A DNA stretch of 36,670 nt from an uncultured virus (IMG/VR IMGVR_UViG_3300011361_000001) (Duplodnaviria > Heunggongvirae > Uroviricota > Caudoviricetes): positions 186,001 to 222,670 of the IMG/VR virus record IMGVR_UViG_3300011361_000001; one strand, written 5' to 3'. Shown piece after piece: positions 1-36,670 of the stretch. A program made the translations under genes and the position numbers. Below the pieces are notes generated by a model that ran no database searches, was not told the DNA's origin, and was given only the letters and a program-made list of their open reading frames with translations. Numbering within the stretch: the first letter of the stretch is position 1; every line of letters begins with the position of its first letter.

Positions 1-108
1 CACTTCCACTCGAATGTCTGGCAACCCCAATACGGGGCAACGCGAGTGTGGTTCCGGACGTATCGGGATCTACCGCAGAACCAGAACCAGCATCGCATTT
101 TGATCTGA
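1..108 (+). CDS. 3' end of a CDS entering the window (hypothetical, possibly another tip-protein paralog)
   Basis: Frame 1 is open from base 1 (HFHSNVWQPQYG...HRILI) to TGA at 106-108, immediately before the RBS of the next gene. Confidence 0.55.
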   Translation, partial: HFHSNVWQPQYGATRVWFRTYRDLPQNQNQHRILI

Positions 109-118
109 GGGGGTTGTC

Positions 119-742
119 ATGTTAATCAAACAAGGAACATGGCGCAATGGGGCGTTGAAGTATAAACATCCCAGTAAGGGCTGGTCGGAACCTAACCTGT
201 CGTTTATTAAGCAGAACGGAATCTGGGTGCCGGTACAAGGCAAACAGATCGTCCAACGAGACCTGGGAGACCTCATAGCCAGTACGTCCGATTGGATACG
301 TGACAGCTCCAGAGGTTGGTACCGAGATATCTATCCGACCGTCAATGACAACTACCCACCGATCCCCACCAAGTTGAGTCAAGACACCTTATCTAAAATA
401 AGGAAACTCACAGCTACCTTCACAGGTTATTACAATAACCCTGCGGACGGTTTGCACATCAACTACTTCAGGATGCACTTGAGTAACGGTAGCACTCAGT
501 TGTTGGGAACCAATGACGCCTGGACAGACTCAACCATGGGTCAGAATATCCACAAGGGTGACCAAGGGATGGAAACCAAGGTGTTGCGTAATGTGATCAA
601 CGAACGGTACAGCTACACTCTTCCAGCAGGGGTGTCGTTAACCGGTTTGGATTTCATGTCGTGGCCGGCTTACACACAAGGTCGTTACTACCCCTCTTCA
701 TTACGGGGCATGAAGGACTTCGAGTTCCTGATGGAGTACTAA
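119..742 (+). CDS. Putative tail-fibre tip/adhesin protein with W-K-G N-terminal module
   Basis: N-terminus MLIKQGTW..K..GW..IKQNGIW; full-length paralog of 746..1363 (SSxW.RD..RGWYR, TGYYxNPA, YYPxSLRGxKDFEF). Confidence 0.6.
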   Translation: MLIKQGTWRNGALKYKHPSKGWSEPNLSFIKQNGIWVPVQGKQIVQRDLGDLIASTSDWIRDSSRGWYRDIYPTVNDNYPPIPTKLSQDTLSKIRKLTATFTGYYNNPADGLHINYFRMHLSNGSTQLLGTNDAWTDSTMGQNIHKGDQGMETKVLRNVINERYSYTLPAGVSLTGLDFMSWPAYTQGRYYPSSLRGMKDFEFLMEY

Positions 743-745
743 ATC

Positions 746-1363
746 ATGTTAATCAAAGTGGGGGGTTGGAAACAAGGTTTGTTGCGCTTTAAGCGTGCAG
801 GGAGTTGGTCGATACCGGATAAGGTGTTGACTAAGGACAACGGGGTGTGGCGAATGGTGGCAGGTTTTGAGGTGGTGACCCTCAACCAAATCTCTGACAT
901 TCTCCAGAATACCTCCAGTTGGGTGTACGATGCTACGCGCGGTTGGTACCGCAACACCTATGATTGGAATACGTCACATAACTCAAAATTCACCCCTGAG
1001 TTTTTGTCAAAGTTGCGTAAGGTGTCGGTTCTAGTCACAGGTTATTACGATAACCCGGCAGGATCGATGTCGAACAACATGCTGGTGATTCGGTTGAGTA
1101 ACAACACCAACGTGGTGTTAGGGACTTCGGACTCTTGGGATTATGGTCCCAGTGGTCAGGTGATTTATAAAGGCGACGCCGGTACTGAGAACATGGCAAC
1201 TCGCAACGTTGTCGGTGAACGCTTTACCTACACTGTCCCTGCAGGTTTGACGGTCACTGGCATCACGTTGCAGTCGGCTGGGTGGTATGAAAGCAGTATC
1301 GGCAAGTACTATCCGTTCTCATTACGGGGACTTAAAGACTTTGAGTTCACACTGGGGTACTGA
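746..1363 (+). CDS. Putative tail-fibre tip/adhesin protein, tandem paralog of 119..742
   Basis: Same three-Trp N-terminal module and beta-rich C-terminal domain; GGAG RBS. Confidence 0.6.
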   Translation: MLIKVGGWKQGLLRFKRAGSWSIPDKVLTKDNGVWRMVAGFEVVTLNQISDILQNTSSWVYDATRGWYRNTYDWNTSHNSKFTPEFLSKLRKVSVLVTGYYDNPAGSMSNNMLVIRLSNNTNVVLGTSDSWDYGPSGQVIYKGDAGTENMATRNVVGERFTYTVPAGLTVTGITLQSAGWYESSIGKYYPFSLRGLKDFEFTLGY

Positions 1364-1366
1364 GTT

Positions 1367-1870
1367 ATGTTAATTAGAGTAAACGACCTCTGGAAAAGCC
1401 CAACTCAACTTCAAGTGCGTATGGGTGATCGGTGGGTGGGGGCTAAGCGCCTTTACCATAAAGTCAGTGGGGTGTGGACTCTGGGTTATCTTCAAGAGCG
1501 TATTGTGGATTTCCAATTAGTACCGAGCACGTTTGTAAGTAGCTATCATTGGTGTGGCTACCTTAACGATGACGGTATCAAAGGATCAATGACCCCCAAC
1601 AACTACGATGGTTTGTTGATTCGTGAGTGTCTTACTGTCTTAGAAAATCCAGTTTCTTTACAGTTAGGCTTTTATGGACCCACCTTATTGACCAACTTAA
1701 CACACGTCAAGGTGGGGGAGTTGGAGAAAGTGGCGCTCAGTAGTTCATCTGTGAGATTCGATGGGTTGTGGAGTCAACATTACTTCAACGACGGAGTTAC
1801 GGACTTTTATCACTACTTGCTTGCCCGACAAGGACAACCTGTTCCTATCAAACTGTATTTCAACGAGTGA
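1367..1870 (+). CDS. Putative tail-fibre tip/adhesin protein with a different C-terminal domain
   Basis: MLIRVNDLWK..VRMGDRW..KVSGVW module followed by an unrelated beta-rich domain (GY...GSMTPNNYDG). Confidence 0.55.
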   Translation: MLIRVNDLWKSPTQLQVRMGDRWVGAKRLYHKVSGVWTLGYLQERIVDFQLVPSTFVSSYHWCGYLNDDGIKGSMTPNNYDGLLIRECLTVLENPVSLQLGFYGPTLLTNLTHVKVGELEKVALSSSSVRFDGLWSQHYFNDGVTDFYHYLLARQGQPVPIKLYFNE

Positions 1871-1901
1871 ACGTGTGGACTGACATTTAGACACCAAGCT
1901 T

Positions 1902-1930
1902 AACGGGAGGGCAACCTCCCGTTTATGCCG
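1902..1930 (+). terminator. Intrinsic terminator hairpin followed by TATGCCG
   Basis: AACGGGAGG-GCAA-CCTCCCGTT then TATGCCG. Confidence 0.8.
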
Positions 1931-2008
1931 CCTTATTAAAAAATATTAAAAACCTAAACTATATAAAGGAATCTTCACGCTGACCTTAAACTTTAAGGAA
2001 GTATTGTC

Positions 2009-2839
2009 ATGATCAAATCCGATCGTTGGATTTACACCAAGTCTGTTCGCCCCTCTCACTTCCTCACCACAGCACCCGGTAGCGCACGGGTTGAAGGGTT
2101 TGGTTGGGAAGGCGTTACCCACACCAAAGAACAACTGCGTTCGATGGTCAATCGTTATATCGCCTCCAAGATCGATGACCACGACTTCGCTAAGCTCGAC
2201 TTCAAGCCGATGATCGAGCCGTTTGTACCGAGTCAAATTCGTCGCCGTGAAGACCACCCTTTGTCTGAGTCTGACAAGTTCGATTACTACAACGGGCTGC
2301 TGGATGCTCGGGTGATTGAGAAAGAAGACGGTCCTTACCGTGAAGGGGAGCGTTTGATCTCTTTCGGTACTTCAAGCTACGGTTACGACGTCCGTCTGTC
2401 GAATGAGTTCAAGTTGTTCACCAACCTCAACTCGGCGATCATTGACCCTAAGCGCTTTGACACCAAGTGCTTGGCTGACGCCGTGGTTCACACCGATGAA
2501 ACCGGTGACGAGTACGTGATCCTACCACCGAACTCGTATCTGTTGGGCCGAACCATCGAGTACTTCCGTATCCCACGCAACGTTACAGTAGTGTGCTTGG
2601 GCAAGAGTACTTACGCTCGCGCGGGTGCGATTGTGAACGTTACACCCATCGAGGCAGAGTTTGAAGGCAACGTGGTGATTGAGATCTCCAACTCCACGAA
2701 CCTTCCGATGAAGATCTACGCCAACGAAGGCATCTCCCAGTTCTTGTTCTTTGAAAGTGATCAAGACTGCATGACGTCTTACGCTGACCGTGACGGTAAG
2801 TACATGTTCCAAACCGGGGTTGTCACCCCACGTGTCTAA
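2009..2839 (+). CDS. dcd: dCTP deaminase with two N-terminal insertions
   Basis: [60 protein letters not shown] and YMFQTGVV motifs of proteobacterial-type Dcd. Confidence 0.93.
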
Positions 2840-2845
2840 CTAATC

Positions 2846-2872
2846 GCCCAGGGACCTTCCCTGGGCTTTATG
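2846..2872 (+). terminator. Terminator-like hairpin after dcd
   Basis: GCCCAGGGA-CCT-TCCCTGGGC then TTTATG. Confidence 0.65.
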
Positions 2873-2882
2873 AGGCTATTTC

Positions 2883-3665
2883 ATGGAGATCACACTCGAG
2901 CACCTTATCTCCGGGCAACCGTTAGGATTAACTGATGAAGAGTGCGTCTTAAAGTTGCCAGACGGACGTTCAGTGACAGGCGTCTATATTGAAAACAAAT
3001 TAGACACTGTTGCAACTAAACTAAGGGTGGCCGTGTATGCTATCCATGTACGATTTACGGGACAACATTACTTCGGTAGCACTAACGATCTTTACCAAAG
3101 ACTGGTTAATCATCGTGGTTCATTAACCCGAGGAGTACACAAGAACCGATTCTTCCGTGCGATTGATTTGATCAACCCTGAATTCGAACTGACCTATAAA
3201 GCCTTAGTGGTCGATAGCCGAGAAATCGCCTACGAGATTGAGGAGTTGTTAATTAGTTCATGTTGGGGCAAACCCGAATTGATGAATGTCCATCGTGATG
3301 TTAAATCATCACTAGGGGTGGGTCATACCGAGGAAACTAAAGAGCGCATGCGGATAAATGCTCTTGGGAGACCTCCTATGACACAAGAGGTAAAGGATCG
3401 AATTTCGCAGTCGTTAAGTAACCGTCGGTTAAATACTACTCACGCCAGTAATGTAGGTGAAGCTAATAAGCGTCGTTGGGAAGATCCCGAGTTTAGAAAG
3501 GCGTGGGCTGAGAGGAAAGGAATCAGAGAAGTTATGGTTGCCGGTGTGACTTATGAGAGTATTAGTTGTGCTGCTAGAGCACACGGCATAGGAGTTTCAA
3601 CTGCCCACAGACGAGTCAAAGACCCCAAGTATAAAGATTGGGACTTTGTGGTTCCACGCGTTTAA
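2883..3665 (+). CDS. Free-standing GIY-YIG homing endonuclease with NUMOD3-like repeats and a C-terminal NUMOD1/IENR1-like HTH
   Basis: AVYAI...HYFGST..LYQRL..H..L..G.H.N; conserved Glu (EIEELLI) and Asn; HTEETKERM; V.GVTYESISCAARAHGI. Confidence 0.85.
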   Translation: MEITLEHLISGQPLGLTDEECVLKLPDGRSVTGVYIENKLDTVATKLRVAVYAIHVRFTGQHYFGSTNDLYQRLVNHRGSLTRGVHKNRFFRAIDLINPEFELTYKALVVDSREIAYEIEELLISSCWGKPELMNVHRDVKSSLGVGHTEETKERMRINALGRPPMTQEVKDRISQSLSNRRLNTTHASNVGEANKRRWEDPEFRKAWAERKGIREVMVAGVTYESISCAARAHGIGVSTAHRRVKDPKYKDWDFVVPRV

Positions 3666-3674
3666 GAGGTTGTT

Positions 3675-3929
3675 ATGTTAGGTGTAATGGTGATTAGTTC
3701 TGTGTTGTCCATCACCATCGTGGTGTTGTTGGCTTGGGACAAATACCGCGGTTATCACAAACTGATCATTGGACGAGGCTTCAGACATTACCTGTGGGAG
3801 AGGCGCCGTAAGGCGTTTCTCCAATACGTCTCGATCAAGGCGATCTTGGTATTGGTAATGATTGGTCTGTATCTCCTGATGGCAGGAATGCCTGTTATAA
3901 CTCCTTTACCGGTTTTGGTGGAATGGTGA
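3675..3929 (+). CDS. Small two-TM membrane protein
   Basis: Two hydrophobic segments; GAGG RBS. Confidence 0.65.
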   Translation: MLGVMVISSVLSITIVVLLAWDKYRGYHKLIIGRGFRHYLWERRRKAFLQYVSIKAILVLVMIGLYLLMAGMPVITPLPVLVEW

Positions 3930-4138
3930 ACGACTATCAGTTTCTCGTGTTGTTGGGGTTCGGGTTAGCGTTGGTGTGTCGGAGCTTGTGGGGTGCGGTA
4001 GAACGTTTGGTAATACCACCGCGTGGCTATCGTGGTTCTCTCCTGGTGCGCCTACACGAATGGTCTTGGGAAGTGCTAATAGGCGGATTGATCATCACAG
4101 CCTTCCTGTGGGTGGGTTACCTCGTACAGTATCGATGA
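3923..4138 (+). CDS. Small two-TM membrane protein
   Basis: Two hydrophobic segments; overlaps the previous gene. Confidence 0.6.
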   Translation: MVNDYQFLVLLGFGLALVCRSLWGAVERLVIPPRGYRGSLLVRLHEWSWEVLIGGLIITAFLWVGYLVQYR

Positions 4139-4170
4139 GGAATATCAGGTAAGTCAAACCAAAAGTTAGT

Positions 4171-4205
4171 GAGCAATCGGGACGCAAGTCCTGATTGTTT
4201 ATGAC
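4171..4205 (+). terminator. Terminator-like hairpin with TTATG tail
   Basis: GAGCAATCGGGAC-GCAA-GTCCTGATTGTTT then ATGAC. Confidence 0.6.
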
Positions 4206-4231
4206 CCCTCTAAACTAGGAGCGTATAAAAC

Positions 4232-4543
4232 ATGCGTATTCGAAAAGCACCAATATTGGTAATGGGTTTTGTGATTGTGTTCTCCGGCGCTGTAGGGGTC
4301 GCTATTCCCTTCATCGGCAAAGCAGTAAACAATGAAGAACCTCTGAACAAAGCCTTTCGCCTGTACGGGGGTTGTGTACATGAGAAGCTGGAGTTTTTAA
4401 ATAAGGAGGGCTTGTTGGAGGAAACTCACCAAGAAATCTCTGAGCGGTGTCGGACGTATGCAGGTCTGGGGTGGGAAGTAAGGGAAGTGCGTAACGAAGC
4501 AGGCAGGATAGTGTTTCGTGAGAAAGACGCATATACCTACTGA
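4232..4543 (+). CDS. Hypothetical protein with an N-terminal signal/TM anchor
   Basis: AGGAG RBS; basic then hydrophobic N-terminus. Confidence 0.65.
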   Translation: MRIRKAPILVMGFVIVFSGAVGVAIPFIGKAVNNEEPLNKAFRLYGGCVHEKLEFLNKEGLLEETHQEISERCRTYAGLGWEVREVRNEAGRIVFREKDAYTY

Positions 4544-4560
4544 ACTTGGGAGTATGAGTC

Positions 4561-4809
4561 ATGCGCACTCAACTAATGTTTGGTGTATACGTTGTCTTGT
4601 TAGGATGCACCACGCCTCAAGAAGAGACTGTTACGGTCTACCAAGCACTTTCCTTAGGTGGGTGTGAAGACGAACAGTCGCAGGTGTTAACCAAGCAAGT
4701 GCCGGTCACCTACACCGAACAAGAACGTACTACCGAATGCAGCGTCTTCGTTGACTTGCGCTATATAAACAAAGAGGAGCCTGTGGCTTCTGAACCTACC
4801 AAGGAGTGA
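4561..4809 (+). CDS. Putative lipoprotein
   Basis: Lipobox-like LLGC after a hydrophobic leader. Confidence 0.55.
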   Translation: MRTQLMFGVYVVLLGCTTPQEETVTVYQALSLGGCEDEQSQVLTKQVPVTYTEQERTTECSVFVDLRYINKEEPVASEPTKE

Positions 4810-4813
4810 AACG

Positions 4814-5269
4814 ATGTCAGTGGTCTTTATAGTGTTTGCTCGTGAAGAAGCTTTGTCGAACGATAAGTCTCTTGACTATGTCGGTTGCATCGAAAAATTC
4901 AGTGGGAAACAATTTGACACCAATGTTCGTTTCCGTGAAATCGAACTTGAAGAAGGGTCGGGTTATCTTTTCGTGTTGTACGACGCAACGCACGATTCTG
5001 ATCGGCTACACACGATCTTCTACGACGCACCTAAAGACTTCGATACCCCAGAAGCCACCGAATACGCCCAGTGGCTTCAGAGTTGTCTAACGGAAGTCTT
5101 TAGTCAATTCCAGATCTATGACGCCAAAGACATCAAGTCCTATGGCGTGTCTCGCACCAACACCAGCGATAAGACGGCCATTGTTTACGACACCCCTTTC
5201 GACAAAACCGGGTTCATGGACGGGGTGGCAAAAGACCTGCGTAAGCGAATCGGCCTTGTGAAGGAGTAG
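4814..5269 (+). CDS. Hypothetical protein
   Basis: AAGGAG RBS; operon context. Confidence 0.75.
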   Translation: MSVVFIVFAREEALSNDKSLDYVGCIEKFSGKQFDTNVRFREIELEEGSGYLFVLYDATHDSDRLHTIFYDAPKDFDTPEATEYAQWLQSCLTEVFSQFQIYDAKDIKSYGVSRTNTSDKTAIVYDTPFDKTGFMDGVAKDLRKRIGLVKE

Positions 5270-5273
5270 TTAG

Positions 5274-5888
5274 GTGCAGACACCCGAATTCAAAGGATGG
5301 TTTGCAGGTGTGGGGAGTAGAGAAACCCCAGAAGACGTCTGTAAGCTCATGCAGAAGCTTGCTGTGGTCTTTTATGCCCTAGGGTACGGATTATCTTCAG
5401 GGGATGCCAGAGGGGCTGATAGAGCCTTTTGGGAGGGTGCTCTGCTGAGTCCCTTTTACCGCAAGATAGGTGCACGCATCTACCTCTGTGATGAATGGGT
5501 GCGGGGTCGTAGTGCTGACCCTAAGAACTTCTTCTTCAATGCCCAACGGTTTCCAACCTTTGAACGTGCTAAGAACATGGCGCTGGAAGCACGCGGTAGT
5601 TTTCATGGCTTAGACGACTGGGGGATTAATCTCCATAGTCGTAACGTCATGCAGATCCACGGGGCTAACTTACAGGATAAAGTTGAGTACCTGATCTACT
5701 GGGCGATTCCTGTGGGTAAAGCCGAACGCTGTAAAGGTGGTACGAATACGGCTTTGCAGATCGCTAAGAAAGCTGAAGTCAAACACCGCATCAACCTATA
5801 CACCACTGAAGGTCAGATCTGGGCCAGTCAGTTCTTGAACACCCCGATCGCACAAGAAGCCTTGCGTGAAGCAGACCTTGTAGCATAA
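5274..5888 (+). CDS. DprA/Smf-like (SLOG superfamily) Rossmann-fold protein
   Basis: AGVGSRETP, SGDARGADRAF, SRN..QIHG and GGTNTALQIA motifs typical of phage DprA-like proteins. Confidence 0.75.
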   Translation: MQTPEFKGWFAGVGSRETPEDVCKLMQKLAVVFYALGYGLSSGDARGADRAFWEGALLSPFYRKIGARIYLCDEWVRGRSADPKNFFFNAQRFPTFERAKNMALEARGSFHGLDDWGINLHSRNVMQIHGANLQDKVEYLIYWAIPVGKAERCKGGTNTALQIAKKAEVKHRINLYTTEGQIWASQFLNTPIAQEALREADLVA

Positions 5889-5902
5889 CCTTAAACGCAT
5901 CA

Positions 5903-6940
5903 ATGGGCAAGACTATGGAAAACGATTACACTCGCGTGTGCGCTGACATCGCAGCAACCATGAACCAAGCTTCGGGAATGGCAGCGGCGGTTCCTGGGGT
6001 ACAGCACGCCTTCATGATGATGGCTTGTAATGTTGGTGTGTTGGCTCAGGAAGAACGCAAGCGTCTGTTCTGGGAAATGGTGGAGGGCAAAGGACCTAAG
6101 AGCCAGACCCACCGCATGATCTACAAAAACCCTGAAGAAAGTTATGGAACGCCCTTATTCAAAAAGAATGATCGTCCTGACACGGCAATGCCTGAGGTTG
6201 TTCAGTTGGTGGGGTGGTATATCTACTTGTTGATTAACAAACTGTACATTGCAGGAGAGTTACCGGACCATGTCCGTGCGTATCAGTTGTACTCGTACGG
6301 GGCGGGGAGCACACGGTTTTACAGTTTGGTTAAAGTTTCCAATGGTAGTGGTCACGCACTTACTGAGTTTGAAGTCCTCTGTCCTGACGTAAAAATCGAA
6401 CGAGTCTATTACACCAATGAACTGGAACAGGTCGAGCGTACCGATCTGAACGTGTTATTGAACGTTAACCCAGTGGCGTTCGTTGATTACGAAAGGTTTC
6501 GCCAAGAGTATCTGTCTTTTGTTAAAGGAATGAAAGGCGGTGCTTTCGAAGCCTTTAAGGACGACCTGCCTTCGACTCCAGACTGGGCGAAGTTGACTCT
6601 GGTGGGTCAGTATTTGGCAAGTGATGAACTGGTGGTGAGTATTGAAAACTTCACCGTACATCCTTCTAGCAAAGAACCTCTGGCGTTCACGCTGGCGTTC
6701 TACCGTGACGATGAAGATCGCTTGTGCTACACCACCAACGACGTTGCCTATGCTTTCCTAACGGTAAAGCAAGGCTATTGGCAAAACCTCCCTTTCTTGA
6801 TCCGTCGTCTGATTGGTAAACTGGACATCAAACACACCGGCACCTGGAGCACCGATTACGAGATTCGTGATAACGATATCTTTCCTGTGAGCGGTAATGT
6901 AACCCTCCACCACAACCCGCTATACCTTAGCGACCTTTAA
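5903..6940 (+). CDS. Hypothetical protein
   Basis: 345-aa ORF in operon orientation; no motif recognised. Confidence 0.75.
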   Translation: MGKTMENDYTRVCADIAATMNQASGMAAAVPGVQHAFMMMACNVGVLAQEERKRLFWEMVEGKGPKSQTHRMIYKNPEESYGTPLFKKNDRPDTAMPEVVQLVGWYIYLLINKLYIAGELPDHVRAYQLYSYGAGSTRFYSLVKVSNGSGHALTEFEVLCPDVKIERVYYTNELEQVERTDLNVLLNVNPVAFVDYERFRQEYLSFVKGMKGGAFEAFKDDLPSTPDWAKLTLVGQYLASDELVVSIENFTVHPSSKEPLAFTLAFYRDDEDRLCYTTNDVAYAFLTVKQGYWQNLPFLIRRLIGKLDIKHTGTWSTDYEIRDNDIFPVSGNVTLHHNPLYLSDL

Positions 6941-6987
6941 CCTTAAGGAGCCTTAAAATGGCCGACGAGACTGTTAGGAGGTGAGAG

Positions 6988-7236
6988 ATGCACACGCGCT
7001 TTAAACCCGGTCACAAGACTTGGAATAAAGGTGGTAAGTTGTCCAAAGAACACCGCGAGAAGGTTCGTAAGGCTGCGCTGGTGCGCGAAGCATCGATCCG
7101 TCAACCGGTGGTAGTCAATGGGGTGAAGTATCCCAACTACAGTCGCGCTGCTAAAGCTACAGGTTTGAGCCCACGTTCAATCAAACGCTACGTGTTGTCG
7201 GATAAACCTGAGCACGAAACGTACCGTCTGGGGTAA
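6988..7236 (+). CDS. Nuclease-less homing-endonuclease DNA-binding remnant (NUMOD3-like + NUMOD1/IENR1-like)
   Basis: FKPGHKTWNKG.KLSKEHREK and PVVVNGVKYPNYSRAAKATGL; AGGAGG RBS; no catalytic domain. Confidence 0.65.
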   Translation: MHTRFKPGHKTWNKGGKLSKEHREKVRKAALVREASIRQPVVVNGVKYPNYSRAAKATGLSPRSIKRYVLSDKPEHETYRLG

Positions 7237-7240
7237 CAAG

Positions 7241-7282
7241 AAAGAAAGGGGGCTTCGGCTCCCTTTCTTTTTTTTTTGCCGT
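7241..7282 (+). terminator. Intrinsic terminator
   Basis: AAAGAAAGGGGGC-TTCG-GCTCCCTTTCTTT plus a poly-T tract ending in GCCG. Confidence 0.85.
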
Positions 7283-7340
7283 CTAGGGCTGGAAATCCTA
7301 TGAAAGCTAAGCTTTAAACCTAACGTACGGTGGATTGGAT

Positions 7341-8051
7341 ATGAAAGTTAAAGCAGGGGGGGCTTGGCGGTGGTCACACCTTCGAGTGAAATGGGGTGGG
7401 TTGTGGAAAACACCTCAGCGGATACTGACGAAGGTCAACGGGGTCTGGCAAGGCATCCAACACCTCCTCTCGGTAATGAATGGACTTACCCGTTGGTGGT
7501 TGTCGGAAAGCAAAACCGTTGATCCGATCACCGGAACTTCACTGACCGTTTCATCGGGGGCGAGCTTTGCGGCTGTGTTGGGTCGGATGTCTCTGCGCGT
7601 TTATGGGGGTCGGTATGCATTGGTTCCTAGCGTAAGCCTAAGTGGGAACTGGACCATTAACCTGTGGTATTACCCATTGGGGTATGCGACCTATAGTCAT
7701 TTGCTAACACATCTAAGTGGTCAGGTCAACTTCGCACTCAAGTTGACCGTTACGGATGGTCGACCTTATCTCCATTACAAAGGTGTTAGTTACGGACTGT
7801 CAAGTGCTGGACTGTCTCTGAACCAATGGTCAATGGTTACGGTTACTCATGAAGCAGGGGTCTTGAAGATCTATTTGAATAAGGTTTTGCAAACCACCGC
7901 TAATGTCACTGTGTCTCAAGCGGCTGTGAACATGTACGTGGGGCGTGGTCATGAGGAGGAATATTCCAACGGTTATCAACGTGATCTGTTGTTTTATAAT
8001 CGAGCGTTAAGTCAAGCTGAGATCAACACCGTTTATCAAGAACAGGCGTAA
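7341..8051 (+). CDS. Putative tail-fibre tip/adhesin protein with a LamG/concanavalin-A-like lectin domain
   Basis: W-K-G N-terminal module; WTINLWY, LNQWSMVTVT, LKIYLN and FYNRALSQAEI are LamG-like; start moved to ATG 7341. Confidence 0.75.
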   Translation: MKVKAGGAWRWSHLRVKWGGLWKTPQRILTKVNGVWQGIQHLLSVMNGLTRWWLSESKTVDPITGTSLTVSSGASFAAVLGRMSLRVYGGRYALVPSVSLSGNWTINLWYYPLGYATYSHLLTHLSGQVNFALKLTVTDGRPYLHYKGVSYGLSSAGLSLNQWSMVTVTHEAGVLKIYLNKVLQTTANVTVSQAAVNMYVGRGHEEEYSNGYQRDLLFYNRALSQAEINTVYQEQA

Positions 8052-8054
8052 AGG

Positions 8055-8097
8055 CGGCATACAGGGAGGCTCATGCCTCCCTGTAGGCTTTTATGCC
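8055..8097. terminator. Bidirectional terminator between convergent genes, flanked by CGGCATA and TTATGCC
   Basis: TACAGGGAGGC-TCAT-GCCTCCCTGTA with the motif on both strands. Confidence 0.8.
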
Positions 8098-8420
8098 AGC
8101 AGTGTCCAACCATGTGTAGGGCGGCGAGCATAGCACTTTTCGACCATTGCATCTAACCGAGCGTGGGGGATGTTGTGGGCGGTTACACCACCGACGCTAC
8201 CGTCCGTGAATTCATGAAACAGGAAGATAGAGAAACTCTCCCCTTCACGACGCACCTTCCACGAGAACCACCCAAGGTGAGCATAGATCTGCGTGTACTG
8301 TTTCTTGATCAAGAACCGGCTGCGCTTAACTCCACGAAACTCCTCCTCTCGACCAAAAGGTAGGCGCACATACTCTTGGTAGTGTTCCCAACGATCCGCC
8401 CGACTGAAGAGTTTCTTCAT
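8091..8420 (-). CDS. Hypothetical protein
   Basis: ATGA-type overlap with the upstream minus-strand gene; GGAG RBS. Confidence 0.6.
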   Translation of the reverse strand: MKKLFSRADRWEHYQEYVRLPFGREEEFRGVKRSRFLIKKQYTQIYAHLGWFSWKVRREGESFSIFLFHEFTDGSVGGVTAHNIPHARLDAMVEKCYARRPTHGWTLLA

Positions 8421-9640
8421 GAGTAGTACTCCATCGTGAACGTACGCAGTACGATGTACAGTTGCAAACCTGTACGCAGACTCGCTTGAACCGAACTGGA
8501 CTTGGTGGTAGCCGACTTAGAGACGATCTCTTCAGCCAAGCCTTTCATCTTGAGCAGGACCGGGTCATTCATCTTCGAGGCCATGTACAGGTTACGCAGA
8601 CGGCTGACCAGGGAGGACAGGTTCGACTGGTTCCGGATCAAGGCGCGGTTCTGCGACAGGTACTCAAACGCATGCAACAAAGTCTCATCACACAGCTCAC
8701 CAATGCCTTCATGGCGTGCTTTGCCGTAGTTCGCTGAACAATGCTCCAAGACCTCGACCAAAAGCTTCGGAGGCATGGTGTGCATGGCATCGTTGATCAC
8801 CGAGAGCACTTCACTGCGGATGAAGGTGTCGCGGTCAGTGATGATCGTGTGGATGTACCGCTTGTAGTTACTGATACTGCGCTGGCGGTCTTTGAGGATG
8901 TTCTCTCCGTCGATGGCCACGGTGCTTGAGGTTGAAGAGATGCGCTGCTTGTCGTCTTTCAACTCAATCATCACCGCATACATCTTCTTGACCACTTCAC
9001 GGATACGACCCTGTACGTCTGTAATTAGGTACAAAATTGCATCATCATCTGTGAAGTCTTTGATGGTCTTATGGTGAATGCCGTTGCGAGCTATGATGTC
9101 TTGTGACCGTGCGGTGAACAAGGCGTGCCAGCTACCGTGTTGCTTTAAGGCATATTTCTTGCTCAAGGACTCGTAGACCGCTTGGGCCAGTTCCTTGTCG
9201 GCTGGGTACTTGAAGTAGTGGGCAAAAATACTGGTGATAAACTTCACCTGTAGCATGTATGCCACATCCACCATCGCTTGCTCTTTCTCCCGTACCGTCA
9301 GCTTACTGGAGTTGTACAACGCGTGGAGTAGCCAGGCACTGGTGAGGTTCACCACATCAGAGGTGCGCTTGTATTCTTCGTTGATCACTTCCAAGGAGTA
9401 CAACGATTCGGTCAGGGCATCGTCATCGATGTCCAAGACTTCGCCAAACCAAGTGTCGCGGTCGGCTTGTAGGTAACGCACCACTTCAACCCCTAGGAGG
9501 TTACCGCCAAAGAACTTGATGTGCTCCTCGTTGCGGTTCATGAAGCTGTGTTTGAAGGTGGCCAAACGCTTGACCAGCTTACTGTCAATCTCAAGATAGG
9601 ACAATTCTTTCTTAAAGGTGTCCTTGATAGTGGAGGCCAT
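8417..9640 (-). CDS. Conserved phiKZ-like protein, probably virion structural
   Basis: 407-aa ORF with biased codons; sequence style (FFGGNLLGV, LSKKYALKQHGSW) recalls phiKZ-like core proteins, from memory only. Confidence 0.6.
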   Translation of the reverse strand: MASTIKDTFKKELSYLEIDSKLVKRLATFKHSFMNRNEEHIKFFGGNLLGVEVVRYLQADRDTWFGEVLDIDDDALTESLYSLEVINEEYKRTSDVVNLTSAWLLHALYNSSKLTVREKEQAMVDVAYMLQVKFITSIFAHYFKYPADKELAQAVYESLSKKYALKQHGSWHALFTARSQDIIARNGIHHKTIKDFTDDDAILYLITDVQGRIREVVKKMYAVMIELKDDKQRISSTSSTVAIDGENILKDRQRSISNYKRYIHTIITDRDTFIRSEVLSVINDAMHTMPPKLLVEVLEHCSANYGKARHEGIGELCDETLLHAFEYLSQNRALIRNQSNLSSLVSRLRNLYMASKMNDPVLLKMKGLAEEIVSKSATTKSSSVQASLRTGLQLYIVLRTFTMEYYS

Positions 9641-9690
9641 AATAAAAACGTCCTAAACAAGGGGGTAGTCACAAGATACCAGATAAAACA

Positions 9691-9718
9691 TTTTCAAATA
9701 CATATTACTCAAGGGAAT
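9691..9718 (+). promoter_or_regulatory. phiKZ-type early promoter
   Basis: TTTTCAAATA-CATATTAC-TCAAGG-GAAT; resembles the phiKZ early consensus TATATTAC and recurs five times in the window. Confidence 0.7.
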
Positions 9719-9765
9719 AGGCTACGAAGTCTTATTCACCATTGATCCCTAAGGAGGGTTAACCT

Positions 9766-10005
9766 GTGTTAGAACAATTAGAAGCATTGTACAAGATCGA
9801 GTTGGCCCTGTCTTACATGTGGTTTGATTTGTTTCGCAGATTCCCCATGACTGAGGATTCAGGCTTTTACTACATGGAAGCGTTGTTCTACGCCCAAGGT
9901 GCGAGTTCGACCTTCCGTGAATTGGGTGAGCTTGCTGACCTGCTCGTCTCGTTCGAGAAAGAGTACGGTAAAGAAGCCCTAGACCAAATCAACAAACTGG
10001 CCTAA
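9766..10005 (+). CDS. Hypothetical early protein
   Basis: AAGGAGG RBS; GTG start; downstream of an early promoter. Confidence 0.75.
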   Translation: MLEQLEALYKIELALSYMWFDLFRRFPMTEDSGFYYMEALFYAQGASSTFRELGELADLLVSFEKEYGKEALDQINKLA

Positions 10006-10043
10006 TCGCAAGACCCTTAAACTTAAACTTGTAGGATGACACC

Positions 10044-10613
10044 ATGAACAACCTGAATAAGACTGAAGTGCTCGACCCCACCATCGAAGAGCACCTGGAT
10101 CGTCTGCTTGAGAACTTCACCTTTGAAGATGAGACCTTACCTGTTTCTGGCTTCATGGTACCCCAAACCCTCGAACGTCAACCTAGCGCTAAGGAGCGCC
10201 TTGAAATGAACCACACCCCGCAGACCCGTGACTTCGGTGACAATGAAGTAGCTAGCCGCCCACTGGAGCACTACATGCTAGTAGATGCTATCCGCCCAAC
10301 CTTCAAGACCGATGACGTGGGTCGTTTGATCCTGCGTTTCGATGTCCTGAAAGCTGCTCTACTGAACAATGACACCCGTGAGGCCCGTCGGGAGTTCTCA
10401 ACACACATCCAAGCCATGCTAACCACGGCCCGTGCGCTCCTGGTAAGCGATACAGGCTTGATTCGCAAGAACCTGGTACGTCTTGAGGCTGCAGGCATCC
10501 ACGTCGCACTGTGCCCCTCTGAGGACGGTGATGGACATCTGTTGGTTCTGCATGCTTGTGGGGTGGGCTTCAGTCGTCGGGTGTACTTGAGAAAATTCAT
10601 CACCACCGTATAA
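10044..10613 (+). CDS. Hypothetical protein
   Basis: AGGA RBS; biased codons. Confidence 0.75.
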   Translation: MNNLNKTEVLDPTIEEHLDRLLENFTFEDETLPVSGFMVPQTLERQPSAKERLEMNHTPQTRDFGDNEVASRPLEHYMLVDAIRPTFKTDDVGRLILRFDVLKAALLNNDTREARREFSTHIQAMLTTARALLVSDTGLIRKNLVRLEAAGIHVALCPSEDGDGHLLVLHACGVGFSRRVYLRKFITTV

Positions 10614-10627
10614 CCTAATAAGTATGA

Positions 10628-10671
10628 AGTCGAGTGCACCTACGCGGTGTGCTCGGCTCTACTTTTTTTTT
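10628..10671 (+). terminator. Intrinsic terminator
   Basis: AGTCGAGTGCACC-TACGC-GGTGTGCTCGGCT plus T-tract. Confidence 0.75.
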
Positions 10672-10708
10672 ATCCACCCAATAAGCAGACAACGCTGGAG
10701 TACCAACA

Positions 10709-11197
10709 ATGGGCATCCGTGAACTCTTCCAAGTAAGTCAGGAAAATCACGAAGTGGGCATGGTAGACGACGACAGCGTCCAGCATCCCCTCTTTGAAGG
10801 CTTTGAACCTTCGCGCAATGTGATCCTCCATGGAAATATCCAGGGTGGTGAATGGGAGGCGATCCTACAGGAGTCCTACAAGGAGTTTCGTGTATGGAAT
10901 CTGCCGGGTCGTGGAGTTGAGATTCCGTCCTTGGAGACGATCCAACTGCAAGAGCACGCCGCTGAGTTAACCCAAGACCTGCTGCGTGAGGCAACCCAGA
11001 TCTACGTCCTTCCTGAGGAAGACCTAGGTCAGTCCGTTCAGAAGCACTTCTTGGAAGCTGCGATGAACAACCCGGAGAACTCGGTGGTGGTTACCAAGCG
11101 GCCTGAAGAGCTGGTGGTCACTGAGTTGCGTAATAAAGGCATTGCAGTGGTTACGTCCCTTGAAGACGCAGCCCTGTACGTAGCCACAGCGTGCTAA
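10709..11197 (+). CDS. Hypothetical protein, possibly Rossmann-like (nucleoside deoxyribosyltransferase-like) and head-packaged
   Basis: GGAG RBS; N-terminal VSQE motif; C-terminal GIAVVTSLEDAALYV. Confidence 0.6.
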   Translation: MGIRELFQVSQENHEVGMVDDDSVQHPLFEGFEPSRNVILHGNIQGGEWEAILQESYKEFRVWNLPGRGVEIPSLETIQLQEHAAELTQDLLREATQIYVLPEEDLGQSVQKHFLEAAMNNPENSVVVTKRPEELVVTELRNKGIAVVTSLEDAALYVATAC

Positions 11198-11625
11198 ACG
11201 AACTGGGCGGGCGGCTGCGGCCGTTGCGCCCGGTTATGCCGGCGGCGGGCCGGGCCGGCGGGGCATAGATAAATGTTTGCTTTTAAGATCCCCTCTGGGG
11301 TATCTCTTAGGTTTAAGGACTCTGTTTTCCTATGTCAGTATTATTTTACAGAACTCAGGTATGGGTTTGTAGATACAAGCGGAAGGAAGAAAGGAGTAGT
11401 TACTACGCACAAAGCGGAGAAACTAGGACTGGATGACTGACAGCTGAACCAATCCCACCTCGTTACCACGAGTGGTCTTGGAGCGTAGCGGAAAGAACAT
11501 TCGTGGGGGAGGGGGGGTAACCAACAGCAGGAATCGAAGATTCCTATCCTTATTGCTTTTGGTGTTAACCGATTTACAAACATATACAACCTCTAAGCGC
11601 AAGACTTAGAGGGGAGTTACCTTTT

Positions 11626-12396
11626 ATGACGTCAATTAGACAAATACCAGGATATCCGGATTACAGAGCAAGTGAAGACGGACTGATCATCAAGATCAGG
11701 AAGGACGGTACACCACTAACGTTGTCTCAGCGTAAAGACTCAGATGGATATCTTCGGGTTAATCTATACGTCGAAGGTAACGTCTACACACGGTTTGTTC
11801 ACCAACTGATTGCCCTAGCCTTCCTACCAGGAGAACCTACGAAGGAAGTTAACCACCTAGACGGGGATAAGGCTAACAACCATTACACCAACCTTGAATG
11901 GTCTACTCCTGCAGGTAACCGTCAACATGCCGTTCAGACGGGTCTATTAAGCAACGTACTCCGTGTTAGAGCTTACAGTACTAAGACGGGGGAGGTTATC
12001 GTCTACCCTTCCATTAAGAGCGCTGCAGCGGCTCTGGGGATTGATCGCTACAAAGCTGTCCGTTACCTTACCGGGTACCCACATGCTAAGATCGATGGAG
12101 ATATAACCTTAGAAGCCATTATCGAAGACTACGTTCCTAACACTCGAGAAGGTCGACGTGTGTTATTGGCTTACGACTATGTCTCTAAGCGAACCATAGT
12201 GGCGGACACTACGCTGATGATGGCGTTGTTAACCGCTATCCAGAACACTACGATCAAATACACCCTTAAAGCTAAGAATATCAACCTGATTGGAGGCTAT
12301 GCCTTTAAGACTAAAGACAACACCGAACCCTTCCCGACGTTTAGTCAGGAAGAGGCACGTGCTTCACGTGAGCGATATATGCTCCAATACCAATAA
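11626..12396 (+). CDS. HNH homing endonuclease (NUMOD4-like + HNH + NUMOD1-like)
   Basis: IPGYPDYRASEDG.I, GYLRVNL, VHQLIALAF, EVNHLDGDKANNHYTNLEW.T..N..H, YPSIKSAA. Confidence 0.9.
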   Translation: MTSIRQIPGYPDYRASEDGLIIKIRKDGTPLTLSQRKDSDGYLRVNLYVEGNVYTRFVHQLIALAFLPGEPTKEVNHLDGDKANNHYTNLEWSTPAGNRQHAVQTGLLSNVLRVRAYSTKTGEVIVYPSIKSAAAALGIDRYKAVRYLTGYPHAKIDGDITLEAIIEDYVPNTREGRRVLLAYDYVSKRTIVADTTLMMALLTAIQNTTIKYTLKAKNINLIGGYAFKTKDNTEPFPTFSQEEARASRERYMLQYQ

Positions 12397-12438
12397 CTAT
12401 GTACTCGCTAACACACTAATCCCGAGCTAACACTTAAC

Positions 12439-12768
12439 ATGAACAACACCATCTGGAAAAACAACCACGCTGTCTGTGCACAATACGCGCAAGCCTTACG
12501 AGCCGTCCGTGAAGAGGTTGGGGAGAACCCTGCACGTGATCTGGAACGTACGATCCGTATTGACCCAAAGACCTTGGGTAACTTGATTGCGGTGGTACAG
12601 CGTCATCACGAAGTACTGGTACAGCTTGATGACCCGGTCTTCTTTACCCGGAGTCATAACCCTAAGCCGACAGCTCACCGCTACCAAGCGTCTACGCCAG
12701 TGGGGACTTTTCTGTTTGACATGGACTACTCCCAAGCTGAAGTCGCTGCACGCAATATCTGTTACTGA
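12439..12768 (+). CDS. Hypothetical protein
   Basis: 109-aa ORF followed by a terminator. Confidence 0.65.
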   Translation: MNNTIWKNNHAVCAQYAQALRAVREEVGENPARDLERTIRIDPKTLGNLIAVVQRHHEVLVQLDDPVFFTRSHNPKPTAHRYQASTPVGTFLFDMDYSQAEVAARNICY

Positions 12769-12773
12769 GTAGA

Positions 12774-12810
12774 GTCCTGTCTCCCTTCGGGGAGGCAGGG
12801 CTTTATGCTC
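12774..12810 (+). terminator. Terminator hairpin with TTTATGC tail
   Basis: GTCCTGTCTCCC-TTCG-GGGAGGCAGGGC-TTTATGC. Confidence 0.75.
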
Positions 12811-12861
12811 GGGTATCCTATGAAAGCAGGCTGGGCTTTTTTTTTTTTCTTGGGGTGGAGC

Positions 12862-13416
12862 ATGAAACAACGTATCTTGGGTTTGTGGCGACAAATCCTA
12901 CCCAAAGTGAAAGTAGGTGGGGTTTGGAAGGATGTAGACGTTGGATGGATTAAACAGAACGGAGTGTTCCGTAAGTTCAAATACCCTTTTGTAACGGCTG
13001 GGGAAACCCTTAGCTTGTATCGTGGGATCAACACTCGTCCTGACGGTAGTCAGTTTGAACGACGTTCGTTTATACGAGGCGGTAACGGGCCTGCAGTGGG
13101 TGGAGTACCTGGCGCTGCTATCCAAGGTAGCCTGACTACGTTTAAGTACAACGTTGATGGCCTTGTGTGGGACATCCGTGGTATTGAGACCGGTTCTGAT
13201 GTGGTAGGGGGCGTTGCAGCTTGGAAGTGGGTGTCACTACAATGGTTCGGGTCATTAGACTCCAATAAGCTGGCTCGGGTCATTTATTTGAATGGTCACA
13301 CTGCCATCTTTAAGACCGGTGGGTACAATCCAGACTTTGACATGACTTTCTTAACGTACGAGTTGATTGAGGCGCATCAGTTCCCGTTTAATACCAACTT
13401 GTCTATTCGGTTCTAA
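12862..13416 (+). CDS. Putative tail-fibre tip/adhesin protein
   Basis: Start at ATG 12862 (GGAG RBS); W-K-G module; paralog of 13442..13942 (RKFKYPFV, RGIETGSDVVGG, W.WVS.Q.FG). Confidence 0.6.
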   Translation: MKQRILGLWRQILPKVKVGGVWKDVDVGWIKQNGVFRKFKYPFVTAGETLSLYRGINTRPDGSQFERRSFIRGGNGPAVGGVPGAAIQGSLTTFKYNVDGLVWDIRGIETGSDVVGGVAAWKWVSLQWFGSLDSNKLARVIYLNGHTAIFKTGGYNPDFDMTFLTYELIEAHQFPFNTNLSIRF

Positions 13417-13960
13417 GACAGCATACGGCGAGGGATTTGTTATGCTATCGCGTATAGCGGGACTTTGGAGACACACCTTACCTAAAGTTCGGGTACAGGG
13501 GATCTGGAAGAATGTAGACACTGCTTGGATTAAAGAGAACGGTGTGTACCGAAAGTTCAAGTACCCTTTTGTGGGTAAGAACGTATTGGTGAATTTGTTT
13601 CAGTTCACTATGTCTAACGGACACATCCGTAGGAGTTACACCAACTACGTAGGTAGTGTAAGTCAATTAGATTACGATATCGACGGTGTGACGTATCGGT
13701 TACGAGGCATTGAGACAGGCAGCGACGTAGTCGGAGGACAGTCTGGTTGGGAATGGGTGTCTGTACAGTTCTTTGGTCAGGTAGATACACGAAAGATGGC
13801 TAAGGTCATTAACTTCAACGGTTACTCGGCCACCTATGTGACAGAGGGTTATAGTCCAGAGGAGAATATCCTTTACATCATCTATCGCTTGGAAACTCCC
13901 TACATGCCTCCAACAGGTGTCAACTTACCCATTACCTTTTAAGACAGCATACGGCGAGGG
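13414..13960 (+). repeat. 21-bp direct repeat TAAGACAGCATACGGCGAGGG marking a tandem gene duplication
   Basis: Identical copies at 13414-13434 and 13940-13960, each starting at the stop codon of one paralog. Confidence 0.9.
13442..13942 (+). CDS. Putative tail-fibre tip/adhesin protein, tandem paralog
   Basis: Start at ATG 13442 aligns with the paralog N-terminus; GAGGG RBS. Confidence 0.6.
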   Translation: MLSRIAGLWRHTLPKVRVQGIWKNVDTAWIKENGVYRKFKYPFVGKNVLVNLFQFTMSNGHIRRSYTNYVGSVSQLDYDIDGVTYRLRGIETGSDVVGGQSGWEWVSVQFFGQVDTRKMAKVINFNGYSATYVTEGYSPEENILYIIYRLETPYMPPTGVNLPITF

Positions 13961-13982
13961 TTACCCCTCGCCTGTTATGCCG
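13945..13982. terminator. Bidirectional terminator between convergent genes
   Basis: CAGCATA-C-GGCGAGGG-TTAC-CCCTCGCC-TGTTATGCCG. Confidence 0.75.
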
Positions 13983-14726
13983 TTACTGAATGGATAGGAA
14001 CTGTGAGGCGCTGTGGTACTTGCGATACAGGTTAAACTTCACCAAGGGCTCGGTTAACCGGTAACCTGCATGTTTGAGCAGACCGTTTAAGGTTTCATCC
14101 TCCACACGGGCTAACACTTGACCGACCCGTACTGAGTTGAGCAACACACTCCCTACTGTGAAATAGTCGACCTCAGGATTAGTAGAGAGTCCTACGAAGT
14201 CATTGTGTAACGTGGTGGTGATCAGAATCCCAACCGGTTGTTCGTTCTGGTACGCAAAGGTGTACTGGTGGGGGACATCACTGTAGTTAATCGCTCCCAT
14301 AGCCGGTAAGCTGTAGGAGATCCCTAGAGCCGCCAGGAAGCTCTGTGCTTGATCTAAGGTAGCTCGGCCTACCGTTACAGGTGAATCGCTCTCCAGAGAC
14401 ACCCTGTAGCGTTTGAGCCACTCTCGAGGAATGATCCGAACCGAACAGGTGGTGCGCTTTTGTTCGATCAGTTTACAGAAGCGGTGAAAGCCGTCTAGGA
14501 TCACCCAACCGAATCGAGGTTCTTCAGTGATGATGATCGGGTAACGCGTATCGGCGTTCTTTAACCGAATGGGGTCAGGTTCACCGTAGCGTAAGTTCCA
14601 TTCCAGTTTATTGGTGTGGACCTGCTTGACGGGGAGCTTTGCCGCATCAGCCAACAGGGGATCGAGTTGGTAGTCCCGGTCCATGTGTCGGAACGTACTG
14701 TCTGGGCCTTCTTGATAAGGGGTCAT
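13983..14726 (-). CDS. ParB/Srx-like N-terminal domain fused to a GNAT-like domain
   Basis: YPIII...VILDGFHR (ParB-like); AYQNEQPVGIL, LSTNPE, VGSVLL and GLLKHAGY (degenerate GNAT). Confidence 0.6.
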   Translation of the reverse strand: MTPYQEGPDSTFRHMDRDYQLDPLLADAAKLPVKQVHTNKLEWNLRYGEPDPIRLKNADTRYPIIITEEPRFGWVILDGFHRFCKLIEQKRTTCSVRIIPREWLKRYRVSLESDSPVTVGRATLDQAQSFLAALGISYSLPAMGAINYSDVPHQYTFAYQNEQPVGILITTTLHNDFVGLSTNPEVDYFTVGSVLLNSVRVGQVLARVEDETLNGLLKHAGYRLTEPLVKFNLYRKYHSASQFLSIQ

Positions 14727-14772
14727 AAAAGAATCCTTGGAGGAGGGGTGGGAGCCCCTCCTGTTAATAGGT

Positions 14773-15588
14773 TTACCACAAACCGCCTGTGATCATCTTC
14801 AGGTGACGTTTGTGTTGTTCAGGGTCTGCCATCAACGCAATCTTACGCCAACGTTCATCGAACATGGTTTCGTATTGCTCTTGAGCATCGCTGTAGCCGT
14901 CAACGACTTCACGGAAACGGCCTAGGGCCATACCGCCTGAGAGTTGCGCTTGGTCGATACTGATGTTGATGTTGTTGTAGATATAGCTCTTGCAAGCCAG
15001 TACGCACAACTTACCAAACACCAAGATTGCAGCGGGGAGAAAGCCTGAGAGTTCGGCGTCGTTCTCCACCACACAACGTAGGTACGGGTTACCCGGCATG
15101 GTGATGTTGTCACGAACCAGGACCGTGTTCTCACCAATCAACTCAATGTTAGCAGTTGAGACCACAGGAATACTGGAACGACTGTTGAGCACCCCTTGGG
15201 CTTTACTCAAGAGCTCAGAGCGCCCTTGAAGCCCCATGTTCATCGACCCAGCAACGCCACCGTCCCCGAAGGTGATGTGCAGAACCCGGACGATACTACG
15301 TTGTTGCGTGAGGTGTTTGGGCACCCGATAAACCAAGTTATACGAGTTAACGTACTCGGGGCGTACTGATGCAAGTGGGACAGTAACTTCAGTGCCACCC
15401 ACAAGATGACAATCCGGCAAAACAGTTCCATCGATTACGGCCTCGCGTATGCGCTGATCCAGCGACAAGGGTTGAAAGTTATGGCGTCCACCGAAGGCGG
15501 ACATGTTCTGAGTCAAGAATGTCCGTTCCAGGATCTCTTTGGGGATATTGGAACGAATGTCCTTGAGGGCTTTTTGAATGGCGTTCAT
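14773..15588 (-). CDS. Conserved phiKZ-like hypothetical protein, possibly structural
   Basis: 271-aa ORF; MNAIQKAL.DI...IP.EIL, LIGENTVLV and LACKSYIYN style recalled from phiKZ-like core genes. Confidence 0.6.
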   Translation of the reverse strand: MNAIQKALKDIRSNIPKEILERTFLTQNMSAFGGRHNFQPLSLDQRIREAVIDGTVLPDCHLVGGTEVTVPLASVRPEYVNSYNLVYRVPKHLTQQRSIVRVLHITFGDGGVAGSMNMGLQGRSELLSKAQGVLNSRSSIPVVSTANIELIGENTVLVRDNITMPGNPYLRCVVENDAELSGFLPAAILVFGKLCVLACKSYIYNNINISIDQAQLSGGMALGRFREVVDGYSDAQEQYETMFDERWRKIALMADPEQHKRHLKMITGGLW

Positions 15589-15654
15589 AAATAAGGTCCT
15601 ACGTTAATTTCCCCTTCTATAAAATTACGTAACTCTGATAGGGCAATGTAAAAA

Positions 15655-15683
15655 ATTTCAGGTGTATACTATCTAATGGCAAT
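15655..15683 (+). promoter_or_regulatory. phiKZ-type early promoter (variant)
   Basis: ATTTCAGGTG-TATACTAT-CTAATG-GCAAT. Confidence 0.55.
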
Positions 15684-15714
15684 ACAACACAGTAACCCTT
15701 AATGGAGTGGAGTC

Positions 15715-15933
15715 ATGTTAAAATGGATAAACCCCCTATACTGGGGTTACAGCTTAGCTATGCTGATTCGCGAGTGGGAAGATCGGCAAAAGGCTGAGCA
15801 GTTGTTGTATCAAGCAGAGTTAATGTTTGAAGAAGCCTTGCACATGCAAGAGGGGCGTCTTAAGGATGCCACGAACAAAGTTGCAAACGAACTGGTTGAG
15901 CAGGCCGATCGCCTAACCGACCGCTACCTGTAA
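15715..15933 (+). CDS. Hypothetical small protein
   Basis: GGAG RBS; downstream of the promoter motif. Confidence 0.7.
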   Translation: MLKWINPLYWGYSLAMLIREWEDRQKAEQLLYQAELMFEEALHMQEGRLKDATNKVANELVEQADRLTDRYL

Positions 15934-15949
15934 TTCTAAGGAGAATACC

Positions 15950-16555
15950 ATGAAGCTACGCCCAAACCCTGAAGTGGATGCTTTACGTGAACAGATCATC
16001 GGCGACTTCTCGCATGCGTGGGAGTTGAACGACGGTGCGCATCGGGTCAGTCACTTCAACGACGTCGAGTCGTGTGGTAACTACATCAACGAGACCTTGC
16101 GTCTAGGCTTTGATCCTAAGCTGATCATGTTGGTGGCCTACTTCCATGACATGTTCTCGTGGTCACGCGATAACCATCACTGGATGTCTGGTGAGTGGGT
16201 GGCGACGACGAACTACCCGATCATTCAGGCCTTGACCCCTGAAGAACGTGCGTTGGTTGTTTCAGGTTGTCGTGAACACCGGGCCTCTAACAAGCAACCC
16301 TTCACCAATGCCTTTGCACAACTGATGTCGTCAGCGGATCGGGGTTTTCCTAACCCGTCACTTAAGCACATGATCCAACGTGCTATTGAGTACCGCTTAC
16401 ACAAAGGCATCGACCCTTCCGAAGCCCGTAAAGGCGCGATCACGCACATCAAAGAGAAGTTTGGATCGAATGGATACGCCGTGTATCCCTCGTTCTATGA
16501 AGCGGTGTTTAAAGCCGAGTTAAAGCAACAGCGAGACTTGGTTGATTTGTTGTAA
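15950..16555 (+). CDS. HD-domain phosphohydrolase
   Basis: AH..SH, YFHD, HH, EHRAS and ADRG motifs. Confidence 0.85.
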   Translation: MKLRPNPEVDALREQIIGDFSHAWELNDGAHRVSHFNDVESCGNYINETLRLGFDPKLIMLVAYFHDMFSWSRDNHHWMSGEWVATTNYPIIQALTPEERALVVSGCREHRASNKQPFTNAFAQLMSSADRGFPNPSLKHMIQRAIEYRLHKGIDPSEARKGAITHIKEKFGSNGYAVYPSFYEAVFKAELKQQRDLVDLL

Positions 16556-16681
16556 GTAAAAAAAGACACGTGCTCGGTATTTCTTTGAAGAGATTGCCGG
16601 CACACCCTATGTAGGACTAACCACACCAATCCTCGGTTAGTCTTATGTGCTAAACTTAACCTGAACAAATAGGTGAATTCA

Positions 16682-16756
16682 ATGGAAGTTGGAAAAGTAC
16701 GTCTTTACGGCTGCGGTGGAGATTTCAAATGTCCGAGTCCTTCACGACCTCGTTAA
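16682..16756 (+). pseudogene. Stranded original 5' end of phuZ (MEVGKVRLYGCGG, then 11 out-of-family codons and TAA)
   Basis: AGGTG RBS; the 13 codons at 16682-16720 match the PhuZ N-terminus VGTVRIFGCGG at 17475-17507. Confidence 0.85.
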
Positions 16757-17457
16757 AGACTGTTCTACCAAGCCAACCCGCTAGCATTTCTCGCAAAGAA
16801 CATTCCCATCCCGCAACATACGCGCTGCTACATCCCAGTAGCGACTCTGCTTATGTTGGCAGCACTTCGGATCTGTACAAAAGGCTTGCTCACCATAACA
16901 GTGACTTAAAGTGCGGCGTTCACAAGAACTCCAATCTTCAAAAGGCCTATGACCAGAATCCCTATTTTGATTTGGTCTTTGCTAAGGCCGAGTCTAAGGA
17001 AGAAGCGTTGTGTTTGGAACAGGAACTCCTCATTAATCACTTTGATAGTGGGAAGTTGTTTAACCTGGCCCGAGATGCAGTCAAAGCTGCGTTGGGATTG
17101 GTCTTTACTGATGAAGTGCGTGAGCGTTTGAGTCAAGCGGCTAAAGAACAGTTTGCAGATCCTGAGGCTCGTCTAGCCCAGAGTGTGCGAGGAAAAGCTT
17201 TATGGCAAGATCCTGAGTATCGTCAAAAACACGAAGGCGTGCCTAAAGCTGAACCTACCAAAAGAAAGATCAGAGACACCGTTAGAGAACTTTGGCAAGA
17301 TCCTGAGTATAGAGCCAGAGTAGCTGCATCAAGATCCGCCAACATCAAACCAGTCGTTATCGACGGGGTTACTTATCCAAACATTGGTGTTGCTTCAAGA
17401 GCAACAGGTATCCCCAGAGGTACATTACAATCTCGTAGAGCAAGGAATAAACTATGA
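16729..17457 (+). mobile_element. GIY-YIG homing endonuclease inserted in phuZ
   Basis: ATYALL...YVGST.DLYKRL.HH..DL..G.H.N..LQ; EQELL; LFN; two LWQDPEYR repeats; C-terminal VVIDGVTYPNIGVASRATGI; ATGA overlap with phuZ. Confidence 0.88.
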
Positions 17458-18431
17458 AAGAGCAAAATGCTTCTGTCGGCACTGTCAGAATTTTTGGCTG
17501 TGGTGGCCTCGGCGTCAATTTCGCAGCAAACTACATCAAGAGCCAAAGCGGTGATGGCTTTGCAGCAATCGATCCTGCGTTCATCGACACCAGCCGTTCC
17601 AACCTCGTTCCCGAGATTCCCGAGGAAAAGGTCTACATCCTCGAGAACACTGATGGCTCTGGTAAAGTGCGTCGTGAAAACCACGCCCAGATCTCCTCGA
17701 GCATCAAGCACATCCTGCAAGCCCAGCAGCCATCTGAATTCAACATCGTGGTCTTCTCGGCTTCCGGTGGTTCGGGTTCGGTTCTGGGTCCGCTGATTGT
17801 TTCGGAACTGCTGGCGCGTGGTCTGCCTGTGGTCGTCCTGACAGCCGGTTCTTCGGAATCGAACATCACGGCGAACAACACCGTCAACACCCTGAAGTCC
17901 TTGGCGGCGATCAGCAAGAAGGAAGCAGCTCCGGTTGTGACCTACTACCTGCACAACGGCGGCGACAACACCCGTTCGGCGGTAGACAAGAAGCTGGCTT
18001 TCGCAACGTCCTGCCTGTCGTACCTGGCTTCTCGCCAGAACGCAGAACTGGACACCAAAGACGTCAGTCACTGGCTGCGCTACAACCACTCGACCGAAGT
18101 GGCCCCTCAGCTCTCGCTGCTGGATATCTTCGTCGACCAGAAAACAGCCAAGAGCATCACCGATCCAATCTCGGTAGCCAGCCTCTACGCTGACCGTGAC
18201 CAACCGCACCTGACCGATCCAGTCCCGGATTACTCGTGCGCCGGTTACTTCCAGCACAAGGTCCAGGACATCGAAGAGATCCATTTCGTGATCTCAACCC
18301 AACACCTCGGTGCGACGTACGAGCGCCTCGAGGACACCCGTAACGATTACAACGCTCGTCGCGACAGCCGCGTCCAAGCCCGCAAGATTGTGGAACTGGA
18401 CGAAGCACAAGACGATGGTTTGGTTCTGTAA
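17454..18431 (+). CDS. phuZ: PhuZ phage tubulin/FtsZ-family spindle protein
   Basis: GCGGLG, FIDTS.SN, DGSGK.R, SASGGSGS signature, ELD..D T7 loop and C-terminal DDGLVL. Confidence 0.95.
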   Translation: MKEQNASVGTVRIFGCGGLGVNFAANYIKSQSGDGFAAIDPAFIDTSRSNLVPEIPEEKVYILENTDGSGKVRRENHAQISSSIKHILQAQQPSEFNIVVFSASGGSGSVLGPLIVSELLARGLPVVVLTAGSSESNITANNTVNTLKSLAAISKKEAAPVVTYYLHNGGDNTRSAVDKKLAFATSCLSYLASRQNAELDTKDVSHWLRYNHSTEVAPQLSLLDIFVDQKTAKSITDPISVASLYADRDQPHLTDPVPDYSCAGYFQHKVQDIEEIHFVISTQHLGATYERLEDTRNDYNARRDSRVQARKIVELDEAQDDGLVL

Positions 18432-18441
18432 GAGGTAGTAT

Positions 18442-18642
18442 ATGAGCCACTTGTTTGCATGTGACAACTGCGACACGGTCGATCTGGATACACTCTCGAT
18501 CCTGCCGCAACCTTGCCCGAGCGGTAAGTGGCTCTGTACCTGTTGCATGAGCCAACCCTGGCACAACCAGTTTCCCCAAGAGAAGTACGATCCCGAGAAA
18601 CATCTCGTGGTCAATCGACCCTCTGGTATTGGTCTGGGTTGA
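18442..18642 (+). CDS. Small Cys-rich zinc-binding protein
   Basis: FACDNC...WLCTCC...WH.QFP; GAGG RBS. Confidence 0.7.
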   Translation: MSHLFACDNCDTVDLDTLSILPQPCPSGKWLCTCCMSQPWHNQFPQEKYDPEKHLVVNRPSGIGLG

Positions 18643-18675
18643 TAATTTTAGGATGTTGAGTAGGACTTCGCCATC

Positions 18676-18894
18676 GTGACGCAAGAACAGAAAGAGTATG
18701 TGGTTTTACGCACCTTCTTCGTAGTCTTTGCTACTGTGTTGGGTGCAGTCATTGGGATCTTATTCTCATGGCAAGCGGCAGTCGTACTGGGGCTGTTCCA
18801 GTTTGTACTGTGTATGGCTCTGACGCGCAAGCAGATTGCAATGCTTGAACGTTATCCATATGAGGACACCGCATGCTCACCCCAATTAAGCTGA
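18676..18894 (+). CDS. Small membrane protein
   Basis: Two hydrophobic helices; AGGA RBS. Confidence 0.6.
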   Translation: MTQEQKEYVVLRTFFVVFATVLGAVIGILFSWQAAVVLGLFQFVLCMALTRKQIAMLERYPYEDTACSPQLS

Positions 18895-19034
18895 GTGATC
18901 TGAAACTCCCACCGCCTAACCCAAACGCTCGACTCGAGACGTTACGCCGTGTGGATGAGTTCCAGCAAGCGCAAGCTGACTTGGAAAAAGGATGCGAGGA
19001 ACTCGGCATTCCCGTGCCTGAGATGGTCTGTTAA
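18873..19034 (+). CDS. 53-aa hypothetical protein below the ORF-track cutoff
   Basis: GAGGA RBS; MLTPIKLSDLKLPPPNPNARLETLRRVDEFQQAQADLEKGCEELGIPVPEMVC; followed by a long hairpin. Confidence 0.55.
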   Translation: MLTPIKLSDLKLPPPNPNARLETLRRVDEFQQAQADLEKGCEELGIPVPEMVC

Positions 19035-19629
19035 GTTTTGGCGGGGTTGGAGCCTAGAGCGATACCTTTTCCTGGTCGCTCTACCAACCCGCCGTTTTAA
19101 TAAGGGGGCTTTGTATAAGAGTCTTAATCATCGGTGGTGCAATATCCTTAGCGATTGCCCAGTTACTTCACGACGGAGCCTTAGGGGTTGAAGTGGTGAC
19201 GGACAACGCTGGGTATGGTACTACCGCCGACAGCTGGTCGCAAAAGGTATACGCTCTGCGGTCATTCGAACACGAAGCTGCCACCCGAGAAGGCTTAGAC
19301 CTCATGCGGACACGGGCAGACTACGGATTCGGACTGACTGGGAGTTGGCCTAGGCGACAATACCTAGCGGGCGCGTCCCACCACATCCATAGGGCGGGTG
19401 TAAGGTGTGGACGCAACCCTTTCTCTCAACCGCTCATGTGAGACCCTAGGAAAATATTTTTCTTTGTGCTTCTCTACATGCTGGCCCTTTGCTATGAATG
19501 GCAATTGTGGCTGGCGCTGGCGGTCTTAGGCGCGTCTATTCTTTTTCTTGAATCTGAGGTGAGTCCGCGACCTTTCAACGCGCGGCATAAAACCCCCTCC
19601 AGGTTCACAGGGTTCAGGGCCCTGGTTTA

Positions 19630-19914
19630 AGAATTAGTGCGCCTGAGATGCGCTATATAATGAACCGATTAAGTTCGGCATAAAGGGTTTACCAACCCAG
19701 CAGTTGCTAATAGTAACACACCCAGGACGAACGGCTTCTATCAGCTGTCCACCCCCCCTAGGGTTTACTTGAGAGCTTCAAAAGCAATAAAGAACACCCC
19801 CCTCGGCCGCAGCCCAGGCAATGTACGAAGGTCACTTCCCTTGGCGGGAGTTGGTGACGCTTAGTCATTTAGACCTGACTCGAGCCGAGACGGGGGCGTT
19901 TCCTATTTATGCCG
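19630..19914 (+). ncRNA. Candidate structured non-coding RNA (small hairpins plus a ~108-nt rod)
   Basis: No credible ORF; nested helices at 19793-19900; ends in TTTATGCCG; strand inferred. Confidence 0.4.
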
Positions 19915-20523
19915 TCAGGTAATCTTACCCCGACGTACAAACTTCAGCAGCTTAGAACGCACCAGGTCGTAAGGCCGGATGGTGCTACCGAGTCTGCCCT
20001 TCAAGAGTTCTATGCCGCCAAAGCGCAAGACCTCAACCACAAACTCAGAACAGATGGAGACCTGCCCGTCCTCAGAAGAAAAGATGTTCTTACGGAAGAT
20101 GGCGTTGAACAAACCTAGGTGGTTGTACCGGGTCTGGTTAGGGTTATTAGCCAGAAACTCGACACGCTCCTTGATTTGCTTGTATGCCGCCTCTGTTACT
20201 TTTAACTCGTAAAGCGAATACAATGATCCGTAGAGATTATCCCGATCTTCAACCATGAAGCCACCTTTAACGGAGCTGATACCGTTATTGAGTGCGTAGG
20301 TGTAGATAGGGTCATTAAAGTTATCTGACAACATCAAGGACACGTGGTTGTAGGGATCGCCTGTGATCAACCGGCTGACCTTACTGAATTGCGTTTTAGT
20401 GTCCGTCAACAAGACATAGATCGAGGGGGCGTTACGGTCTTTGGCCGCATCCACCAACTCGATGCCCTCAGGACTATAGACCAAGCTTGGGCTCGGTTCT
20501 AAGAGGGCGCTTAGCTTCGCCAT
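19915..20523 (-). CDS. YiiX/YebB-like permuted papain-fold (NlpC/P60) amidase
   Basis: PYNHVSL (His) precedes YN...CSEFV (Cys); P.DL near the C-terminus. Confidence 0.75.
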   Translation of the reverse strand: MAKLSALLEPSPSLVYSPEGIELVDAAKDRNAPSIYVLLTDTKTQFSKVSRLITGDPYNHVSLMLSDNFNDPIYTYALNNGISSVKGGFMVEDRDNLYGSLYSLYELKVTEAAYKQIKERVEFLANNPNQTRYNHLGLFNAIFRKNIFSSEDGQVSICSEFVVEVLRFGGIELLKGRLGSTIRPYDLVRSKLLKFVRRGKIT

Positions 20524-20579
20524 TGGGGTTACTCCTAGGTGAGGCGTGAAAGGTTTAAACTAATAAAGAAGTAGCCAAC

Positions 20580-20957
20580 ATGAAAACTTACAAGGTTCTA
20601 GTACCTTTTGTGATCTACCTCATCATAGCAGTAGGGATGCTGGGGATATATAAGTGGGCAGATGAGGCTTTGTCTTATCGGACTGCTTTAGCATGGGCTT
20701 TCTATGCGGGCTTTAGAGCGTTGTATCTATCGGTGTTGGGGGAGAAAGCCGTCAGGCAATTGAGACACGCAGCAGTGGATCAACCTAGCCTGATGTTAAT
20801 GACCATTGTGGTCGGAATTATCCCTTTCATTTTCCTAGGGTGGTTGGGGTGTTTAGCGGCAGGCTGTGTAAGCTTTGCCTTTGAGTACCATTCCTATCGA
20901 CTCGTTCGGAAATATACGTGGAGTATAAACTATGGTAGACATCACGATCAACGCTGA
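20580..20957 (+). CDS. Multi-pass membrane protein
   Basis: Three to four hydrophobic segments. Confidence 0.65.
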   Translation: MKTYKVLVPFVIYLIIAVGMLGIYKWADEALSYRTALAWAFYAGFRALYLSVLGEKAVRQLRHAAVDQPSLMLMTIVVGIIPFIFLGWLGCLAAGCVSFAFEYHSYRLVRKYTWSINYGRHHDQR

Positions 20958-21354
20958 CCGATCCTTCGTCCGTTTGAATAACGGCAACACCATCGAGCAC
21001 GATGAAGAAGGAACCGTGTTCATCCGCAACATCGTCCCACAACAAGACGACCCAACGCGCACCCACACCCATTACACCAGTATCCACAGCTTGGCCAATG
21101 ACGGTCAAAAGATGATCGAGTTGATCAAGCAAGGTATTGAAACCGGTAATTGGGAAGGTCGCTCTCGTCACGCTCTGGTCCGTTCAGGGCAACCCGGTTG
21201 CTACCGATACTTCCCAGTCCCGCTCCTGTTTGAAGATGACGACAAGATCCGTCACTCCAGTCAAGAAGCCGGCCTACACACCCACCCAGATGGTTGGTAC
21301 AAGTATCGCCGCAACTTGGTATCACAACTCGTTGGCCTGCCTCAGATTCCTTGA
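20932..21354 (+). CDS. Hypothetical protein
   Basis: GGAG RBS; biased codons. Confidence 0.75.
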   Translation: MVDITINADRSFVRLNNGNTIEHDEEGTVFIRNIVPQQDDPTRTHTHYTSIHSLANDGQKMIELIKQGIETGNWEGRSRHALVRSGQPGCYRYFPVPLLFEDDDKIRHSSQEAGLHTHPDGWYKYRRNLVSQLVGLPQIP

Positions 21355-21370
21355 GGTAGGTTTTTGCTCC

Positions 21371-21396
21371 AGGAGGCTTCGGCCTCCTTTTTTTTT
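21371..21396 (+). terminator. Intrinsic terminator
   Basis: AGGAGGC-TTCG-GCCTCCT plus T-tract. Confidence 0.85.
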
Positions 21397-21419
21397 CTGC
21401 TGCCAATAACCTATAGTAT

Positions 21420-21860
21420 GCGATTTACACATGCGTTTAAAAAATCCGTTGGTTTCACGGTCGATGGATTAACACCGATGTTGTTCTGTTGAGCAGTGTC
21501 TATGGCATTGCACCGGTTGTCCGGATAACCGAGTTATGGGTCTTGGTGAAAGAGTAGTCAGAAACGTACTGAGGTGACCCGGATTCTGCCACCGTTGTTT
21601 TGTTTGTTTGCGCACGGTGGAGCGAGCAGAATTATTACATTCCGTAGGTCGGGGTAGCGGTTTAACAGGTGGACAGGTGCGATCGGATGTACTCTGGCGT
21701 GGCAACGACTCGGGAACGGCACTGCGCCGTACAGAGAGTGCCGCTGGTGGGCATCGGCGTTGCTTAAGGGGAAACATCGGTGCGTCACCAGGCCGGTTGT
21801 CCTGTCCCTTTTCCATCCTTGGGGTGGGGTGTAGAAGGAGGACTTCGGTCCTCCTTTTAT
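21420..21860 (+). ncRNA. Candidate ~440-nt multi-domain structured RNA
   Basis: Lies between two terminators; TATG at 21417-21420; 10-bp long-range helix 21473-82/21773-82 enclosing at least six hairpins; no credible ORF. Confidence 0.6.
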
Positions 21861-21864
21861 GCCG
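21835..21864 (+). terminator. Intrinsic terminator followed by TTATGCCG
   Basis: AAGGAGGAC-TTCG-GTCCTCCTT-TTATGCCG. Confidence 0.85.
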
Positions 21865-21978
21865 TCTGTTCTTTAAATAGTCCTATAACGTCCTAGGAAG
21901 TCCGTGGCAAGGTTTTCGTCTGTTAAACAATACCGTGTGGCTTATTTTATAGAGAACCCTTGTGGCGCATCCTAAGAT

Positions 21979-22006
21979 GTTTCAGACATATATCATCTAA
22001 GTGAAT
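21979..22006 (+). promoter_or_regulatory. phiKZ-type early promoter
   Basis: GTTTCAGACA-TATATCAT-CTAAGT-GAAT. Confidence 0.65.
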
Positions 22007-22038
22007 TGGCCGACCCCCTTTAAAGAAAGGACTAACCT

Positions 22039-22557
22039 GTGAAATACGTCATACCCACCCGTGACTGGGTTGAGTTCCTAAAAGCGCGACTGGCCGACAT
22101 TATTGAAGAAGGCCTGATCCCGAAAGAAGAACTGCGCTTTAGCAATTCTGTTTGTACTCACGTGGTGCGTAACCTGTTGATCATGCGTCTGCGCGATCTG
22201 ATGCTGTGGTTCGACGACGAGCTTGAACTTAAACTGGTCGGTAGCCCAGACCTGATGATCTCCTTTAACCTCGAACCGTTGGAAGGCTTGATCGCTCGGG
22301 TCTATCCAAACTTCGCCAGTGTGATCGGTGACCACCAGGTCCACCCACAGATGGAGAAGTGGGGCGAGATCATCGAGCTTGAAGTGATCGAACCGCTGGA
22401 CAGTTACTTGCAAGATCACCTGGCAACCACATTCTCCCTCGAGCCGAGTTGGCAACACGCTACACTCAAGCAAATGGGCAACAGCTACATCTTAACTCGC
22501 GGGGAAGACTACCGTGCATTATTCTGGGACAAATACCGACCAACCATCAAGCCATAG
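22039..22557 (+). CDS. Hypothetical protein (phiKZ-like cluster upstream of DNA polymerase)
   Basis: AAGGA RBS; GTG start. Confidence 0.8.
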   Translation: MKYVIPTRDWVEFLKARLADIIEEGLIPKEELRFSNSVCTHVVRNLLIMRLRDLMLWFDDELELKLVGSPDLMISFNLEPLEGLIARVYPNFASVIGDHQVHPQMEKWGEIIELEVIEPLDSYLQDHLATTFSLEPSWQHATLKQMGNSYILTRGEDYRALFWDKYRPTIKP

Positions 22558-23014
22558 ACGGGTTGTGGTGGAAACCTCGCGGGTGTTGGGGTTCATGGAA
22601 GTTGCGCTGTGTGATCACTTCGGTGCTGCGGCTCAGTACCTGAACCTGCAATCGATCCTTTATCAGTTGATTGAGAATCGCATCAGTGGGGATGTGATGG
22701 CGTGTTGTATCGTCATCAAGAAACAACTGGCCGAATACGGCTTAGAGCAACAGCTCTTGGATGAGGTCTTTGACGCAGTACGCGATCAGATGAACCAGAT
22801 CTTCAACCTGTCCTTTGAGTACGACATTCGCGAGTACGTCTGTAACTTCCGTTTGATCCGCCGGGGAGACGTCCTGGTTGAGATCCTGCGTGAGCGTGAT
22901 GCCCCGATTACCTTCAGCATTGAAGAACGGGTAGAGGAATACTTAGAAGAGGCTGATGAGAACTTCGATTACGTCCCAGAACGTATCCGTCGTGCTTTGG
23001 AAGCCATGCGATGA
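22514..23014 (+). CDS. Hypothetical protein
   Basis: Overlapping operon gene; exact start uncertain. Confidence 0.75.
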   Translation: MHYSGTNTDQPSSHRRVVVETSRVLGFMEVALCDHFGAAAQYLNLQSILYQLIENRISGDVMACCIVIKKQLAEYGLEQQLLDEVFDAVRDQMNQIFNLSFEYDIREYVCNFRLIRRGDVLVEILRERDAPITFSIEERVEEYLEEADENFDYVPERIRRALEAMR

Positions 23015-23430
23015 GCAAGGTGGTGGTGTTGGCAATCCCGAACTCCGAACTACCACCTGCTCCCCCTAAACTCTTGGCGTACTTAAACGAGTCGCCAGAA
23101 AGCTTGCGTTGTTTGGCGATTAAACTGTTAGGCAATCGTTGCGATAGCCAACCGTTAGTGGACCTGTTCTTTGATCGGGTGTTATGCGACGAAGGGATCG
23201 CCTACAGCGACACCGTGACCCAGTTGCATCAGCAGTACTTCGATTACATGAATGCCTTAGATCAGGTATTGTACCAATACATCGGTCAGTACCTGTCTGA
23301 GTGCAATCTCAAGGTCGTCGCCCAAGCCAACGCGGTTATAGTTGTGGAATGTCATCATGATCCTCTCGATCCCCATGAACCATCTGTTGGAGGCCTACAA
23401 CCACGTAGAGCCTCACCTGCAAGAGAGTAA
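23011..23430 (+). CDS. Hypothetical protein
   Basis: ATGA coupling to the previous gene. Confidence 0.75.
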   Translation: MSKVVVLAIPNSELPPAPPKLLAYLNESPESLRCLAIKLLGNRCDSQPLVDLFFDRVLCDEGIAYSDTVTQLHQQYFDYMNALDQVLYQYIGQYLSECNLKVVAQANAVIVVECHHDPLDPHEPSVGGLQPRRASPARE

Positions 23431-23809
23431 GATGTCTCTTAAGGACTTTGTGGAATCCTCAGTCACAGTCCTTGACAAAATAGAGACAGCCGATCAACGT
23501 ACATTCAGCAGTCACCCTGCGTACTACCTCGATTTCAACAGTCCCCTCCCCTACCGAACAGCCACCACCTCGACCAGTGTGTTAGCTGAATTTGAGCAAA
23601 AAATACAACAGGCTAATCCAACGAATTGTTATGAGGATATGAACGCAGCTGCGCTTCATCATCAACTTACTGCGTTGGCTTTAGAAGTGTATTATGAGCT
23701 AGTAGCCTTTCTTGAGGTTTACAAAATTGTCGATCACCCGATGCTGCATCGTGCAGTAGTGGGCTGGCAAGGTCAGAATATGCTACTTAAAGTCTACCGC
23801 AGAATCTAG
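23357..23809 (+). CDS. Hypothetical protein
   Basis: Likely start ATG 23357 after GTGGA. Confidence 0.7.
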   Translation: MILSIPMNHLLEAYNHVEPHLQESKMSLKDFVESSVTVLDKIETADQRTFSSHPAYYLDFNSPLPYRTATTSTSVLAEFEQKIQQANPTNCYEDMNAAALHHQLTALALEVYYELVAFLEVYKIVDHPMLHRAVVGWQGQNMLLKVYRRI

Positions 23810-23845
23810 GGGGCGATGCCCTCTAGTATGCCGGAGATTTTCCTG

Positions 23846-24205
23846 ATGTATTTAGTCATTGACTTGCGTGATGCAATATCGGATTTCACGGGAGCTACAC
23901 GCGCTATGACTAACATGGACTACGACATCGCCGAGATCGTGGTCAGTCTTACCGACATCATGTTACGCCGTTATGATCCTATGGCGGTGAATAGTTACGT
24001 GTTCTCCTATCAGGTGTATGGCCAAACGATCAACAACCCTAATAATGACGGCATGATCTTATCGACTGCGATCTCCGTCTTAGCCAACACCATACAAACA
24101 CACCTTTCAACAATGCTGGTGTACACCTCGGATGGCCAGAGCTTATTTCAACTGGACAGGTTAGAGAGGGAACTGCTGGTATTAAAACCTAAACTGTTGG
24201 GGTAA
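23846..24205 (+). CDS. Hypothetical protein
   Basis: Likely start ATG 23846 after GGAG, downstream of a hairpin+TATGCCG element. Confidence 0.7.
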   Translation: MYLVIDLRDAISDFTGATRAMTNMDYDIAEIVVSLTDIMLRRYDPMAVNSYVFSYQVYGQTINNPNNDGMILSTAISVLANTIQTHLSTMLVYTSDGQSLFQLDRLERELLVLKPKLLG

Positions 24206-24229
24206 CCAACATCGAGGCAACACCTTATC

Positions 24230-24634
24230 ATGAATCTAATAAATGTTTCGACCACCTCTGAGGACATTGAGCAAGCCCTTCAGTTGGTGGGGCGGCACCT
24301 CAACCAAGACGTCAGTGATGACCTCCCAGAGTTAAGCTTTGCAGTCAAGCGCATGTTGGCTTATATCGTTCAGTCGATCTACGAGGCCATCGATCCGTTT
24401 GATGAACCGGTGTTGTCAGGAGAGATCGAGCAGTTTGACAGTGAACTCCTCGATCAGGTTATCGCATGCGTCCAACGCTTGGCAGAAGACCCCTTGCTAA
24501 AACCCCTCCTCAAACAAGGCAAGATTCGTGACATCACTTTTCTTAACGATGAGGGTTTGATCCTCATTGAACTGGAGTCCAAACACAATGGCCACGCAAG
24601 ACCAATTCCCACTTTCAAAGCAAGTTTCATTTGA
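24230..24634 (+). CDS. Hypothetical protein
   Basis: GAGG RBS; acidic protein. Confidence 0.75.
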   Translation: MNLINVSTTSEDIEQALQLVGRHLNQDVSDDLPELSFAVKRMLAYIVQSIYEAIDPFDEPVLSGEIEQFDSELLDQVIACVQRLAEDPLLKPLLKQGKIRDITFLNDEGLILIELESKHNGHARPIPTFKASFI

Positions 24635-25007
24635 AGTCTACCCCAGTCTGATTCTGGGCAACAACTTCAAGAACGTCAAGGTGATGGGCCTTGTTGATGC
24701 TGACACCGCCCGCATGCTGGGGTTGGATGCACCTGCCATGCACGCCAACGTCTACCCAACCTTGCCGCAGGGAACGGTCGATGCGTACGACGAGTACCTC
24801 TACGTACGGGTCAAGCACAGCAACGGTCAACAGTCGATCCTTGGGCTGCCTTGGATCAAAGCCTCCTCGGTACAGGTACTGGACTACACGAACCTGATGG
24901 TACGCATTGGGAACGTCAACCCTGGTGAAGCAGAAAAGGTCATCGAAGCCTTGGCGGCTAACGGTTTCCATCAAGTGGAGATCGTCAGCCAGTCATCCGC
25001 TATGTAA
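24588..25007 (+). CDS. Conserved phiKZ-like hypothetical protein (SH3-like beta-barrel style)
   Basis: Start ATG 24588 after GGAG; F.VYPS.ILG..F.NV, H.NVYPTLP and G.PWI motifs recalled from phiKZ-like phages. Confidence 0.7.
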   Translation: MATQDQFPLSKQVSFEVYPSLILGNNFKNVKVMGLVDADTARMLGLDAPAMHANVYPTLPQGTVDAYDEYLYVRVKHSNGQQSILGLPWIKASSVQVLDYTNLMVRIGNVNPGEAEKVIEALAANGFHQVEIVSQSSAM

Positions 25008-25020
25008 TGACGTTCGACGG

Positions 25021-25068
25021 GTAGTCGCGCTCAAGCTTCGGCTTGGGTGCACTGCCTTTTTCTTTTTC
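25021..25068 (+). terminator. Intrinsic terminator
   Basis: Hairpin with a TTCG loop followed by TTTTTCTTTTT. Confidence 0.75.
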
Positions 25069-25086
25069 TGTTTTATAGGTGATCCA

Positions 25087-25674
25087 GTGAGACTACGACG
25101 ACTGATGATCAGCTTGGAGGAACTCGCAGAAGGCGAAGGTAAAGCCAAGCAAGAGATCGAGTACACGTTCTTTGCTCGGGTGGAGAACTTCGACTGGCTA
25201 AATGCTGAACTGTTAAAGGAGCAGCAAGAGCAGGCCGAGATCCACGTGGACAAGGGCGAGAAAGGCTTTGGCCAGATTCGGGTACGGGCGGTAAATGACC
25301 GGGACTACGAGCTGTGCTTGAAGTTCAAGACCCCAGGCGAGTTGGGTAAGAAGGAAGCCGAGACCAAAGTCAGCAAGGACATGTTCGAGCTGATGCTGCT
25401 GATGGCTCCTCACTCTCTGCGTAAGAAGCGTTACTGCTACCCGATCGAAGGCAGCAACTACCAGTTTGAGGTGGACGTCTTTGAGAACATCGACGGCGAG
25501 CCGTACGATTGGGTGAAGATCGACTTGGAGGTTAACATCGAGGATAAGGACATGGAGATTCCTCCACTGCCGATTCCAACGGTTGAAGCCATCATGGGTC
25601 AGTCTTCCCAGCGCACCCCTGAAGAGTACAAGAAGGTCGGTGAGCTGTTCGACACGTGGGCGATCAAACGCTAA
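25087..25674 (+). CDS. CYTH/triphosphate-tunnel metalloenzyme
   Basis: True start GTG 25087 (AGGTGA RBS); EIEY.F, IRVR, L.LK, EAE, KKRY, FEVDVF and IDLEV motifs. Confidence 0.8.
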   Translation: MRLRRLMISLEELAEGEGKAKQEIEYTFFARVENFDWLNAELLKEQQEQAEIHVDKGEKGFGQIRVRAVNDRDYELCLKFKTPGELGKKEAETKVSKDMFELMLLMAPHSLRKKRYCYPIEGSNYQFEVDVFENIDGEPYDWVKIDLEVNIEDKDMEIPPLPIPTVEAIMGQSSQRTPEEYKKVGELFDTWAIKR

Positions 25675-25768
25675 AAGCTACCCCGCCTTCGGGCGGGTGT
25701 ATGCCCGGCTGTAAATAAATCTTACTAAGACCTATCTGATAAGAGTGGTCTAAAGCAGGTAAATAGTC

Positions 25769-27940
25769 GTGAACAATTCTTTTCTGAAGCCCGCCAGTCA
25801 CTACAGCCGTGACCTGGATGTATTGGGTAATTACCGTAGCGACATGGCTCTGTATCTGTCTAAGCGCACTGGCAAGCCTCTGGCTGACTGTCAGGCGTGG
25901 GTCAATCAAGTCACCGCAGCCGGTGGTCGCTTGGAGATCAAAGACCCAGAAGTGTTACACTTGGCCCGTGGTAAGAACGGGGACCGTGAACAAAAGGTCT
26001 TGACCTACACCGAGTACCTGAACAACATCAAAGACCGTAAGCTGCTGTTCTCCCCAGCGATGACGGTATACGAGAACCCCAACCGCCGAGAGTCCCTACT
26101 CTCGATCTACGTTACCGGTAACATTGAGGGCCGAGCCAAGGTTAAAGCCGAAGCTTTCGATGCCCAGATGGCGGGTAACCACGTTGTGGCGGACATTAAG
26201 GAGAACGAGCAGTCCACGTACAAGATTGCCAACAACTCGATCTCAGGCGGTCAAGCCTCAGCCTCAACGATCTTCTACAACAAGTCAGCTCACTCAAGCC
26301 TGACGTCCACCTGCCGGGTTGCGACCAGCTACGGTAACTCGAACAACGAGAAGTTCTTGGCTGGTAACCGTCACTACTGGGCACCTGATGTAGTTTTGGC
26401 AAACATCACCTCGATTATCGGTCACGTGAACTACGACCTGATTGGTAAGGCGGTCTCCACCTACAACCTGCACATCCCAACCGTGGATGAGGTGATGGAA
26501 GTCATCCTGTACAGTACGGTGCACTACTGGCGTAACCGTAAGCAGGAAACCGAGATCCGTAAACTGGTGGAAGGTCTCGAGCCGTTAGAGCGCGCAGCCT
26601 TTGTGTATGTCGGGGATATGTGGCACTTGGGTAAATACAACAAGGAGTTCGTTCACACCTTCTTGCAGGTGATGTCGAGTAAGACCTCAGGTCAGACCTT
26701 GCCGTATGACGATGCTAAAGTCTGGGTTAAGGGGATGGACAACGACCTTAAGGCCTACGTCAGCTTGATCTGTGCCAAAGAACTCGACGGACGTACCCTG
26801 AAGAAACTTCAAGGGATGGCTGAAGAAGGGGTCGAGGAAGCGGTTCACGGTATCCGGGTGATGGGTGAGTTTGCCAAGAAGACGGTTGAGACGCTTGAGC
26901 AGTTTGCCTTGCTGATCGAAGCCTTCTGGGTGACAGACAACGTACCGGCCTCGGTTGCCCGTATCCGTAATTCGGTGCGACACGTCGCGATCACCTCAGA
27001 CACAGACTCCACGATCTTTGCGGTGGAGAACTGGGTTGAGTGGTACATGGGTCACGTGGACTTCAGCGATGAAGCCTTCTCCATCAACTACACGATGGTG
27101 TACCTGGCTTCGCAGTCGATCATTCACGTTCTGGCTAAGCTCTCCACGATCTTGGGGGTTATCCCTGAGAAGCTTAACGTGTTGGCGATGAAGAACGAGT
27201 TTGCGTTCTCAGTCTTTGGTCTGACCTCGATGGCTAAGCACTACTTTGCCTACAAGGCCGCCCGTGAAGGGAACGTCTTCAAACACTTGGAGGAAGAGAT
27301 CAAAGGGGTGTACCTGAAAGACTCGAACTGCCCGCCTGAGATTATGGCGGTAGTGACCGAGACGATTAAGGAGGTCATGGACACGGTGATTGCGGACAAG
27401 CAGATCTCGATGATCGACCTGTACCGTAAGATCGCAGCCATTGAGATGGACATTATTGAATCGGTGATCAAAGGCAAGTCGCGTTACTTGGCCCGGTCTT
27501 CGGTGAAATCAGCCAACTCCTACACCAACCCCCAACAGTCCCCGTACCAGCACTACGTGTATTGGCAAGACATCTTTGCCCCCAACTACGGCGACGCCCC
27601 TGAAGCACCGTACCCGGCCATCAAGGTATCCTTGGACCTGCCGAACAAGACGGCCATTCAAGAGTGGATAGCCAGCATTGAGGACAAGGACATTGCAGCT
27701 AAGGTTGCTAAGTACTTTGCCAACAAACCTGGGATGACGACCCTGCTACTGCCTAAGGATAACGTGGAACGTCACGGACTGCCTAAGGAAGTGGTTCAGG
27801 CGATGAACATCCGCAAGCTCGTGTACTCAACTGTTCGGCCGTTCTATCTCATCCTTGAAGCGCTGGGCATTTTCTTGGTGAATGGCAACAACACCAAACT
27901 CGTCAGCGATTTCGTTCAAGAGTGGGAACCTGCGGCATAA
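25769..27940 (+). CDS. phiKZ-type split family-B DNA polymerase, polymerase-domain subunit
   Basis: YKIANNS (motif B), TSDTDS (motif C), MKNEF, AKHYFA and EIKGV; position near chmA. Confidence 0.85.
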   Translation: MNNSFLKPASHYSRDLDVLGNYRSDMALYLSKRTGKPLADCQAWVNQVTAAGGRLEIKDPEVLHLARGKNGDREQKVLTYTEYLNNIKDRKLLFSPAMTVYENPNRRESLLSIYVTGNIEGRAKVKAEAFDAQMAGNHVVADIKENEQSTYKIANNSISGGQASASTIFYNKSAHSSLTSTCRVATSYGNSNNEKFLAGNRHYWAPDVVLANITSIIGHVNYDLIGKAVSTYNLHIPTVDEVMEVILYSTVHYWRNRKQETEIRKLVEGLEPLERAAFVYVGDMWHLGKYNKEFVHTFLQVMSSKTSGQTLPYDDAKVWVKGMDNDLKAYVSLICAKELDGRTLKKLQGMAEEGVEEAVHGIRVMGEFAKKTVETLEQFALLIEAFWVTDNVPASVARIRNSVRHVAITSDTDSTIFAVENWVEWYMGHVDFSDEAFSINYTMVYLASQSIIHVLAKLSTILGVIPEKLNVLAMKNEFAFSVFGLTSMAKHYFAYKAAREGNVFKHLEEEIKGVYLKDSNCPPEIMAVVTETIKEVMDTVIADKQISMIDLYRKIAAIEMDIIESVIKGKSRYLARSSVKSANSYTNPQQSPYQHYVYWQDIFAPNYGDAPEAPYPAIKVSLDLPNKTAIQEWIASIEDKDIAAKVAKYFANKPGMTTLLLPKDNVERHGLPKEVVQAMNIRKLVYSTVRPFYLILEALGIFLVNGNNTKLVSDFVQEWEPAA

Positions 27941-27968
27941 AACGCTAGGGAGGCGCAAGCCTCCCTAG
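27933..27968. terminator. Bidirectional terminator with CGGCATAA
   Basis: CGGCATAA-AACG-CTAGGGAGGC-GCAA-GCCTCCCTAG between convergent genes. Confidence 0.8.
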
Positions 27969-27975
27969 TTACCCC

Positions 27976-29079
27976 TTATGACGTTAAGTCAATGAGTTCT
28001 TTAAAGCGTTGTTCCCAATAGGGTACAGCCTTCTTAGGTACCGAACCCCGTAGGACGTTGTCGTTATGAAAACGCACCAACTCTTGGCGGACCTTGATCA
28101 GTTGTGCCCGGTTTTTGCTGTTACCGGACTGGGTGTTCCAATCCACTAAGAACCGCATCAACGGCTCACGCGCTAACATCAACGCCCACTTCACTTGACG
28201 GGTGGCCAGCACACGAGGTAACGCCACACGCTCTAACGCACTGTAGGCACCCACCAGCTGAATGCTGTCCAGTAGTTGCTCCATGGTAAAGCGACGCGTA
28301 CGGTAGTCATGTACCATCTGGTCCACGGCTACTTGGAGTCGATCACTGTAGTCAGTCAACTGAAAGGGCTTACGCACCTGACTGGTTGAGCACGGTAGCT
28401 CGTAGTAGGTGTGAATGATTCGGTTCAAGATGGCCCAGTCCACTTGCGAGTACAACAGGTTGTTCAGTGGATAGGCTGAAATGAACTGCATGACGCTACG
28501 TTGGTTGTCCGGGTTAAAGGACCACTCACGCTGACGCCACTGCTGATACTGGAACGCAAGCATCGGTACGTTAACGCGTATCACCGCCAAACCTTGCTCT
28601 TCGTTGTTCTGCAGACCCCACGGCTGATCCATCCCCAAGTCAGTTTTGGGGTGGTAGAGAAACTCCAAGGGACGCAAGTCTTCCCAGTTAGCCTCACAGG
28701 CCCGCACGTCAAAGTAGGCAGAGTCAGCAATTAGGATCTCTTGAGAGCCTTCCCCATAGAAGACCCCAGGACTGAAGATCCTTCCTTTATTAAGCGGCGA
28801 GGTGATGTTCATGGTCATCCCCACCCCTTCGGTCCGTTCAGAGATCAGATCGACCATGCGTTGGGAGTTCATGGTCAGGGGAATGTTTAACGAGTGAATC
28901 AAGCGTACGAGGAAGTGATTGGGTTTCACAGCCCTGGGATAGATCCGGTTGTAGTGGATCACACGCTCAAGGTTACTACGCAACCCCTTTAAGGAGTAGC
29001 GATAATTGAGGTAGGTAGGAGCACCTCCACGGTCACCCCACTCCCCTTTACTAAACAGGGAATACATAGAAGCCCCCAA
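27976..29079 (-). CDS. Conserved phiKZ-like protein between DNA polymerase and chmA, possibly virion-associated; start probably at the second Met
   Basis: 367-aa ORF; opposite-strand position matches the phiKZ-like gene order as recalled. Confidence 0.65.
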   Translation of the reverse strand: MGASMYSLFSKGEWGDRGGAPTYLNYRYSLKGLRSNLERVIHYNRIYPRAVKPNHFLVRLIHSLNIPLTMNSQRMVDLISERTEGVGMTMNITSPLNKGRIFSPGVFYGEGSQEILIADSAYFDVRACEANWEDLRPLEFLYHPKTDLGMDQPWGLQNNEEQGLAVIRVNVPMLAFQYQQWRQREWSFNPDNQRSVMQFISAYPLNNLLYSQVDWAILNRIIHTYYELPCSTSQVRKPFQLTDYSDRLQVAVDQMVHDYRTRRFTMEQLLDSIQLVGAYSALERVALPRVLATRQVKWALMLAREPLMRFLVDWNTQSGNSKNRAQLIKVRQELVRFHNDNVLRGSVPKKAVPYWEQRFKELIDLTS

Positions 29080-29096
29080 AGAAACGATTTAAAAGA

Positions 29097-29124
29097 AATT
29101 GACCTACATACTATCCAACTGAAT
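29097..29124 (+). promoter_or_regulatory. phiKZ-type early promoter
   Basis: AATTGACCTA-CATACTAT-CCAACT-GAAT. Confidence 0.6.
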
Positions 29125-29158
29125 TGGTACCGCTAACCCTTCTTTATAAGGACTCTCC

Positions 29159-29461
29159 ATGTCATCTAAAGCGATGCAGGAATTTGAACAAGCACTAGCC
29201 CTCGCTGTTAAGCGCCATTCCAATCCAACTGGCCTTGTAAATAAAAACCCTAAAGGCCAAGGGTATGTGAAAGAACGGCAGTATGTAAGGCTTAAGGTTC
29301 GAGCCCTTAATGCAGGTGCACCCTTTGGACCTGTGTTGGACTTTGAGCACTACAGTCAAGAGTTCTCAGAACTTGGTGCCGAGTGTGATGCAAAGAAGGC
29401 AGCTCGCAAAGCTGGGTTTGTACATTGGGTCACAGCGGAGAACCACCGCGTGACATTATGA
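29159..29461 (+). CDS. Small basic hypothetical early protein
   Basis: AAGGA RBS; own promoter motif. Confidence 0.7.
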   Translation: MSSKAMQEFEQALALAVKRHSNPTGLVNKNPKGQGYVKERQYVRLKVRALNAGAPFGPVLDFEHYSQEFSELGAECDAKKAARKAGFVHWVTAENHRVTL

Positions 29462-29598
29462 CCCAATGGGGTGAGATGGCATTTCGATATTTAAATACTT
29501 TCTCACCTATGGTATAGACAAATACAACTTGGTGGAATTTCCGCCAAGGGACCTAGGACGCATGATCGCTATCAGCGGAATAGATCGTATTGAAAAAA

Positions 29599-29626
29599 GA
29601 ATCGGGTATATATTACCTACATGAAT
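29599..29626 (+). promoter_or_regulatory. Early promoter of chmA
   Basis: Exact TATATTAC at 29609-29616, then CTACAT-GAAT. Confidence 0.8.
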
Positions 29627-29681
29627 ACTCACCTTGTGTGGGTTGTTTGCGCAAACAAACGATAACGAAGGAAATAAACTC

Positions 29682-31694
29682 ATGAGCGTTAATAAAGACA
29701 GCGGTAAGTCGAACGGTTCCTTGGCTGATGCAATGCGCCAAGCCGGTCTGGCCAATGAGCAACAGCAGGCTGCCCCTGCTCTGCAACCTCAAGTACAAAC
29801 TCAACAAGCTCCCGACATGTCGGGTGGGAACCCAAGCATGAACACCAGCAATAACTCCGGCGCTCGTGTTGGCCAGCCGGGCCGTTCGATCATGAACGTC
29901 AACAGCCAGCACCGTGGCCTGGTGTCGCGCAACATGTCTGGCGAAACTGTCCAGAAGATCCACGACGGCCTGCTCGAGCGTGCCAAGCGTGTGATGGACC
30001 CCAAGACCCTGGACGCCTTCCGCTTCCTGGTACTGGATTCCAACCAGCTGCAAGTGAACTACTCCAGCATTCTCGTGTGCATGAAGGAAGTTCATGGCAA
30101 CCAGACTCACATCGGCGTCTACGACCTGCTGATCGAAGGTTCGGGCCGTCCGCTGCAGCCGAACATCGCCACCATCGATGGCCACACCATCGAGACGATC
30201 TTCGCACCGTCGGACATCTACAACCATGCTTCCCACTGGAACACCGTGAAGAAGTTCGTGGTCGACACCTTCGGCGTCAATGCTCAGGTTCATGATGCAG
30301 GTTGCACCGTGATCCCGACCGAGCTGGACAAAGAAATCCCGGTTGAGCGTTTCCAAGATTGGCTGCACAACTCCGTGCAAGCAGTCTGGGCAGTTCTCGA
30401 CACCAAGCTGGGCGCTGAAGCTCCTGCGTTCACCCTGGCCGAGTTCGGCGAGAAGGACATCCTGACCGCTCGTTCCGAGTACGGTTCGGTCCATGACACC
30501 AACATCGTTGGCCTGCCAGTTCGTGGCGACATCGAGCTGACCGTATCGGCGACCAACAACGCCGAGACTCAGGGTCTGGACATGCGTCCTCCGCGTGAAC
30601 TGACTCGCGTTACCGGTTACATCGATCTGATGTACAACCCGCAGCAACAGCAAGTGCAGCAGCAGTTCGGGATGTTCCCGATGCAGCAGCAGCCAATGAT
30701 GCAGGGTATCATGTACCAACCGCGTCTGGTACTGACCAACGTCGAGTCGCTGACTGACGTCGTCTCCATGGAGCTTCAGCTCCTGGCTCTGTCGACTGCC
30801 GTACAGCTCGGCCGCAATGGCGCTTGGTGGAATGCGTTCCGTCGTCCGCTGAAGACCTACAGCGAAGGTACCAATGCTCGTAAGGGCTTGAACCTGCGTG
30901 ACGTGGGTGCGATTGGTTACGAGATCAAGGACCCGGCTAACCCCGGCCAGCCTGGCAACAAGATCGACACCAGCGCTACCAACTTCGGCGACCAGCAGTT
31001 CGCCCAGATGATGAGCATGTTCTTCAACCAGCAGCTGCTGTACACGCTGGACATCGAAGAAGCAGGCGAACTCTCCTGGCTGCAGCAGGCTTTCATCGCT
31101 GCTGCGAACAAGAACGAAGACGCGCGTAAGAGCATCCTGCTGGCGGCTAACCGCCTGACGCTGGGTCGCTTCGAGAAGCACTTCCCGTTCGATGCGCCGG
31201 TCTGCTTCGACGACGCTGACCGTATCCACCTCGGGTACTACACCAACAGCGAAGGCCACCTGCGTGACCTGCGTGAGTTGGACTACCTCGCCATCCTGAA
31301 CCTGGCTGGCAAGGACGACCCGACTCTCGTAGAGAAGTGGGAGCGTACTCACCTGGATCGTTCGATCCCTCTGGCTGTGCGTCTGCATGAGCGTAAGACC
31401 ATCATCGACCGCCTGCTGTCGGGCTCCGTTGTGGTCAAGGGCTTCGCACGTCGCGTAACCTTCTCCGAGCAGTTCATCAAGGCTCTGAGCGATTCGATCG
31501 AAGAAGCCGGTCTGTCCGTACGTCCGGGCAACATGGTTGACACGTTCAATCAGGGTGCCACTCGTGGCGGTTACAACTTCCAGGGTCAGCTGGTTAACCC
31601 CGGCCTCGGCAACTGGATGTCCAGCGGCGCGATCCAGCCGAACTACGGTACCCGCTTCGGGAACCAGCAGTTCAACGGTGTGTGGGGTCGCTAA
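29682..31694 (+). CDS. chmA: Chimallin, the phage nuclear shell protein
   Basis: ~670 aa with very strong highly-expressed codon bias; GLPVRGD, GYIDL, IHLGYY, RDLRELDYLA and GFARRVTF motifs; directly upstream of nvRNAP beta-prime; start ATG 29682 after GAAGGA. Confidence 0.88.
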   Translation: MSVNKDSGKSNGSLADAMRQAGLANEQQQAAPALQPQVQTQQAPDMSGGNPSMNTSNNSGARVGQPGRSIMNVNSQHRGLVSRNMSGETVQKIHDGLLERAKRVMDPKTLDAFRFLVLDSNQLQVNYSSILVCMKEVHGNQTHIGVYDLLIEGSGRPLQPNIATIDGHTIETIFAPSDIYNHASHWNTVKKFVVDTFGVNAQVHDAGCTVIPTELDKEIPVERFQDWLHNSVQAVWAVLDTKLGAEAPAFTLAEFGEKDILTARSEYGSVHDTNIVGLPVRGDIELTVSATNNAETQGLDMRPPRELTRVTGYIDLMYNPQQQQVQQQFGMFPMQQQPMMQGIMYQPRLVLTNVESLTDVVSMELQLLALSTAVQLGRNGAWWNAFRRPLKTYSEGTNARKGLNLRDVGAIGYEIKDPANPGQPGNKIDTSATNFGDQQFAQMMSMFFNQQLLYTLDIEEAGELSWLQQAFIAAANKNEDARKSILLAANRLTLGRFEKHFPFDAPVCFDDADRIHLGYYTNSEGHLRDLRELDYLAILNLAGKDDPTLVEKWERTHLDRSIPLAVRLHERKTIIDRLLSGSVVVKGFARRVTFSEQFIKALSDSIEEAGLSVRPGNMVDTFNQGATRGGYNFQGQLVNPGLGNWMSSGAIQPNYGTRFGNQQFNGVWGR

Positions 31695-31711
31695 TCTAGC
31701 GGCCTAAGTGA

Positions 31712-31750
31712 AAGGGGGAGGCATTGCCTCCCCTTTTTATTTTTTATGTC
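31712..31750 (+). terminator. Intrinsic terminator of chmA
   Basis: AAAGGGGGAGGC-ATT-GCCTCCCCTTT plus a T-tract ending in TTATGTC. Confidence 0.85.
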
Positions 31751-31773
31751 AGCCACAATGGGAGTCTCGACAG

Positions 31774-33204
31774 ATGGGTGTCTGTGCAGAGATCGTTAAC
31801 CACGATCAGCTATTTGATTCACTGACCAGCGTACCGCTCATCATTAACGATTATCAAATCGACAGTAAAGAGGATCGAGACGCGCTGCACAACCTGGCTA
31901 TTACGAAGTACACCGGTGAATCGTTGGATATCGTACCTTCGTGCGATTGCGGTCACCTTAAGTACCAGTATAACGTCGGCGTGCGGTGTCCCCTCTGCAA
32001 CCACTTCTGCCTGCCTTCAACGGAACGTCCGTTGGATGCGCTGTTGTGGATTGCTGCCCCTCAGGGTGTGGATCGTTTGATCAACCCTTGGGTGTACGTG
32101 ATTCTTAAGTCAGAGATGACCGTTAAGAGCGTAAGTCTACTGGATTGGCTTATCAATCCTGGATATCGTCCCCCGAACAAAAAGATGGAGTTCTTTACCC
32201 AAGCCCTGATCACTCAAGGGTACAAGCGGGGATTGAATTCGTACTACCGTAACTTCGACAGCATCATGCAACTGATGTGCTCGGAGGAAGGGCCGTTGTA
32301 TGACAATAAGAAGAAGCGTAAGGTTGAGTACCTGCGTACCTTCATTGCCATCTACCGCGACCTGATCTTCAGCCACAAAGTACCGATCCCGTCGAAAGCT
32401 GCCTTCATCATCGAGAAAGCAGCCACTGGGTTGTATGGTGACCTCACCATGCGGCCAGCCATTGATGCGATCTACACCATCAGTGGTATCGTGCACAGCC
32501 AGACGAAGCTGAGCCAAGAGGAAATCGAGAAGCGTACCGTCACTGCGGTCATTATGCTGTCTGAGTACTACGCCCCGTTCATCGGTGCGCAGCTTGGCAG
32601 TAAGACCGGTTGGTGGCGTAAGCATGTGTTTGGATCACGTGACCACTTCAGCTTCCGAGCGGTGATTACTTCACGGTCCGAGCAACACCATCACGAAGAA
32701 CTCGAGCTGCCTTGGTCGTTGTCGATCATGGTGTTTAAAACCCACCTGACCGCTAAACTGTTGCACCGAGGGATGTCGCCCAAGCAGATCAACAAGCTGC
32801 TGTTCGAGCATACCCTGCGCTACCATCCTTTGATCGATGAGATCTTCAAGGAAATGATTGCTGAATCCCCTCGTAAGGGTATCCCAGTGATCTTCCAGCG
32901 TAACCCTACGCTGACCCGACTGTCGGCCCAACGCCTGTATGTCACCCGTATCAAGAGTGAAGACACACGCATCAACACCGTGAGTCTCTCGGTACTGGTA
33001 CTGCCCGGCATGAACGCAGACTACGACGGTGACGCCTTGAACGGTATCATCATTCTGGATCACCAGATGTTGGAGGCTCTGGATGAGTTGGCCCCGCGTA
33101 ACGGCGTCTACGACACCCGTAAACCCCGAAGCATTTCCAGCCACATTGCAATCCCTGCACCCGTGGTAACCACGATCTCAAACTACATACATCGAGGTCG
33201 GTAA
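31774..33204 (+). CDS. Non-virion RNA polymerase beta-prime N-terminal subunit (phiKZ gp55-like)
   Basis: C.CG...CP.C zinc ribbon; K.GWWRKHVFGSR..FS.RAVI; RNPTL; catalytic NADYDGD; start ATG 31774 after GGGAG. Confidence 0.92.
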   Translation: MGVCAEIVNHDQLFDSLTSVPLIINDYQIDSKEDRDALHNLAITKYTGESLDIVPSCDCGHLKYQYNVGVRCPLCNHFCLPSTERPLDALLWIAAPQGVDRLINPWVYVILKSEMTVKSVSLLDWLINPGYRPPNKKMEFFTQALITQGYKRGLNSYYRNFDSIMQLMCSEEGPLYDNKKKRKVEYLRTFIAIYRDLIFSHKVPIPSKAAFIIEKAATGLYGDLTMRPAIDAIYTISGIVHSQTKLSQEEIEKRTVTAVIMLSEYYAPFIGAQLGSKTGWWRKHVFGSRDHFSFRAVITSRSEQHHHEELELPWSLSIMVFKTHLTAKLLHRGMSPKQINKLLFEHTLRYHPLIDEIFKEMIAESPRKGIPVIFQRNPTLTRLSAQRLYVTRIKSEDTRINTVSLSVLVLPGMNADYDGDALNGIIILDHQMLEALDELAPRNGVYDTRKPRSISSHIAIPAPVVTTISNYIHRGR

Positions 33205-33251
33205 ATAAACTTGAGGGGGCTTTCAGTCCCCTCTCACTGAGGACACCTTGC

Positions 33252-33563
33252 ATGAACAAGGCACAAGAGCTGCTCCAGTTGGCGCAGTTAAACCAGCTTA
33301 ATACGCCTAAGCTCTATCTGTTGGTGGTTAAGTCCACTCCAGAGGAATTTAAGGCGATGCGTGAAGAACTGGCTAAACACCGGTACACCTTCTCGCTGGT
33401 CCCGGATGAACAACCAGAAACCAAGAAGGCTGCTAACGGCGCCTCTCTGAGCTCCGGTGCACCCACCTACTCACTGTACCTGACTAACCCACAGGGTCTT
33501 TACCTTGTGGCTAAGCGCGGAACGGAACAGTGGTATGCCGAGCGCGGTATCTCTGCGATCTAA
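33252..33563 (+). CDS. Hypothetical protein
   Basis: GAGGA RBS following a hairpin. Confidence 0.7.
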   Translation: MNKAQELLQLAQLNQLNTPKLYLLVVKSTPEEFKAMREELAKHRYTFSLVPDEQPETKKAANGASLSSGAPTYSLYLTNPQGLYLVAKRGTEQWYAERGISAI

Positions 33564-33603
33564 AATTACCATTAGCCACTACTTTATGTAGAAGGAGTAA
33601 CCC

Positions 33604-34227
33604 ATGGCCCAAATGGTAATTGGCGGTACCAATACGTTTGACCACATGTTGTACGGTGCACCTAACCCCGAGGTGCAGCAGTTCGTCAACACGTTGCAGC
33701 AACAGATCACTCCCATGCTTACTCAGGAAGGCTTAAGCTTTGTTCAGCAGACGCGGAACGAGTGGTCGCGCTTCTTTGGTGAGGATGCTGCTCGTCTCGC
33801 AAGAGCAGGGGCTCGTCGTGTTGCCAGTTTGTGGGACGATGACACCATCCACCAGTTGGTTGGTATCGCAGCCCTGCAACAAGCACCGGTGGTTATGCAA
33901 CCGTTCCTGATGGCCCAGCCGGAGATCCGCCAGGCGTATCTGGACCAGAAGATCGACGGTTACAGTGACACGTACGTAAACCATCATGGCAATGCGGTGG
34001 GTGAGGAACATTATCACTACCAGTGCGTCATGAGCGGTATTGTGGAAGACACTGAAGAAGGTGAGGAGTGGCGTGCGGTGACGTACTTCTTGGAACATGA
34101 GAATCCTGAGGACGAATTGAAGTTCGATCAGCAGGTAGACATCCTGTGTTCTTGGAATGAGTTGCTGGCACGGTTCCGTACTGGCCGGGATGACCCTACC
34201 AGTCGTTACAATTCCGCACTCTGGTAA
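33604..34227 (+). CDS. Conserved phiKZ-like hypothetical protein
   Basis: AAGGAG RBS; MA.P.IR..Y....DGYSDTY and DPTS motifs recalled from phiKZ-like core genes. Confidence 0.7.
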   Translation: MAQMVIGGTNTFDHMLYGAPNPEVQQFVNTLQQQITPMLTQEGLSFVQQTRNEWSRFFGEDAARLARAGARRVASLWDDDTIHQLVGIAALQQAPVVMQPFLMAQPEIRQAYLDQKIDGYSDTYVNHHGNAVGEEHYHYQCVMSGIVEDTEEGEEWRAVTYFLEHENPEDELKFDQQVDILCSWNELLARFRTGRDDPTSRYNSALW

Positions 34228-34306
34228 TAGGTGAGGGGGCTTTGTCCCCTCACCCGTTCCCTTTACTATGAAGCCTTATTTTTTGTCTATGTAAACTGAG
34301 GTAGGT

Positions 34307-34708
34307 ATGAACATTGAGATTCCCTCGCTAAGTGCCTCGGGTTGGGTGGGTGATGTCCCCGAAAAGCTGGATAAGTTACTGGGGTATTTCTTGGTGAGTG
34401 AGAAGTCCCAGTCCTTCTTTTACGAAGGTTCCATAGCCTCCTTTCCAGCAATCATCCAAAACAACACGGAGAAGGCTGACCGCCTGGCCGATGAGACTCG
34501 TAGCACGTTAGTCGCCCTGTTGTCGCGTTACTTTGACGCTGCTGAAGTCGATGCCGAAGCCAGAACCCCTGATGCCAATCGCCCCGACTTGATCGACCTG
34601 ACCTTGGATATCCGAGTGATGGTTGAGGGTAAACAGTACTACGCTGGCCGTGAGCTGTCTTTGATCAACTCCAAAGTCGCCAGCATTGCCGAAATCAACA
34701 ACGGTTAA
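34307..34708 (+). CDS. Conserved phiKZ-like hypothetical protein
   Basis: GAGG RBS; IPSLS..GWV and SQS motifs. Confidence 0.7.
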   Translation: MNIEIPSLSASGWVGDVPEKLDKLLGYFLVSEKSQSFFYEGSIASFPAIIQNNTEKADRLADETRSTLVALLSRYFDAAEVDAEARTPDANRPDLIDLTLDIRVMVEGKQYYAGRELSLINSKVASIAEINNG

Positions 34709-34724
34709 TAAGGAAGCATCCCGA

Positions 34725-35378
34725 ATGTCCGCTCCCATCAATGACAACCCGCAAAAGAACCTTGGTATCAACGAAGGTGCTGAAAACAGCTTCCGTGCCC
34801 GCATGCAAGCCCTACCCTTCCCCCAGGGTGATAAGTCGGCGCAACTGCTTTCGCTGCACAACCAACTGGTCGACATGATCGACATCGTGATTGGTGAGCA
34901 GAACCGTAAGCTCGATGCCATGGGCCGTGCGTTGTCTGACAAAGCGTCCCGCACCCAGCTTGAAGGCTTGGGCAACACCTTGATCGAGAAGATCGAACAC
35001 ATCCTACAGGAAGTGCGTCAGGGTACCCGTCATCACCACGACCATCCGTCCCAACCCCGAACTGTTTTGGAGATGATCGAAGCCGGTACTGCCCAGCTCG
35101 ACGTGTCCACCGAGTACAGCGAAAATGCTTTGGTTATGTGTGTACTGCGTGACGGTGGGCTGCATCTCTACGACGTGCTTCGTGATGCGAATGGCCTCCC
35201 TAAGTACGAACCCTTCAATACCGAAACCGACCACAGTCAACTAGCGACTGCCGTCCTCGAGGCGCATCGCCAAGGCCAGTACAAACCTGGTCAGTTGGTG
35301 TATATCACGGTTAACCTGATTACCACCGAGCCCCTGAACGATGATTCCTTCAGGGTGCCAGCTTCAACACAATCGTAA
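34725..35378 (+). CDS. Hypothetical protein with a coiled-coil N-terminus
   Basis: Likely start ATG 34725 after AAGGA. Confidence 0.7.
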   Translation: MSAPINDNPQKNLGINEGAENSFRARMQALPFPQGDKSAQLLSLHNQLVDMIDIVIGEQNRKLDAMGRALSDKASRTQLEGLGNTLIEKIEHILQEVRQGTRHHHDHPSQPRTVLEMIEAGTAQLDVSTEYSENALVMCVLRDGGLHLYDVLRDANGLPKYEPFNTETDHSQLATAVLEAHRQGQYKPGQLVYITVNLITTEPLNDDSFRVPASTQS

Positions 35379-35417
35379 AAAGTCCACAAGTAACTCTTTA
35401 TACACAACGGCTAGGGT

Positions 35418-35999
35418 ATGACCCTAGTCGTTTGTGTTGAGGACCAAACCATGACCAACAAAGAACCGATTGTAAAGAATAGCTCCCTCGTCAAAGAATC
35501 CATCACCGAACTATCCGAACTGTTCAAGAACGATGTGCCTCGTTGTACTGAAGAGTACTTCCAGATGACGATTCTGCCGATGTTGCTGAGCACCGAAGAA
35601 CACGTAAGCTTGGCTCCTTGGTTGCAGGTCTCTGACAACGTTAAGCGTCCTCTGGATGTCTATCGGGGTAATGAGCTGTTGTTCCGTTGCCCACCGATTG
35701 CCCGCAGGTTCAGCTTCAAGCCTGCTCGTCACCGGGGCGACACCATGTTCGAACACGTCGCTAAAGCCTTGCAAAAGGATGACGTGGTACCCACCTTGGG
35801 GCAGCGCTATATCGGCAATGCGGTTAAGAGCAAAACCCAAGTGGTGGGCTTAAGCGAAGCTGAGAAAGCTGAATGGCGTGTCGTGCTGCGTCACTTCGGG
35901 GTAATCAAAGACCCAGAGGCTACCCAGAAACCCACCGAGCCTTCCACTGACACTCCCTCGGCGAGTGGAGACTTCATTGATGACTACGAACTTGCGTGA
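35418..35999 (+). CDS. Hypothetical phiKZ-like protein; start may be 35451
   Basis: GAGGA RBS precedes ATG 35451; LFRCPP motif. Confidence 0.7.
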   Translation: MTLVVCVEDQTMTNKEPIVKNSSLVKESITELSELFKNDVPRCTEEYFQMTILPMLLSTEEHVSLAPWLQVSDNVKRPLDVYRGNELLFRCPPIARRFSFKPARHRGDTMFEHVAKALQKDDVVPTLGQRYIGNAVKSKTQVVGLSEAEKAEWRVVLRHFGVIKDPEATQKPTEPSTDTPSASGDFIDDYELA

Positions 36000-36670
36000 A
36001 CTGACCATCGCAGAGATTGGCGATGTGCATTTGGGGCACCACAACACGGACACTGCCCACATCATCGCTAACCTGTACCGGGAGTTCCCCGACACCGATG
36101 CCTTTGGTGAGCTGGATCTGTTCATCATCGCAGGTGACTTGTTCGACCGTCAGATAGACTACTCAGACCCCAATGTGGAGCTGATCGACAAATGGATGAA
36201 CGACTTTCTCTTGCAGTGTAAGAGACGTAACGTCATCTTAAGGGTCTTGGAAGGGACACCCTCGCACGACTGGCAACAAAGCGCGAACATGGTCTACGCC
36301 AATGACACCATTGGGGCTAACCTTAAGTACGCCGATATCCTCTCGATTGAGTATATCCAAGAACTGGGTATCCACATCCTCTACGTCCCCGATGAGTGGA
36401 AACACGACCCCGATGACGTGTGGTTAGACGTTCAACGGGTTCTAGCAGAACACCAGATCGAACAGGTGGACTTTACCGTTTTGCACGGCGCCTTTGAACA
36501 CCAGCTACCCGATCACGTACCGGCCCCTAAGCACAACTGTGAACGGTACCAGAACATCACCCGGTATTTCGTCTTTGGCGGACACATCCACAAGCGTTCC
36601 CAGAATGGCAACATCCTGGCGGCAGGTTCCTTCGACCGGCTCTCGCATGGTGAAGAAGAAGCCAAAGGGC
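35980..36670 (+). CDS. SbcD/Mre11-like metallophosphoesterase nuclease (partial, runs off the window)
   Basis: Translated by hand from ATG 35980 (GGAG RBS): GDVHLG, AGDLFD, LEGTPSHD, HG.F, GGHIH and GSF. Confidence 0.88.
   Translation, partial: MTTNLRELTIAEIGDVHLGHHNTDTAHIIANLYREFPDTDAFGELDLFIIAGDLFDRQIDYSDPNVELIDKWMNDFLLQCKRRNVILRVLEGTPSHDWQQSANMVYANDTIGANLKYADILSIEYIQELGIHILYVPDEWKHDPDDVWLDVQRVLAEHQIEQVDFTVLHGAFEHQLPDHVPAPKHNCERYQNITRYFVFGGHIHKRSQNGNILAAGSFDRLSHGEEEAKG

Follow-up and report, generated by a model that had tools for sequence, protein, structure and literature searches.

The phuZ gene of an uncultured jumbo phage is preceded by a second, incomplete start of the same gene, with an endonuclease gene lying between the two. 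The window, which is the whole stretch of DNA analysed here, is 36,670 nt long and corresponds to positions 186,001-222,670 of the IMG/VR record IMGVR_UViG_3300011361_000001, and the order from 5' to 3' is a phuZ stub of 13 codons, a GIY-YIG gene and then the gene for a complete PhuZ (Table 1). The frame that opens at the ATG at 16682 loses its tubulin-like similarity after 16719 and runs on to a stop at 16756, and the insertion point is in the GTP-binding loop, where it follows codon 13 of the resident phuZ and falls in the Gly-Gly codons. Outside the endonuclease ORF the insert has 9 nt before it and 0 nt after it, with the TGA of the endonuclease gene (17455-17457) overlapping the second phuZ start (ATG 17454) as ATGA. 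The Gly-Gly codons of the stub may be used as the ribosome-binding site of the endonuclease gene, and the last endonuclease codons hold a likely candidate for that of the second phuZ start. Each part of this layout that a preliminary description had listed, being the stub, the ribosome-binding sites, the GIY-YIG ORF, the ATGA overlap and the restarted PhuZ, is present in the sequence.

Table 1. Features of the phuZ locus and of the dCTP-deaminase-like locus, in positions of the window.
Feature	Position	Strand	Basis or remark
dCTP-deaminase-like gene with replacement 3' end ...GVVTPRV (stop)	2009..2839	+	Pfam DCD, 96 bits
Paralogous GIY-YIG endonuclease gene, 35% identical	2883..3665	+	Pfam
Leader hairpin between two TATG motifs	16612..16646	+	Predicted fold, 11-bp stem
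Resident phuZ ribosome-binding site AGGTGA	16672..16677	+	Sequence reading; invariant in L001-L004
Stranded resident phuZ start MEVGKVRLYGCGG	16682..16719	+	Collinear with the genuine start of phuZ in L003 and L004
Direct repeat GGCTGYGGTGG, left copy	16709..16719	+	11 nt, flanks the insert
GGTGGAG, Gly-Gly codons of the stub	16715..16721	+	7 nt upstream of the endonuclease ATG at 16729
I-TevI-like free-standing GIY-YIG endonuclease gene, 242 aa	16729..17457	+	Pfam
AAGGA, likely candidate ribosome-binding site of the second phuZ start	17442..17446	+	Sequence reading; in the last endonuclease codons
Replacement phuZ 5' end MKEQNASVGTVRIFGCGG, 18 codons	17454..17507	+	In frame with the gene body
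Direct repeat GGCTGYGGTGG, right copy	17497..17507	+	1/11 bases different from the left copy
Complete phuZ, 325 aa	17454..18431	+	Pfam TubZ_C_2, 65 bits

The leader hairpin upstream of the stub is kept in a consensus fold of the window and of four relatives (L001-L004), with four pairs carrying compensatory changes on both sides, and the long leader motif has a single occurrence in the genome. The short motif [CT]TATGT[AG] has 25 occurrences on one strand and 7 on the other, without enrichment, and a scan for sigma-70 promoters and terminators gave no relevant match. The RNA fold around the endonuclease start is not significant (z = -1.69), and no slippery heptamer that might fuse the stub to the endonuclease by frameshifting was seen by eye.

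The PhuZ of the window can be aligned over its full length to that of cultured phages, the closest of these being 43% identical (tblastn), whilst a megablast of the whole locus against the phage collection gave no match. The TubZ_C_2 match is well above its cut-off of 27 bits, the Tubulin match of 26 bits is under its cut-off of 33, and both GxGG and GGSGSV are invariant when the protein is aligned with its counterparts from RAY, PhiEaH1, Eowyn and LucasX. The endonuclease belongs to the GIY-YIG superfamily (PF01541, 33 bits, cut-off 22.6), with a weak match to the I-TevI-type C-terminal DNA-binding domain (PF20987, 16.8 bits against a cut-off of 27), and its catalytic domain aligns to that of I-TevI (1MK0/1LN0, E 0.002) at low identity. 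The catalytic residues of I-TevI we take to be Y6, Y17, R27, H31, H40, E75 and N90. Y31, Y42, R52, H56 and H65 of the phuZ-locus enzyme align to these positions, HMMER aligns E99 to E75, and E97 is assigned instead as its distance of 15 to N112 equals that of E75 to N90. These seven residues (Y31, Y42, R52, H56, H65, E97 and N112) are all invariant in an alignment of a ten-member family. The endonuclease looks active because these catalytic columns are invariant and because 10 of the 18 nucleotide differences listed from contigs of other sequencing runs are synonymous. The closest endonuclease from a cultured phage is about 30% identical, and the protein database holds four relatives of 241 aa that are 61-71% identical and share the C-terminal ...NKL. 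A search for a donor with the endonuclease protein, in viral, metagenome and genome contigs, gave distant relatives only (25-55% identity, many as short segments, the exception being L038 with 75% over 33 residues), and did not reveal a donor phage in which the endonuclease gene simply lies between genes.

All four of the relatives whose PhuZ is 93-94% identical to that of the window are without the endonuclease, and they fall into two types by the start of phuZ. L003 and L004 are of a short type, starting MEVGKVRL(F/Y)GCGG, and L001 and L002 are of a long type, as found in the second copy of the window. The uninterrupted allele starting MEVGKVRLYGCGG that had been predicted exists in L004, the protein of which matches the stub at 13/13 residues. 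Relatives that lack the endonuclease and yet have both starts, which would speak against an insertion, do not occur among the four, each having one start. At the nucleotide level the stub is identical to L003 at 33/38 positions and to L004 at 31/38, similarity to these alleles breaks off exactly after GGTGG (16719), and the second copy has 72-74% identity to L001 and L002 over the first 60 nt. As the leader and stub are collinear with the genuine start of phuZ in L003 and L004 the duplication of stub and second copy is not due to chance. The seven differences between the stub and L004 are synonymous, with none non-synonymous, and this fits a stub that was protein-coding through most of its divergence from L004, i.e. 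until recently. A chimeric stub, made of 18 resident nt at the 5' side and 20 donor nt at the 3' side, was considered and rejected as the differences between L003 and L004 are distributed likewise. The preliminary description also held that the stub has the codon style of the phuZ body and the new copy that of the endonuclease, and GC3 argues against this, at 0.31 in the stub (13 codons), 0.39 in the second copy (18 codons), 0.41 in the endonuclease and 0.71 in the phuZ body.

The two allele types can sit in nearly the same genomic background. L001 and L003 are 95-100% identical across about 0.7 kb upstream and 1.2 kb downstream, and only 42% identical over the first 60 nt of phuZ, which makes the 5' end of phuZ an apparent exchange hot spot. 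The second copy agrees with L003 at all 11 bases that immediately precede the insertion point and differs at 4/36 bases after it. Any resistance of the second copy to the enzyme must therefore lie further upstream, and with the second copy so close to the presumably sensitive L003 allele resistance is not obvious. The GCGG codons mark where the insert lies, which need not be where the enzyme cuts; I-TevI and relatives of this kind cut about 23-25 bp away from the insertion site.

The cassette is also found in other public runs. The endonuclease is covered at 96-98% identity and without gaps in three runs from three studies, over 866 nt in X1 (labelled RNA-Seq but rated probably DNA), 771 nt in X9 and 510 nt in X10, and the X1 and X9 contigs also span the stub junction. 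Run X9 holds an endonuclease-free short-type allele as well (record 11), so that presence and absence of the gene are seen both among the close relatives and within one run. In a fourth run, X5, a 30-kb contig has the same junction from 16700 onward but a long-type stub, as read from contig pieces aligned to the window, and there the 26 nt of 17446-17471 also precede the stub with 0 differences. A long-type resident allele has thus been invaded too, and the long N-terminus as such is not protective. Both differences listed for the second copy in other runs are synonymous. It is possible that all of these contigs go back to one insertion followed by recombination upstream.

Beyond these runs the element is rare, since 0/80 other phuZ loci in viral contigs have a duplicated start or an endonuclease gene directly next to phuZ. 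The N-terminal motif of phuZ occurs once in 74 of these loci, in 3 it is missing, and in the other 3 there is a further match that is not a tubulin start. A Pfam scan of 44 upstream ORFs on the same strand as phuZ, picked by hand from roughly 150 ORFs with minus-strand ORFs and near-duplicates excluded, found no endonuclease domain. When a profile built from ten endonucleases was run on 3581 stop-free segments (the 80 loci and a control stretch of the window), the only matches besides the window control were in L106, about 1 kb upstream and behind another gene, and in L060, at the locus edge.

A related arrangement is found elsewhere in the window, where the paralogous endonuclease gene, which has a stronger match to the I-TevI-type DNA-binding domain (PF20987, 23.9 bits, cut-off 27), follows the dCTP-deaminase-like gene. 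The resident 3' end of the deaminase-like gene is stranded as the last codons of the paralog, ...VVPRV and the stop (about 3648-3665), and from these codons on the DNA is collinear with the gene end and the downstream gene of three endonuclease-free loci (L124-L126) where the deaminase-like genes end ...GVVVPRM. A further endonuclease-free locus (L123) has a replacement-type deaminase ending ...GVVTPRV. By this comparison the paralog at the 3' end of the deaminase-like gene is the mirror image of the cassette in phuZ.

The phuZ locus is very probably a homing cassette that does without splicing, in which an I-TevI-like GIY-YIG gene is joined to a differently spelled spare copy of the first 18 phuZ codons. 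The preliminary description had read the locus as an endonuclease with a replacement 5' end and with neither intron nor intein, and this core is supported by the L004 allele, by the lack of double starts, by the absence of an Rfam intron match, by the endonuclease being out of frame and by the cassette with another stub; its further view that the 5' end had been rebuilt falls, as the second copy is a natural allele type found in L001 and L002. That a group I intron, or some other form of recoding, removes 16720-17507 so that PhuZ starts MEVGK and the second start is unused intron sequence is scarcely credible. Joining 16719 to 17508 would indeed give an in-frame, L004-like PhuZ, and in the same genome a GIY-YIG gene interrupts the thymidylate synthase gene without duplication and with a weak group I intron match. 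Against this, Rfam has no match up to E 10 on 16300-17800 and up to E 1 on the whole locus, no ribozyme core flanks or encloses the ORF, which leaves so few nucleotides on either side, and the second copy, which is preceded by a ribosome-binding site of its own and in which the differences seen in other runs are silent, belongs to an intact allele type that is the sole start in endonuclease-free phages. The endonuclease ORF is in another frame from the stub, and the stub frame itself is closed by a stop, so the insert is not an intein.

It is unlikely, too, that the locus is a one-off scar, left by a single illegitimate recombination, with an endonuclease that does not home (being neutral, decaying or domesticated) and with allele types that are ordinary polymorphism. 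A close relative of the endonuclease, with more than 38% identity over the best segment, was not found in three contig collections and the design recurs in none of the other loci surveyed. In addition short-type alleles are conserved over their first 18 nt in any case, with the differences between L003 and L004 mainly in the last 20 nt, and as this resembles the distribution in the stub the stub pattern says little on conversion tracts. A mere scar is nevertheless hard to reconcile with intact catalytic residues and a gapless ORF in three further runs, with the different stub at the same junction in X5, with endonuclease-bearing and endonuclease-free alleles together in X9, with L001 and L003 being isogenic except for a 60-nt patch exactly at the phuZ start, and with a second paralog of mirror design. 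Less probable again is a tandem duplication in place, whereby the ribosome-binding site and the first 18-19 codons of a long-type allele were duplicated around the incoming endonuclease and then diverged, the short-type stub of the window arriving later via upstream recombination, a course that differs from the homing cassette only in how the first cassette arose. The 26 nt repeated before the stub of X5 and the 11-nt repeat that flanks the insert speak for it, but in the window the stub is short-type and, leader included, collinear with L003 and L004, so that the two copies there are of different allelic origin.

If the locus is such a homing cassette, the resident promoter, leader, ribosome-binding site and 13 codons would be left as a dead stub leading into the endonuclease gene, and phuZ would restart at the ATG overlapping the endonuclease stop. 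The enzyme would cut uninterrupted phuZ alleles of co-infecting relatives near the insertion site, and repair would copy the cassette with the leader and stub on one side and the phuZ body on the other as homology arms. The spare start would keep PhuZ whole and would remove or change the target. The first cassette may have come from one-sided, microhomology-mediated break repair, with a phage that carried the endonuclease gene just upstream of a long-type phuZ start as the putative donor. For intron homing in T4 a review describes illegitimate repair of breaks that is one-sided and takes place at microhomologies (PMC2988022). Capture of the phuZ promoter, translational coupling and an attack on competitors, which the preliminary description proposed, may accompany the homing.

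To our knowledge homing endonucleases have been thought to require an intron or intein within essential coding sequence. A third solution would be seen in the phuZ locus of this phage, where the element carries a spare gene end, and the evidence for it comes from naturally empty alleles of either type, from a second context of insertion and from a mirror case in the same genome. In the 5'-end version the endonuclease would also gain the use of the promoter and translation signals resident at a cytoskeletal gene. A literature search, which had most subscription journals outside its reach, found no description from phage of an endonuclease combined with a spare gene end.

The closest known kind appears to be the mORF gene hybrids of fungal mitochondria, which are described from atp6 of Allomyces macrogynus and from atp6, atp9, cox2 and nad3 of Glomus (PMC3630166). 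As in these, an endonuclease ORF sits in a conserved gene end and brings a foreign version of it that reads in phase into the gene body, the displaced native end lies next to the ORF and resembles the gene of close relatives, and splicing is unnecessary (PMC3630166). The combination of an ORF in a gene end with an in-phase duplicated end is seen in a 5' version at phuZ and in a 3' version at 2009-3665, the latter being the direct counterpart of the 3'-end mORFs. For an mORF the native copy is expected to match close relatives better than the inserted copy does; at phuZ the native stub matches L003 and L004, the inserted copy, however, matches L001 and L002, and both types circulate in the phage group. 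The mORF of Glomus atp9 even has a GIY-YIG enzyme, as does the phuZ cassette, but mORFs occur in mitochondria, mostly encode LAGLIDADG enzymes and replace their gene at its 3' end (PMC3630166), whereas the phuZ cassette replaces the 5' end in a virus whose record is 222,670 bp with terminal repeats. Replacement at the 5' end means that the endonuclease would now be driven by the resident promoter, leader and start codon, and that phuZ needs a new start.

The intronless homing of T4 (SegB, SegF, SegG, MobE) is similar in that the gene is free-standing and polymorphic in its presence among close relatives, and in that adjacent markers are locally replaced (PMC2988022), to which the 60-nt patch between L001 and L003 would correspond. 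The T4 genes, however, are intergenic and cut a neighbouring gene, while the phuZ endonuclease lies inside coding sequence together with a spare gene end, and a duplication is not mentioned in the text of the review (PMC2988022). Endonuclease insertions that split phage genes are known as well, such as mobE in nrdA of Aeh1 and mobA in the topoisomerase gene of T4, and these are likewise free-standing genes in a conserved phage gene without an intron (PMC2988022). There the split gene works as two pieces (PMC2988022), whereas here a complete PhuZ follows the insert and the 13-codon stub is redundant. I-TevI itself, in td of T4, sits in a self-splicing intron, unlike the free-standing enzyme at phuZ. 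Another parallel is the intron endonuclease of PhiPA3 that interferes with PhiKZ, an enzyme of a nucleus-forming jumbo phage that can attack a conserved gene in a co-infecting relative (PMC12908238), as the phuZ enzyme may. The PhiPA3 enzyme differs in being intron-encoded with an RNA polymerase gene as its target (PMC12908238).

A wider reading, which we hold to be doubtful, is that cassettes of an endonuclease and a spare gene end are a general and hitherto undescribed means by which free-standing homing endonucleases of jumbo phages persist within conserved coding sequence, with neither intron nor intein, and that they drive an arms race over the GTP-binding loop at phuZ. As part of the same tentative reading, ...VRL(Y/F)GCGG alleles may be the ones invaded (the stubs of the window and X5, perhaps also L003 and L004), ...VRIFGCGG alleles may be immune (every second copy, L001 and L002), and the phages of L001 and L002 may be cured or patch-converted survivors, which would explain why L001 differs from L003 in the 60-nt patch only. 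The comparisons point to the phuZ start as a recombination hot spot in phages of the nucleus-forming type, and they yield two defined alleles with which competition between co-infecting jumbo phages by way of the endonuclease could be probed.

A third GIY-YIG gene of the same genome interrupts the thymidylate synthase gene, with no duplication of gene sequence. The two halves of the gene meet at profile position 168, and the locus gave a weak match to Intron_gpI (19.6 bits, E 0.21), serving as a weak positive control.

The phuZ locus is laid out as the preliminary description had it, with a stranded start of the resident gene (the stub), an endonuclease reading frame and a second start that leads into intact PhuZ, the TGA of the endonuclease gene and ATG 17454 overlapping as ATGA. 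The last reading frame is a phage tubulin by Pfam (TubZ_C_2, 65 bits). The hairpin of the phuZ leader is conserved, with four compensatory pairs, in the window and in the leaders of four related viral contigs (L001-L004). A second invariant pairing is predicted in these leaders, in which ACCT would pair with AGGT in the ribosome-binding site.

Features of the phuZ locus and of related loci (window coordinates unless a contig is named; depths are contig-based and hence a poor measure)
Feature	Position	Strand	Remarks
Hairpin in phuZ leader	16612-16646	+	between two TATG motifs
AGGTGA ribosome-binding site	phuZ leader, upstream of ATG 16682	+	
Stub	ATG 16682	+	encodes MEVGKVRLYGCGG; tubulin-like up to 16719; frame stop at 16756
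GGTGGAG	7 nt upstream of ATG 16729	+	Gly-Gly codons of stub
Endonuclease ORF, 242 aa	from ATG 16729	+	reading frame differs from that of stub
Complete phuZ, 325 aa	ATG 17454	+	begins MKEQNASVGTVRIFGCGGLG
X1 contig, 866 nt	covers 16688-17542		29 differences, no gaps; depth 398
X9 contig, 771 nt	covers 16690-17460		27 differences; depth 3.8
X10 contig, 510 nt	covers 16967-17476		11 differences; depth 4.1
Patch swapping N-terminal allele type, ~60 nt	L001 4001-4060 vs L003 4013-4050		neither contig has the endonuclease gene
GIY-YIG relative, distant jumbo-phage contig	L106 908-1510		E 2e-25 to family profile
Interrupted thymidylate synthase gene	G000:C1:54533-56920 (L015 416-2803)		Pfam profile positions 2-168 and 168-265 in two halves
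dCTP-deaminase-like gene	2009-2839		ends ...GVVTPRV-stop
Paralogous GIY-YIG endonuclease	2883-3665		35% identical to phuZ-locus enzyme; ends ...VVPRV-stop

L001-L004 encode PhuZ 93-94% identical to that of the window, and all four lack the endonuclease and a doubled start. The leader and stub of the window are collinear with L003, which starts MEVGKVRLFGCGG, and with L004, which starts MEVGKVRLYGCGG, the homology stopping exactly after GGTGG at 16719. Seven of the 38 stub bases differ from L004 and, because all seven differences are synonymous, the stub was protein-coding during most of its divergence from L004. L001 and L002 start MSDKNVSGVGTVRIFGCGG, the long type that is also found in the second copy of the window, which has 72-74% nucleotide identity to them across the first 60 nt. 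As the stub matches L003 and L004 and the second copy matches L001 and L002, the two starts are therefore two natural allele types and no fresh duplication. The single-start, endonuclease-free alleles that had been predicted in close relatives do exist, L004 being the clearest match, and no such relative carries both starts (0 of 4). A replacement 5' end had also been proposed; the separate second start stands, but it has not been rebuilt, since the long type occurs naturally in L001 and L002.

Contigs of four public sequencing runs (X1, X5, X9 and X10) were aligned on window 16000-18500. X1 also contains a diverged phuZ-body contig (depth 1117) and a second X9 contig (depth 26.7) reaches 17491 from 14 differing letters that read as the short uninterrupted allele, although such contig-based depths say little; both forms are therefore present in the one X9 sample. 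In X5, a 30-kb contig runs collinear with window 16700-18464, the endonuclease included, at 190 differences. Upstream of 16700 it has 18 differing letters, preceded by a stretch identical to 17446-17471, and from the pieces aligned on the window the X5 stub is read as a long type of 19 codons, ending ...VRLYGCGG like the window stub. That one junction occurs with two different stubs points to a mobile unit, and on this reading the X5 stub means that alleles of the long type are open to invasion too. Among the listed variants, which leave out 9 of the 29 X1 differences, 10 of 18 in the endonuclease gene and both of those in the second copy are synonymous.

That the insert is neither intron nor intein, as first proposed, is borne out: Rfam gave no match up to E 10 in 16300-17800 nor up to E 1 across the whole locus, the insert has only 9 nt before the endonuclease ORF and 0 nt after it, and ORF and stub use different frames. 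In contrast, a third GIY-YIG gene of this genome, with NUMOD3 motifs, splits a thymidylate synthase gene without duplication. The same Rfam search as that of the whole phuZ locus gave a weak group I intron match there (L015 2220-2432, 19.6 bits, E 0.21, under the gathering score), and this insertion probably represents an intron of the kind found in T4 td.

The 242-aa product is a GIY-YIG domain protein (Pfam score 33 bits, cut-off 22.6). Its Pfam match to the I-TevI DNA-binding domain is weak, and it aligns with the I-TevI catalytic domain (1MK0/1LN0). Nine aligned relatives all share Y31, Y42, R52, H56, H65, E97 and N112, and we take these seven residues to correspond to the I-TevI catalytic positions. 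Four protein-database relatives have 61-71% identity and a common C-terminal ...NKL, and no close relative was found in the three contig collections searched. GC3 falls from ~0.5 in the catalytic half of the gene (16729-17457) to ~0.3 in the DNA-binding half, which is similar to the spare phuZ start, and the gene may have been assembled from modules of different origin. An 82-aa ORF at 6988-7236 matches only the C-terminal DNA-binding part (residues 196-231, 44% identity) and has no Pfam match; it would be either what is left of an endonuclease or a DNA-binding protein in its own right.

Sequence comparison establishes the layout of the locus, a separate allelic origin for each of its two starts, relatives that lack the insert, and one junction joined to different stubs; a mechanism may be proposed on this footing. 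We infer that the endonuclease cuts empty phuZ alleles of co-infecting relatives and that break repair copies the cassette (endonuclease gene plus second start), the leader plus stub and the phuZ body serving as its left and right homology arms, whilst the spare start would preserve whole PhuZ. Enzymes like I-TevI cut some 23-25 bp from the insertion site. For the last 11 bases up to the insertion point the second copy and L003 agree; their differences lie mainly 12-32 bases upstream (7 of 21), which would fit such a cut but is only a hint. The start of phuZ looks like an exchange hot spot. L001 and L003 come from two samples; in every 60-nt window across ~0.7 kb on the upstream side and ~1.2 kb on the downstream side they agree at 95-100%, yet identity drops to 42% across the first 60 nt of phuZ. 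So short a replaced patch, lying exactly at the cassette position, is what would be expected if markers next to an endonuclease cut had been replaced locally; alternatively, a cassette once present and later lost may have left it.

Originally the cassette was probably an endonuclease gene positioned immediately before a long-type phuZ. The final codons of this gene, AAT AAA CTA TGA, would have supplied the start of that allele and the spacer to its ribosome-binding site, and X5 has this sequence in front of its stub as well. Joining to the broken resident gene would then follow through one-sided repair at microhomology, which is documented in T4 (PMC2988022). The design matches that of mobile endonuclease ORFs of fungal mitochondria, which create gene hybrids at gene 3' ends (PMC3630166), and combines it with what would be intronless homing, as known from T4-like phages (PMC2988022). 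In the literature searched, mostly outside subscription journals and including PMC12908238 and PMC10448857, no phage description of this design and none of an endonuclease in phuZ was found.

No duplicated start occurs at 80 other phuZ loci of viral contigs, and an endonuclease-family profile search, with a Pfam check of 44 selected same-strand upstream ORFs, found no GIY-YIG gene directly next to phuZ at any of them. Besides the window control, the profile matched only in L106, ~1 kb upstream of phuZ, and at the edge of locus L060; L105 and L107, relatives of L106, have no match to it.

A mirror image is found at 2009-3665, where the paralogous endonuclease lies at the 3' end of a dCTP-deaminase-like gene. 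Endonuclease-free relatives of this gene have one ending or the other: L124-L126 end ...GVVVPRM-stop, whilst L123 ends ...GVVTPRV-stop, as does the working copy of the window. The last codons of the paralog and the following DNA are collinear with the gene end and downstream gene of L124-L126, and therefore it is the 3' end that has been replaced here, with the resident end stranded and fused to the endonuclease C-terminus.

What the first reader, a model, noticed from the sequence alone, without database searches (positions are those of the whole stretch)
21410..21864. Stand-alone ~440-nt highly structured non-coding RNA candidate
Seen: the region lies between an upstream terminator and its own strong terminator, starts at a TATG motif and has no credible ORF. 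Helices: 21443-52/21461-70; a perfect closing helix CACCGATGTT (21473-82) / AACATCGGTG (21773-82); and, inside it, 21493-511, 21514-31, GGGTC/GACCC, TTCTGC/GCAGAA with CCACCGT/ACGGTGG, TACAT-TCCG/CGGATGTA, GGCAACG/CGTTGCT and CGGCACT/AGTGCCG. Crossing pairings GGACAGG (21671) / CCTGTCC (21801) and CTGGTG (21744) / CACCAG (21786) suggest pseudoknots. CATCGGCGTT (21752) offers an alternative partner for the 5' strand. I see no tmRNA, RNase P or group I/II hallmarks. Inference: a novel late phage ncRNA acting as a scaffold, ribozyme, switch or anti-defence decoy.
Basis: partly seen in the sequence, partly recalled or inferred. Interest (0 to 1): 0.78.

Follow-up and report, generated by a model that had tools for sequence, protein, structure and literature searches.

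The report
New folded RNA in nucleus-forming phages
The gap holds a real, conserved, folded non-coding RNA gene of a giant "nucleus-forming" phage, from a family found in no catalogue, whose job is still unknown.

Summary
Window 21410-21864 is a real RNA gene, not chance. The + strand folds better than all 100 shuffles (z -3.26; - strand z -1.57). No reading frame is conserved. Rfam gives nothing.

It lies in a 222,670-bp chimallivirus (chimallin, PhuZ, nvRNAP).

It is not one closed 440-nt fold but two domains. The 5' core, about 21435-21666, ends in an invariant 20-mer, UCCGUAGGNCGGGGUAGCGG. This core recurs in 26 of 30 collected sequences (16 distinct) from three clades of uncultured chimalliviruses with chimallin 42-49% identical. 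Its helices covary across clades: 17 of 22 pairs change on both sides. The 3' domain (21667-21827) plus terminator is specific to this clade, and 19 of 74 pairs covary.

His "pseudoknots" are the nested helices of the 3' domain.

In clade C the RNA heads a tRNA operon, yet this phage has no tRNA at all.

Best reading: a stable trans-acting structural RNA. The mechanism is inferred. The main rival is a cis-acting operon leader.

The parts
21371..21397 (+). Intrinsic terminator of the upstream 140-aa gene (20932-21354). It separates that gene from the RNA gene.
   Evidence: stem 21371-21388 followed by a T run. Invariant in the 5 clade A sequences. An equivalent terminator precedes the RNA in clade C.
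21411..21420 (+). Promoter-like CTATAGTATG. The transcription start is probably just downstream (inferred).
   Evidence: Conserved in 5 of 5 clade A sequences, with one G-to-A change in L002. TATAG[AT] is enriched in non-coding DNA of the genome: 20 of 69 occurrences lie in the 7.7% that is non-coding, binomial p 1.4e-7. The 10-mer itself is not repeated beyond chance.
21435..21441 (+). Tentative P1 5' strand, pairing with 21661-21666 to close the 5' core.
   Evidence: 6 pairs, 2 with changes on both sides, 89.7% of cells paired. A duplex-energy control did not separate cognate from non-cognate partners.
21443..21470 (+). Its loop UUUCACGGU resembles the CUUCACGGC loop of clade C.
   Evidence: 10 pairs, 96% of cells paired, nearly invariant.
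21473..21576 (+). 5' sub-domain closed by P-alpha (21473-76 with 21573-76). It holds an inner helix (21479-89 with 21557-69) and three hairpins (21493-511, 21512-25, 21528-47).
   Evidence: the inner helix has 5 of 11 pairs compensatory, and the hairpins have 1 of 7, 2 of 5 and 0 of 6. The equivalent P-alpha in clade C is columns 21-25 with 146-150.
21577..21582 (+). Junction element ACCCGG. ACCCG is invariant in all 16 sequences, and the sixth base is G in 13 and A in 3.
   Evidence: invariant columns A13 C14 C15 C16 G17.
21583..21632 (+). Px helix (21583-88 with 21627-32). It encloses hairpin 21589-95/21614-20, whose loop is U-rich (GUUUUGUUUGUUUG) and ends in UUGCGCA.
   Evidence: Cross-clade model alignment: Px has 10 pairs, 7 with changes on both sides, 91.4% of cells paired. 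One search gives 2 of 5 compensatory within clade A. The inner hairpin pairs are invariant in clade A.
21633..21660 (+). Linker UAUUACAU followed by the invariant 20-mer UCCGUAGGNCGGGGUAGCGG (21641-21660), the signature of the family.
   Evidence: The N position takes all four bases.
21661..21666 (+). Tentative P1 3' strand (UUUAAC). Most relatives have a UUUCA-like tract here.
   Evidence: weak support.
21667..21827 (+). Clade-specific 3' domain. A long closing helix (21667-86 with 21793-810) encloses a branched interior (21689-21741 and 21744-21791). A small hairpin follows at 21813-27.
   Evidence: 74 pairs including the terminator, 98.1% of cells paired, 19 pairs with changes on both sides against 2-4 when the partner is slid. 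Model R3 finds it only in this genome (E 7e-37) and in 0 of 5 records of the other clades and the Xoo-sp14-like group.
21828..21863 (+). Intrinsic terminator of the RNA gene.
   Evidence: 16-pair stem. 3 of 16 pairs are compensatory in clade A.

Best explanation
Window ~21418-21866 (+) is an independently transcribed gene for a stable, structured non-coding RNA of about 450 nt, in an uncultured nucleus-forming jumbo phage (chimallivirus). It belongs to an uncatalogued RNA family.

The conserved unit is the 5' core of about 230-250 nt. It is a multi-helix junction: a tentative P1, then P-alpha closing a variable three-hairpin sub-domain, then Px closing a variable sub-domain with a U/C-rich loop. 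The joining strands of this junction are the invariant ACCCG(G/A) and UCCGUAGGNCGGGGUAGCGG. This phage's clade has added a lineage-specific 3' domain of about 165 nt before the terminator.

Inferred mechanism: the RNA acts in trans as a stable structural RNA. The invariant junction would be the site that binds a conserved partner, which could be a phage or host protein, an RNA, or copies of itself. The covarying arms would serve only as scaffold. This is the same kind of thing as the orphan stable RNAs of phage tRNA operons and the GOLLD and ROOL RNAs.

Shown: the gene-like boundaries, strand, conservation, covariation and domain structure. Inferred: transcription, stability, action in trans and the partner.
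For: Structure and strand: z -3.26 on + against -1.57 on -.

Gene-like boundaries: terminators on both sides and a conserved promoter-like box.

Not coding.

Family: 26 of 30 collected sequences, 16 of them distinct, fall in clades A, B and C. All records checked that carry the gene are chimalliviruses, with chimallin at 92%, 49%, 49%, 49%, 48% and 42% identity. DNA polymerase is only 56-57% identical between clades A and B.

A model built from clade C alone finds clades A and B end to end (E 3e-10 to 1e-7).

Covariation across clades: 92.4% of cells pair against 66.9% in shuffles (0 of 500 reach it). 17 of 22 pairs change on both sides. Slid controls pair in 30-47% of cells. Within clades.

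One copy per genome.

A terminator follows the core directly in clade B, and follows the 3' domain in clade A. That fits a discrete RNA product.

The downstream genes differ in every clade, so the RNA is not tied to one regulated gene.

This phage has 0 tRNA genes but keeps the RNA.
Against: - No transcript evidence: no RNA run was listed.
- In clade C no terminator follows the core. A ribosome-binding site plus a 50-aa ORF, or a tRNA-shaped gene, starts 10-20 nt after the motif. There the RNA is at least physically a leader.
- In clade B the next ORF starts about 40 nt after the terminator, with no obvious promoter between them. That also looks like a leader with an attenuator.
- The closing helix P1 is weak, AU-rich, and not better than non-cognate or shuffled partners.
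- The family was collected through the invariant motif, so its invariance is partly circular, and the model alignment leans towards the modelled structure.
- Within clade A nearly all compensatory changes split the sequences into just two lineages.
- No partner is known. The upstream 140-aa gene is linked in clades A and C only, and its predicted fold was unusable (pLDDT 48.6).
Confidence: 0.55

Rival explanations
1. A cis-acting operon leader. The 5' core would be a long structured 5' leader: a riboswitch-like sensor, an attenuator, a processive-antitermination element or an RNA-stabilising element. It would control or protect whatever lies downstream, namely tRNAs, a small membrane ORF or P-loop genes. 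In this clade the regulated cargo would have been replaced by the 3' domain.
For: The RNA is always co-oriented with the downstream genes and follows an upstream terminator. In clade C an AAGGAG site and ATG, or a tRNA-shaped gene, follow within 10-20 nt. In clade B the order is core, terminator, then the ORF about 40 nt later, as in a transcription-attenuating riboswitch. A junction with invariant joining strands and variable arms is how aptamers look (general knowledge).
Against: The downstream genes are unrelated between clades, unlike metabolite riboswitches. No conserved anti-terminator alternative was seen by eye for clade B or the Xoo-sp14-like sequences. In clade A the RNA ends at a strong terminator, and the next operon has its own conserved promoter-like box 90 nt before its start. 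The phage with no tRNAs keeps the RNA.
Confidence: 0.22
2. A large ribozyme. The invariant junction would be a catalytic core, for instance self-cleavage that frees the downstream tRNA or RNA, or another RNA-processing activity useful inside the phage nucleus.
For: About 26 invariant bases lie in joining strands of a multi-helix junction. In clade C2 a tRNA-shaped gene starts about 15-20 nt after the motif.
Against: No match to any Rfam ribozyme, RNase P or intron model, even at E<=10. The other tRNAs of the same arrays have no such element. Clades A and B have no tRNA next to the RNA.
Confidence: 0.06
3. One reading: one 440-nt fold closed by CACCGATGTT/AACATCGGTG, with internal pseudoknots, acting as a late anti-defence decoy, scaffold, ribozyme or switch.
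For: The closing helix is perfect in the window and in L002. Several of his internal helices are real.
Against: The closing helix is disrupted in 3 of 5 relatives, with only 72% of cells paired. Its 3' strand instead pairs inside the 3' domain with compensatory changes. The 3' half is absent from clades B and C. No evidence on timing or defence.
Confidence: 0.04
4. Not an RNA gene: a small protein gene, or a DNA-level element such as an origin, a protein-binding site or a homing target, whose conservation mimics an RNA.
For: The window has a 115-aa antisense ORF and a 90-aa sense ORF. The 20-mer is invariant also as DNA.
Against: The ORFs are broken in relatives and there is no codon-position bias. 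Fold stability is strand-specific. Compensatory changes, including G-U pairs, only make sense in RNA of the + strand.
Confidence: 0.03

Closest known systems
GOLLD and ROOL RNAs (Rfam families). Large ornate RNAs of phages and prophages, function unknown, that form RNA-only nanocages (bioRxiv 10.1101/2024.12.08.627333; passages read).
   Same: Phage-encoded, large, with many conserved helices and no known function. They are 'often near tRNA islands', as this RNA is in 8 of 9 distinct clade C loci. GOLLD has one universally conserved region and one less conserved region. Here the 5' core is conserved and the 3' domain is clade-specific.
   Different: No sequence or structure match to their Rfam models. 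This RNA is smaller, with a core of about 240 nt against about 580 and over 800 nt. Here the conserved part is at the 5' end. It occurs in chimalliviruses, and this phage has no tRNAs. Oligomerisation is untested.
Stable RNAs inside phage tRNA operons: T4 species 1 and 2 RNAs (recalled, not checked here) and T5 RNA1/RNA2, 'tRNA-like stable RNA with unknown functions' (as quoted in earlier notes e1-5984120 and e1-5651788; record not read by me).
   Same: In clade C the RNA is the first gene of a tRNA operon that also holds tRNA-shaped RNAs with large insertions. Function unknown.
   Different: It is not tRNA-like: no tRNA model hit and no ARAGORN call, even with introns allowed. It is about twice as long. 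In clades A and B it stands alone, without tRNAs.
Riboswitch aptamers and other cis-regulatory leaders
   Same: A multi-helix junction with invariant joining strands and covarying arms. It sits at the 5' end of a transcription unit, and a terminator follows directly in clade B.
   Different: No conserved class of downstream gene, no identifiable expression platform, and a separate 3' domain plus terminator in this clade. No Rfam riboswitch match.
phiKZ small ncRNA candidates (mBio 2021, PMC8545117; passages read)
   Same: Non-coding RNAs of a nucleus-forming phage, found in intergenic gaps.
   Different: The candidate described in the passages read is about 100 nt (between PHIKZ298 and PHIKZ297); two candidates are reported. 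Neither of my models finds anything in phiKZ.

Membership tests
Any Rfam 15 family (RNase P, tmRNA, 6S, SRP, group I/II introns, GOLLD, ROOL, riboswitches, ribozymes) | Covariance-model score at or above the family's gathering score | tested here: not met
   0 matches on the whole window. At E<=10 on 21300-22060 there are 8 matches, all far below gathering and mostly on the terminator. In 5 loci of clades B and C only the neighbouring tRNAs reach gathering score.
tRNA / tmRNA / tRNA-like RNA | Cloverleaf recognised by ARAGORN or by the Rfam tRNA model | tested here: not met
   ARAGORN finds 0 genes in the window and 0 in the whole genome. With introns allowed, calls fall only downstream of the RNA in clade C.
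GOLLD/ROOL-type ornate phage RNA | Phage-encoded and next to tRNA islands | tested here: inconclusive
   Phage-encoded: yes. tRNAs lie downstream in 8 of 9 distinct clade C loci; the ninth locus is only 1337 nt. There are none in clade A (window) or clade B (L014).
GOLLD/ROOL-type ornate phage RNA | Self-assembly into a homo-oligomeric RNA cage | not testable with these tools
   Needs SEC-MALS or cryo-EM of an in-vitro transcript.
Riboswitch / cis-regulatory leader | The same class of regulated gene lies downstream across the family | tested here: not met
   Downstream lies a 3' RNA domain (clade A), P-loop ORFs (clade B), or a 50-aa membrane ORF or tRNAs (clade C).
Riboswitch / cis-regulatory leader | An expression platform (terminator or RBS) that competes with the aptamer | tested here: inconclusive
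   A terminator follows directly in clade B and an RBS follows directly in clade C1. I saw no conserved alternative pairing by eye; this was not computed systematically.
Stand-alone bacterial/phage sRNA gene | Own promoter and own intrinsic terminator, no conserved ORF | tested here: met
   Terminators. Conserved promoter-like box: (a promoter is inferred only). No conserved ORF.
Structured RNA (general) | Compensatory base changes beyond controls | tested here: met
   (17 of 22 pairs, 0 of 500 shuffles reach the score, slid controls far lower). (19 of 74). (10 of 80). (19 of 57).

The most novel reading that the evidence does not exclude
The 5' core is an old, chimallivirus-specific functional RNA whose activity does not depend on tRNAs. 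It heads the tRNA operon in one clade. It survives as a lone gene in a phage with no tRNA at all, and there it has acquired a new 165-nt domain. Its roughly 26 invariant junction bases would then form a true active site: a sensor for a small molecule or signal during infection, a catalytic centre, or the contact that builds an RNA-only assembly. That would be a new class of functional RNA tied to the phage-nucleus way of life.
Probability: 0.15. Interest if true: 0.9.

Novelty: new variant of a known kind. Interest (0 to 1): 0.66.

Why it matters
Nucleus-forming jumbo phages separate transcription from translation and resist DNA-targeting defences, and their RNA biology is almost unexplored. 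In the passages I read, only short candidates are described for phiKZ.

This is a large RNA with about 26 invariant bases held in a covarying scaffold. It is kept across phages whose shell protein has diverged to 42-49% identity, and it is retained in a phage that carries no tRNAs. All this argues for a selected, sequence-specific function.

As a sequence family it is new: it matches no Rfam family, and four full-text searches found nothing. As a kind it joins the orphan structured RNAs of phages (GOLLD, ROOL, and the T4/T5 stable RNAs), whose function is a long-standing open question. It is small enough for probing and cryo-EM.

If it turns out to be only a leader or stabiliser of an operon, the interest is modest.

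Tried and rejected
- Rfam at gathering and E-value thresholds: nothing.
- blastn of the region and of the motif against 50,697 phage records: no relative.
- RNase P, tmRNA, tRNA-like and intron readings were considered. They were dropped for lack of any model hit, and because the whole genome has no tRNA.
- Sequencing runs: no RNA holder listed. All 16 listed runs hold under 0.1 of the words, so I did not lay reads.
- Cultured chimalliviruses: models R1 and R2 found nothing significant in 5 of 5 (LucasX, Xoo-sp14, Goslar, RAY, phiKZ).
- The best hit is Xoo-sp14 42033-42108 (E 0.07), in an unannotated 340-nt gap. It has a diverged motif and a terminator. An IMG/VR relative shows one compensatory change. 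But the site is not syntenic, since the DNA polymerase lies at 192 kb, and no other cultured phage has it. It is a lead only.
- Motif-only matches are treated as chance or unrelated. They have no Px helix, and their number is of the order I estimated for chance: L022, L023/25/38 and L058 (an alphaproteobacterial MAG, just after a stop codon). L056, found on an IMG/VR fragment with a looser pattern, also has no Px helix and is left unresolved.
- P1 duplex-energy test: cognate pairs are no better than cross-clade or shuffled pairs, so P1 stays tentative.
- The 10-mer CTATARTATG is not a repeated promoter.
- Upstream 140-aa protein as partner: no Pfam or PHROG family, no cultured homologue, not found in the clade B fragment or the Xoo-like genome, and an unusable AlphaFold model with pLDDT 48.6. 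I did not search its fold.
- A sequence-only MAFFT alignment of all clades misplaces Px, so I used model-based alignment instead.
- The clade A RNAalifold pairing of CUGCCACCGUU with the motif has no variation, and the cross-clade Px contradicts it.

Full report
CONTEXT. The window is bases 186001-222670 of a 222,670-bp virus record with direct terminal repeats. It encodes a chimallin-type nuclear shell protein (29634-31694), PhuZ tubulin (17454-18431), a non-virion RNA polymerase beta subunit (31708-33204) and a DNA polymerase (25769-27940). So this is a nucleus-forming jumbo phage. Its chimallin is below 30% identical to that of every cultured phage in the listed rows (133 records matched, all under 60%; best 29.2%, LucasX).

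OBSERVATION.
- The stretch 21410-21864 lies between two terminator-like hairpins, 21371-21388 plus a T run and 21828-21863.
- The + strand folds to -175.7 kcal/mol against -155.6 +/- 6.2 for 100 shuffles (z -3.26, none as good). The - strand gives z -1.57.
- The window has a 115-aa antisense ORF and a 90-aa sense ORF. In four relatives every frame carries 1-10 stops. The 86 substitutions against L004 inside the antisense ORF fall 25/29/32 over the codon positions. It is not coding.
- Rfam 15 gives no match at gathering score in the whole window. At E<=10 there are 8 sub-threshold matches, the best being HOTAIR_3 at 25.9 bits against a cut-off of 80, lying on the terminator and spacer.
- ARAGORN finds no tRNA or tmRNA.

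RELATIVES.
- Loci fetched through the DNA polymerase carry the whole region at 90% identity (L002) and 76-77% (L003-L005). In two distant relatives (polymerase 56-57% identical) only a 28-nt core is shared.
- That core contains the 20-mer UCCGUAGGNCGGGGUAGCGG (window 21641-21660). Scanning for it gave 11 loci in IMG/VR, 18 in metagenomes and 1 in 185,579 species genomes.
- Of 30 sequences clustered (the window plus 29 loci), 26 form three groups: clade A with 7, clade B with 5 and clade C with 14. Of these, 16 are distinct below 97% identity. The other 4 (L022, L023/25/38) share the motif only.
- The records checked are chimalliviruses, with chimallin 92% (A), 42% (B) and 48-49% (C) identical to the window's. 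Two short fragments had no chimallin on them.
- There is one copy per genome.

ARCHITECTURE. The RNA has two domains.

(1) A 5' core shared by all clades.
- After a tentative closing helix P1, helix P-alpha (window 21473-76 with 21573-76) closes a variable sub-domain of three hairpins.
- Then comes the junction element ACCCGG (21577-82). ACCCG is invariant, and the sixth base is A in 3 of the 16 sequences.
- Then helix Px (21583-88 with 21627-32) closes a second variable sub-domain. This always contains a U- or U/C-rich loop and a UUGCRYAC-like loop.
- Then come an 8-nt linker and the invariant 20-mer.
- A covariance model built from clade C alone (R1) finds clade A at E 3e-10 to 1e-8 and clade B at 3e-8 to 1e-7, end to end.
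- On the 16-sequence model alignment, 92.4% of 276 cells pair, against 66.9% in shuffles (0 of 500 reach it). 17 of 22 pairs change on both sides. With the 3' partner slid by 1-3 columns only 30-47% of cells pair. Px alone has 7 of 10 pairs with double changes: AUUCUGC, ACUUUGC, CAACAGUGUG, CUCUCUG and CUUUUAA all sit at the same place.
- Caveats. The set was collected through the motif, and the alignment is fitted to the model.
- Within clade C RNAalifold gives 57 pairs, 19 of them compensatory. Within clade A the 5' domain gives 10 of 80.
- P1 is weak. In clade A it has 2 of 6 pairs compensatory. In clade C2 I saw a 9-10-bp match by eye (output). But cognate duplex energies are no better than cross-clade or shuffled ones.
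- How the invariant strands pair cannot be decided, because nothing varies. The candidates are CCCG with CGGG, or a local UCCG/CGGG hairpin with loop UAGGN.

(2) A 3' domain (21667-21827) plus terminator.
- It has 74 pairs, 98.1% of cells paired, and 19 pairs with double changes, against 2-4 in slid controls.
- Model R3 finds it in the window's own genome (E 7e-37). It finds it in 0 of 5 records of clades B and C and the Xoo-sp14-like group. So it is an addition of clade A.
- Three of its segments support two mutually exclusive pairings, both with compensation. I leave this open.

- His closing helix 21473-82/21773-82 pairs in only 72% of cells, and four of its pairs are unpaired in 3 of 5 sequences.
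- GGCAACG/CGTTGCT pairs in 65.7% of cells.
- TACAT-TCCG/CGGATGTA shows no compensation.
- His Px, GGACAGG/CCTGTCC, CTGGTG/CACCAG and CGGCACT/AGTGCCG helices are supported.
- Because the closing helix falls, the last pairings are not pseudoknots. They are the nested helices of the 3' domain.

SURROUNDINGS.
- Upstream, in clades A and C, lies the same 140-aa gene (41% identical), followed by a terminator. It has no family, no cultured homologue, and was not found in the clade B fragment or the Xoo-like genome.
- Downstream everything differs:
  - Clade A has the 3' domain and terminator, then a conserved promoter-like box (TATTTTATAGAG) 90 nt before the next ORF.
  - Clade B has a terminator right after the core, and a P-loop ORF about 40 nt later.
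  - Clade C1 has AAGGAG, ATG and a 50-aa hydrophobic ORF, then tRNAs.
  - Clade C2 has tRNA-shaped genes with 43-85-nt insertions, starting 15-20 nt after the motif, then ordinary tRNAs.
- tRNAs follow on the same strand in 8 of 9 distinct clade C loci; the ninth locus is only 1337 nt.
- The window's whole genome has no tRNA.
- TATAG[AT], present at 21412, is enriched in non-coding DNA of this genome (20 of 69 occurrences in 7.7% of the bases, p 1.4e-7). That is consistent with a promoter core. The timing of expression is unknown.

WHAT IT IS AND HOW IT MAY WORK.
- Shown: a conserved, strand-specific, non-coding, covarying RNA structure with gene-like boundaries.
- Inferred: it accumulates as a stable RNA and acts in trans through its invariant junction, with the arms serving as scaffold.
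- I prefer this reading for four reasons. Terminators follow the RNA in clades A and B. The cargo downstream is unrelated between clades. A tRNA-less phage keeps it. Its clade could add a whole new domain without disturbing the core.
- The main rival is a cis-acting leader. Clades B and C have the layout of one, and I give it about 0.2.

COMPARISON WITH WHAT IS KNOWN.
- GOLLD and ROOL are phage or prophage RNAs 'often near tRNA islands', of unknown function, that form RNA cages. GOLLD has one universally conserved region and one less conserved region (10.1101/2024.12.08.627333, passages). The parallel is in kind only, since their Rfam models do not match.
- T4 and T5 stable RNAs in tRNA operons are a second parallel. 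T4 is recalled from memory. T5 is as quoted in the earlier notes.
- Earlier notes of this scan describe, in a genome that shares words with my clade C sequences, a tRNA operon that starts with 'a new 220-base folded RNA' and with tRNA mimics (e1-5984120, e1-5984094, e1-5651788). That is probably the clade C member of this family. I confirmed the insertion-bearing tRNA shapes, but not their RNA's identity with mine.
- phiKZ has only two small ncRNA candidates in the passages I read (PMC8545117; PMC8244752).
- Four full-text searches listed no paper on a large structured RNA of chimalliviruses. Supplements were not examined.

CULTURED PHAGES.
- R1 and R2 find nothing significant in LucasX, Xoo-sp14, Goslar, RAY or phiKZ.
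- The best hit (E 0.07) is an unannotated 340-nt gap of Xoo-sp14 (MT939492.1 41836-42175). It has UCCGCUAGGUUGGGGUGGCGG followed by a terminator, fold z -2.05, and one compensatory change in an IMG/VR relative.
- It is not syntenic, so it remains a lead.

VERDICT. This is a real, uncatalogued, two-domain structured RNA gene. His global fold is wrong. His functional guesses are untested. The function remains inferred.

Noticed in passing
window 16729-17457 (+): An HNH homing-endonuclease-like ORF (phrog_314, E 1e-14) whose end overlaps the start of the PhuZ tubulin gene (17454-18431).
   Followed up: no
L027 2033-2161 and 2176-2336 (+); L017 1360-1486 (-): Directly after the RNA in clade C2 lie tRNA-shaped genes with 43-85-nt insertions at the anticodon loop (ARAGORN with introns; Rfam tRNA E 1.7e-4). 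They show no similarity to the RNA itself. Earlier notes e1-5651788 and e1-5984120 describe the same kind of gene.
   Followed up: partly
window 29513 (G000 215513); also G000 22258(-), 39846(-), 86252(-), 181318(-), 139962(+): A repeated promoter-like box, TCACCT, 5-6 bases, then TATAGA. One copy lies 120 nt before the chimallin gene.
   Followed up: no
window 21865-22038: The spacer after the RNA's terminator is itself conserved in clade A (TTAAACAATACC ... TATTTTATAGAGAAC). It probably holds the promoter of the 22039 operon.
   Followed up: partly
window 19442-19914; G000 16826-17295, 48684-49142, 72421-73231, 79556-80024: Further long gaps without ORFs, by my crude ORF calling. The one inside the window has no Rfam match. 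They could hold more RNAs.
   Followed up: no
Xoo-sp14 MT939492.1 41836-42175 (L055 2337-2676): An unannotated 340-nt gap with a diverged copy of the motif, an ACCCUG element after a long helix, and a terminator. Model E is 0.07 genome-wide. It is not syntenic with the family.
   Followed up: partly
L056 1030-2760: An IMG/VR fragment (74.8 kb, no chimallin on it) with CAUUCCGUAGGUUGGGGUAGCGG inside a stretch with few ORFs. It has no Px-like helix.
   Followed up: partly
window about 21689-21707, 21717-21728 and 21735-21743: Three segments of the 3' domain support two mutually exclusive pairings, each with compensatory changes. These may be alternative conformers, or an artefact of having only two lineages.
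   Followed up: partly
L011 1326-1478 (-): A 50-aa hydrophobic ORF with a strong AAGGAG site begins 10 nt after the RNA's motif in clade C1. It is also present in L013.
   Followed up: no
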